Source: Parasitella parasitica NRRL 2501 (lineage: Eukaryota; Fungi; Mucoromycota). Taken from it: DNA of 56,561 bases. The notes beneath the pieces are model-generated. The model was not told the DNA's origin. It worked only from the letters and a program-made list of their open reading frames with translations, and ran no database searches. A program made the translations under genes and the position numbers. Below are positions 1 to 56,561 of this stretch, in pieces; the first letter of the stretch is position 1; the number at the start of each line of letters is the position of its first letter. The stretch covers positions 1-56,561 of the forward strand of contig MU619337.1 in assembly GCA_025201805.1 (NCBI GenBank), given 5' to 3'.

Positions 1-436
1 TGATATTAATAATATTCGCATAGAAGATTGATCAGGGTACTACCTCGGGTAAAGTCTATCTCCTCACTCAAATAGATTTAAGTTATCTTGAGTCTGCTGA
101 TATGTAGGTTAGCACAAAGTTATGATGCTAGTTACGCAGTATTGTCGTACATGTTAAATTGCGAGAATAGAACATTTATCCACAGTTTAAGTATATAAAG
201 GTTCATCTACCTGGCCAGTAGATGAACGGGAGCTTTATACACCTGTCGATTTGATAATAAAACCTATACCTTTATCAAGTTGACTTTATTGTTTTTTTAT
301 TATAATTTTTTTCCGTGAATCCATATAACAATTTATACCGATTCCACAAGTATAACAACACATCATTGGACAATCTCCAATCTTCAATTGAAGTACACTA
401 TCATGATCTCCTAACCTACATTATGGCAGATCAGTA

Positions 437-1042
437 ATTCTTTTCCGCTTATTTATTTTAATTTTCTATCGCAAGTACAAACGAATATCTATAGTTGACA
501 ATCTCTCATATAGGATAACAGTTGAGTTGTAGATACAATGGTTGAGTTTAAGCTGCATTGTTTTGATATTGTAGTTCGGCTGTTTGTTTAGTAGAAAGCA
601 ATCGAGCTTTTAATAGGTTTTAGCATTCAATGTTATTGTTTATATCTAGAATTAATGCAAATGCGACTTTTATAAACAGATATTGCTCTATCAAATCATA
701 AAATCGAGCATAATCAAGATTTAAAGAGTGTCTGGATTGTTATAGATCGTACTTTGATGATATGAGTGCAATTGTTCACAGATACTTTTAATACCTAGCT
801 TTACTTCCTGTGCCTGGATTTTAATATGAGTGTTCTTTTTAAATTTAAAACGTAGAATTCGATTCAATGATAGTAATATGAGAATAAAAAGGTATCATTT
901 CATTCCACACAGCATTTTCAGGAACAAACCTATTCTTCTATTTTACATTAAAGAAAAGATATTGGCAAGATGTCTCTATACTGACATCCCGCTATCTGTG
1001 GTATATCTGCGATAAAAACTAGAAATAAATAAGCGGAAAGAA
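437..1042. mobile_element. MITE-like / Tc1-mariner (Stowaway-like) relic with ~37 bp terminal inverted repeats
   Basis: 437-473 ATTCTTTTCCGCTTATTTATTTTAATTTTCTATCGCA is the imperfect reverse complement of ~1008-1043 (TGCGATAAAAACTAGAAATAAATAAGCGGAAAGAAT). TA dinucleotides flank at 435-436 and 1043-1044. No credible ORF inside. Confidence 0.6.
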
Positions 1043-1756
1043 TATACAATTGTAACTCTTTGGTGCTTATTAAAAGTTAGAGATGTAAGCCAAGGTCAAT
1101 CTCGTTGAGGGATCTTGGATGTATTTATATAAAATAAAAAAAGAGGTAAATTTTATGTTGCTAATTATGTAACTGAATTGTTTCAATTTAAGCTTCATAA
1201 GAAAGTAGCAATTATTGTGATTAATATAGAATACATGTACAATTGGCTTTATCATTTAAATGTTCATGATATTATTTGTCGTCATGTTTAATGATGTAAT
1301 CTTTAAATAAGCCTAGAACCATGCAACAGATTCAATTCCATTAAAACCATTTAGATATGACATATGTGGCCTTTATATGGATACAACACGATAAATCCAT
1401 TAAGTATTTATTGCAATCTCACCTATTTTCATGAATTGTAGTAGTATGATAATAATAAAGGTCGTTGAACAACAAAAAGTCCCTAACCATTATAACGATG
1501 GATATTGATATCTCTTTTTTTTTCGATAATAATGATCCCATAATTCTTATTGTGATCATGCCAATATCTATTGTTGTAAAACTTTTTTTTTCCCTTGAGC
1601 ATGTTTTAAATAATCCTGACAAACTGCTTAAAAATACAGGCTTTATCAATAAGCCATTACTGCTTTCATATCTTGGGAGCACAATGATAAATCGATGGTA
1701 ACCACCAGATTTATTTTTATTTTTTGATAGATTGTATATGATTTATTTTTCCATTA

Positions 1757-3246
1757 TTAAAGAGTCCAAGGATTCTGAGCTAAACCACTTGTTAACAACT
1801 CCAATTTTCCATCTTCTCTGACAACGACGATATCTTCCAAACGAATACCAAATTCATTTGTAATGTAAATTCCTGGCTCAACACTAAATGTCATGCCCGG
1901 CTGTAAGAATTGTTTAGTATTTCCCTGATGCATATAAGGTTCGTCATGCATACGAAGTCCAATACCATGACCAAGTCTATGAGTAAAGTACTTTCCATAA
2001 CCTCCTTTATCAATGATATGACGTGCTGTTAAATCTACCTGGGCACAAGTTGAGCCTGCGCCAGTTCGGTTTAATACGTTTTCTTGCGCACGGCGTACAA
2101 GATACCAAGCATCTTCAATCGTTTCGTTATGTCCTCTCTTGCCCATAAAAAAAGTTCTGGTGGTATCGGATTGATAACCTGTCGAGTTATTAGATCAGTA
2201 TGTGTATCCAAATGTCATGCAGATCCATTATTAAAAGTACCTAATAATTCTCCTCCTGTATCAATCAAGACAGTGCTGTGCTTTGTCACCTTCTTTTCAC
2301 TCGAAGAGCCATGAGGAAGAGCTGCATTTTCATCTACAAGCGCAAGTACCCAAGTGTTTGTCAGTCCAGCCCTATGCAGCGCTTCCTTCATTACATTCTG
2401 AATATCAAATTCGCTCATGCCCACCTTGATATGTGGACGGACAGTGCGAATAGCTAATTCAGTAACAGTATTTGCGCATCTCATGATTTCCAATTCTGCT
2501 TCAGATTTAACCATACGCAACATGCGGATAGATTCAGGAGCCACATATACATCACTCTCGCCCAAACCGTCAACAATGCCTTGGAAAACGAATAACCTAG
2601 CATCTTCTTCAACGATGATGCGATTCGATTTGCTGCCAAACACTTTCTTGAGAGCACCATAGGGCGATTCGTATTCGAGCCATTCAACAATGTCTGGTGA
2701 AATTTCTTTTGGTAGATTTGCTTTCTTTAGGCTATCCAGTGCGCGAGTAGCTTCAAAAGCAGGAGATATAATAGTTGTGCGGATACCGGTGGGTTCATCA
2801 TCATCCAGCTGAAGTACAACCAAAAATGCGCGCTCTGTTAACTCCCATTCAATGTTGGTATAGTAAACCATGGAAGCACCACCCTCCATGACTAGAGCAT
2901 CGGCGTTTTCGGTTTCTAGTACTTGAGCCAGTTTTTTATGACGCCAGGTGTATTCGTTTGGTTGAATGGAATTGACATGGGCACAAAAGCCGTCCAAGGG
3001 GGTTAAATCAAGCTTGTCTCCCTTTATCAAATATCTCTGAAGCAACCATGTTCCAGTAGCCAATGCGGATAAAATGGAGAATACAACTACAGCACGGATA
3101 ATCTAAGCGTCCACGGTTAATATGTGGGATAAAAAAAAATGCTATGAAGATTATTTTACCATGGTGCTCTTCTTTAATCTGTTCCAATGACTAACCCCTC
3201 GGTTGCTTCTACTAAACAAAGGCACATTCTCTTCTTCTGAAGACAT
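1757..3246 (-). CDS. Xaa-Pro dipeptidase/aminopeptidase P (M24B), N-terminal membrane anchor; 3 exons
   Basis: Creatinase-N domain plus metal-binding motifs LIDTGG..G|YQSDTTRT (joined across an intron near 2180-2240), HRLGHGIGL..HD, FSVEPGIY and GIRLEDIVVV. ATG at 3246; first intron ~3103-3159. Confidence 0.9.
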
Positions 3247-3312
3247 TTATTTTTGTGTATTGATAAAGGAAGGAAAAAGACCGTTTTTATTTGTTGCTAT
3301 TCATCGTGAGAA

Positions 3313-3847
3313 CTACATGATGGCCGGGACCTTTTTTTTTGTTGCACTATTATCCGTGGCGGCATAAAACATGACCAACTTTCCAGGCCAACCTATTTTA
3401 TACATATTAGTTCAAGTACGGGGTATTGTATCATAACATCTTGAAGAATTGTTCCATACCGCTAAATACTGTAAATAAAATTTCCTTTAAATGCTTTTCT
3501 TCTAGGCCTGCTTCCAAGTCTTTGGAAATTGCTAAATTTGAAATGCCTTGCTTTTCACAGATGTCACGCAATTCCTTCAAACACATTTGAAGACTGGAAA
3601 TGCTTGGTGTGTTGTATGATCTCTGCCTTGTGACTAAAAAAAAAATATGACGCTGGCCATCAGGTAAAGACAACACTTGTCCTACAGGCTTTTTATGTGC
3701 TTGCAGCATGGATAATTTACTTCCAACATCTGGCTTGAATGCCTTGTTAGACAACTTCATGTCCCCGCTTATACCAACAATGACACTGTCTGTTGGTGAA
3801 ATACATTGGAACAAATCGCCTGATCTTTCTTCAAAGTCAAAAACCAT
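3313..3847 (-). CDS. Macrodomain protein, OARD1/TARG1/Poa1-like (degenerate)
   Basis: MVFDFEERSGDLF..DSV..IS.D; K.VGQV..L...RHIFFLVT....TP....LQMCLKELR..CEK.GISNLAI matches the OARD1-type macro layout. A short terminal exon is predicted after a GTATGG..ATAG intron (~3393-3459). Confidence 0.7.
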
Positions 3848-3985
3848 CGCTGATTTTTTTTTACAAATAATAAAACAGGAGAAGGTAAAAAAGAAAGAAA
3901 TAGAGAGAGAGAAAAGGAAGCTGGGTAAAACCACGCGACCTATGCATTATTATTTATACAGTGTAAATAACTTGACATTCATTTT

Positions 3986-6389
3986 TCAAAGGTAAATTTT
4001 GTATAAAACAAAAACCATAACCAGAGAAAATACGATTGCGTAACCAAAGTGAATTCTACGAGCCAAAGTTCTTGTTGTCAGCGCATCTGGCAAGAACTTT
4101 GGTCTGTATTGAGGTGGCAAGTAGCGATTATACTTGAATATCAGTTAGCTGCAGGTATTCTAGATGCAACATCGGCGAATACTTACGTAGTTATTTAGCT
4201 CCGCATCTAGTTGTAGCGACCAGCGTACAAGTTGGGGATCTTCATATGAGCGAACATAGGTCTTGGCTCTAGGGCCCATCGCATAAATATTGTCTCGAGA
4301 ACACACTGCTTTTCCGTCTCTGATTGCCAATTTCTCCTCTAACGTAAGAAAACCACCTTCACCCAAGCCGACCATTTTCGGCTGGTATTTTCTATGCTTT
4401 ATGGTAGTGTTTGCGGTTGTTACTGGATTGGCTGTTGTTGCTGTCGTGGTGGCGTTGTTATTAGAAACAGAAAGATGAGCCGTACCAGTAACTTTAAATG
4501 TGGCTGCTAGGAGGTCATAAGTGCTCTTCAATTGGGTCGATTTGGCTGAATTTGTCGCGCTTTGTCGAGCTAAAGCAGCATAATGCAGAACATTCAATGC
4601 CTTGAGCAAATGTTCTGATCTGGGCTCTGTGGCGTATAGTCCTTTTGTCTTCCAAGTGTTGCCAAATCCACCGTCTAACTCTACAAACAGTTTATACACC
4701 TTGTGCAACTTTTCTTGAACACGTCCATCCCAGGCATCTGTCCCATGGCATAGCGTTGATATTTGCTTGAATGGGTTGTTTGCATTTGCTGCTATGATGT
4801 TGATCGCATTGGAATGAAAGCTCTCTAACCCCCTTTCTACATGGCCCAAGAAATCCAATAAACCCCGTGCCTTCAGTGCGTTAATTAGTCTGTACAGAAT
4901 ACGCAATTGACCACGAATGGATCCTGTGTCTGTAAACGAAGATACGGGGCCTGCTTGCTGGATGACGTCTTTGTATTCAAATGTGTTTGCTCTTTGTAAA
5001 ATTATATCTACTATCGAGTAATAAAAGGGTATATTGTCCAAGATGAATAGTGCCCATCCGTGCGTTATTGGCGAGTACTCTTCCTTCTCTAGAGTATGTG
5101 GTTCTGCTCCTAGACGCCAAGGTGCAGCCCAAATGGCCCACAACTCCATCACTTGTAGGTAGTCGTCGCTCTTGCTCCAATTGAGCGCTAACCTTGAAAG
5201 CATAAAGAATAGCTCGTCTTTCACTGATGCATACACAGAGTAGTAAATTGACTTTTCGTTGGAGAGACATTGTTTCAAATCGTGCCTGACAACATTTCTG
5301 ACAAACTTTGTGATGAAATGCATTTGCTCCATACTAAGTTTTTGTCCTGAATTCACCCAAGACGTGCGGATCCATAACTCAATGCATGCGTCTAGAAAGA
5401 ATGTCTGTACAATTTGAGGAAACTCGTTGTAGACGCTGATGGGTACAAATCGGGTGAAATAGTCTTCAAAAACATCGCCATAGACACTCAGAATGATGGT
5501 TCGAGTTATCCCAGGCGGCAAATTAGGTGATGTGCTGTTTGCTGTCGTAGTATTGTTGCTAATTGTGCTGCCAGTTGTGTTTCTTATTGTGCCATATTCA
5601 ACTTGCCTGGACGGCAAAAGTGTATTTGTATTTGTATTTGTAGTCGCTACTACCGCGGTTGCTCCTCGGGTGTAGCTCGTTCCTGAAGACGTTGGTTGGT
5701 GTGGCAATGGCGTTGGCACCAGTGGCGGCCATGTTGGTACACTTGCAAAGTAGTAGAGATAAAACTGAAGCATATTAAACCTTATCTTTCTATCACCTCC
5801 TACTGTTGTGGGCAGCAGCGTCGATTGCCGGGTTGCCGTTGTTCTTATGTTGACTGAGCTTACTGTTTTTGAAGCATCCAAATACGAACAGTTTTGATAA
5901 ACTCGAGGCAGCAGATGAATAGCACCTGTAGAAAGGATTTCTCGAACATCAAACTAGCGTGTGTGGATGCGTTTAGTATGTGCCCAAATGAGACTTGCAT
6001 CAATACTTACAGGAAGGCTTTCTGTCACGAGATCGTACGAATACTCTGGATACACGCTTAGTTTGACAAGTGCTTGGAAGAAATGGCCATTAACTGAGAG
6101 CAAACTCTTGATGGCTTCGTCCTGGTCATTCTTGGTTTCTGTTTGTATCCATCCTCTATAATCCACGTCAAATGTTAGCACACAGACATACAATGAAGCA
6201 TGAGGAGTCTTGCCTTGTTCCAGGCGATCCAAAGATGTAGACGAGTAAGGTTGGGAGAAAAGTGTGGAAAGGCCGTACATAGTGTTCAGACAACGTTACT
6301 GTTGAAGTTATGTGCGATTCGCAATAGTTGAGAAAGTAATTGCAGATTTCAATAGCATCACGTTCTTGGAGAACTTTTGGATTGTCCAT
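3986..6389 (-). CDS. Sphingomyelin phosphodiesterase 4 (SMPD4/nSMase3)-like protein with C-terminal TM anchor; 4 exons
   Basis: Motifs FNMLQFYLYYFA, VMELWAIWAAPWR, WALFILDNIPFY and VRSYED.LVRW resemble SMPD4 family blocks. Introns 6156-6213 (GC-AG), 5954-6010 and ~4134-4186. Last exon ends in a hydrophobic tail. Confidence 0.7.
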
Positions 6390-6847
6390 CTTTTCATTCT
6401 TTTCTAATCAAAAAAGCGTCCAAACGCGGCCTGCCCTTTGTTTCCGTTAATTTAAATCTTTATTTGGTGTAAAAGTTTGCGTACTATTGGCTGATGTAAT
6501 GGTGATAATTAAAGCCCTCCCAGCAATGCAATTTTGCCTTAAATAGTCTTGCCTTCAGTTACAGAATTGGTGTCTTTTTATATACAGTGCTCGGAATACT
6601 CAATTGCTACGTCTTTGGACCAAATGCCTATTGTTTCAAGCAAATTCTGTTTTGTACTCAAGAAATGTAGTAGAGAGTATACTGACTCTTCTCGGATTGT
6701 AGCCGGTCATACCGCCTCAGCATCGCCTACAACAAAACATTTGAAAGCCCATTGTAGATAGTGGGAACCGTTATAGATATAATTTATGTATTTTTATTTC
6801 ATGAGATAGAAAGAAAAATGGAAAAAAAGATTTAAAAAAAAAGATGT

Positions 6848-7657
6848 TTAGCGAGAGGTGGCAGCAGCTTTGGGAGCAAAGCCCTTGGCTTGTTGTTTGC
6901 TAACCTTGGGTTGAGCCTATTGCAATTCAAAGATTAGCAACAATCACTGAGATAGCAGCAAATAAATCTTTGTACGCATATACTTACAGTAGGATTAGCA
7001 GCCTTCTTAGCAGCAGCGGCAGCCTTCTTGGCATCCTTGGACTTGGAGATGGCAGCTTGACGAGCAGCAGCACGAGCATCAGGCTTTTGATTGCGCTTAG
7101 CACGGATAGCATCCCAAGAGGCACCAACAACAGCACGCTCGTGCTTGACAGTACGGCGAGAGCGTTTCTTTAGGATTTCCTCAGCCATTCCCTTCTTGTT
7201 CAAACGACGATAGATGACAGTCCATCTGATCTTACGAGGGTTCAAACGTTGGAGAAAGTAGGAGGCAGCCTTACCGTTAATAAAACGGAAAATCTAGCAA
7301 AGTGCATGTAAATATCTAATGTCCACAACTAAAGTTTCTCTCTTTCTCTCTTTCTCTCTTTCTCTCTTTCTCTCTTTAAGTTCCAAAATAAAAAATAATA
7401 AAAAAAAAACCAAACTTACTCTACATGAAGAATGAATTAGTATGGTCAAGTTCCTATAGAGCGTGTTCGATTAAAATCTACCTGCTATCGATACGGACGT
7501 AGGTCTTACCCTTGGCAGGGTAGATCTTGTGGCCAGAGAAAGAACAGATCTCAAGCCTATAAAAAAAACAAATTGGATGTTAGTGATCACATATACTGGA
7601 TGGATGGATGCAGGTATCATGTTGGGTGAGGATATGTTGGTATTTCATTTACTTCAT
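6848..7657 (-). CDS. RPL24: 60S ribosomal protein L24 (eL24); exons 7657-7653, 7556-7482, 7420, 7293-6988, 6916-6848
   Basis: Spliced product MKLEICSFSGHKIYPAKGKTYVRIDSRIFRFINGKAASYFLQRLNPRKIRWTVIYRRLNKKG...AATSR is typical eL24. Confidence 0.97.
7335..7377. repeat. (TTTCTCTC)x5 microsatellite in RPL24 intron 3
   Basis: Read directly from sequence; purine-rich (GAGAGAAA)n on the sense strand. Confidence 0.9.
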
Positions 7658-7867
7658 CTTGACTTATGGATGTATGGCGAAAGAGGAGGTATCAGGGGCG
7701 TCAGCCATTTACCTCTCTCTAGTACGTCTCCTGTCAGCCAAAGAAAAGTTGACTCTCCTTCCGGAACTGCACTGATACATGGACCGGACATGATTCTTAT
7801 CATGGCTTTTATCATGGCACTGGTTTTCACATTTTCCATCCATTCCCTCTTCTTGAACTTTATCATC

Positions 7868-8576
7868 ATGCAATTCATAAGAAATAGCCTGACAACTGTT
7901 TCTATGACAGCACGCCATATGTCAAGCTCCACTATAAAACCAGTGAAGCAGCCCAAATCGTCTCGCTATTCACCCCAAAGCCAGCAAATTCTAGACGACA
8001 TGATGATCCCTGGCCCAGCACTTCGATTTTTCAAGACTAGAATCGAGAAAAAGGGACCAGAAAGAGATAATTTAGTATGTGGTATAGATTGGAGTAAACA
8101 CAAGCAACTAATGATACTCTTAGGCGAATTCTGCTAGCATTGAGAGAATGTATACCACGCCAGCTAGACTTGTAAATTTTAATGAATTTGATTCTGCTCC
8201 CAACATCCCACAGCAACGTCTTGCCGAGAGGCTACAGCGAGCCATTTCAACCATGTATTCTATAGAAGCAATGCCATCACAATGGGTGACGCCTGGATAT
8301 GTGTTTATTCGAGGAGTCAAAGTATCCAGAAACTTGAGAAAATGCCGAGTAATGTATGAACCATCTACCACAGTGAAAAGAGAACGAGGGAATGTACACA
8401 GAGCATTGCAAGACCATACACACTTGTTAGGCTCCATGATCAGAAGCCATGCTCAATTGAGACGTCCTTTATCAATCAAATTTGTGCCTGATACTCAAGC
8501 AAAAGAACTTGAGGGTGTGTTTGAAAAGATTGAATCATCTCTGACGAAAGAAGAACTAGCACTAATTGCATCATAA
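7868..8576 (+). CDS. Mitochondrial ribosome-binding factor A (RbfA family); intron 8075-8123
   Basis: The N-terminus is Ser/Thr/Arg-rich and acid-poor, like a presequence. QQRLAERLQRAIS..IRGVKVSRNLRKCRVMY..ALQ..LLGSMIR...LRRPLSIKFVPD follows the RbfA KH-type pattern. Confidence 0.75.
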
Positions 8577-8585
8577 AGTATTTTA

Positions 8586-9923
8586 TTAAAGCAAAACTTG
8601 TTTATACGCTGGATCCGTCATTTTATCGTCTTCTTTGGCTGTAGCAAACCCTAATCTATTGTTTCCCACATCAAATACCTTTTTTTTTTTTTTTTTTTTT
8701 TTTNNNNNNNNNNTAGAGCTTAGAGTGAGTGGGCAATGCAAATGTTTAAACAATTATTATTGTTATTTTTTACCGTATAAAAGTGCTTCAAAAAGACATC
8801 GCCCAAAATCCATGTATTGTCATCTTGATCCATCTTTTGTCCTGAAATACCAGATAAGCATTTCTTGCTGCTCGAACTTATGGGCGTTAAAAACAGCTTT
8901 TCTGCTGGGATTGTCAGCACGGCATCATCCAATTGGATCGTCAAGGGCTTCAATCGCTTGACCGCCTTGCAGGGAAACGACCATGTCCCATCTCCATTGC
9001 TATGAGCACCTTCAATTTGACTATGATACGCAATTGCATCTAGACTAGGCATGATGATTAGTGTTGATCCGCTGTCAATAATGGCTTTTCTATTGTCAAA
9101 TATTTGCGACTCAAACTGGACTTTGTTCATCGACATCATCCAGTAGCTAGTATCGATAGTTTCTACATAATGTATCTCGTCGTGATACCGGTTCTTGTCC
9201 ACACTTCCAAAATCAATTTCTCCAGCATTATGTTGAGAGTAAATGGCAAAGATAGGTTCTTGTATCAAATCTTGATCAATCATAGCGTATAGCGGAGAAC
9301 TCCTTGTTGAACTACTGAGACCATTCAGACCAAGGCCAAAAATGCCATGAAAGGGCGATCCGATGAAATCTCTGGAAATGTCGAAAGCATCGACAATTAC
9401 TTGGTCTTGCAGCACAATTTCGTTATTGGCCAAGGCCACTACATCTGTACCTACATGGCCCTGTATACTACCTGTGCCATATTCAACTTGAACCACACCT
9501 TCATTGTCTTCTTCACTCTCTTGATAGGTATTGGAAGAGTGTAAATCAAATTTTTGGTGGCTTTTACATACGTTGCTTGTACATTGGGAAGAAACAACCC
9601 ACAGATCAGAGCTGCCTGTATCGAATATAACATTGAAATTTTGAGGAGGTAATCCGATAGATATTTCGCCATAATAACCTAGTTTTAAGCATTAAGACAA
9701 CAGAATAGTATGAATATATAAGTACGTATGTACCACTTCCATGATTATAAGCCGTCTGCTTCTGCTTTTTGATAAAAGACACAGCATTACTGGTTGTTGC
9801 ATTGGTCAATACTGCAGCCTTATGTAGTGCAATTTTGAAAGGCTTTTTAGATTGTATAGGCTGGCATTCAACTAACCCAAGAGCCGCAATACCAAAGACT
9901 GATACATACTTTACAACCACCAT
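8586..9923 (-). CDS. Secreted pepsin-like aspartic protease (A1); 3 exons, last intron contains an N gap
   Basis: Signal peptide; YYGEISIGLPPQNFNVIFDTGSSDLWV, YGTGS flap, AIIDSGSTL, WILGDVFLK; final exon VFDVGNNRLGFA. Confidence 0.92.
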
Positions 9924-11759
9924 AGAAAAAAACTATATATATTTATATATAAAAAGAAACAATATTCTCTAGACGAAGTACTTTGTTCCATGATTTATAT
10001 GTGACCACATACGATGTTTGTTTGCTTCATATAACAAGTTTTTATATATTCATTGACACTTCATATCATTTAATTGGAAATGATATCACACAGTTCTTTT
10101 GTAACCGCTTTTTTTTTTTTTATTTTAATATGTATTTTTTTTTATTCCATATTATCCTGTTCAGTTGGTATTAGTCTAACTCTGTTTTTCTTTGCCCTCT
10201 ATATTGTTTTTCCAGGTCAAAACAACCGAGGCCATAAACTTTATTCGCAATAAGCAAGATTCCGAGGTTATATTTGCAGGCACCAAACGATTTGTATCAC
10301 TTTCAAAACTCGGCTTTAAACGTCATGCTAACAGTGCGAGCTAACTCGATAGTGCCTTACCATCGTCAAAATTCATGTAAATTATGTGTATTTGACGTCA
10401 TGTTTAATGCAAACACGAAGCACTACATTATTGCGTATGTATTTACAGTGGGGGTTTATTTCATTATCAAAAGACAAAGGACTAGAGGTATAGCGGTTTA
10501 GAGAGTGAGCGTGTATATAAACGTTAGACAATGTGTATCTCATTATTGCTGATTTCGTGATAAAAGAATCCGATGCCTAAGCGGTATTTTCCTTTTGGGA
10601 CATCACGGCTTACAGTCCAAGTATAAGCAAAATCCCGGATAGAAACATCTGTATCAATAGTATACATATAATCTTGTGTTCGTGTAGACTCAACTGGTAA
10701 AAGGCCAACTATGGTACACGTATTAAATCATTTGATTAACTGTCTTAAATGGTTCAAATACCTTCTGTTCTCGAGGTCTTGGCGGACGCATATCCGTACA
10801 ATGGAAAACGTACTCCTGGCGCTAAAGTCCTGTATATACAGATGTTAGTACACCAACTAATGCAAAATAAGTTGTATCAATTACCATTGTATTTGCAAAG
10901 TATCGCCGTGTTTAATGGCAATCTCAGCATCGTTTTTTCTACCAATGTCTAGAACAAAAGGCGAATTTTTTTGCGCTAGATAGGCACACACATCAAAAGT
11001 GAAAGATGATAATATGAATATCAATATTGAGATGATGAAATAAAAAGATTTCATCCAAGACTATATAAAAAAAAAGAGAAAAAGACAGATGTGTCATTAA
11101 AAGAAGGGATCGAAATCGTTTTAAATATCAAGAACGTGTGTAACTGCAATGCCGTGTAACAGAGGGGATTGCGCTGTTGATCTTTAATTTGAAACATTTG
11201 ATGCTAAACAAGTGCCTCGTTTTAAATGAAAGGACCGTTAGTCTTCTTTTCTAAATGTTCCCAGTATCCCAAAGAGCGACTTTGCTTTCAAAATGGTTTT
11301 GATAATTGTTTGTTTAATAAGATGAAAAAAGTAATCAAATATGTTCTAGAAGATCCTGGAATATTTTGTATGCATCATATTTGTTGAATTGTCAAATAAA
11401 CGATTCTAGTAATAAGCTGGATCAAGGTTATATTCAGACAAACGCTACAAATAATATACCATTCCACGCTGCAAATTTTATTGTCAAACTTCATAATATG
11501 CATAAATGCAAGTCATACAACAATTACAGTACATAGAAACGGTCAATTTTCTATTCATTTAGTTACTGAATGCTGTTGATTTGTTGATTTGACCATCTTG
11601 GTTGTGTGGACTGGAGAGTCTGCATTGTTGAGGGTTGTGTGGCGAGATTTCGGTAGTTACTATTTTTCTTTTTTTTTAAAAAAAAAAGACATTGACTGCC
11701 CTTTGGGACAACAGTAGGGCATCTAATTTTTTCATCACTTCTCCACAGCACTATACAAG

Positions 11760-12089
11760 ATGGATGATCCAAAGCGCTGCTATATCATCGAGCATATGGA
11801 AGATGCCATGCACGAATGGTGTGCCTTAGAATATAAGCATATGCTCCAAAATATCGGCCCTGATCATTTATATTTTACTTCTTTGACCGACAAATGTTTG
11901 AACGAGAGCATGCCAGACGAAGTTAAAACTGCTAAATGCTACCAAGAGGATGTTTTGAATTTGCCTAATGTAAAAAAAGAGGAAATCTGTCTGCTAGATC
12001 CTGCTGGTACCTCAGAATTAGCACCTGAAGACGGTGACAAATTTAAATATTTCTTGTTTGGTGGTATTTTGGGTGATCATCCTCCCAAA

Positions 12090-12142
<53 letters not shown>

Positions 12143-12553
12143 ATTAGAAATATCTACAATCTTTACTGACAGAATATTACAGACCGCACTAAAGAGCTGC
12201 GTAAATTAGGCTTCGTAGGTAGACGTTTAGGTCCTGTTCAAATGACAACTGACACTGCTGTCAATGTCACAAAAAGAGTGGTTGAAGGCAAAAGTATGTG
12301 AATTGCATGGCTAACATATGATTTGCCATACTAACCTACTATTATAGCTCCTTTGGATAAGATTCCTTATATCGACTATCCCGAAATCTTCTTTTCTCGT
12401 CATAGTTCTGTTACTATGCCATTTAGATACATTGCAGAAGAAAAAACCATCTTAACAAAAGATGGCGAAAAAAAAACTATCAAGAAGCCTTTGATGCCTC
12501 CCGGCATGATGGAATTACTCAAAAAAGATAATGACATGACCCTTGATTTATAA
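11760..12553 (+). CDS. SFM1: Sfm1-like SPOUT methyltransferase; 3 exons
   Basis: YIIEHME..W..LEY, ICLLDP, YFLFGGILGDHPP|KDRT.ELR..GF.GRRLGPVQMTTDTAV and IPYIDYPE...V.MPFRY...P.MP.GM are Sfm1-family motifs. Confidence 0.9.
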
Positions 12554-13781
12554 CTTTATACAATATTTTAAATATGTATATATCACTTTAAACATTAAAT
12601 AAATATCTAAGTGGTTGTTAGTTACCAATTATATTTCATTGCAAACCAAATTTTGACAGGAACCGCGAGATATAAAAGACAAGACATGTTTTTGAGCACC
12701 TGCAGAGAGACTTCTAGAAGCAAAGGAGCAAGACTCTTTCTCTATACACATACAAATGGTTAACGGAAAATAATCTATACATATTTTATAATCTTGTATT
12801 CGATAGAATTGGCACTAAAAAGATATGATTCCTTGCAGTTTACACACCTGATTCAGGGAGCATAGCAAATTGGAACTATCATTCGGAAATCAGGTGTGAT
12901 TGAACACGAGGTAGAGATCCAGTTTTCTCATTAAAAAATCACAAAAGATATTGCATAAGACACGAAGCAAACTCACACTGCTACAGACAGTGTAATTTTA
13001 CTTATAAAGCCAGGCTTGATTCATTGAAAATCTAACCACAAATATTTCAAGCGTAAATCTTGAGTTCTCAAGTGATGATATTTCAAACTAGTGCGTCTTT
13101 GTTGATAGAACTCGATTTTCTAAAACATACTTTAATAAGGCAGCAGGCTTGGAAGATTTTTCACTCTGTTTTCAGGTAATTTCAAAGTGCACAAGCTCAA
13201 ACACAAGGCTTTGTTGTTACCACAAATTGAGGTGCTCAAGGGATATCAGATGCTTTTTAGTGTTACCAAACCATCAATTTTTGACGGAGGACCAAGATCT
13301 TAGGTCATCTATCTTGACACTTTCTGGTCCATTGTTTTTGCCTTATGACCGATAGATAAATGCTTTTATTTGAAATGGTTAAAAGATATCAAAAATATGC
13401 ATGCTCTTGGTCACAATCAGGTATTTTTGAAGTTGGATTTATGGACGATTTTGGGTCCAAAAATGTTCAGTTAATGTGTTAAATAGTACTACGCACTTTT
13501 GAACTTGATCAACATATTTGTTTTCTTGATCAAAACCAAAGCATATACAGCTACAGTCAAGTTTGATCCATAATGTAAATATTACTCGATTTGGTTGTTG
13601 GGCATAGCCACAAAGGCGATTTAGAAATACACGTATTTGGAAGTTAATTCCCAGATCAAGGCGTTTGTTTTGAATGAAAACTCTCTATTTTCACACCAAA
13701 CAACATGAAGGGTTGAAAAGTGGAAAATATTGTGCCTATATAGTTAAAAATGCAATCTTTCTGCATACTAATGGCTCAATT

Positions 13782-13807
13782 TGGCGGCTGGCGGCTGGCG
13801 GCTGGCG
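13782..13807. repeat. (TGGCGGC)x3.7 GC-rich tandem repeat in AT-rich intergenic DNA
   Basis: Read directly from sequence. Confidence 0.85.
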
Positions 13808-15936
13808 TAAGCTAACATACAGGAGGATATATATATATGATCAACAATTACGCAGTAGGATCTCCTACCGCTTCCCTCTCCCTTTTTTTTTGACTCTCGA
13901 TACCCCCCCAAACCCCAGGTATTCGATTTATCAGATCCTCAAACTTCTTCTACCCTTTTTTTTTTTTTTTTTACTCCTTATTAAATAGCTGGATAATCAA
14001 ATAAAATCGCATGTCCATCTGGCTGAAGCTGTGAATTCATTGTGCAACATGTAAGCAGCAATATCTTTCGAGAAAATTAGGAAGTTGTCATATGAAAGGA
14101 TCACAACAATAACATTCGTATATAATTGGGGGAGCAACACGCCATATTCTTAGTTTTATATTATATTTATAGGGGTGTTATAGAATTGTTTATTTGTTTC
14201 TATAAGATAAAATCGTTCATCTGCAATTTACGCCGATGCTACATTTGGTTGTTCTCGACAAGTGTAGCAAAAAAAAAAATCCCTCCCCATTTTTACAACA
14301 CGGAGAAATGTTCAGCCAATGTCTTTCTTAGTAGTAACACTGTATATTTTATTCCTGTTTTCAATAAATTTGCACCAAATTAATTGGAGATGTAGTTTTC
14401 AGGTTCTATATAGCATATCAATAATTATCGTTTTGTATTACGCAAGATGTACAAATTTACTTGCATGGATGCGCAAGAAGGAAATTTTAATGCAACATGC
14501 GAATGATTGATAATCAAAATACGGATGGAAAATTGTTAGAAACAGTCAGCAGCAAGAAGGCTAATGGAAAAACCCCCCATAATAATCATGTAATAAAATT
14601 CGTGTGTTAGAAATTTCTTGTTTTGGCAAGTATTATTAATCTAAAAAAAAAGTGCCACGCAAAAACATCCTGTCGAGATAGACAAAAAAAAAGAGCAAGA
14701 TAGACTTTTACTATCAACAATGTACGAGTCTGTAATCAACTACCATTCTTATACATGTGCAACTCTAAATCACAATGACTGACATGGTTATTATGACAAA
14801 TTCTCTTGTCGTACGTTTAAATAGCCGTTTCAACCAAGATAATTTCTTGCCACATGTTTGACTCAAAACGCTGCGTCTAATAATGAATGATGTGCATCGA
14901 CCAATCAATGCAGGATACGATTCTTGCCTTGATGTTCTTTGTCAATCTTTTTTGTTTGCAATAATGAACCAAGAACAATATTTTTGCAATAATATGCACT
15001 TTTAATACATTTCATTTATGATTTCTCCTTGAATTTATTTTTAATATGCTCATTATTATCGGGAGAGATATATATTTGTATGAAATCGAAAGCATGAGGG
15101 AATTTACATACCCACGGTTCTCATCGGTAGTTATAAACAGCCAGGTTACCAATGGGAAGCAGGAACCCCATCAATACGAAATCAATGATCAATGTTGCGA
15201 TATCCCACTTATTGGTACATTTAAAGTATAAACAAATCGATTTATATAGCAGCCTACATTGCCTAAAGGGATATAGGTAATCTAGACTTGAATTTCATTA
15301 TAGGAGGGACCTATTTTATCCGAAAAACAAAACCCCAAATCCTCACGTCTCAGCCCAAACATGGAATCCAAATGCCAAAGAAAATTGCTTCATTTAGAAT
15401 TTCGTCATATCAACAATTGCTTCTCTTGGTTAAACCAATCAAAAAACGAGGAAAGCACGAGAAAAATGAATCAAAATAGATCACATCTCGACTATAAAAA
15501 TGGGTGCTTTTTTTTTCCATTTGATTGACTTTTTTCTTTTTCCTCACCTTTTGTATATTAAAATCTATCCCTCTCCCCTTTTTGTTTCATTGTAACCTCT
15601 ATTCATCATGGCTTCTTATTGATTTGCTCCCCAGCGAACAAGACTATTAAACAAATTTATCTGCTCAAAACGATAATTCTATAAAAATACTAAATTTTTA
15701 TAAAAAAATCAACTTTTTATATACAAACTCTCAACCATATCATGTTAAATATTTTCGAATCTCGACATAGCCCTCTGGCATACACCGACTCAGTCATATC
15801 ATCATCAACTTAATAACAACGCTCAAACTACACAAAAAGGAAAAATCACACAATCTTAAATAACTATCTCTCTCGCTTTAAATCTCATACGTACAAACCC
15901 AATCACCCAAAACATATAACTACTATTCTACTAAAT

Positions 15937-17133
15937 ATGGTACATCAAGATACTTACTGGTCTGAACTCTCTGCTTCTATGGTCGATAAGGTCGTCGGCC
16001 AAGAATTTCAACTTCTGGAAGTCCTTGGTCACGGTGCTTATGGTTGTCTCTTCTTGGGCCAATCTCTCGTCGACAGCTCCTATGTTGCCGTCAAGGTCTT
16101 GACAAAGTCTGGCCTCGACCACCACCAACAAAAACTCCAACAACTTGAAATCGATATCCAAACATCTCTCAAACACCCCAACCTCCTGGCACTTCACCGC
16201 AGCATCCAAGACGATGATTATATCTACATGGTTATGGAACTCTGTGATCAAGGCGATCTTTTTGATTACGTTATCCATGATCAGAACGAAAACTTTATCC
16301 GCGAAGAACATGTCGTAAAGAAATTTTTCAGCCAAATCTTGGACGGCGTCGAAAGAATGCATGCTAATGGCGTTTATCATCGTGATCTCAAACTTGAAAA
16401 CATCCTCCTCAAGTGCGAAGATGAAGATGACGAAGACGATCTTACTTGCAAGGTTGCAGACTTTGGCTTGGCTACTCGCGATCGCTATTCCATGGAATTC
16501 GGCTGTGGGTCTACTTCTTATCTCGCTCCCGAACACTTTGACGATGATAAGCAGGCTGAACTGGTTCCTTACGACGCCGCTGCTTCTGATGCCTGGTCTC
16601 TGGGCGTTCTCTTGTTGGCTTTGATGTTTGGCCGCAACCCCTGGCAAGAAGCCTCTTCTGCCGATGCTGCATTCAATGAATTCAAGCGTTCCCCTTTTAT
16701 GCTCAAGGAACAATTATTTCCAGAGCTGTCTTCTGCTACATACCGTTTTCTGAGATCTATCTTGGCTATCGATGGTGCTGACAGACCTTCTATTTCCGAA
16801 ATCAAGGAACAGTTCTTATCCATTGATCGTCTTTATGTCGACGAGGATGATGATTATTATGTCAGTGAAATCAAGAAGGAATCCCCTGTCTCTATTCCTA
16901 CTGTTTCTACCAAGTATGTCGATATTACTTCTTTCGACTCTGCTTTCTTCAGTGGCGGTACTGGCTCATCTTGGTCTGATATGGTCGAAGAGGATGAAGA
17001 AGAAGCTGCTCTCAGCAAATCTATTGATTTCAATAACAACCATAAGCAACCACAGGCTTGTTTCGTTCAATACGACGATGAAGATACAGACATGTTTGTC
17101 CACAGTGGTGAAAAGGAGTCCTGGTGGCTATAA
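15937..17133 (+). CDS. Ran1/Pat1-Sks1/Vhs1-like Ser/Thr protein kinase (intronless)
   Basis: LGHGAYG, VAVK, HRDLKLEN, DFGLAT, GCGSTSYLAPE and LMFGRNPW..AS..D..F are signatures of the Ran1/Ksp1 group. Confidence 0.9.
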   Translation: MVHQDTYWSELSASMVDKVVGQEFQLLEVLGHGAYGCLFLGQSLVDSSYVAVKVLTKSGLDHHQQKLQQLEIDIQTSLKHPNLLALHRSIQDDDYIYMVMELCDQGDLFDYVIHDQNENFIREEHVVKKFFSQILDGVERMHANGVYHRDLKLENILLKCEDEDDEDDLTCKVADFGLATRDRYSMEFGCGSTSYLAPEHFDDDKQAELVPYDAAASDAWSLGVLLLALMFGRNPWQEASSADAAFNEFKRSPFMLKEQLFPELSSATYRFLRSILAIDGADRPSISEIKEQFLSIDRLYVDEDDDYYVSEIKKESPVSIPTVSTKYVDITSFDSAFFSGGTGSSWSDMVEEDEEEAALSKSIDFNNNHKQPQACFVQYDDEDTDMFVHSGEKESWWL

Positions 17134-19539
17134 GACCGTTTACATATACATATTCCTCCCCCCTCCCCCCTCCACTCCCCTCTCTTTTCTATTTCCCTCC
17201 TTTGTCTTTTGCTTTATTTCTATACTGTTTCAACTTAATAAAATATCCTCTATGTAACATGTGTTCATCCTCAATTGAAGCTTTGTTTAGTTTTGGCTAA
17301 TGGTATTGATAAGAAAGTTGTATTATTTACAGGCACTTGAACATCTGTTGGATGTGAGCATTGCCTTGATTAACGAACATTAGTCTTTGGAATTGTTTGC
17401 ATCCTGTATATGAACTAATTCATGTGTATCATTTGTTTATTGTAAACAACCTCTTTTGTGAATTAATACTAAAATACAATTGGTTTCGTCGACAAGCAGG
17501 AATACAAACATTCCCATTTGTTGAAGTTGTGCAATTGTTATTTCTTTGCTTGGTTCAATCAGGTGATGTTCATATACTAAAGCCCTTTTATGGAGGTGTA
17601 GAGGTGAGCTTAATGTGGCGTACTACAAGATTTATTTGTATCACGGGTATTAGGACTTGACTATGATAAACGTGGTGTGCATGAGGTGTGAGTGTGTGAG
17701 AGAGTGTGTGCGGCAGATCGCCTTCAGCCCCCCATAAGACCATTTCATTATGGACCATCCATTGAGATTTAGACACAATTCAGTAAACGTTACTCTAATA
17801 CCCTATTGAAGCAAAGTAATAATTTTTATTTTTTATTTTTATTAGATACACAAGCATGCCGTCTGTCGCACAACCAAGTCAGAGAGCATATGTTTGTATA
17901 TGATGTAAAGTTCCTTGACGATATATTTTATAGCCCTTCAGTATCATGGAATGATTAATAATAACAGCCTAAATAATAGCCCGTTGCAATATGGAATATC
18001 ACGCAACCCCATGCAAAAAAAACGAAAATCCCTGTCAGGCACACCTGCCAGACCTAATTTCAGGAGTTACTGGAAAAAATATAATAATAAACAATATTAC
18101 GCATGATAATTAGACTTGTCTAGCCCCTTAATAATGCACTGCTTCTTCAAATCCCCAGCCAAGATTACATATATTACATCATAAAATGCTCATGGCGCTT
18201 TAAATAGCAACCAAAAAGCATATTTGATTTAACCGCCAATTGCATTAATTCGATTTCAATTGACAGTGCTACATGTCGCTAATGACACACTTTGAAACCT
18301 AAAAACTTGGCATGGCAAGCCAAGGATATTTCGAGTTGGTTTATTTGTTTTGTAAACAATGTGGTAGTATATATGTGTATTGGCATAATTAACTCGCATA
18401 CTCCAAGGGCGAAAAGAATTTATGGCTGTGCCTGGATACGGGTCGTTTTTTTTTTACGGCTATCATGTTCGACTAAGTATTACTGCCAAGAAGGTAACCA
18501 CATCACGGAGACTTGCACGGAAACGTGTGAAGATTTTTTTGCGAGAAAACAGCAAGTTTAGATTGATGCTGCATGTCTATTCTGTAAGATAAACTTACGA
18601 TAATAGTGTTAGTAAAATACCCTGATTCTTGGCTATTTAATGATGCAAACCATAAATTTATAGCTAATCATTAACTCGAACGACTCGAGTTTGAAAAATA
18701 AGATATTTTAATACTGACCACCTAGCAAATTTCTGGCAACCTGGGCATTTCGCATAAATAAATTTCCATGCAGTGTTTGACCAGTATTAGCTATGTGCAG
18801 CCCATCAGTGTATAATGTCTTGCCTGCCTTTGGTCGATACCAGCAAACAATTCTTGACCAATTCCTTATCACTCGAATTGCTAAAAATATCAGGAAGCTT
18901 AAAAATAACCTTCTAGAGATGGTCTGTATGGTAGATGTCAGTTGTATAAAAAGAAATATAAAAGAAAAGCAACATCATTTAACCTTCTATTTAATACAGC
19001 CTATGCGCTACAGTATTCTTTGATGGAAAATAAGCTTTGAAAATGTAAAATGGATCAGGGACACAATTTGTCTTGAAGATATACATCCATTCAGGCTCAA
19101 CACTATTCTGTTAATGAGGCCGTCCCAAGCTGAATCTTCTGTTGTGAATTACAGTGATAAGCTCTCAAGAGGTGGTCCCAAAAAAGGGGTGGTTTCTCTC
19201 AAGATGACAATTTTAAAGTGCTGCTCGAACACTGCATTGAAGTTTACTTTACCGAAACATTCGGCCTACCAAATGGTCCCAGAGAGAGTTACTATAGATG
19301 GCTCTTAAAGAAACGTTAATTTAATGAGAGCATAAAAAACAAAAGACTCGCGTTATTGGTACCAAAAGATAGCTTAAAACGGACTTTATCTTCATGCCAA
19401 ATATATTTTTTGATTTCAATTGAATTGATGTACAGTTAGACTGATTAATTTTGTCAGTTTTAAAAAAATAAATGTCGTTGGTAAAAAAAAACGAATGTCA
19501 CTAACCTAAGAAAAAATATCTGTTAGCTTATCAATTATT

Positions 19540-19603
19540 GTCATTTTGGATTCAAAAGTACGTGCCTGCATTAAATAACCAGGGCGTTAACCTTGGTGGA
19601 AAG
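19540..19603 (-). ncRNA. Candidate Fanzor omegaRNA (scaffold plus downstream guide region)
   Basis: Overlaps the Fanzor stop codon at the element's 3' end, the established omegaRNA position. Hairpin ACCAAGG-TTAACG-CCCTGGT (19597-19578) is followed by TTAATGCAGG. Boundaries are inferred. Confidence 0.55.
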
Positions 19604-22030
19604 TTTCTGTCTTTGTTGTCTTGAGAAAATTGTCGGTCGTCTGCCTGTCTCCCTCAAGGAGATTAAAATCCTTCTGAAGTTTAATACAGCTGCAAGATCT
19701 CGATTCCATAGTCGGTTTTCATTGCTGAAACACACACTGCTTCGACATCTTGAACAAGATTAGTCTTCATAATCCAATGTTACGTGAACATATATATTTT
19801 TTTTTATTTACCTTGTTAGGCCATGACACTTTACAGTGGGCATTTTGTGGCGTTGATATGGTCTAGGGTTTCGGATTGTTTTAAACTTTTGATCGAGCTT
19901 GCCACCACAGCCTGGGCAGAGGGAAGATGTTTTGTATTCGCAGCATCTTGATCAATCCAGCGTTTCTAATTGGTTCATGGTATTTGACGTTTGGTGCAGA
20001 CCAATTTCCAATTACCAGAACTGAATTCGATCCAAACTTCGTTTTCAACTTGTTTACCAACTGCGCATCATTTTTGTCGTAGTATAATTTGCTTAGAAAC
20101 TTGAGTTTTCTGAATGGCAATAACTGTAAACTTTGTAAAACATCATGTACACGTTGTTTCAAGTCGTTTTGATAATTTCTGAGCATTTCCGACGCAAGAT
20201 TGACAATTGCGGTTTTAGCGGCATCGCTTAAACGTTCTGAAATATGTGGTTGCTGAAGCATTATATGTATGTAAGACGCATAAATTTGGAGACGTGTATG
20301 ATTGCCAGGAGTAATCTTAGGCTGAGGATAATAACCGCGAATTCTTGCAACGAATAATTTCCCAAAGTACAGGTCACCCTTATCATTAACGTTCAACAAA
20401 AAGCATTTATCCGGGTAATACATCTTTTCAGTTTTTATGGTTTCGTTCCCATAATACTCTGATAATAAGGTGTTGACAGAGGCTCTTGTTTTAATGTATT
20501 CCACATAGTTGTCTACGTTTACAGAAGAAGATTTGGTTTCCGATAGCGTGGCTTCTGCAGCTTTGATGACTTCTGGCTTGGTTTTCTTCAGCAACATTTT
20601 GAAGTGTCTTGATAATTTACTTCGAGTTGCGTTAGAATACACTAGGGTTTGTTTGTCGCTTGTTTTGCTTGTTTCTTTCATGCAGTATAGCAAGTCTCTT
20701 CTTCCTGGATCCATGAGCACACATTTTCCATTAGTTCCCTTCAATTCTTCTTGTGTTAAATCTTCGATATATCTTGTTTCATCACCGGCTACATTCTTAT
20801 CACTCTTGACTGGCAGCCCTTTTCGGGAGGTATCGCAGTTCTGCTTAATCATACTGGCACCAACTCCATCAGTTTCAAGAGTACCTTTGAAGCTTAAGGA
20901 TCCTTGATTTTTAAAAGCCTTGGTTTTAAGATTGACTATGGATCCCCAGTTCTCGAGTTGACTTCTTGGCACCAAAGGTTTCTTGCTTTGAATAATATGG
21001 TAGTGGATAATCTTGTTGTCTAACGTCATGTAGCAAGGAATAAACGTCGTTCTTAATGGGAAACAGAAAAATTGCTTTAGCTGCACCGCTTCAAACAACT
21101 CAGCAAGCTTAACGAAGGCTTTGAAGTGGTTTCCTGGATTAGCCTTTACATTGTAGAAGATTGAGCCCATTTTAAACTTGTAATTTTCTGGGTATGCCGA
21201 CAAGAAAGTTTGTTTTTTTGGTTTTGATGATTCATTCAAAATATCAACGTCGGGCATGCCTTTTTTGGCTACAGCCTGTATAACTTGATTACAGGGATTG
21301 TAGGGTAGTATTTTGGGCAATCAGAGGCAAGAACACTTCCACAAAGAATTCTTTTCGTACAAATTCATTCAAGTTGAAATTGCTGTTTGTGGCCAGTTCT
21401 TTCAAGAACATGTATTTTGAAAAAGCAAATGTGTGAGTGATGACTGCATGAGTAGTATTCACTAGATTATGCAATGGCTGCAAATATTCTGGTTTCTATA
21501 TATTTTTGATAGTTGTTTTCACTGTCGTCACCTTTTTTCTTGTTTTATCATCAAAGCTTTTCGTTGTAGAACCAGGTTTGGTAGCAGTAGAGTCAGACTT
21601 GGAAGTAGTAACATTGGGTACATTCATGAAACTATCTGTTTGTGTAGTCTTGCTTAATTCACCTATTATTGGACCTTGAGCATTGGTGCCTTGAGCATTG
21701 GTGTTACGAAAGCTGATCTTGCTTGTGCTACCAATTTCGTCTTTGGCCCTCTTTCTTGCTTTGTTTACCTATGTAATGGGTGTTTAAAATGCTTTGAATC
21801 TTCAACACTTATGAATATAATGTGCTAATACATACTTCTTTTTCTAAAGGTTACTGATGGCTGAAAATCATCATCTGAATTGTCGGTTATAATTTTTCAT
21901 ATGTGTCTACCATCATAGCTTAAATTAGTAACGTTTTGATCAGAAATGAACATGTATCTTTACCGTTTCTGTTCTTTAAAGACTCCTCTTCAGAGCAAGA
22001 AGTAGAAGTGTCCTTCCGACTTTTCTTCAT
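19571..22030 (-). pseudogene. Fanzor1 (eukaryotic TnpB-like RNA-guided RuvC nuclease), intron-containing, disrupted
   Basis: F.GTLETDGVG.S; RuvC-I CVLMDPGRRDLLY; RuvC-II VLVIGNWS with Gly in place of Glu and the alternative Glu in EYKTSS; CPGC...CHGLTR|CRSSVC zinc finger; RuvC-III WNRDLAAVLN. Intron 19749-19811. Lesions: TAG at 21496-21498 and frameshifts near 21303 and 19940. Confidence 0.92.
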
Positions 22031-22550
22031 CTGTACTTTTCTGAAGGGAATAGTTATTTATATATAGTGTCTTCAGAAAACTAGTTTAAGAAAGAAACAA
22101 ATGTGTAGAAAAAAAAAACAAGATAAAAAATATTAATGGAGGGTGCATTGTAGGTTCTGGTAACGACAATATGTGCTTTTAAATATGACAATTATTTTTG
22201 TCGAAATCGATATTTAATTTTGAGGAAACACCATTAATTTATTTTTCCAATGGATGTTCATATTCCAATAAACGCCATTTGTTTTTTCAAAATGGACAAA
22301 ATTTACAGGTTGCACTGTATATTTGCATACAGCTTTCGCTGACAACAGCATTTATGGCCTGTAGGTGTGAAATGCTGCCGATATAAACAAGTACATCATT
22401 AAAGAGTGTGTTCCACAGCATCGTATAATCTGTGCACTACATATTTGACTTGAAGCACTAAAACAATTAAGGTGCTTTCCTTATTTATGATATTTATTAC
22501 AGATATAATATTCAAGATTTTTTTTTTTTTTTTACAGTAGATAATCTAGA

Positions 22551-24007
22551 TTAGTTTTTTTTGCTTAACCAGGCCTTGAGTAAGTTGATTTGATTTAATA
22601 CAGAAGATTTAGCAGTTCCTCCAGGGGCATTGCGGTTTTCAATCGAGGTCTCGAAACTCCAAACTGAAGCAACATCATCTTCAAATGAAGGGTGCAATGT
22701 TTTGAGGTCAGCAACAGTCAAGTCGCTCAAAGATCCCTTGCGATCTTCTGCCATTTTAACTGCTGCACCAGAAATGTGATGAGTTTCACGGAATGGAACG
22801 CCCTTACGGACAAGGTATTCAGCTAAATCAGTAGCCAGCATATCAGCACTCAAACTTGCACGCATTTTTTCAGGGAAAATATCCATGATGCTCAGCACAC
22901 CAGCAGTGATTTGCAGGGAACCAGACAAGGTGTCGACAGCATCAAACATAGGTTCTTTGTCTTCCTGAAGGTCTTTGTTGTATGTGCTGGGAATGCCCTT
23001 ATACGACATCATAAAGCCAGACATCTGCAGAAACAAATAACAGTAAATACAACGCTCACACACTCTCACACATAAACACAGAAGCTTACATTGCCAAAGA
23101 CACGGCCACATTTACCACGCAATAATTCCAAACTGTCAGGGTTCTTCTTTTGGGGCATCAAACTAGAGCCGGTGCTGTAAGCATCAGCCAGCTTGACAAA
23201 CGCAAACTCGCCAGAAGAGTAGATGATCAAATCCTCAGCCACACGGGAAATGTGTGTCATTGTCAAACTTGCCCAGAACAAGAATTCAGCGACGAAATCA
23301 CGATCACTAACAGCATACAAGGAATTGTGGATATAATCACGGAATCCGAGCTCCTTGGCCAAAAAGGCACGATCGATGTTGAAGGCGTGGCCAGCAAGAG
23401 CGCCGCTGCCCAAAGGCAGTACGTTGAAGCGCTCAATCAGCTGTTCTAAACGGTCAGCATCACTTTGCCAGAGCCAAGCATGGGACAAGAGGAAGTGTGA
23501 CCAGCGAATGGGTTGAGCGCGTTGCAGATGGGTATAACCGGGCATAATGACATCCAATTCCTTTTCAGCTCGGGCGACTGTAACAGCGATCAGTTCTTTC
23601 ACATGAGCCAGAATCTTGTAGGCTTCATCACGCAACCACAGACGCATATCGGTAGCCACTTGGTCGTTGCGGGAGCGACCAGTGTGTAGTTTACCTGCAA
23701 CGGAACCGATCAATTCACCGAGACGACGCTCATTAGCAGTGTGGATATCTTCATCGCCAGCTTTGATGACAAATTGACCACTGGACCATTCCTCCATGAC
23801 ACTGGTTAGACCGCCTACGAGCTCATCGCGCTCCTTTTCAGAGATGATGTCGTTTTTGGCGAGGGCTTTGGCGTAGGCAATGGAGCCGATACAGTCTGCT
23901 GCATACATACGTTTGTCAAAGTGAATAGATGCATTGAAGGCATCCATGAGAGGGTCAACAGCGCCCGAGAATCGTCCTCCCCAGAGTTTTTTAGGTGCAT
24001 CGGTCAT
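22551..24007 (-). CDS. ARG4: Argininosuccinate lyase; intron 23025-23089
   Basis: [68 protein letters not shown]. Confidence 0.98.
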
Positions 24008-24127
24008 TTTTGTATAGTGTTTGTGTTATCACAGGAATAGAAAGGACAAAAGAAAGTGAGAGGAAAACCTGATTTTTTTTTCGCTTTATATGGGCTTCGA
24101 AATGTCCATGACTGACAGTGTGCGAGA

Positions 24128-24134
24128 TGACTCA
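24128..24134. promoter_or_regulatory. Gcn4/CpcA (AP-1-type) site TGACTCA upstream of ARG4
   Basis: Perfect TGACTCA ~120 bp upstream of the ATG, with a near-match ATGACTGA at ~24108 and a TATAAA-like element at ~24085-24091 on the minus strand. Confidence 0.55.
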
Positions 24135-24832
24135 CATTGAGAAAGGCTAAATCATTAAATCTCCGTGCTTCACCTGAGCATGGTGGCATGGTGGGGGTAA
24201 ACAAAAAACAAAGAAAAGCCATACATCGCTTTACTCTGATTGCATGCAAGGCCCCATACAAAGAAAATAACTGATTCATCAAAAAAAAAAACCTATATAC
24301 CGGCTCAAACATGACATCTGTTAAAGTGTACTGTAATACAAATGGTGTTTCTTTGACTTGACCTACAAATAATACAACTCAATTTTTGTGTCACTTTTTT
24401 TCTTTGCCTTCATAGATCAGCATTTACCTATCAACAAGAAGCTGCATCCGAAATACCGGTACATCCAAACATATGCAACTGTAACGTCCGCAAGACTTGC
24501 TCTTTAAGGACAAATTTACTTGTGCAAGTCCTCCCTCATGCCTTATCGACTGATCTAGCGGTTTCATATAATATGTATGCAAATGTTCAAAAAGCTATTC
24601 TGGATTATACCACACAGCTCAGTTTTGTAAGCGACAGTTCTGATTCAAAATGCCAACCATATCATTGCTGTTGAGGCTGTTGCATTGAATGAACTCTGAC
24701 TCTTGGTTGAAGATTGATTCCCGAAATTTCAGGAACAGAACAGACATGACATGCCAACTTTTCAAGACATTTATCCATGTATATATATATATATATATAT
24801 TTTAAATCGACATTTACACTAAATCAAATTGG

Positions 24833-25721
24833 TTATCTACGACGTGCCGGCGAAGCACTTCTTCTTTTACTGCTCCTCTCCCTACGGTCAGCTCTGCTAG
24901 ATCTGTCCTCTCTAGAGTATCTATCTCTACGACTGCTGCTGTCACTGTAACCATCTCTATTGCTGCTGCCAACACGATCCTCCCGTCGAGTACTGCTACT
25001 GCCGGTATAAGTATTGCTGCTGCTGCTGCTGCTGCTGTGATGATGATGGCGATGTTTGTGCTCTGAGCTACTCTTTTTCTTTTTGTCTTTTTTCTCCTTT
25101 TTTTTCAGCTCCTTCAGCTTCAAGGGATTCTCTACAATGGCCTTGAGTGCCATCTGCTCGCGCTTTTTAATCATCAGTAAAGGATCTTCTCTTATTTTCG
25201 ACTGAATATCACGTTCAGTGTTGGCATTTGAATTGGAGAGTGTAAATCGATTTTCTTCTGCCTCTGTAGCAGCTTGCTATAGTCTGTTTAGTACTGAAAA
25301 AAGCAAAGGGAAAATCAACAGTCTACTTACAATTTCTTGTCTTTGCTTTGCACGAAGCAGCTCATCGACATTCTTCTTTCCCAGCAAGAACTCTTCCATG
25401 TTGTTTTCAGCCGAGCCGTTCAGGTTGGCATTCGGGGAGGCATACATCCAGTCTAGTTTGTTTGATCGTTTCCTTAAGACAAAGGTCAATAACCACGATG
25501 GCCACTTTTTTTTTTCCCCTGTAGCTGCCTTACTTTGTACCAGCGTCTTCTTGCATTCGCTGCAGTTCTTGGAGCTGTCGTTCCTCGGTCAGCTCCTTTT
25601 TCATTTCAGCAATCCGTCTGTCTTCTTCTTTGCGCTTCTGCTCTTCCTTCCATACTCTTTCTTGGTTTTTGAATGTGGAAGGATGCCATGATTTTTTCAA
25701 GTTGAGGTCAGAGGAGCCCAT
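24833..25721 (-). CDS. CWC25: Pre-mRNA splicing factor Cwc25; 3 exons
   Basis: MGSSDLNLKKSWHP..KNQERVWKEEQ, KLDWMY, EEFLLGK, KIREDPLLMIKKREQ and an RS-rich tail. Confidence 0.93.
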
Positions 25722-26138
25722 TGCGATGAATCTATAGAGGCGGAAAGGAAAAAGCGTAGTTTACCATGTTGAGCAAAAGGGAGAAAAAAAACAAAAAAAA
25801 AAGGACTGTTTCCACATTGGCTTTGGTAGTCTTGAAGCAACGTAAAAGATGCCTGGGCCTGTAGCTTAGACGACAGACTGTAGGCTCTCGATACTTTTCC
25901 TCGAGGTCTTACACTTATTCGTTGCTTTTTTTTAATTATTATTGTTATTTTTTTACGGCAAGTTGTGCACGAGTGTATTGGGATCTTAAGTTGCTCACAA
26001 TTACCGTAAGAGAGGGTGCAGTGTTGGACAAAGATGTGTCGGAGACTGAGCTGCAATATGTATTTGCAATTCCCTTTCTCTTTCGAATCACCCATACATA
26101 TATTCTCTCTTGTTTTTTTTTTTGCAGTATTTGAAAAC

Positions 26139-27400
26139 ATGCCAATAAAAGATGAAAAGAAACGAACGCAGAACATGGACTATGTAATTCGATCTGGTCT
26201 AGCTGGTGGGGTAGCGGGCTGTATGGTAAATCTCTTTACGAAACAAAGCTTGATAGTGTAGCCATAACACGAATTGCTAGGCGAAATCATCCATTGCTCC
26301 ACTAGACAGAATCAAAATCCTATTTCAATCAAGAAACCCGCAGTTTGAGAAATACGCAGGTACATGTATATGATTGATACACTGGCTATGCGATTTGTGC
26401 TGACTCAAAAGCATATGGCAATCAGGTTCCTTTACTGGCGCATTCAGAGCTGGCCGTGATATTTACAAAAATGCGGGGTGGATGGGCCTGTTTCAAGGGC
26501 ATTCCGTCACTTTGATTCGAGTGTTTCCTTATGCAGCAATTAAATTCGTGGCCTATGAGCAATACAGAGCCGTTAAGTCTGACCAAGAAAGCTTCACGCA
26601 CAGTATATATTGACGAGAGCCTTGAATAGATATTAATGCCTACGAGAGCCCAAGAAACCTCGTCCAAGCAATTCGTAGCCGGCTCATTAGCTGGTAAGCG
26701 CTTCGCTATCCCTTAAATCTAACTAAATGCAAACTCTTAAATAGGTGTGACATCTGTGTTCTTTACCTATCCTTTAGATTTAGTCCGTGTCCGGTTGGCT
26801 TACGATGTAAAGCAAGCAGGTCATCAGCGGCCTACATTGATAGCCACAATTCGCAATATACTCCGAGAGCCTGCCGCTCTGCAACGCACGCACGCTAAAT
26901 TCAAGGTGGCCAACTTTTACCGCGGATTCTTACCCACAGTGGCAGGCATGATCCCATACGCAGGTGTATCGTTTTGGACATACCACACCGTCACTCAGCT
27001 TTTTAGATTTGACCCACTGATATCGCCCTATACTCGAGTACCGCTGAATTTCGATTTTGACCCTACTGACGACGACATTGATCTCACCCCCTCACAGCAA
27101 CGACTCTTGGATAAGCCGCCCTTAAAGACATGGGCAGAACTAGTGTGCGGTGGATTAGCAGGATTGGTGGCGCAGACCAGCAGCTACCCTCTAGAAGTGA
27201 TCAGACGAAGAATGCAAGTGGGAGGCTTGCTAAATCCCGATAAATTTGTTGGGTTTATGGAGACAGCTAAAGAAGTATACCAACTGAAAGGCCCTAAAGG
27301 TTTTTATGTCGGGTTGAGCATTGGCTATATCAAGGTTGTCCCAATGGTCGCCGTTAGTTTTGCTGTTTATGAGCGCATGAAACGACTATTAGACATCTGA
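26139..27400 (+). CDS. LEU5: Mitochondrial CoA carrier (Leu5/SLC25A16-like); 5 exons
   Basis: Three PX[DE]XX[KR] carrier signatures ([33 protein letters not shown]); [17 protein letters not shown]; [11 protein letters not shown]. Confidence 0.85.
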
Positions 27401-27842
27401 AAATGCCTTGAAATATGTATCATATAGACCCTTTTATAAAACTCGTGTAATAATAAAACGACGCAATTTTGAATACACTAATAGTCGTTCAAATGCGTGC
27501 ATGTGTGATCCCAATAGCATATCAGTGATGATTCAATCAGGACCTTGTATCGATTGTAAACAAGTGCATGCAAACAGTCGACATAATTGAGAAGAAGAAA
27601 AGAAGAAAAGAAGAAAAAAAAAAGATATACTGTATCTATATCAAGTCTAGGCAATAAACTGTAAAGTCTTCTTGCAGTGGTGTAATACTCTCAAAAAAGC
27701 CAACATTTATATGGGCTTTACATTTTTATTTTCCTTATTAGATCCGGAACTATTGTCTGCATGCATTTTATAAAGACTTGGATTCCCCTACTTTTTTCTT
27801 TTTCTTTCCCTTTCTCTTTGTACACCTAAATCAAACAACCAA

Positions 27843-30227
27843 ATGTCTGCATTTTCCTTGCGCAGGGATCAGAAAGAGGGCGTAGCTGTCGAAACAACTG
27901 AAAACGTGTCTTCTAGCGCTACTCTATCTTCAACAACATCTATTATTGATCCAAATGATGAACCAGACAAAGGCTTGAAAAGAACTTTAAAATCAAGGCA
28001 TTTAACTGTAACTGTGCTTTCAACCTGCAAACCATGCATTATGTAGGCCTAACAGAAGCCTCTCTCACTCCCTCCCCCCCATCCTACCCTTTTTTTTTTT
28101 TCTTGTATAGATGATCAGCATTGGCGGTGTAGTGGGACAAGGTACTTGAAAAACAGCTTGATCCATGCCTGGGTTCCATTTGTTTACGCTATATGTAGGT
28201 CTCTTTTTATCATCTGGCGCAAATCTTGCCAAAGCAGGTATTAAAACCACCACTTCTGATCATAGTTCGGACTGTCTGACAGGAGATGATAACAATAGGA
28301 CCTGCTGGATTGCTGGTTGCATATTGCATAATTGGCTTTGTGGTTTTTTGGATCGCTGTAGAGTTGGGTGAAATGGCTGCATATATCCCTGTAAGACTAA
28401 GCCTATTGCTATCTGCCATCTTTCGTTAATCCAGCTTTCTACGCGTCAGATTTCTGGATCTTTTACAGTTTACTGTCGTCGCTTTGTGGACAAGTCATTT
28501 GGAACTGTCATTGGATACAATTATTGGGTTTGTTGCTGGCAATAGATGTGCTGTTTTTACATTGAGTTTAATCAAATTGTAGGCGTGCTGGTCAATTATA
28601 GTGGCAGTAGGCAAGTTTATTGAGTCAATGGATGTCTATAGCGTCACTAATCCTTTTATATGCATCATATAGAGCTTACAGGTACATTGCTCAGCATTGA
28701 GAAGAAAATCAGTCAACTTGATCATGTACGCTGAATATCGTTGATTTATAGCAATCCCCCTGGTAATGAAATTTTGGACTGACAGAGTTCCAGATTGGGC
28801 ATGTAAGTTGCGGTAAATTGCACTAACAAGTTGCTGCAGACTTACAATCAAGTGTAGGGTCAGGCATATTCTTGGTCGTCATGTTTTCCATGAATTTATA
28901 CGGTGCCAGAGGTTGGGGTGAAGCAGAGTATTGGTTCAGCTTGATAAAAATCATCTGTGTCATTGTATTTGTCATTGTTGGCTGCTTAGCTTCGGGTGGT
29001 GTTATTGGGTTTGTATAACTTGAAAGATATAAACATCTATCATAGTTCTCACACACTTGTTCAGTGGTACCGTCTACGGCTTTAAATATTGGAATGATCC
29101 TGGAGCCTTTTCAAACGGTGTTCTGGGTGTAATTAATGCTCTTGTGTTGGCTGCACTAAGCATGACTGGAACCGACATTGTAGGCGTCTCTGCTGGTGAA
29201 TCTGAAAACCCAAGAAAAGCTATTCCACAAGCTGTAAAAAACGTCTTTGTTAGAATTATCTTTATTTACATTTTGTCTGTCTTTGTGATGGGCATGCTGA
29301 TTCCTTGGAATGACCCTCATAACTTGAGTCTGGATGGTCGTGATGTTACTGTATCTCCGTTTACTTTGGTCTTCCAGAAGGCTGGACTTCATGGAGCAGA
29401 TAGTGTGATGAATACCGTAATTTTGATTACAGTATGTAAGCCAAAATAGAGTTGAATAATGTGCAATTACTAAGTTGATCCAAGTTTATCTCATGTGCAA
29501 ACAGTGGCATGTATGTGACTACAAGAACATTATGTGCGTTTGCAAATGAAGGCATTGCGCACCGAAAGCTTGGTAAGTTTATGTTCTCGTATGTCCTAAT
29601 CAACCAAAGTAACTCCAACTAGCTTATGTCAATAAGCGCGGCGTGCCTATCTACTCTTTGATCTGTACTAGCGCTGTGTCTCTGGTATGCTTCCTAACCT
29701 CGTTGATTCCTGGCGCTGCCCTATTTTTAGTCTTGTCTTCTCTAGCTGGTATTGCAGGCCTTGTAAGTATATCAATCAAGTGCGATTCAAGTGTATACAC
29801 TCAAATTAAAACACAAATATCATTCTCCTAGATTACATGGTTTGCCATTGCACTTTCGCATTACAGGTTCAGAAAAGCAATGATTATACAAGTAAAAGAC
29901 CTTGATCAACTGCCGTATATCGCTCCTGGACATCCCTACATGAATATCTTATCCATGATTGCTTGTATTGTCATCATTCTCATATCTGGGTGGTCTTACT
30001 TTGTGCCTGCTAATGCTATTGGACTAATTGGTTCGTATGGTGGCGCATTGATCGTACTAGCTGGTTATTTTGTACTTCGATTTTGGACAAAATCCAAACT
30101 AGTGCCTTTAGATCAGATCGATTTAGATACAGGAGTAAGATACTTTACATTGGAAGAATTAGCTGCCGAAAAAGAACAAGATACACAGACAACTTTGTGG
30201 CAAAAGATCAAGTCTGCCGTCATTTAG
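27843..30227 (+). CDS. APC-family (YAT) amino-acid permease; about 13 exons
   Basis: LKRTLKSRHLT|MISIGGVVGQ|GLF, ELGEMA, ISGSF..Y..RFVD, GEAEYWFS.IK, GESENPRKAIP, SPFTLVF, NSGMYV.TR, DLDTG. Confidence 0.92.
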
Positions 30228-31470
30228 CATTCATCAATTATATTTAACACTATATACCCAAAGGAAGATAGCTATATCTCTGTTATGTGTTGTATATTCG
30301 TATTGAGTAATCGCTTAGTTTTTTAAATCCTATATCAGGTAAATATCGGTCCACGCAACGTAGTTAAAACCATGCATTTGCATCAGATTTATTGCAATTA
30401 AATTTATCCTTATACCTGTATCCGTGAGAGAAGGTTTGTCTTTCTCTGTGTATGTCTCTTACGTTGACTATAAAATGAAGCCGAGAAATAGGAACTAGTA
30501 TACTGATAGAGTAAATCTAAAGCAGATGGTGAGTTTGATCTCATCAAAATATGATGAGACCCTTTTAAAGAGTAATTTAAAGGCTCTGTAAACATCAGCT
30601 ATTAAGCAACGGATCAGGGAATGATCCGATAGTTTACGATTTCGATTTGGGTCTCGAGACTTGGATTACGTTAGAAACTCAAGGCAGTCTTGCCAACTGT
30701 GTTCACGAAAAATTTAGGATGATGTTATCTTGAAATGCAGATGTATTCTATATACTTTAGACAGCTGATCGAAAGTATGGATGTTATAAAGGTATCATTG
30801 TATTGTGGGAATATGATCAGTCAGAGAACAGAGGCCCCATACATAGTGCATCATTGTCAGCAACTCATGACTATGGCTTTTGTAATGTCTTCTGCCTGCT
30901 GTAAAAAAATTAAAAAAATCAACAGCCAAAAACAGGATAATTTGCAAATCATGCGGAGATAACCTTTTGCTCATGAGACATAATTTTGACATTATGAAAA
31001 CTGTCAGTGATATAATCACGCACAAATGCATATTTTAGAGATCGACAGAATAGGAGAATGACAGGAGAGGAGAAAGAACAATGCTTTCATGCATGAGGTA
31101 CCAAAGTTTGCTAGGAGAATTATCTCGATTTCGCTTTTTGCATCAAGGAGGGAGAAAAATCCAGGGATGGCGATCTTTCAAAGTCTAATAGCACTGTTTG
31201 TCTGCTTACAAAAAGGAGAAGACGCAGGTGCTGAAATATAAGCGATATGATGTGTTTAGTCTTTTAATTTGTGCAATAAACATTAACAAATTGGGCAGCT
31301 CCTCCGAGATACATAGAGTGATATATAGTGATCACCTGAGAAGCAGACAGTTATTCAATGTACTATGTAGCGTGATACACATGTTCACATACGAGCATCT
31401 GAGCTTGATGAACGCAATTTCTAATAATGCTCTGTTTATTAATAATATTATTATACAATGTCAGTCTATT

Positions 31471-33110
31471 CTACTCGCTATCGTCCTCCATATCATCCTC
31501 ATCTTGAGCGTTCAAAGGCTCGTCATCATCCATGTTATCGTCATCTTCAGCATCGTCAACAGTGGTGATAGGCTTCTTCTCTTCGATAGGAGCGGCGCTA
31601 GCAAGAGACTGATGGCGGAAAGCTTGGCGAACACCCGCATTAGAAGCCATATCCCAAACATGCATTTTACCATTAGAGCCAGCAATAGCAAGTTGAAAAG
31701 GGGAGTCAGGGCAAAATTGTGTGGAAAAGATTCTGCCAAGTTCAAAGTTACGACTTGTCACCATACTGGGCTTATTCTCGGCAGTATTCCAGATTTTAAT
31801 GGATTTATCAGTACTGCCCGTAGCGATGCACCCGGGAACAAGAGGATTGACATCGAGTGCGCTGACAGCATCGTCATGTGCTTGAAGAGTAAAGATAGCT
31901 TTGGCACCAACACCATCTGTTGCTTGACGTACATCGTAATATTGAATGACACCGTTTTCTAAAGCAACGTAAAAGTTGGAAGGGTTATGAGGATCCCAAC
32001 GGAGAGACTCTACGTCACTGTTAAGCTTCCAACGGGTAACTTCATTGGGAGATCTGGCATCTAGAACACAAACAGACTTATCGTAAGAACCAGAGAGGAA
32101 AACAGTAGGCTCAGTGGGATGCCATGCGACAGATTGAACCTTGTCTTTATGATGGTTGTAAGATTGAACGCATTTGGAAACAGCCAGATCCCATAATTTA
32201 ACAGTGCCGTCTGCTGAAGAGGATAACAAAAAGTTCCTGTGGTTCTTATTCCATGCCAAATCCATGATAGCATCGACATGGTAGTTGCTGTTGACCTTCT
32301 TTGACCTTGCTTTTGATTTGTCAGTGTGGCCCAAGATGGTTTCAGGAAACATGACGTCGATAGTGTCAAGATCCCAAATTTCAATATCAGGTTCAAATGT
32401 GCCGATTGCGACATAGTTACCAGAGGTAGTTTGGTCAGCTACTTTGTTGGAAGCAGAGTGAAAATCTAACCACTCAAGACACAGTGGGAAAGAGGGCAGC
32501 ATGATGTCGTGGTGGACATAGATGTTGTCTTGATTTTCTTCAAAAACATGGATTTCCAATTGAGAGATATCGTCTTCCGTCTTTGCTGCCAATAACATGT
32601 TGTCTGTTGGTAGGATTTCGAGCTCTTTCTTTTCTTCCTCTTCATCCACATTGTGTTTTAATGTAACATACGGATCCTCGGTTTCATCTTCGTAGTATGC
32701 TAAATCCTTGATATTGGAAAAAATGCCAACCTCTACAAGAACAAGACGACGTCTTTTTTTCAATATGCAGATCAAAAAAAAAAAGTGACATTTTCAAGGC
32801 TTACTCTTGCTGGATGCTTCAACTTCAGCATCGTAGGTATCCAGATTGTATTGATCCATTTCATCAACCTCCTTCTTTTCAGGATTGCTGGAAGAGCTTG
32901 CAGTGATGTCAATCTTTTGTTTAATGAGGCAAAATTGCAAATCACTTACTCGACAGCCATAGCTTCGGCATCCTTCAGATCTCTCTTGGCATCTTCCAAT
33001 TGATCGGCAGCAAGTTGACTGATTCTCGAGTATTCCTCATCGTTAAGATCGTACTTTTTGGGATTTTGAGCAGCAGCGCCCTTGCGAATCCATTGAATGG
33101 CTGAAATCAT
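31471..33110 (-). CDS. PWP1: Periodic tryptophan protein 1 (WD40); 3 exons
   Basis: MISAIQWIRKGAA, EDPYVTL, ILPTDNMLLAAKTEDDISQLE, YVHHDIMLPSFPLCLEWLD, AIGTFEPDIEIWDLD and WD repeats. Confidence 0.93.
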
Positions 33111-33875
33111 GTCTACTGGATAGATGGGTGTGTAAATACGAAACAAGGCTACTTTATCAAAAAAAAGGAAAAAAGCAGTACTTGTCCGTGACAAGCAATG
33201 TTGCAAATCAAGCAAATGTGGCGGGTTGGAATCATACAATGAATTGTTTAAAGCAAAGTGATCAGCTCCTTTTTTTTTTTTCATCCAGATTTAATCAAGT
33301 TTTGGTGAATCATGGATCTGCAAAATCGTTTCTCGGAGCATTTGACTCGTGCATGCCATTGTAGCTAAAAAGAGTAATATTTAGTCAGAGCATATCCACC
33401 TGAGGGGAAACTGAAATGGTCCCATGTTCTCTATTGTACTCACGTTCATTTTGCATTACCAGATATCAAAATGACGAATGATACTCTGCACCAGAAACCT
33501 GGAAGTAGATTGCCAAATTAATTGCAATGGAATAAGGTTAAGGAATCACAATAATTATGGTTCGATAGGGGAGTCGTTAATTAATTGAAGGCAAACAGAG
33601 CCGGTGCGAAACAGTTCAAGTTGAAGTGTTGAAAGAAAAAGTAGCAGAAAAAGGGGAAGATGGGAGTGCTTCATTGAGGGGAATAATTCTAAAATTTGTA
33701 CGGTTTCTACATGATAAAAAAAAAATCAAAGAAGCTTCGGTTTTCATTCTTTATATGGGATTTCGAGACAATAAGAAAATACCAGTGCTTCCTATTTTTT
33801 ATTTCTCCTTCTGAAATATATAAATACAGCCTTTTCTTTCACCTTTTCCTCAACTTTCTTTTCTTACTTACCAAC

Positions 33876-36002
33876 ATGTCTACATCCAACGACAATGAAA
33901 ATGAAGCCTGGGAAACAATTATAGATTTTGGGAATGAGGATTCTTATCAACAGGACGACGACAACGACAACGACAACAACAACGACAACGTCAATGATGA
34001 TGGTGATGATGGTAACGAATCCGATTACTCTTTGGATTATGAATTTCCAGGACCACGATTTGCAAATTACCGAAGTGTCCACGACGTCAGTGACGATGCT
34101 TCCATGCTCTCAGACACTGAATCAGATCAAAGCTCACCAAGATTTGATATGTGGGACGACGACCCGTATAATGACTATACCTGGGAGTCGAATGACATGC
34201 AGCTAACAAAATTCATAAAACAAAGACAGCAGCAATTGAAAAGAGAAAACATGGACAATGCGAGTTTTTGGAAGCAGGAGAAGGGCTGGCCTAAACAGCT
34301 TCCGTTCTCTTGCTCTTCTTCAAATCATGATCAGTCTGCAAATGCCATTTGTCTTGTCCAGTCAAACTATGGGCTTTCAGAGTATTTGTATGCGGTTTAT
34401 CGGGATAGAATCATTGAGTGTGGTAAACCTCCAGCGACATGTCGATCCGCGAAATCGGCTGCAGCATTTAAAAACAGCAACCATACAACTTTACTAGAAA
34501 GCAACAGCCACCAGCAAATCAACAGCACTTGCAACGCCGCTGACAAGTTCATGGACACACACCAGTCTATATCTCTGTCCACAATCCCGCTACAGCAGTA
34601 CGACGAAATGTTGGATCAGGCACCACCGCATCAACAGCAGGACGTTGGAACGTTTTCTTCTGAAAATTTGATTTCCCAATTCAAACCGTACACAAAATTT
34701 CTCAAGAGAAGCGACTATCACAGCACGCTACCGGAGGACTCCTATTTGTATCTTGGCTTTGATCCGCAATGCTTGGCACAAAAGTATGGCTACATGGCAA
34801 TCGGCGGCGTAGAAGGCGAATTCGAGCTGTATTGCTGTATGAATCCAGAAGCCCCTGTCAAGATTTGGGGCACGAAATTCAAAGGAAAAGACAACGTGAT
34901 GCTAATGACAAATGCAATACAGATCATTCGATTTAGAAATAACATTACAGGCGATTACCAACACATGCTTATAAGCTGTATGAACGAGGCGGGTCTTTTG
35001 TTCTATCATCTGCCTGCTCATAGTCACTGCAAAGACATTCGCGCATCTAGGCAGCATGCAGCCCCCATGGTCGTTCAGTTACATAGCCATCTTCGATCAT
35101 TCAACGGCATGCCTATAAACGATGCTAAATTAAGCCCTGATGGGAGCAAATTGGTTTGCGTCGGAGACGACAGGATGATTTTCATGATCGACGTATACTA
35201 TTGTGCGTCTACTGGCGAAATCACATTTGGAGCACCATCTGAGATTGAGATACCACCCACTTTGTTCCCAGAAGACGACACACCCTACTCTTCACAATAC
35301 GTGGCTTGGAGCCCTTCCTCTCGATATTTTGCTCATACATCAGACTCACACAACCTGGTTTTGGTCTGGCGAGCTTCAACAAGAGAAATACTGTACGCCG
35401 TTGATGCAGCTGGTTACACATATGCCATCTGTTTCCATCCCCAGTTGGACAATATCCTGGTGTTTACCAACCGATATGGCTACTTTCACACTGTAGACTT
35501 TGCTAGAGGCACAACAGAAACATCCAGCAAAGTCATCAACATCTTGTCTTTTGATCGCCAAACCAACACCACCAGAGGACACCAGTGTGTGGACTCTTGT
35601 GTCTCTCAGTCCCATCATGCCATTTTCCACACGCGGCATTTGAAAGTTCAGCATGAAATCACAATGGTCAGCTTTAGAGGCGAAATAGACAAGAGATTGC
35701 GGATATTGGCCAAAATTAATGGAATTGAATGGTCCAAGGACGGCAGATATCTCTATGTTGCTACCAAAAAAAGGGTACTGGCCTTCCAGTTCCTCCCCAC
35801 CCAACCATCGACACCTACTTTGATCGACTTTTCCGGCATTCACATCAGAAAATCGCTAGAAAAACAGCAAGAGCTGAGATTAGGGAGAAAAACGACGCTG
35901 GACCAGGAAGACGTCGAGAGACTCGATCGTTGGAATCTTTTGCCAGATCACATACGCAATAGAATGTTAGGTGATACCCAGCTGTTGGCTTGCCACTGGT
36001 AG
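33876..36002 (+). CDS. Uncharacterised WD40-like beta-propeller protein with acidic N-terminus
   Basis: Long intact ORF with INDAKLSPDGSKLVCVGD, VAWSPSSRYFA, ICFHP and INGIEWSKDGRYLYVAT propeller-blade motifs. ATG taken at 33876. Confidence 0.75.
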   Translation: MSTSNDNENEAWETIIDFGNEDSYQQDDDNDNDNNNDNVNDDGDDGNESDYSLDYEFPGPRFANYRSVHDVSDDASMLSDTESDQSSPRFDMWDDDPYNDYTWESNDMQLTKFIKQRQQQLKRENMDNASFWKQEKGWPKQLPFSCSSSNHDQSANAICLVQSNYGLSEYLYAVYRDRIIECGKPPATCRSAKSAAAFKNSNHTTLLESNSHQQINSTCNAADKFMDTHQSISLSTIPLQQYDEMLDQAPPHQQQDVGTFSSENLISQFKPYTKFLKRSDYHSTLPEDSYLYLGFDPQCLAQKYGYMAIGGVEGEFELYCCMNPEAPVKIWGTKFKGKDNVMLMTNAIQIIRFRNNITGDYQHMLISCMNEAGLLFYHLPAHSHCKDIRASRQHAAPMVVQLHSHLRSFNGMPINDAKLSPDGSKLVCVGDDRMIFMIDVYYCASTGEITFGAPSEIEIPPTLFPEDDTPYSSQYVAWSPSSRYFAHTSDSHNLVLVWRASTREILYAVDAAGYTYAICFHPQLDNILVFTNRYGYFHTVDFARGTTETSSKVINILSFDRQTNTTRGHQCVDSCVSQSHHAIFHTRHLKVQHEITMVSFRGEIDKRLRILAKINGIEWSKDGRYLYVATKKRVLAFQFLPTQPSTPTLIDFSGIHIRKSLEKQQELRLGRKTTLDQEDVERLDRWNLLPDHIRNRMLGDTQLLACHW

Positions 36003-36107
36003 CGTAGCACTCTTTATCATATTGTAATAATAAAAGAAAAAAGAGAGTCATAGTAAAACATGTGTTTCTTTGCTTGTTTTTTTTTTCTCTCTCTCTCATT
36101 CACAAGC

Positions 36108-37214
36108 ATGAGTTCCGTTGATGAAGGCCACCCTCCAGATGAGTCTGGCTGCAAACTGCTGGATTCTTTTGCAATATTCGTTCAAATCGTATTGGCTGGT
36201 TTAGCGTTTTCAACGCTTATCATCAAGCATCAAAGAGAATCACCTCAAAGGCCACTGTCCATATGGTAAAATCTCATTACCATTGTGCATATATTTTTTA
36301 AAGCTGAAGCTACATACACACATACACAGGTCGTTTGATGTCAGTAAGCAACTGATTGGCGGGGGTGTCATTCATACATTAAATATAGTTGCATCGCATT
36401 TATTCGGAAAAAGTTTAGATGGAGAGCCAGAATCAAATCCATGTGTATGGTAAAAAAAAAAAAAATACACACACAATATCTTTATGCTTCTGCTTTTAAC
36501 TCTGGCCCCATGTATTTGTAGGTACTTTTTGAATATTCTAGTAGATACAACATTGGGGGTCTTGATTATTTGGGCTGTCTTGGCAGCTGTTAAATTTATC
36601 GCAAGATTCTATAGACTAAAAGGACTCCAAAGCGGTGTCTACGGAGAACCTCCATTAGTGAATCAAATCATAGTATGGACAAAGCAGCTTGGCGTCTATA
36701 TCCTAGCATTAATTACCATGAAAGTTGTTGTTCTCATCTTATTCGGCCTTTGCCCTTGGTTAGAAACGTTTGGCGAATGGGTTTTGGGTTGGACCATGGG
36801 AAATTACAGGCTCCAAGTGCTATTTGTCATGTTGGTGTAAGTTTGTTCTTTTTTTTTTTTTTCTCGTTTAAATCCACTGTTTGACTTTCAATCAATAGTT
36901 TCCCATTAGTGATGAACATTGTTCAATTCTGGATCGTGGATACCATTGTAAAGCATAAAGCCAGCAGATCTATCAGGTTAACTTTGGACGAAGAGCTGCC
37001 AGACGACATGCTAATTTCTGACGGAGAATACAATGCTGATGCTTCGTCTCTCCATGATAACGGTAGCGAAGACGACGACACTGCATCTATATCTCCCGTC
37101 AAAGTTCACCACAAGAGCGCAACGAAAGCAAATTTACATCATACTTTCTCGAATCAAAATTCCGTATCTGAAGAAAGCCTGTATGAATTGAGGACTAATA
37201 CTAACAATTTTTAA
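36108..37214 (+). CDS. STIMATE/TMEM110-like membrane protein; 4 exons
   Basis: CKLLDSFAIFVQ..L..L..K..RE.PQRP..IW|SFDVSKQ, NPCVW|YFLNILVDTTLG, SGVYGEPP...W.KQ, MNIVQFWIVDTIVK. Confidence 0.85.
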
Positions 37215-37816
37215 TCAGGAACTTTGTCACAGAGTTCATGCAAGCTGAAATAATAAAGATGAATAAGGCCGATAGATCTAGCTATACCTGATGAATGAGT
37301 GTCCATGAACCACTCAAGTAAACACAAGTGGAAATGTTGATGTCCCACAGTTGTATATATATATATATAACTGATATAGAGAATCAGAAAACCTGAAGGA
37401 CAGCCATCAAATTTTTGCTTCTTTTAAGCTGTAAAAAGTCAATCTGTTTTTGATAGTGCAAACCTTTCCACAAAATTATTGATTTTGCAATTATGGATGC
37501 GCTACTCACGTACTTTATACGGTAAACATTATAGCAACTGAAAGCGGTGCTGAGCAACGTTGTAATACATCCAAGTTTATCATGATTTTGCTATATCAGA
37601 CAGAGGAGAATCAACAACAAAAACTAAATAGGCCTTTAATTTACCGGCCCCACACGCTAATTAAGAATACAATTTACAACGATATTTGGGCTGCTTAGGT
37701 AGAGCCTGGAAAAAGTAGGACTCCTGGCCTTTTCTTTTATTGGACTCACAAAAGAAGGCGCGCTTATTTATTTATTTTCGCTTCTTCCTCAACAAACACT
37801 CTGGTTAATTGACAAC

Positions 37817-38689
37817 ATGGATACGGCTCAAATGGAATTAGGTAATACTTGATATCAACGGTGGCACGGAACAATGAGTATTCAAACAGAAACAGATTTG
37901 GAGCTTGATGCTCAACTTGAAGCTGAACTCATGGCAGACTTGGACGCTGATGACGCCGCCCTCGCAGAGTTTGAAGCCAAACCGCATGTCGAGAAAATGC
38001 TTGTTAGTGACGAGTCCATTGATCGCTTCGAAGCATTACCCAGACCATCAGCGATTTTCTTGCATGGCGTCGACGACATGTCTACAGCAGATATTACAAA
38101 GTACACTGATTCGTCGCTTTTGCTCAAAGTAGAGTGGATTAACGACTCCTCGTGTAATTTGGCGTTCAAGACAGAACAGGATGCGCTACAAGTAGCACAG
38201 ACACTGCTGAGCAAGCCTGTAGCAGAGCTGGATCATCGCACCCTTGCTCCAGCAAAGCCTTTTGAAAATCAAAGCTTGTCCATACGCATCGCAACAGATG
38301 AGGATGTGAAAGAGCGCGGTGCTCGCGAACGCAGTCGGTATTATTTACTGCATGGCGTGGAAGATCAGCCACTGAGTGAGGACAGAAAGGAAGCACGCAA
38401 GGCCCATTTGGATAGAATGCGAACGAATGGAGGCGACGGACGTGATGTGTTTAGCAGATTGGGCGCCAAAGTTCCCGGGCGACACAAACCCAGAGAGAGA
38501 AGCCGATCACCCACGAAACATGCGGGCAGACATATAAAACGGGAAAGATCGGTGGACAGAGAAATTCCTCAGCATTTGAAGGATCGTCTAGGACTTGTCA
38601 AGACTGAAGCAGAGGACAAGGAGGGCGAGGAGGGCGAGGAGGGCGAGGAGGACGGAAAAGAGCCAATAGTGAAGGATGAAATGCTGTAA
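37817..38689 (+). CDS. Nuclear cap-binding protein subunit 3 (NCBP3)-like RRM protein
   Basis: RPSAIFLHGVDDMST.DI..Y...KVEWINDSSCNL.F, IRIAT..D.KERGA..RSRYYL.HG. Start is 37817 with a short intron, or 37874. Confidence 0.8.
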
Positions 38690-38752
38690 GAAAGGCCTTT
38701 TTTATTACATTGGAAGCATACATATAAATAAATTAAAGGAAGAGGGAATAAT

Positions 38753-41103
38753 TTACGATCTAGATTTAAACTTGAGCAAAGGTGCCAGTATTTCAAGAGG
38801 GCCTGCTTTTTTAAGGAACTCATGGCTCATCAGCTCGTCAGCAGTGGCTCTAGATCCAACATCGACACATAAACAGACGGCCAAAAAGCCCTTGAGTTCA
38901 CGAGACAGCTTTTCAGGGTTTTTTAAAGTTGGGGTGCCATTAGTAGCAATCAAGTAAAGCGCCTTCAAAGGCTCTTCATCAAGATAAGGCGGTTCATTTT
39001 CAATCATCTCAATGGCCATAATGCCCAAAGACCAGATATCAACCTTGGCGCCGTACTCTTTCTGCTTTACAACTTCAGGCGCCATCCAATAAGGAGTACC
39101 TACCATGGTAGCACGCTTGTTCCTTTGATCTGTCAATTTGGCACAGAAGCCAAAATCACTAATCTTGACCTGGCCCTGTGCATTCAACAAGATGTTGTCA
39201 GATTTGATGTCTCTGTGAAGAATGTTCTGGGAATGCAAATGCAAAAGACCAGCAGTGGTCTCATGGCATACAGTAGCAATCTGTTGTTCAGTCATTGTGT
39301 TATTATCAATAATGTCAGTCAGGGCACCGCCTTCCATGTACTCCATGATGACCCAAAGATCACTGTTCTTGACCAAGAATGAGTCAAGGTAATTGACAAT
39401 ATTCGGATGCTGTGATTCCTTCATGACCAAAATTTCAGTTACAATCAGATCTTTACGGGGCTGATGAGCGAGATCCATCTGTTTGATGGCTATCTTTGTG
39501 TTTGTTGCGAGAGAAACCGCAACATAAACAGAGCCAGAGGCACTAGAAAAAGAAGAAGAAGAAGAAAAAGCAATCATGTCAGTGTAAATGACAAAGGTAG
39601 GCTTTCAGGAGAGCAATTTACCCTTGACCAACTCGCTTAATCTTTTTATACAAATCGTTTGGATCGCCATTAGTTACTACACGTCGTAACTGGTCCATTA
39701 CTTGAGCCTCTGTCATGGTGCTGATGCGCTGTTCGACCTTCTTCTTGGGAGAAGATACAGTTTCAGCAGCCTTCTCTCTCTCTCTCTCGCGATGTTCTCT
39801 TTCGCGTTCTTCTTCACGGAGTCGTTGCTTTTCCATTTCTTGTTCTCGCATTTGCTGTTCGCGCAACTGTTTTTCTCTTTGCTGCTCACGTATTTGCTTT
39901 TCTCTTTCACGTATTTCAACCTCGAGTTTTTCACGTTCCATCATGACACGTTCGTCGTACGCTGATATGCTGGTTGTGCGAGCAGGTACTCTCTGAGAAG
40001 ACTTGGACTTGGAAGGCTCTGGTCTTGGGTATGCATTGTTATAATTTGAAAATCCCTAAGGTATGTTAATACAAACTATGGCGCTGCGCATGCACTCGCA
40101 CACTTACAGGTGACGGAGGGGGTCTATCGCTTGATGAATCCACATGTCGTTTAGGTGACATGGGCTTACCACGGTAATCAATTAGTAATCATAGTCTTTT
40201 CGTGTCATCCTGAATCTAATACTCACTGAGCGAATGGCCAAATCGTCCATCATTTTATTCATATCCTGTCTGTTACCAGACTGAATAGGCGGAGGAGGAG
40301 CGGGCCTTGGTGGAGCTGGACGATGATGGGGCATTGTGGGTTGTCCTGATCCCTCATTAATCAGTGCAGCCCAACGGTCATCACTCATTCTTTCGACGGC
40401 ACCTTGTAATTTAGAGGTGCCGTACTCTTCTGCCTCCCTTTTAGTTTGTTCTGTGTAAAACTCGAGCACATCCAATACAGCTTGAGGGTTTTTAGCGGCG
40501 TCTTCAGCCGTAATAGCTGATCCCTTCAATAATTTAGTCCATTGATCAGGTAAGCCCTAAGTCAGAAGAGAGACAGAAAGAGAATAATCAATATCTTTGA
40601 AATCATGTGAGCTTATATTTGCTTACTGTAAATGCACCAGTATTGGGATCAAAGCCTACATGGACTTCATGTACAAAGTTTGTTGGACCAGAGGCGCCCA
40701 CTGTGGACCTCTATTTTATACAACTTGAGACACATACACACACCAGATGCGCTTCAAATAGACTTACATTGTAAATTTTATCCATCCATGAATACAGATC
40801 TTCGTCGCTTTTGCAAGCAATGTAGTACGTTTTGTCTTTTGTAGTAATCTCACAACAATAAGGTTTCAAATCTGTTCTTGTTACCGAAGTGATTTCTTTG
40901 AGAAAGATCAGAGCAACACATTGGCCTGATTGCTATTATTTTGCTGTTTAGTACAAGACAACCGACCACATGCGAGAACTTACTTCGTTTCTATGAAAAG
41001 TTAAAGCTTGGTCCCTGAGGACACAAAACCGCTTTGACCATATCCAAGCTCTTAAACCATCTTCTTTTACAGACAGATATCCTTCTTTAATAATTTCAGT
41101 CAT
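38753..41103 (-). CDS. CLA4: PAK kinase with PH and CRIB domains (Cla4/Skm1 type); multi-exon
   Basis: PH: [27 protein letters not shown]: [21 protein letters not shown]|GLPDQW. Kinase: GQG|[31 protein letters not shown]. Confidence 0.88.
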
Positions 41104-41195
41104 TTACGTTTTGTTTGTTGCTATGGAAACAAAGAAAAAAGTATAAAAACTGTCAAAGTTTACTCCTTTTTTTTTGTGCGCTTTTCTTTGTTGTT

Positions 41196-41286
<91 letters not shown>

Positions 41287-41289
41287 TTT
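41196..41289. repeat. Long poly(T) tract upstream of the PAK gene
   Basis: About 90 nt of T with two G interruptions. Confidence 0.9.
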
Positions 41290-42225
41290 GATTGTTGGTA
41301 AATCTCACAGTTATTTTTTATTGAATATATAATTCAGCTAGAAAATGAGAAATAAAGTAAAAGCAAAAGAAAAGGAAGAGGGAAGAGCTTGTTGATTCTC
41401 CCTTTTTGATGTATCACTGGTTTAGACCAAGTGTAACATTAAAAAGTTAAAATCACGCGTCACTAGGTTGCTTGATTTTCACTGCAAAAAGCTCATCGTG
41501 TTGTAGAAGCATATCTTGGTGTGATCGAGAAGAATAGCACTTGGACAAATTTCATATCCAATGTTTTTTTTTTTTTTTTTTTTCCTCTTCTTTTTTTTCT
41601 CTAGTTGTTTTTGTTAATGTTATTATAATGTTATTTTGGCTAAAGAATGTTACACGACGGGATGATGCCTTTTTTTTTTTTGGTTCCTGAAATTTGACAA
41701 AAAAATAATGAAAAATTGGGTTGATAGGCAACAAAAAATCAGAAATTTCAAGATTAAAAAGGAACGGATTCATAATCTATGAGACTAGATCTAGATGTTA
41801 TGATTGATTTATTACATACATTGCTTGATTTATGCAGTTATAAACACATACACATACAGAGGGCTTTTACGGAAATATTATGTATACATATATTGAATTT
41901 TTGATCTGTATTGACTCCCTTGTCTCCCTGTTTTTTTTTGATATATATATATAACCCACCATTCCTTCAAAAAAGAAGCCCCTTTTTTCGTTATATAATA
42001 ATAGTACAAGTGTATATAATTCGATCAGCACTTGATAGTTCCCTTCTTTCCCTCTTTCTCTTTGTTTTTATATTTTCTGTTAATAAAGCAGCATAAATTG
42101 TACGCTAATTTATTCTCCTCTGGATAATATCTTGCAATTCATTCGTTTCTTCCTAATTCTTTCTTTATTTCTTCTCTTTAATACATTCGAAGCAAGCGAT
42201 CCATCATAACCTCTGCATAAAATTC

Positions 42226-44345
42226 ATGTCTTTTTTAAAATCTGGTCAACCAATTCAAACAACAGGAAACAATTTAGTCGGATTATGGAGACCCTCATTT
42301 ATCAAAGTCGATCACCGATTATTTGTTTATGGAGGAGGAGGCAATGTCACCAATGATTTGCACGTACTAAACTTATTTGATATGAAGTGGGAAACAATTC
42401 AAGTAAGGGGAAAGATTTTATAGTTTCCATAGTTATCCACGGACACATAAGTTTAATCAGTATATATATATATGTATATATAAATATAGGCTGTAAAAGG
42501 GCTTGCTCCATGTAAACGATATGGCCATACCGCCACATTATGGAACAATTACATTATAGTGTTTGGTATGTTTGAAAGGAATGAAAAAGCGATAAAGGGC
42601 TAACCATTCCGGCACACAGGTGGATGCAACGAGTTTCAAGAATACTGCAACGATGTCCATGTGTTTGATACTGAAAAGCTTGCCTGGTTTCAACCTGAAT
42701 TGAACGGCTCAGTGTCTGCACGATACCTGCATAGTGCGTCTGTGTACGACGACAAGTTGTTTATTTATGGAGGATTTGCAAAGAATTCTGACCGTAAGAC
42801 ATTAGGTTTTCTGCCGATTGGGCATCGCGCTGATCTGATTAATAGGTACCTATGTGCTGGACGAATTAAGTGTACTTGATCTCAAGACATTTACATGGTC
42901 AAAATACCATGGCGTGCCCCCTCGCTACAACCATTCCGCAACACTTGTAGGCCATAAAATGTATATTTATGCCGGCAAAGATGAGCATGGCAACACAATA
43001 TCAGATCTATTTGTCGTTAATTTAAATACACCGCCATATACACCCCATTTAGTGCTGAACGGTTCCACCAATTCGCAAATGGTGTTATTAAAGAGCCAGC
43101 ACTTTTGCGAAGCCGTATGCGGAAAGCTACTTGTGTTTGGCCGATACTTGACTCATCCAAACAACAGCAATAGCAACAGCGCTGCTGCAAATCAAGAATC
43201 AATGTATGGACTTTGGATGCTTGACTTGGACACATTGACTTGGGAAAGACAAGACTGCAATGCTAATTTCGAAGTTGGCGGCTGGAACTACTTTACAATT
43301 GTCTCTGAATCGAATGAACAGTCAGTAGACCAGCAAGTAACGTTGAACAATCTCTTTTTTCTTGGAAACACGGACCCATTTCGGCCTCAAGGATATGACC
43401 ACTTTAGGTATGGTATAGAGATCAGAATCACAGTATACACACTCTAAAATGCTTTTCAAATACAACAGAGATGCACTCGTTATCAATGGTGAAACGCTCG
43501 GATTATATGACATACTACCGTTATCAATATCATGCGAGTTTTCTCGCTTATTAAACAATCCCGAACTCTCTGATTTTGTCATTGTGCCGTCAAACGGTCA
43601 AGAACTGCACGTTCATCAGGTCATTCTCATCACGCGCTGGCCGCATTTTAGAAACATTTACAAGTCTGGTATGATGGAATCGAGACAAAGGCGCATGGAA
43701 ATTCCTGAACCTTACGAAGTCGTGCTGGCTTTTCTCAAATACCTCTACAACGACCGAATAGACGAAAACGAATCGTGCGACATTGTTTGCCAAGTGCTGG
43801 TATTGGCAAACATGTATTTGCTATATCGACTTAAGAAGATCTGCTGCGAGCGCTTATACCGTCAGCATTTAACAATAGAGACATGCGGTCTAATCTTTGA
43901 AAAAGCAATTACAGCAGAGGAAGTCGGTTTGAAGCTGCTGACACTGGACTTTATGTTTAAGAATTTAGGCTATGTCCTGAAATCAAATACGCTGCTCCAG
44001 ATGTCGCCTATGATTCGAATGGAATTCTTGGAAGCAGTTCCTGAAGATGCTGTGCTTGAAGTTCACCGTAGATCTGCTAGAAACCCACCCCACTCTACGT
44101 CGACAAAATTCGCAACCTCCAAAAATATCCCTTATTACACTACTACAAATTTATATACAACTACTGCTAATAATAACATTAATAACGAAAATTCTGAGAA
44201 TAGCATCATCAGATTGACAACACCACAACATCACCATCTCCTCCATCACCAGCAACAACAGCCACAGCCAGGCACGAGCGGGAACAATGATCTAATTACA
44301 GTTACGTCTAGTAATAATACCTCAGCAACTACTGTTGGTGTCTAA
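42226..44345 (+). CDS. Kelch-repeat plus BTB/POZ protein (LZTR1-like architecture); 5 exons
   Basis: Repeats RYGHTA..VFGG, RYLHSA..LFIYGG, RYNHSA..MYIYAG; BTB: LSDFVIV..QELHVHQVIL.RWPHF..SGM.ES..AFLKYLY. Confidence 0.88.
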
Positions 44346-44508
44346 TCCTTTTTAAAAATAAACGAAATGACTAAAAAAAAATAACCACCAGCTCTGTTCG
44401 TGATTGCATCCATATTTTTAGAGTAAAAGTCTTGGCCATTTTGTTGTTGTAAATCATTGTTGTCTCCTAAAAATAATTAAAAATAGGTTTTATTATAGCA
44501 AAGCAAAG

Positions 44509-44543
<35 letters not shown>

Positions 44544-44629
44544 TCATTATTGAAATCTGATTTATAAAGATCGACTATTTCGTTTGAAAACGGACATCCT
44601 TTCACCAACTGTTGAATTATTTAAAAAGC

Positions 44630-45022
44630 ATGAAGATAAAGATAAAGAGGCGGGTTCGTTTTTCTAACCAAACTACCGTCAGCTACACTCATAGTGCCGC
44701 AGAATACGACCGCTCCTGCTTTGGAACGGATCCCTCTTCTACATTGCCTTGTGTGTCCAGCATTACATTCCCTCAGACACAGACACAGCAGGAGCAGCAA
44801 ACCATGATATACGCGAACCCACCCATTGTCTACAGCCAGCAAAAGCCCCCTATGCTGAAGATTGACACAACTGTCAACAACGGTTTAGGGCCATTGTTCC
44901 TGACTGGAAACTCTACTAAAAACTACTATACCCCATTCAGAAAATCAATCATTAATCAATACGTGTCAATCAACAGGTTCATTGTTGATAGTGGCGATAT
45001 CGACAATAAAAACGGCTTATGA
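44630..45022 (+). CDS. Small protein with PP1-docking RVxF module (Bni4/neurabin-like motif)
   Basis: KRRVRFS...VSYTHSAAEYDRS; the rest is low-complexity. A TATAAA lies ~65 nt upstream. Confidence 0.5.
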   Translation: MKIKIKRRVRFSNQTTVSYTHSAAEYDRSCFGTDPSSTLPCVSSITFPQTQTQQEQQTMIYANPPIVYSQQKPPMLKIDTTVNNGLGPLFLTGNSTKNYYTPFRKSIINQYVSINRFIVDSGDIDNKNGL

Positions 45023-45662
45023 CGACCCCAAAAGAACGGCATACTTGCACAATATGTTGCATAGATATAGAAAACAATAATAACAATAATAATAATAAAA
45101 AGTTAATTTTGTCTGCATGAATTGTGATTTGAACCAATTTAAACTGTCAATTCCATGCGTTGTATTGATTAATATAATTTCAAGGTAGTGCACTTGTTCC
45201 TCAAATGTGAATACAGTTTTTGTGTTTATTCTAGGTATAGCTTATAGGTCTTTGGTGGCAACTGTCTGTGATGCTAATCGCTGATTCAGGTTGCTTTCAA
45301 CAGACCATACGAGAATATAATTCATGTTTCAACGTGGCCTTGGAATCTACAATTTCTACATGATATGCGTATAAAAGAAGCTCATCTCAAGATCAATAAA
45401 TTGACTAATACGGGCCTAATCACTTACGTTAATGGAGTCACTTTATTGTGCATCCTATTCACGCCTCTCATGGGGCTTTTTATAAAACTTGAGCATAGCC
45501 ATGGTGGTGTAAGATCGCCTTCTGCGCGCTTTTGACAGGCGATGTTCGAAAAAGATCGCGCGTATTTTACGTGGCGACACATATAGCAGAAGCTCAAAAG
45601 GGGGCGGGGGGAGGAAGGAGAGGAGAGTAGGGGGGAAGCTTTTTCTTTTCACTTCTGCAAAT

Positions 45663-47517
45663 ATGCAACGAACAAAAGGAAACCCTAGATTACCCATAGC
45701 CAGACAACAGCAGCGACACCAACAGCAACAGCAGCAACAGCAGCAACCGCCACCGCCACCACCGCTACCACCATCATCGTCATCAAACAAAAGACTTGGC
45801 GAGAGACCAAAACGACAATCCGTTATACCCAGTACCATCAGCCTTGCTGAAGGTCCTGATTACGCTGTTCGCCAAGCCGATATCCACCAACTTTTGCAAT
45901 TTCTTAGAGAACTAGGTATAGCTGCTACAGAGGAAGACTTGAGTAATTGCAATAATATCCGCATCCGACAAATGTTTGAGTTACTACTCCAATACTTTGT
46001 TCCCCATCGCATCGAGTTTTTGCAGAATCTAAAACAACGAGTAGCAACAGCCTTTGAAGATACACCTGTAAGCAGGGAAAAAAAAAAGAAAAAAAAAAGT
46101 AACGGACTAGTGCTAATTCAATGCTTCAATTCAAGGAATTGGGTGTGGAACATGTGCAGGCCATACCAATTTTCAAGGAAATGCAGCGTTTCCTCAAAAA
46201 ATTACGGTTTACAGACTTTAAATTGACAGATGTTCTTTCGCCCACGCCAACTCGTTTACAAAAGATCTTGAGCGCTCTCTTCAACTATAGCTTATTCAGA
46301 GATACAGCATACGATCAGTTTAAATCTATAACAGAAGAAGCTGTAAGAAACCGGTCGACTCATTGGAACGTGCACTAACGTCTCTAACCAGGTGGGATTA
46401 ACAGCTCAACGTGAGAGCCTCATTACCGAAAAAGAGTTGCTTGAAGAGAAAGCCAGTGAACTCGAATCACAAACAGAGCTGGAACGTGCCGAGGCTCAAG
46501 GATGGGAAGTAAAGGTAGACGAGGCAGAGCAGGTACTACGACAACTGCGTAAAGAAGGAGATGCAATTGCCAAGGATGTAGAATCCTGCAAGAGTGAACG
46601 AAGCCATTTGACAGATAGTTTGGTAAGTTTCGTCGACTGTACACGGGGATGAAAATTTACATACATCATACAGCAAGAACTACAATACAAAATGCTAGAA
46701 ACGTTGGAGACTGTTCGTGAATTGAAGGCTTATGAAACTTGGGACCTGGATGTCATTGGAAAGGAGATTGTCGAATTGACAGTTGGCATGGAAAAGAAAT
46801 CAGAAGAGGTGAATGTGTTGGAAAGAGATATCCCTCTACTAGAAGACATCATATTAGAAGCAAAATATCTTTGTAATGTAAGGAGCAATTGTATCATTCC
46901 GTCTTTGCCCTGTTTCCTAAACACAAATCGACATGTAGAACTTGTCAAAGTGGATCGAAATTATGGATACTGTAAACAGCATACGTGGGGACTCAAACCG
47001 ACACAAAAGAACAAATGAAACATTGAAAAAAGAGCAATTGGAAGCGATAGCAATCCAGAAGGATATGGCAAACAAGGTTTCAGTAAGTGAATTAGCCCCA
47101 TTAACAGGGGAGGGGGGGGAGGTTTATTTCACTTACACATAGAGTTTAGAATGTCAGTAGATCGCTGGCCGTGCAGAATCGTCGACTTCAGTTGCTTATG
47201 GATCAACGAGAAAAGAAGCGAGAATCAATGGATCAATATTTCAAAGATTTAGAAAATAAAAAGGAGGCTATAAACCAAGAGGCAGAAGCTGCTTTGGAAG
47301 AGAAAAACAAGTGCGATATCCAGATAAAAGAAATACAGGACAAGGTAAATGGATATCTTTGTACACTGGGAATCATTGTTTGCTGAATGCTTTGTAGTAT
47401 AATGCTGCCGTTATGGAACATAAAAGATCTATGGAAGAGCTCACATCGCAAATTCAACGTGTTTTTGATATTATTAACGATGCAGAGACAAAGGCGATGT
47501 TGATGCAAGAACAATGA
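45663..47517 (+). CDS. NUF2: Kinetochore protein Nuf2; about 7 exons
   Basis: CH domain (I...LRELGI..TEEDL; DFKLTDVLSPTPTRLQKILSALFNYSLFR) followed by a long coiled coil. Confidence 0.85.
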
Positions 47518-47582
47518 TTGAAATTACTTTTTCAGACACTTGTTGATAGTCTGGTACCTGAATCTCTGGCGANNNNNNNNNN

Positions 47583-47617
<35 letters not shown>

Positions 47618-47834
47618 TACCAGCGTTGTTTTTTTAATCTAGCAATATATGAATAAAGAGCTGCTTGGCACACAATTGTAGACATGTAGGTTATATAGTA
47701 AAGCTTTTCTTTTTTTTTTTTTGTCTTGTGCTACCCAATATGCTCTCTTGTCCATTATCGATAAAGTGGTAATAGTAGTACATTTAATGATTGTATGAAT
47801 GTTGTATAGATATAAAAGGGTAATAAATAAAGCT

Positions 47835-50800
47835 TTAGGTGAAAATGACCATGGGCGTTACAGTTTCGCGGATCAAAGAGCCCAGCATGTTTTCGCCTTT
47901 GAGGTAATCACATGGAAATTGGACTAGATGGCCGCGTACCTTCCCTAAACGCTGACGGATCTCACGGCCATGCAACTCGGGGTCAGCGACATGACCATGC
48001 GGGATTTTTGTAGGGTCAGGTAGAAATTTGCGATGTTGTTCAAAGGTATGTACTGTGTCATCAGGGACACAACGGAAAAGATCGCGATATATCAGTGTGT
48101 TGTTTTCTGCTGTTGCATTCCATAGATCCGTGTAACAGTGAGGAGCCAATGGATCCAATGCCATTGCATCTACTCGTACAGCCATATTACCAAAATCTGC
48201 AGAATCGATAGGCGTAGCGCCTGATCTCTTTTTGTGTTCCAACACCTTGTTGGGTCCAGCAGTTTCATAGTCGCGAATCTCCTCCTCAGTGGCGCGTTCG
48301 TTGGTATGATGCGTTTCAATAGGCTCATCTGCATTTACATTGGGTGCGCGCGCTGCTTCTCCTTTAATCAATTGATCCCAATTTGTGAAATCCAAGAGGC
48401 CTAGATGCTCTTTGAATAGCTGCATGCGCAAAGAATGTGCGAATTTAGCCGCCTTATACTCTTTGCCGTCCATAAAAGAAGGTATCATGTCCGTGTCTTC
48501 AATCAGCATGGCGATTTCGGAATCGCGATTGCCCAGTTGCGACCGATCATTAATATTGGCTGCAAGAGAGTTAGTGACAGCCCTCATTACATGCTCTTTA
48601 TATATGTACCTGATCCAATCAATACAATACGGTCATCTACTATCATAATTTTGTCGTGAATATACACCAGTTCACTGACATAATGCTCGCGATCATCATC
48701 GTCCCAAATGGACTTTTCAGATGGAGCAGGCGTGTCTGACTTGGGCATCGCAGAGGAGGAAGAATCTGTACTCGCAGATGTACTGTTTGACACATTAGAC
48801 ATAGGTGTGGGATGAGAAAATGTCTTTTCAGGGGGTACCAGTTTATCCCAATTGCGCAAACTGTACCAGCCAATATAGTCAGATGGCTCAATGCCAGCTT
48901 CCCTGAGCTTTTCCATGATTGAATTACCACCACGAGAAATAGTAAGGTATTGGAAATGCATGACATTGCGCGCGGCAGCAGCATCCTTGGTCGCCAAGTC
49001 GCCTTCAAAAGCAGGAATAAGAGGTATGATGATGAATACTTTGAAAGTTTCCCCCTTGGCATGCGCACGCTTGATACGTTCAACCAAGGCCTGAGCAACC
49101 TTGTTTCTTAGCAGCTTATCTTGTGTAGTGGAGCTGACTAACACGAGCGAGGTAATATAGTGTCAATACATACACCGTATGCGCTATTATGCAAAAAAAA
49201 ACATCGCGAGTAACTTACTAAAGAATTGGTTCTCAATATATATAAAATGCTTTGATTTACTGATACACTCCATATAAGCATTGTAGATAGAGTGCTCTCG
49301 TTTAATGCCTGAGCTCCATTGAGCCGAGCTTCGCAGCAATTGCACACGGCAAGTCCCTTTGAAGGCGGATTCGTCACGAGCAGCCACATATTCGCCTTTG
49401 GGCATCAAAAATGGAACGGTAGGACGGTGCATACCCTTGCTGGCTTTCAGGAAATTCCATCTTTGAATAAAATGGCGAGCAACGTCGCGAGCAGCAGGGC
49501 CGACCATACCAACTGTCATGTCATGCCAAGGCATGCGAGGCGTTACGCTGCGATCTACCAGAGTCATACCATACTGTGCAACTATAATTGAAGACAATTT
49601 TTTTTTAGCTGCATGTATAAAATCTCTCTCTCTCTTTTTTTTTACCGCTTAGGAAATCCTTTACGCGAGGATTAGAGTAATCTTGCCCAGGAAACACTTC
49701 ATCTGTATGACCTTCAGCCGGATAATCGGTCAATCGATGTGATTGGGAATCATAGCGCCTAGAGTAGATTTGTGTTAGCATGGTTTTTTTCCCTGGTTTA
49801 CAAAAGTAATTTACCCCCAACACAAATCAAGACCACCCAAAAAGGCCAAACGGTTGTCGACAACTACAATTTTCTGGATAAACACATGAGAACTACTGCT
49901 GCAAGGAAAGCACTACATTTACACACCTCATGGTGGGACCAAAAGAGCACATTGTTATCAATGGAACGATGGTCAGGATGTCGCACAACTAATTCAGCAC
50001 GTCAATACACAAAGTCTGCCTGTACAAATGAGTAGAGCACTAACCAATAATGTTCTTGTGTAATCCTTGTAGCCATAGCTTTGTGTGTGCAGAATTAATA
50101 GTCAAAGCAACGGCCATTTCCTTGTAAACCACAATGTAGATCTTGACACCCTCTTCTGCCTTACGCTTCAATAATCGATCCAATCTAAATTCTTGGTTCT
50201 TTTCTGGCGGTCTTCTCAGGTACAGCTCAGGCGATAGCCACCAATCCGCAATGTAAATCTCTGATTTAGCAGATAGGATGGCTTCGCCCACAGCATTGAA
50301 ATGGTCCTCTCCGTCCACAAACCAACGAACCTTTGAGTTGTGTCTTATCGGAGCAAACGAGCCAAATCGATGGTTTTTAACCCAAGGACTGTCGTTCAGC
50401 ACCCGTTCAATGCTCGCCATCCATTCTTCGATTTCACGACGTCCCCCTTTGATTTCAATGCGTCGAAACTGATTCTCCAAGGTAATGTGATTATGGTATT
50501 TGCCCAAGATACCAGGCTTCTTGTTTTGCACAACCAACGATTTGTCAAACAAAAACACATCATTGATGCGGGTCGAAGCTACCTCTGAGATAAAGGCTAC
50601 ATAGGAATCTCGTAAAATGACCCATTGCTTGTTCCAGAGATGAGGTTTGATGATATGACATAATCTGGGTATCACAAAGTTGACCTTGTTTTCCAAAAAG
50701 CCTTCCTTGCCTTTCCAACCCATATCCTCAACAATGCTCACCGCAGAAATCTCTAGAAACTCGCAAATATCGTAATTCGCCATCATGTGGGCTCGAATAA

Positions 50801-51551
50801 GTAACTGTCGTAAATAATCTGTCAATGCTTTGCGCCTCTTGAGTGCAATCATGTGTTTCTCCCCGTCAAATATCTCGTGGTCAGCAACAATGGTGCCTTT
50901 TGCTGAATTCAGCCATGACTCAAGCTGGCTCGGAAAACTAGGCGGACTAGGCACAGCATCGCTTAGGCTCGATTTGAACTTGAGTGTATAATGTAAACCC
51001 ACAAACTCTGCGATGGTTCTTCTGATCACCCATTTGATATCGCCGTACTGTAATTCAATTCTAAAAACCCACTGATTGATGCCTTGCGTCAATAATTCAG
51101 AATCAGTAATATCAACCTATACAATGGCATTAGTGGTGGTTTTTTTTTTTTTTTTTTATTAATCTCGTTGCGGTATCTCACTTTTAAAAAAGGAAGTAAA
51201 ACAGGTGGCTAGTGTGGAATACAAATCAGTACTCGAACCATAAAGTATAATGAATTCATATTTGTATAGTTGTTTACCCAGGGATGCCCATGTTGGTCTT
51301 TGGACAGTGCAATAAATACTGGATCGAACAATGGAGGATAGTAGGGTGCCAGGGAGGATGTTGAGCCGACGACAGTTTTTGGTTGTTGTGGCAATGTGTG
51401 CATGTTGGCAATCAGGCGTACTTTATCGAGCGTTTTGCCCCAGTGCTTTTTTGCTTTGCCTCCATCTGGTGATGTGGGCGGTGTCATGGTCTGACTTGTG
51501 GTACTAGGTGACTTGTCTTGATTCGAACTGCCATTACTATCGCTACTATCG

Positions 51552-51587
<36 letters not shown>

Positions 51588-52252
51588 TTGGGGTCTTGCT
51601 TTTGCTTTTGCTTTTGTGTTTTCTTGGCTTTTTTCTGCTGTTTATCGTAAAGCACGGCATCCAATGCAGTAGGTGTAACCTGAGTTTCAGCAGTTGACTT
51701 GTTGGATACATTGCCGCTACTGCCACTGGCGAATGGATTTGCAAAATAGTTGCCATCCTTTGTGTCATGCTCTTCACCAGCAGGAGGCCCTGCATTATCC
51801 TCTCCTTCTTTATCAATGTCATTGGCATCGGGCAAGATATCGTCTTGGTCGGTATTGTATTGCTGCTTCTTTTTGTTGCGTCGTCTATAGGGCCTTTTGA
51901 ACCGACTCATTTCGTACACATCCTGTGTCCCTGCACGTTCACCGCCATCTGATGAGCTGGATGTATTATTATTATTATCATCGTCGTCGTTCTCGCTCCT
52001 ACCAACCACATTGGGCAACTTTCTGAGCACCTTTTGCCATTGCGCTTTAGGGTCGAAATCACTGAGGCTGTGGTGCGATGTCTGAGGTCTTCGGCTCAAT
52101 GGCGACTCTGGAGACAGGAGATCTTGCACATTCAAATTTCCAGGCGAGGCTTCCTGCTCTTGAGAAGGGAATATACGCAGATTTGGCTTTGCGATTTTGG
52201 TGCGCTCTTTGTCTGCAAAGTATTCAGCAGTATCTGCAATTGGATTCGACAT
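47835..52252 (-). CDS. PLD1: Phospholipase D1 (PX-PH-HKD-HKD; Spo14-like); multi-exon
   Basis: IYIADWWLSPELYLRRP, WSHHE|KIVVVD (HKD1 split by an intron), PRMPWHD, IYIENQFF, YIHDKIMIVDD..GS|ANINDRSQLGNRDSE. Confidence 0.95.
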
Positions 52253-52417
52253 TGTCTCGACAGACGAGGAGGATTGGAGAAGAAAAAGGGAAGCCAAGAA
52301 ACAAGAAAAATGTTTTATGTTTTAAATATAGTAGCATTTCAGAGCACGGAGTGTTAATTGAAAAAGGAACACAACAGCATCATCCTATTTGGCTCAAAAG
52401 CAACAGAACAGATTGCT

Positions 52418-52471
52418 TTATTCATAATGGTTTTGAACAAAGGGATTGTTTATCGAGTAATGCGTGCTTAT

Positions 52472-52508
<37 letters not shown>

Positions 52509-53363
52509 TGTACAAAGGGATTTGTTGTCAATGTTGCAGGAGCAAAAGGAAATGCCAATGTCGTACTAATGACATGTTTGTGATGGTCATGGATAGATTT
52601 TTGTGCTATGACATATGGTAAGAATTATTTTGCCCTGCTCTTTTAGTGTTTTACACATGCTACCTTGGAAACCACTAGAAAACGGGTTGGTTAGAAATGG
52701 ATTGCCGCCAGACTCAACTGCAACATGTCGACCAGCGAATACGTGCTGTTGCTGCTGAGGCATTGGCGACGAAACAACCGAACTATTTGTGCTACTTGGC
52801 GATGATGGTAAACACAGATCCTCTTGTGACGCTGCAGGAGTGCTATGGTTACTATCAGTAGTAGCAGCAAAACGCTTTCTTTGCCATTTATCTCGAATAT
52901 ATCTCTCCATATCACTAACACCTAGAGTGTTAAAAAAAAAAAAAAAAAAAAAAAAGGGGAGGGATGGGCTGCTGCACTTACTGGTCATCGTCCAAGGCAA
53001 TAGGTAGATTACTGCTCGAGTTTGGGTTTATTTGGCTGTTGATGTGCGCATTGCCGCCCAAGTTCTTCATGTTTTGTATCTCTGATAGAGCCCAACAATC
53101 CATACTGCACGACTTTACTTTGGATATATGTGTGCCCATCTTTCTGTGCAAACTAGCACATCGAATGCAGAGAAACACGCCAAGAGAATAGGAAGCCCAA
53201 CGTGGATCTGTTTGTCAAATGTTAATGACAACATTTTCCAGGAAGCTTTGTTTTTACTTTTGGCATAGCAGTCGGCACATTGGCTGTTTCCCGGTACCTT
53301 AAACAGGTCGTTCAGCAGTCGGTTATGTCTTTCTTGAGTTGCTTTTGACTGCTTGCGATGCAT
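52418..53363 (-). CDS. ArfGAP (SMAP/Gts1-like) with NPF motifs; 4 exons
   Basis: PGNSQCADC..PRWASYSLGVFLCIRCASLHRKMGTHISKVKS..D.W, MERYIRDKW; four NPF motifs in the tail. Confidence 0.88.
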
Positions 53364-53549
53364 AGTGTACAAGTTGTAAAAAAGAAAGAAATAGCGAAAA
53401 AGGTGAGAAGAGCTCTTTTTTTTTTAATCTATTCTGGTGTGACTCGAGCAGCATTGCTACCATATTTGTAGTGTTATAAAAGCTTAATCGTGAATTTTCC
53501 ACAGGAAACTTTCTTTTTTCCTTTACAAACTAAAAGTGTAATTATTGTA

Positions 53550-55015
53550 ATGGGCCTACCACTCGACCATATTACTGTCTTTGAGATGGCTGGCTTGGCA
53601 CCAGCTCCATTTGCGGGCCTCATCATGGCTGATTTTGGCGCCAATGTCATCCGCATTGACAGATCAACGGGATTCAACACTGATGTTTTAACGAGGTGAT
53701 ATATTTCAAAAAAAAAAAAAAAAAAAAAATCGCATCTCGCCAAACAAACAAAACTCACAAAAGCTCCTCGTTAGAAACAAACGATCCATTGCCCTTGACT
53801 TGAAAAATCCAGCAGCAATCAAAACTCTATTGCAACTTTTTAAAAATGCAGATGTGTTACTGGATCCATTTCGCCCAGGTGTCATGGAAAAACTGGGCCT
53901 CGGTCCTGATGTTCTTCTAAAACAAAACCCTCGGCTCATTTACGCTAGACTGAGTGGGTTTGGCCAATTAGGCCCTAGATCTCAAAATGCTGGCCATGAC
54001 ATCAACTATTTGGCCATCTCAGGAGTCTTGAGCGTATGTTGCGTACATCATATCCATGTCTGAACACTCATAGTTTGATACACGCATGTAGTTGATTGGT
54101 CGACAAGGTGAAAATCCATTCTTCCCAGTCAATATTTTGGGTAAATGATTCATGCGTTCTGTATCATGTGTCTGATTTAATGTGTATTATCCTTCATAAG
54201 CTGACTTTGCTGGCGGGGGACTCATGTGTGTCATGGGCATCTTGATGGCTTTAATGGAGCGGTCAAAATCAGGAAAAGGACAAGTCATTGATGCGAACCT
54301 AGTAAGCTTCATGCATAGATGATGGCCAAATTTCGTGTGAATTCGACTGACAAATTGCTTTGTTGTGTAACTGAATTAGACAGCAGGCTCCTCTTACCTT
54401 GCTACGTTTCCCTACTTGATGCAAAAATATGGACTCGTGTGGGAAGGTGAGCGAGGATCCAATATGCTGGATGGTGGCGCTCATTTTTACGAGACATATC
54501 GCACCAAAGACGGCCAATTCATGGCAGTGTAGGTAGCATAACAACATTCAAAAACGGGGATCTAAATCGTTCATTGCCTGTATAGTGGCGCCATTGAGCC
54601 TCAGTTTTATGCAGCTCTGCTCGAAAAATTGAATCTTGCTAATGCTGACTCGCTGCCTGGTCAATTAGACAAGGAATCGTGGCCTGATATGAAAAAGAAG
54701 TTCCAATCCATTTTCGCCACCAAAACACAACGAGAATGGTGCTCGATTTTTGATGGCTCAGATGCATGCGTAACACCTGTATTGACCTTTAAAGATGCCA
54801 ACCAAAAGGCAGACGCCCCTGCTCCTGCTCCACAATTGTCAAGAACCCCTGCAAAGAGCAATATTTGCAATGGTGATGAAAATCCTCCTTTTCTTGCCGC
54901 AGGTGAGAATTCTATAGAGGTTTTGAAAGAATTTAATATCAGTGCTGATCAAATTGAGAAACTCTTGAGCTCAAGTGCATTGGTTGATTCCTCTAGTACT
55001 AAATCCAAGCTATAA
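53550..55015 (+). CDS. AMACR: Alpha-methylacyl-CoA racemase (CaiB/BaiF CoA-transferase III fold), peroxisomal; 6 exons
   Basis: [52 protein letters not shown]|[36 protein letters not shown]; C-terminal SKL. Confidence 0.92.
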
Positions 55016-56561
55016 ATTTGTCGTCTGTACGCCTACTACAGCTATAGTGAATAAAGCGATATTTATAGGACTTCAATATTTCATTTCAAATTGGAGTGAT
55101 TTATGTTTTCACGTTTTGGTATTATTTTAGGAGATACACCCTTCAAGCCATCTTAATATGGTTACACAGCTATCAAATGTAAACAAATGTGATTTTTCGT
55201 ATAGGATGTATAGCCATAATTTGGATAAATTAATACATTGGTTTGGTAAAAGATACTTGCGTTGCTATTTTCGTGCAGTTTTTTTTATAGTCACATTGAA
55301 TTGAATAGTTAATAATCTATTGCGATTGTATGTACTCACCAATATATGGAAAGCACCAAAAGAGGTAGTTAGCATAATGATTGACACCATGTATTGTAAC
55401 ATGAAAAGTGCAAGCTCATGATGTTTTATAGCGCTCTTATTTGGTTCTGATCTCATGCCTAGTTTAGTGAACATATCAACCGATGAAAACTTTTTTTCAA
55501 AATCAACTTTGTGAAAAAGATTAGTGTGAACGAAAACATTGTTACGAGAAGCATATTGCAATTAATTTATGCTGATAGCTCTTCAAAGTGCGCATTATCC
55601 ATTTTATAAATTGGGAATATATGTGTGTTTGTAAAAGTGGTGAATGTTATAGTATATGCCATTGGAGATGGTGTAAATAAGGAGTGTCAAGACGTTTGTA
55701 GGCAGATAAACTAGATGTAAATGGTAAACATAAAAGCTCAGTCTTGATGCTTGACTTTGCAGCAGGTGTAATCCTGATCTTAACTTTGAGCAGGCAGCCA
55801 ACTGACAGTATGTATAAATGGTAGTGATGAGGCTCGACTTTACTTTGAATTTGGTTACCACCATCCCCCAATTTTTTAATAAAATAATGCACCATTTAGT
55901 TTCCAATGGATTAACTTGTGCTCCTATGATAACACACAATAAATTTGATGTGTTCTAATTCATTTCATGAAGATGATTTAAGTGAGGATTATGTTCTACA
56001 AAAAAAAGATAAAAGCATTGATGTCTCTCCAAATGCTAACATTTAAAAGTATCAATTACCAATGCCTTTCTACTACATAGTAGGTTCGTAGGGTTACTTA
56101 TCCAGGTTTTTGTCAATGACAATTTTTTAGTCGCTCGCCCCTTATGAAAATCGACTTGAAACGAAAATTCGCTTTTTGAATCGACTTTTAAATGACTAAC
56201 CTTGTGAGAAAAAAATACTTCAAATATATAAGAGTTATCTAAAAAAAGTATGCTGGGAAACTCGCCTGGGAAACCAGCTTGGAGGTCTCCCATTTAAAAT
56301 AATTGAAATTCAGATTTTGACAAAATAAAGTGATATCATTGGATAAACTCTTATGTTATTTGACATGAAAGTGTACCTAATGCATTGAATACTGGTGTCT
56401 TTATACTGTTAATTGATTATTCTTGTATATATTCACTATAGTAGATTTTCTACTGAATATTTTTTATTGTCTAAGGTTATTTTTAATATCTTTTAAGCAG
56501 TTTATAAAAGAGCTTTACTAAAAGAAACATCGAGAAAGACTTGGAAAATACTAAAAATCTG

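Follow-up and report, generated by a model that had tools for sequence, protein, structure and literature searches.

The analysed window comprises the first 56,561 nucleotides of contig MU619337.1 of Parasitella parasitica NRRL 2501 (assembly GCA_025201805.1, 32.8 Mb in 450 contigs). On its minus strand, the region 7657-6848 holds a five-exon gene for the ribosomal protein eL24 (RPL24), the third exon of which, as inferred from sequence, is one nucleotide long. The parts of the gene were read as follows:

7653-7657 (minus strand), coding part of exon 1, ATGAA, i.e., Met plus the first two bases of Lys
7557-7652 (minus strand), intron 1, GTAAAT..TATAG, phase 2
7482-7556 (minus strand), exon 2, 75 nt, encoding LEICSFSGHKIYPAKGKTYVRIDS and ending with AG, the first two bases of Arg codon 27
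7421-7481 (minus strand), intron A, 61 nt, GTAGAT..CTAAT(16 nt)..CATGTAG, the lineage-specific upstream intron
7420 (minus strand), single-nucleotide exon, A, the third base of the Arg codon AGA
7294-7419 (minus strand), intron B, 126 nt, GTAAGT..GCTAG, at the ancestral phase-0 position
7335-7377 (minus strand), a perfect (GAGAGAAA)n microsatellite of 5.4 copies inside intron B
6988-7293 (minus strand), main exon, 306 nt, 102 codons (IFRFINGK..AANPT)
6917-6987 (minus strand), last intron, 71 nt, GTAAGT..AATAG
6848-6916 (minus strand), last coding exon including the TAA stop, encoding AQPKVSKQQAKGFAPKAAATSR*

Exon 2 ends ..GATAGCAG at 7482 (GAT AGC AG) and is followed by GTAGAT from 7481, an ACTAAT branch-like motif (CTAAT, branch A at 7437, 16 nt from the 3' splice site), CATGTAG ending at 7421, the lone A at 7420, GTAAGT at 7419-7414, GCTAG ending at 7294 and ATT TTC CGT from 7293. 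The earlier note, which had reported a one-base exon between introns of 61 and 126 nt, was correct in its observation at every coordinate. Its statements that direct joining of 7482 to 7293 shifts the frame and that the only other nearby acceptor it had checked runs into a stop were also confirmed: the direct join reaches a stop that ends at 7242, and the acceptor ..ACATTAG|ATATTT is in frame but reads through TAG. The note missed one canonical in-frame alternative, in which the donor TAC|GTCCGT at 7498 is joined to the acceptor at 7294 with the loss of VRIDSR.

The identity of the gene was established via Pfam and protein comparisons carried out exon by exon. The main exon scored 49.7 bits, the exon 2 piece 37.1 bits and the public 151-aa model KAI8638838.1 (P0001) 102 bits against Ribosomal_L24e (PF01246), all above the gathering cut-off of 27. 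A protein search gave 117 hits, all of them L24e, with the P. parasitica model KAI8638838.1, to which the main exon is 100% identical, as the top hit. Exon 2 covers the profile positions 4-26 and the main exon 28-66, so exactly one position, the split Arg codon, is left between them. The three exon pieces match KAI8638838.1 at residues 3-26, 28-129 and 130-151, the last two without a gap at the last intron, and residue 27 is R. The public model therefore already reads DSRIFRF and implies the extra base. The short first exon (ATGAA|GTAAAT, followed after the intron by G CTT GAG to give M K L E as in the model) and its phase-2 intron are conserved in every fungal eL24 locus read, including Glomus, Basidiobolus, Mortierellomycotina and Calcarisporiella. 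Two further motifs are conserved upstream of the ATG in the Mucorales eL24 copies, a pyrimidine-rich leader (CTCTTTC.GC.C.CCATAAG..) and, 100-150 nt upstream, a CCGG.CCGGA-like palindromic element (window ~7660-7790, minus strand; ~1020-1148 in locus L002; ~1010-1138 in L016, the Rhizopus delemar locus RO3G_06546; ~330-477 in L004, an intronless contig described below). They may be ribosomal-protein promoter or leader elements.

To see whether the gene can be spliced in any other way, every combination of one or two GT/GC-AG introns of at least 35 nt between the conserved peptides KIYP..DS and F[RK]F.. was enumerated. In the window no single intron keeps both peptides, and the only solution with the conserved two-residue spacing (R-I) is the 61 + 126 nt pair around the A. 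The other nine solutions insert extra residues through poor sites in the microsatellite and are not shared by the paralogues. The one-base-exon path is the only one shared by all ten Mucoromycotina loci examined, and in three of them (L006, L007 and L008, the last being R. delemar RO3G_08357) it is the only canonical solution at all.

The conservation of the arrangement in other Mucorales, which the note had named as a check, was then examined. The genome has three eL24 copies, and both other copies have the same layout, as do seven loci from Backusella circina, Rhizopus microsporus, R. delemar (two loci), Absidia repens, Lichtheimia ornata and Umbelopsis sp. In all ten loci the pattern is AG|GTA..YAG|A|GTAHGN..YAG, with the lone base always A. 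Intron B begins GTAAGT, GTATGT, GTACGT, GTAAGA or GTAAGC. Intron lengths range from 51 to 96 nt (A) and from 52 to 243 nt (B), and the intron interiors align about as poorly as unrelated AT-rich sequence would, whereas the main exons are 85-97% identical. An AGNGTR hexamer alone is not rare, 0.5 being expected by chance in this 188-nt stretch; what exceeds chance is the presence of the same AG|A|GT, at a frame-restoring place, in 10 of 10 loci with otherwise unconserved intron interiors. The two donors differ in a consistent way. Donor A never has G at +5 but always follows an exonic AG, whereas donor B follows a non-consensus A and always has G at +5. This fits the trade-off between the -1 and +5 positions of 5' splice sites and suggests that both donors are under selection as working sites.

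These data also bear on the possibility of an assembly error (a base lost at an exon edge) or a pseudogene, to which the fragmented assembly and the peculiarities of intron B in the window copy might point. The microsatellite makes this intron about twice as long as in the two paralogues (126 nt against 64 and 52 nt), and there is no strict YTRAY branch motif in its last 50 nt, the nearest candidate being TTTAC at 15 nt, whereas the branch motif is good in the paralogues. This copy might therefore be spliced less efficiently than the other two. However, the same layout is found in three paralogues of this genome and in seven loci from six other independently sequenced species, and the exons are intact, without stops, and 85-90% identical to the paralogues. 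We consider an artefact or a pseudogene highly improbable.

The use of the donor at 7498 deserved closer attention, since the path is canonical GT-AG and in frame and about 20 public models are built this way (..GKTY|TFRF.., e.g., those indexed here as P0006, P0020, P0125 and P0144). The residues that would be removed belong to the Pfam L24e domain and are conserved in all outgroups. The 17 nt before the donor of intron A evolve as codons in the ten loci, with synonymous third-position changes and Ser AGC to TCT/TCC switches, and are therefore coding. GTCCGT/GTTCGT is a poor donor, and the intronless Rhizopus contigs described below retain VRIDSR, whereas the ab initio models of the same lineage (P0020) delete it. 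Hence, this route is very unlikely as the main product. Of about 91 public Mucoromycotina-type eL24 models that include the start of the main exon, about 30 read the junction correctly and about 60 do not, which bears out the statement of the note that gene predictors miss such exons. The correct models are mostly named in the style of JGI submissions. The commonest error uses the Val-codon GT as the donor and deletes VRxDSR, whereas other models retain intron B or part of an intron, or begin in a shifted frame of exon 2.

Transcript-type evidence came from Rhizopus. A 151-aa JGI protein (P0139) is encoded without any intron on two contigs from different JGI samples (L004 and L005), which match the R. 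delemar RA 99-880 locus of RO3G_06546 (L016) at 99-100% in the exons; in the detailed comparison exon 2 was identical at 75/75 positions, and the remaining exons and the 3' UTR were 98-99% identical. The other R. delemar locus, RO3G_08357, was not the gene behind these contigs. All introns are absent, and exactly one extra A lies between ..GATTCTAG and ACCTTCC. The nature of the contigs is uncertain, since they share about 400 nt upstream of the ATG (L004 1-477, L005 1-416), including what looks like the 3' end of a neighbouring gene, and L004 also has an unrelated 3' tail after position 960. The 5' flank is only 85% identical to L016 over 89 nt and unrelated further upstream, which hints at gene conversion between Rhizopus eL24 paralogues or at a chimeric assembly. 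A BLAST search of the upstream parts against all retrieved loci found nothing. The contigs could be read-through or chimeric transcript assemblies, or a processed, cDNA-derived genomic copy; either way, it is inferred that they derive from a spliced mRNA. A scan of metagenomes with the main exon returned only one locus (L017), a Mortierella-like intronless contig that does not bear on the one-base exon.

The same comparison addresses a single non-canonical intron (GT..TA or TA..AG, shifted by one base), which would give AGG instead of AGA with no one-base exon. AGG would also encode Arg, so protein models such as KAI8638838.1 cannot tell the two routes apart. In the genomic locus L016, however, the base after the donor-side AG and the base before the main exon are both G, so that a shifted junction would give AGG, whereas the contigs read AGA. 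The A can only be the one flanked by TATAG and GTAAGT at L016 position 1325. The shifted junction would also need non-canonical splice sites in 10 of 10 loci while a perfect AG|A|GTAAGT is conserved inside. This alternative is likewise very improbable.

The ancestral state was sought in four outgroups, each of which has a single phase-0 intron directly after the Arg/Lys codon: Lunasporangiospora of the Mortierellomycotina (AGA|GTACGT), Glomus cerebriforme of the Glomeromycotina (AGG|GTTAGG), Basidiobolus (AAA|GTACTT) and Calcarisporiella (AAG|GTAAAA). Intron B sits at exactly that position, and intron A, one base upstream, is therefore the derived feature. It is shared by Mucorales and Umbelopsidales, which NCBI taxonomy places in separate classes of Mucoromycotina, and is absent from Calcarisporiella, which belongs to a separate phylum. 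In this view, the one-base exon arose in or before the common ancestor of the two orders and has been kept in every paralogue since. Two histories fit these data. Either a new intron was inserted between AG and A, next to an existing intron, or one exon-edge base was lost and the frame was rescued by an AG|A|GT inside the old intron, a scenario sketched for Fusarium by Nelson and Syed (PMC12940212).

Altogether, the main interpretation of the note, that a one-base exon between two introns is needed to read RPL24 in frame, is supported by the conservation in paralogues and orthologues, the enumeration of splice paths, the Pfam coverage and, with the reservation given above, the intronless Rhizopus contigs. 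We hold it with high confidence that this is a real, constitutive one-base exon, the A completing Arg codon 27 and restoring the conserved V-R-I-D-S-R-I-F-R-F. The sequence itself shows two complete canonical introns with one base between them, whereas the inclusion of that base in the Parasitella mRNA, the effect of the base on mRNA and frame, and the manner of splicing are inferred. The acceptor of A and the donor of B overlap the same few bases, so that, judged by the general size of the spliceosome, two spliceosomes could not sit there together and exon definition would be impossible. The introns would then be removed one after the other by intron definition, as in recursive splicing but with one base retained. 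The note had also inferred ordered splicing; stepwise removal is reasonable, but no fixed order is required by the sequence. Exon 2 and intron A both end in AG, so that donor B reads AGA|GTAAGT whether or not A has been removed, and acceptor A is followed by A in either case. The suggestion of the note that the arrangement is stwintron-like did not hold, because no splice signal is interrupted and a base is retained.

The note further raised the hypothesis that skipping of the A creates an NMD substrate and thus an autoregulatory switch. In such a model the lone A would be more than a frozen accident and could act as a splicing checkpoint for eL24 dosage, with competition between the inner sites (productive, including the A) and the outer sites (7481 and 7294, skipping it) tuned by eL24 itself or by growth signals, which would explain why every paralogue has kept the arrangement since before Mucorales and Umbelopsidales split. 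The predicted stop of the skipped product, ending at 7242, lies 254 nt upstream of the last exon junction, and splicing-coupled autoregulation occurs in other ribosomal proteins. However, no skipped isoform was seen among the sequences examined, which included no Parasitella RNA, no evidence for regulation was found, and there is no conserved sequence or structure in the introns beyond the splice signals. Retention is also explained by the difficulty of losing exactly one of two adjacent introns without a frameshift. The regulatory idea remains speculation and is, on present evidence, unlikely.

One-base exons are a rare but already described oddity; in the papers found they are reported in only three organisms, and full-text searches revealed no report for eL24 or for Mucorales. 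The present case stands out for its unusual age, its copy number (two or three copies per genome where paralogues were checked, in Parasitella and R. delemar) and its host gene. An abundant housekeeping mRNA with short introns, found across a whole fungal lineage that includes tractable species (Mucor, Rhizopus), is well suited to asking how the spliceosome handles adjacent 3' and 5' splice sites. With one intron in the outgroups and two in the ingroup, the origin of a one-base exon can be studied directly, and the annotation errors in about two thirds of public Mucoromycotina models of this universal marker protein can be corrected with a simple rule.

The Arabidopsis thaliana APC11 exon (Guo and Liu 2015, PMC4674806) is likewise a constitutive single A between canonical AG and GT, needed for the reading frame and mis-annotated in public records, and its authors also propose stepwise, intron-definition splicing. 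The eL24 case is fungal, lies in a highly expressed ribosomal protein gene present in several copies with short introns (51-243 nt), and is conserved across two orders, whereas rice APC11 has no intron; there is mutagenesis proof for APC11 and none for eL24. The one-nucleotide exon of Fusarium CYP621A (Nelson and Syed 2026, PMC12940212), presented by its authors as the second example and the first in a fungus, was inferred from a phase mismatch, conservation in orthologues and an intronless length marker, and then confirmed by transcript reads, with nearly all public models wrong. There the base is G (AG|G|GT), the middle base of a Gly codon, in a rarely expressed P450 of one genus, whereas here it is A, the third base of an Arg codon, in a housekeeping gene across Mucorales and Umbelopsidales, and the ancestral single-intron state can be seen in outgroups. 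The long-read annotation of Coprinopsis cinerea with 13 exons of 1 nt (PMC12230235) shows that one-base exons occur repeatedly in fungi once full-length transcripts are used; it is a genome-wide count, and in the parts consulted no gene is named and neither conservation nor eL24 is mentioned. In zero-nucleotide recursive splice sites (ratchet points) and stwintrons, a 3' and a 5' splice site also sit next to each other inside what looks like one long intron, and removal takes two steps. A ratchet point, however, retains no base and its donor exists only after the first step, and the inner intron of a stwintron interrupts a splice signal of the outer one, whereas in eL24 one base needed for the frame is kept and both introns are complete on their own.
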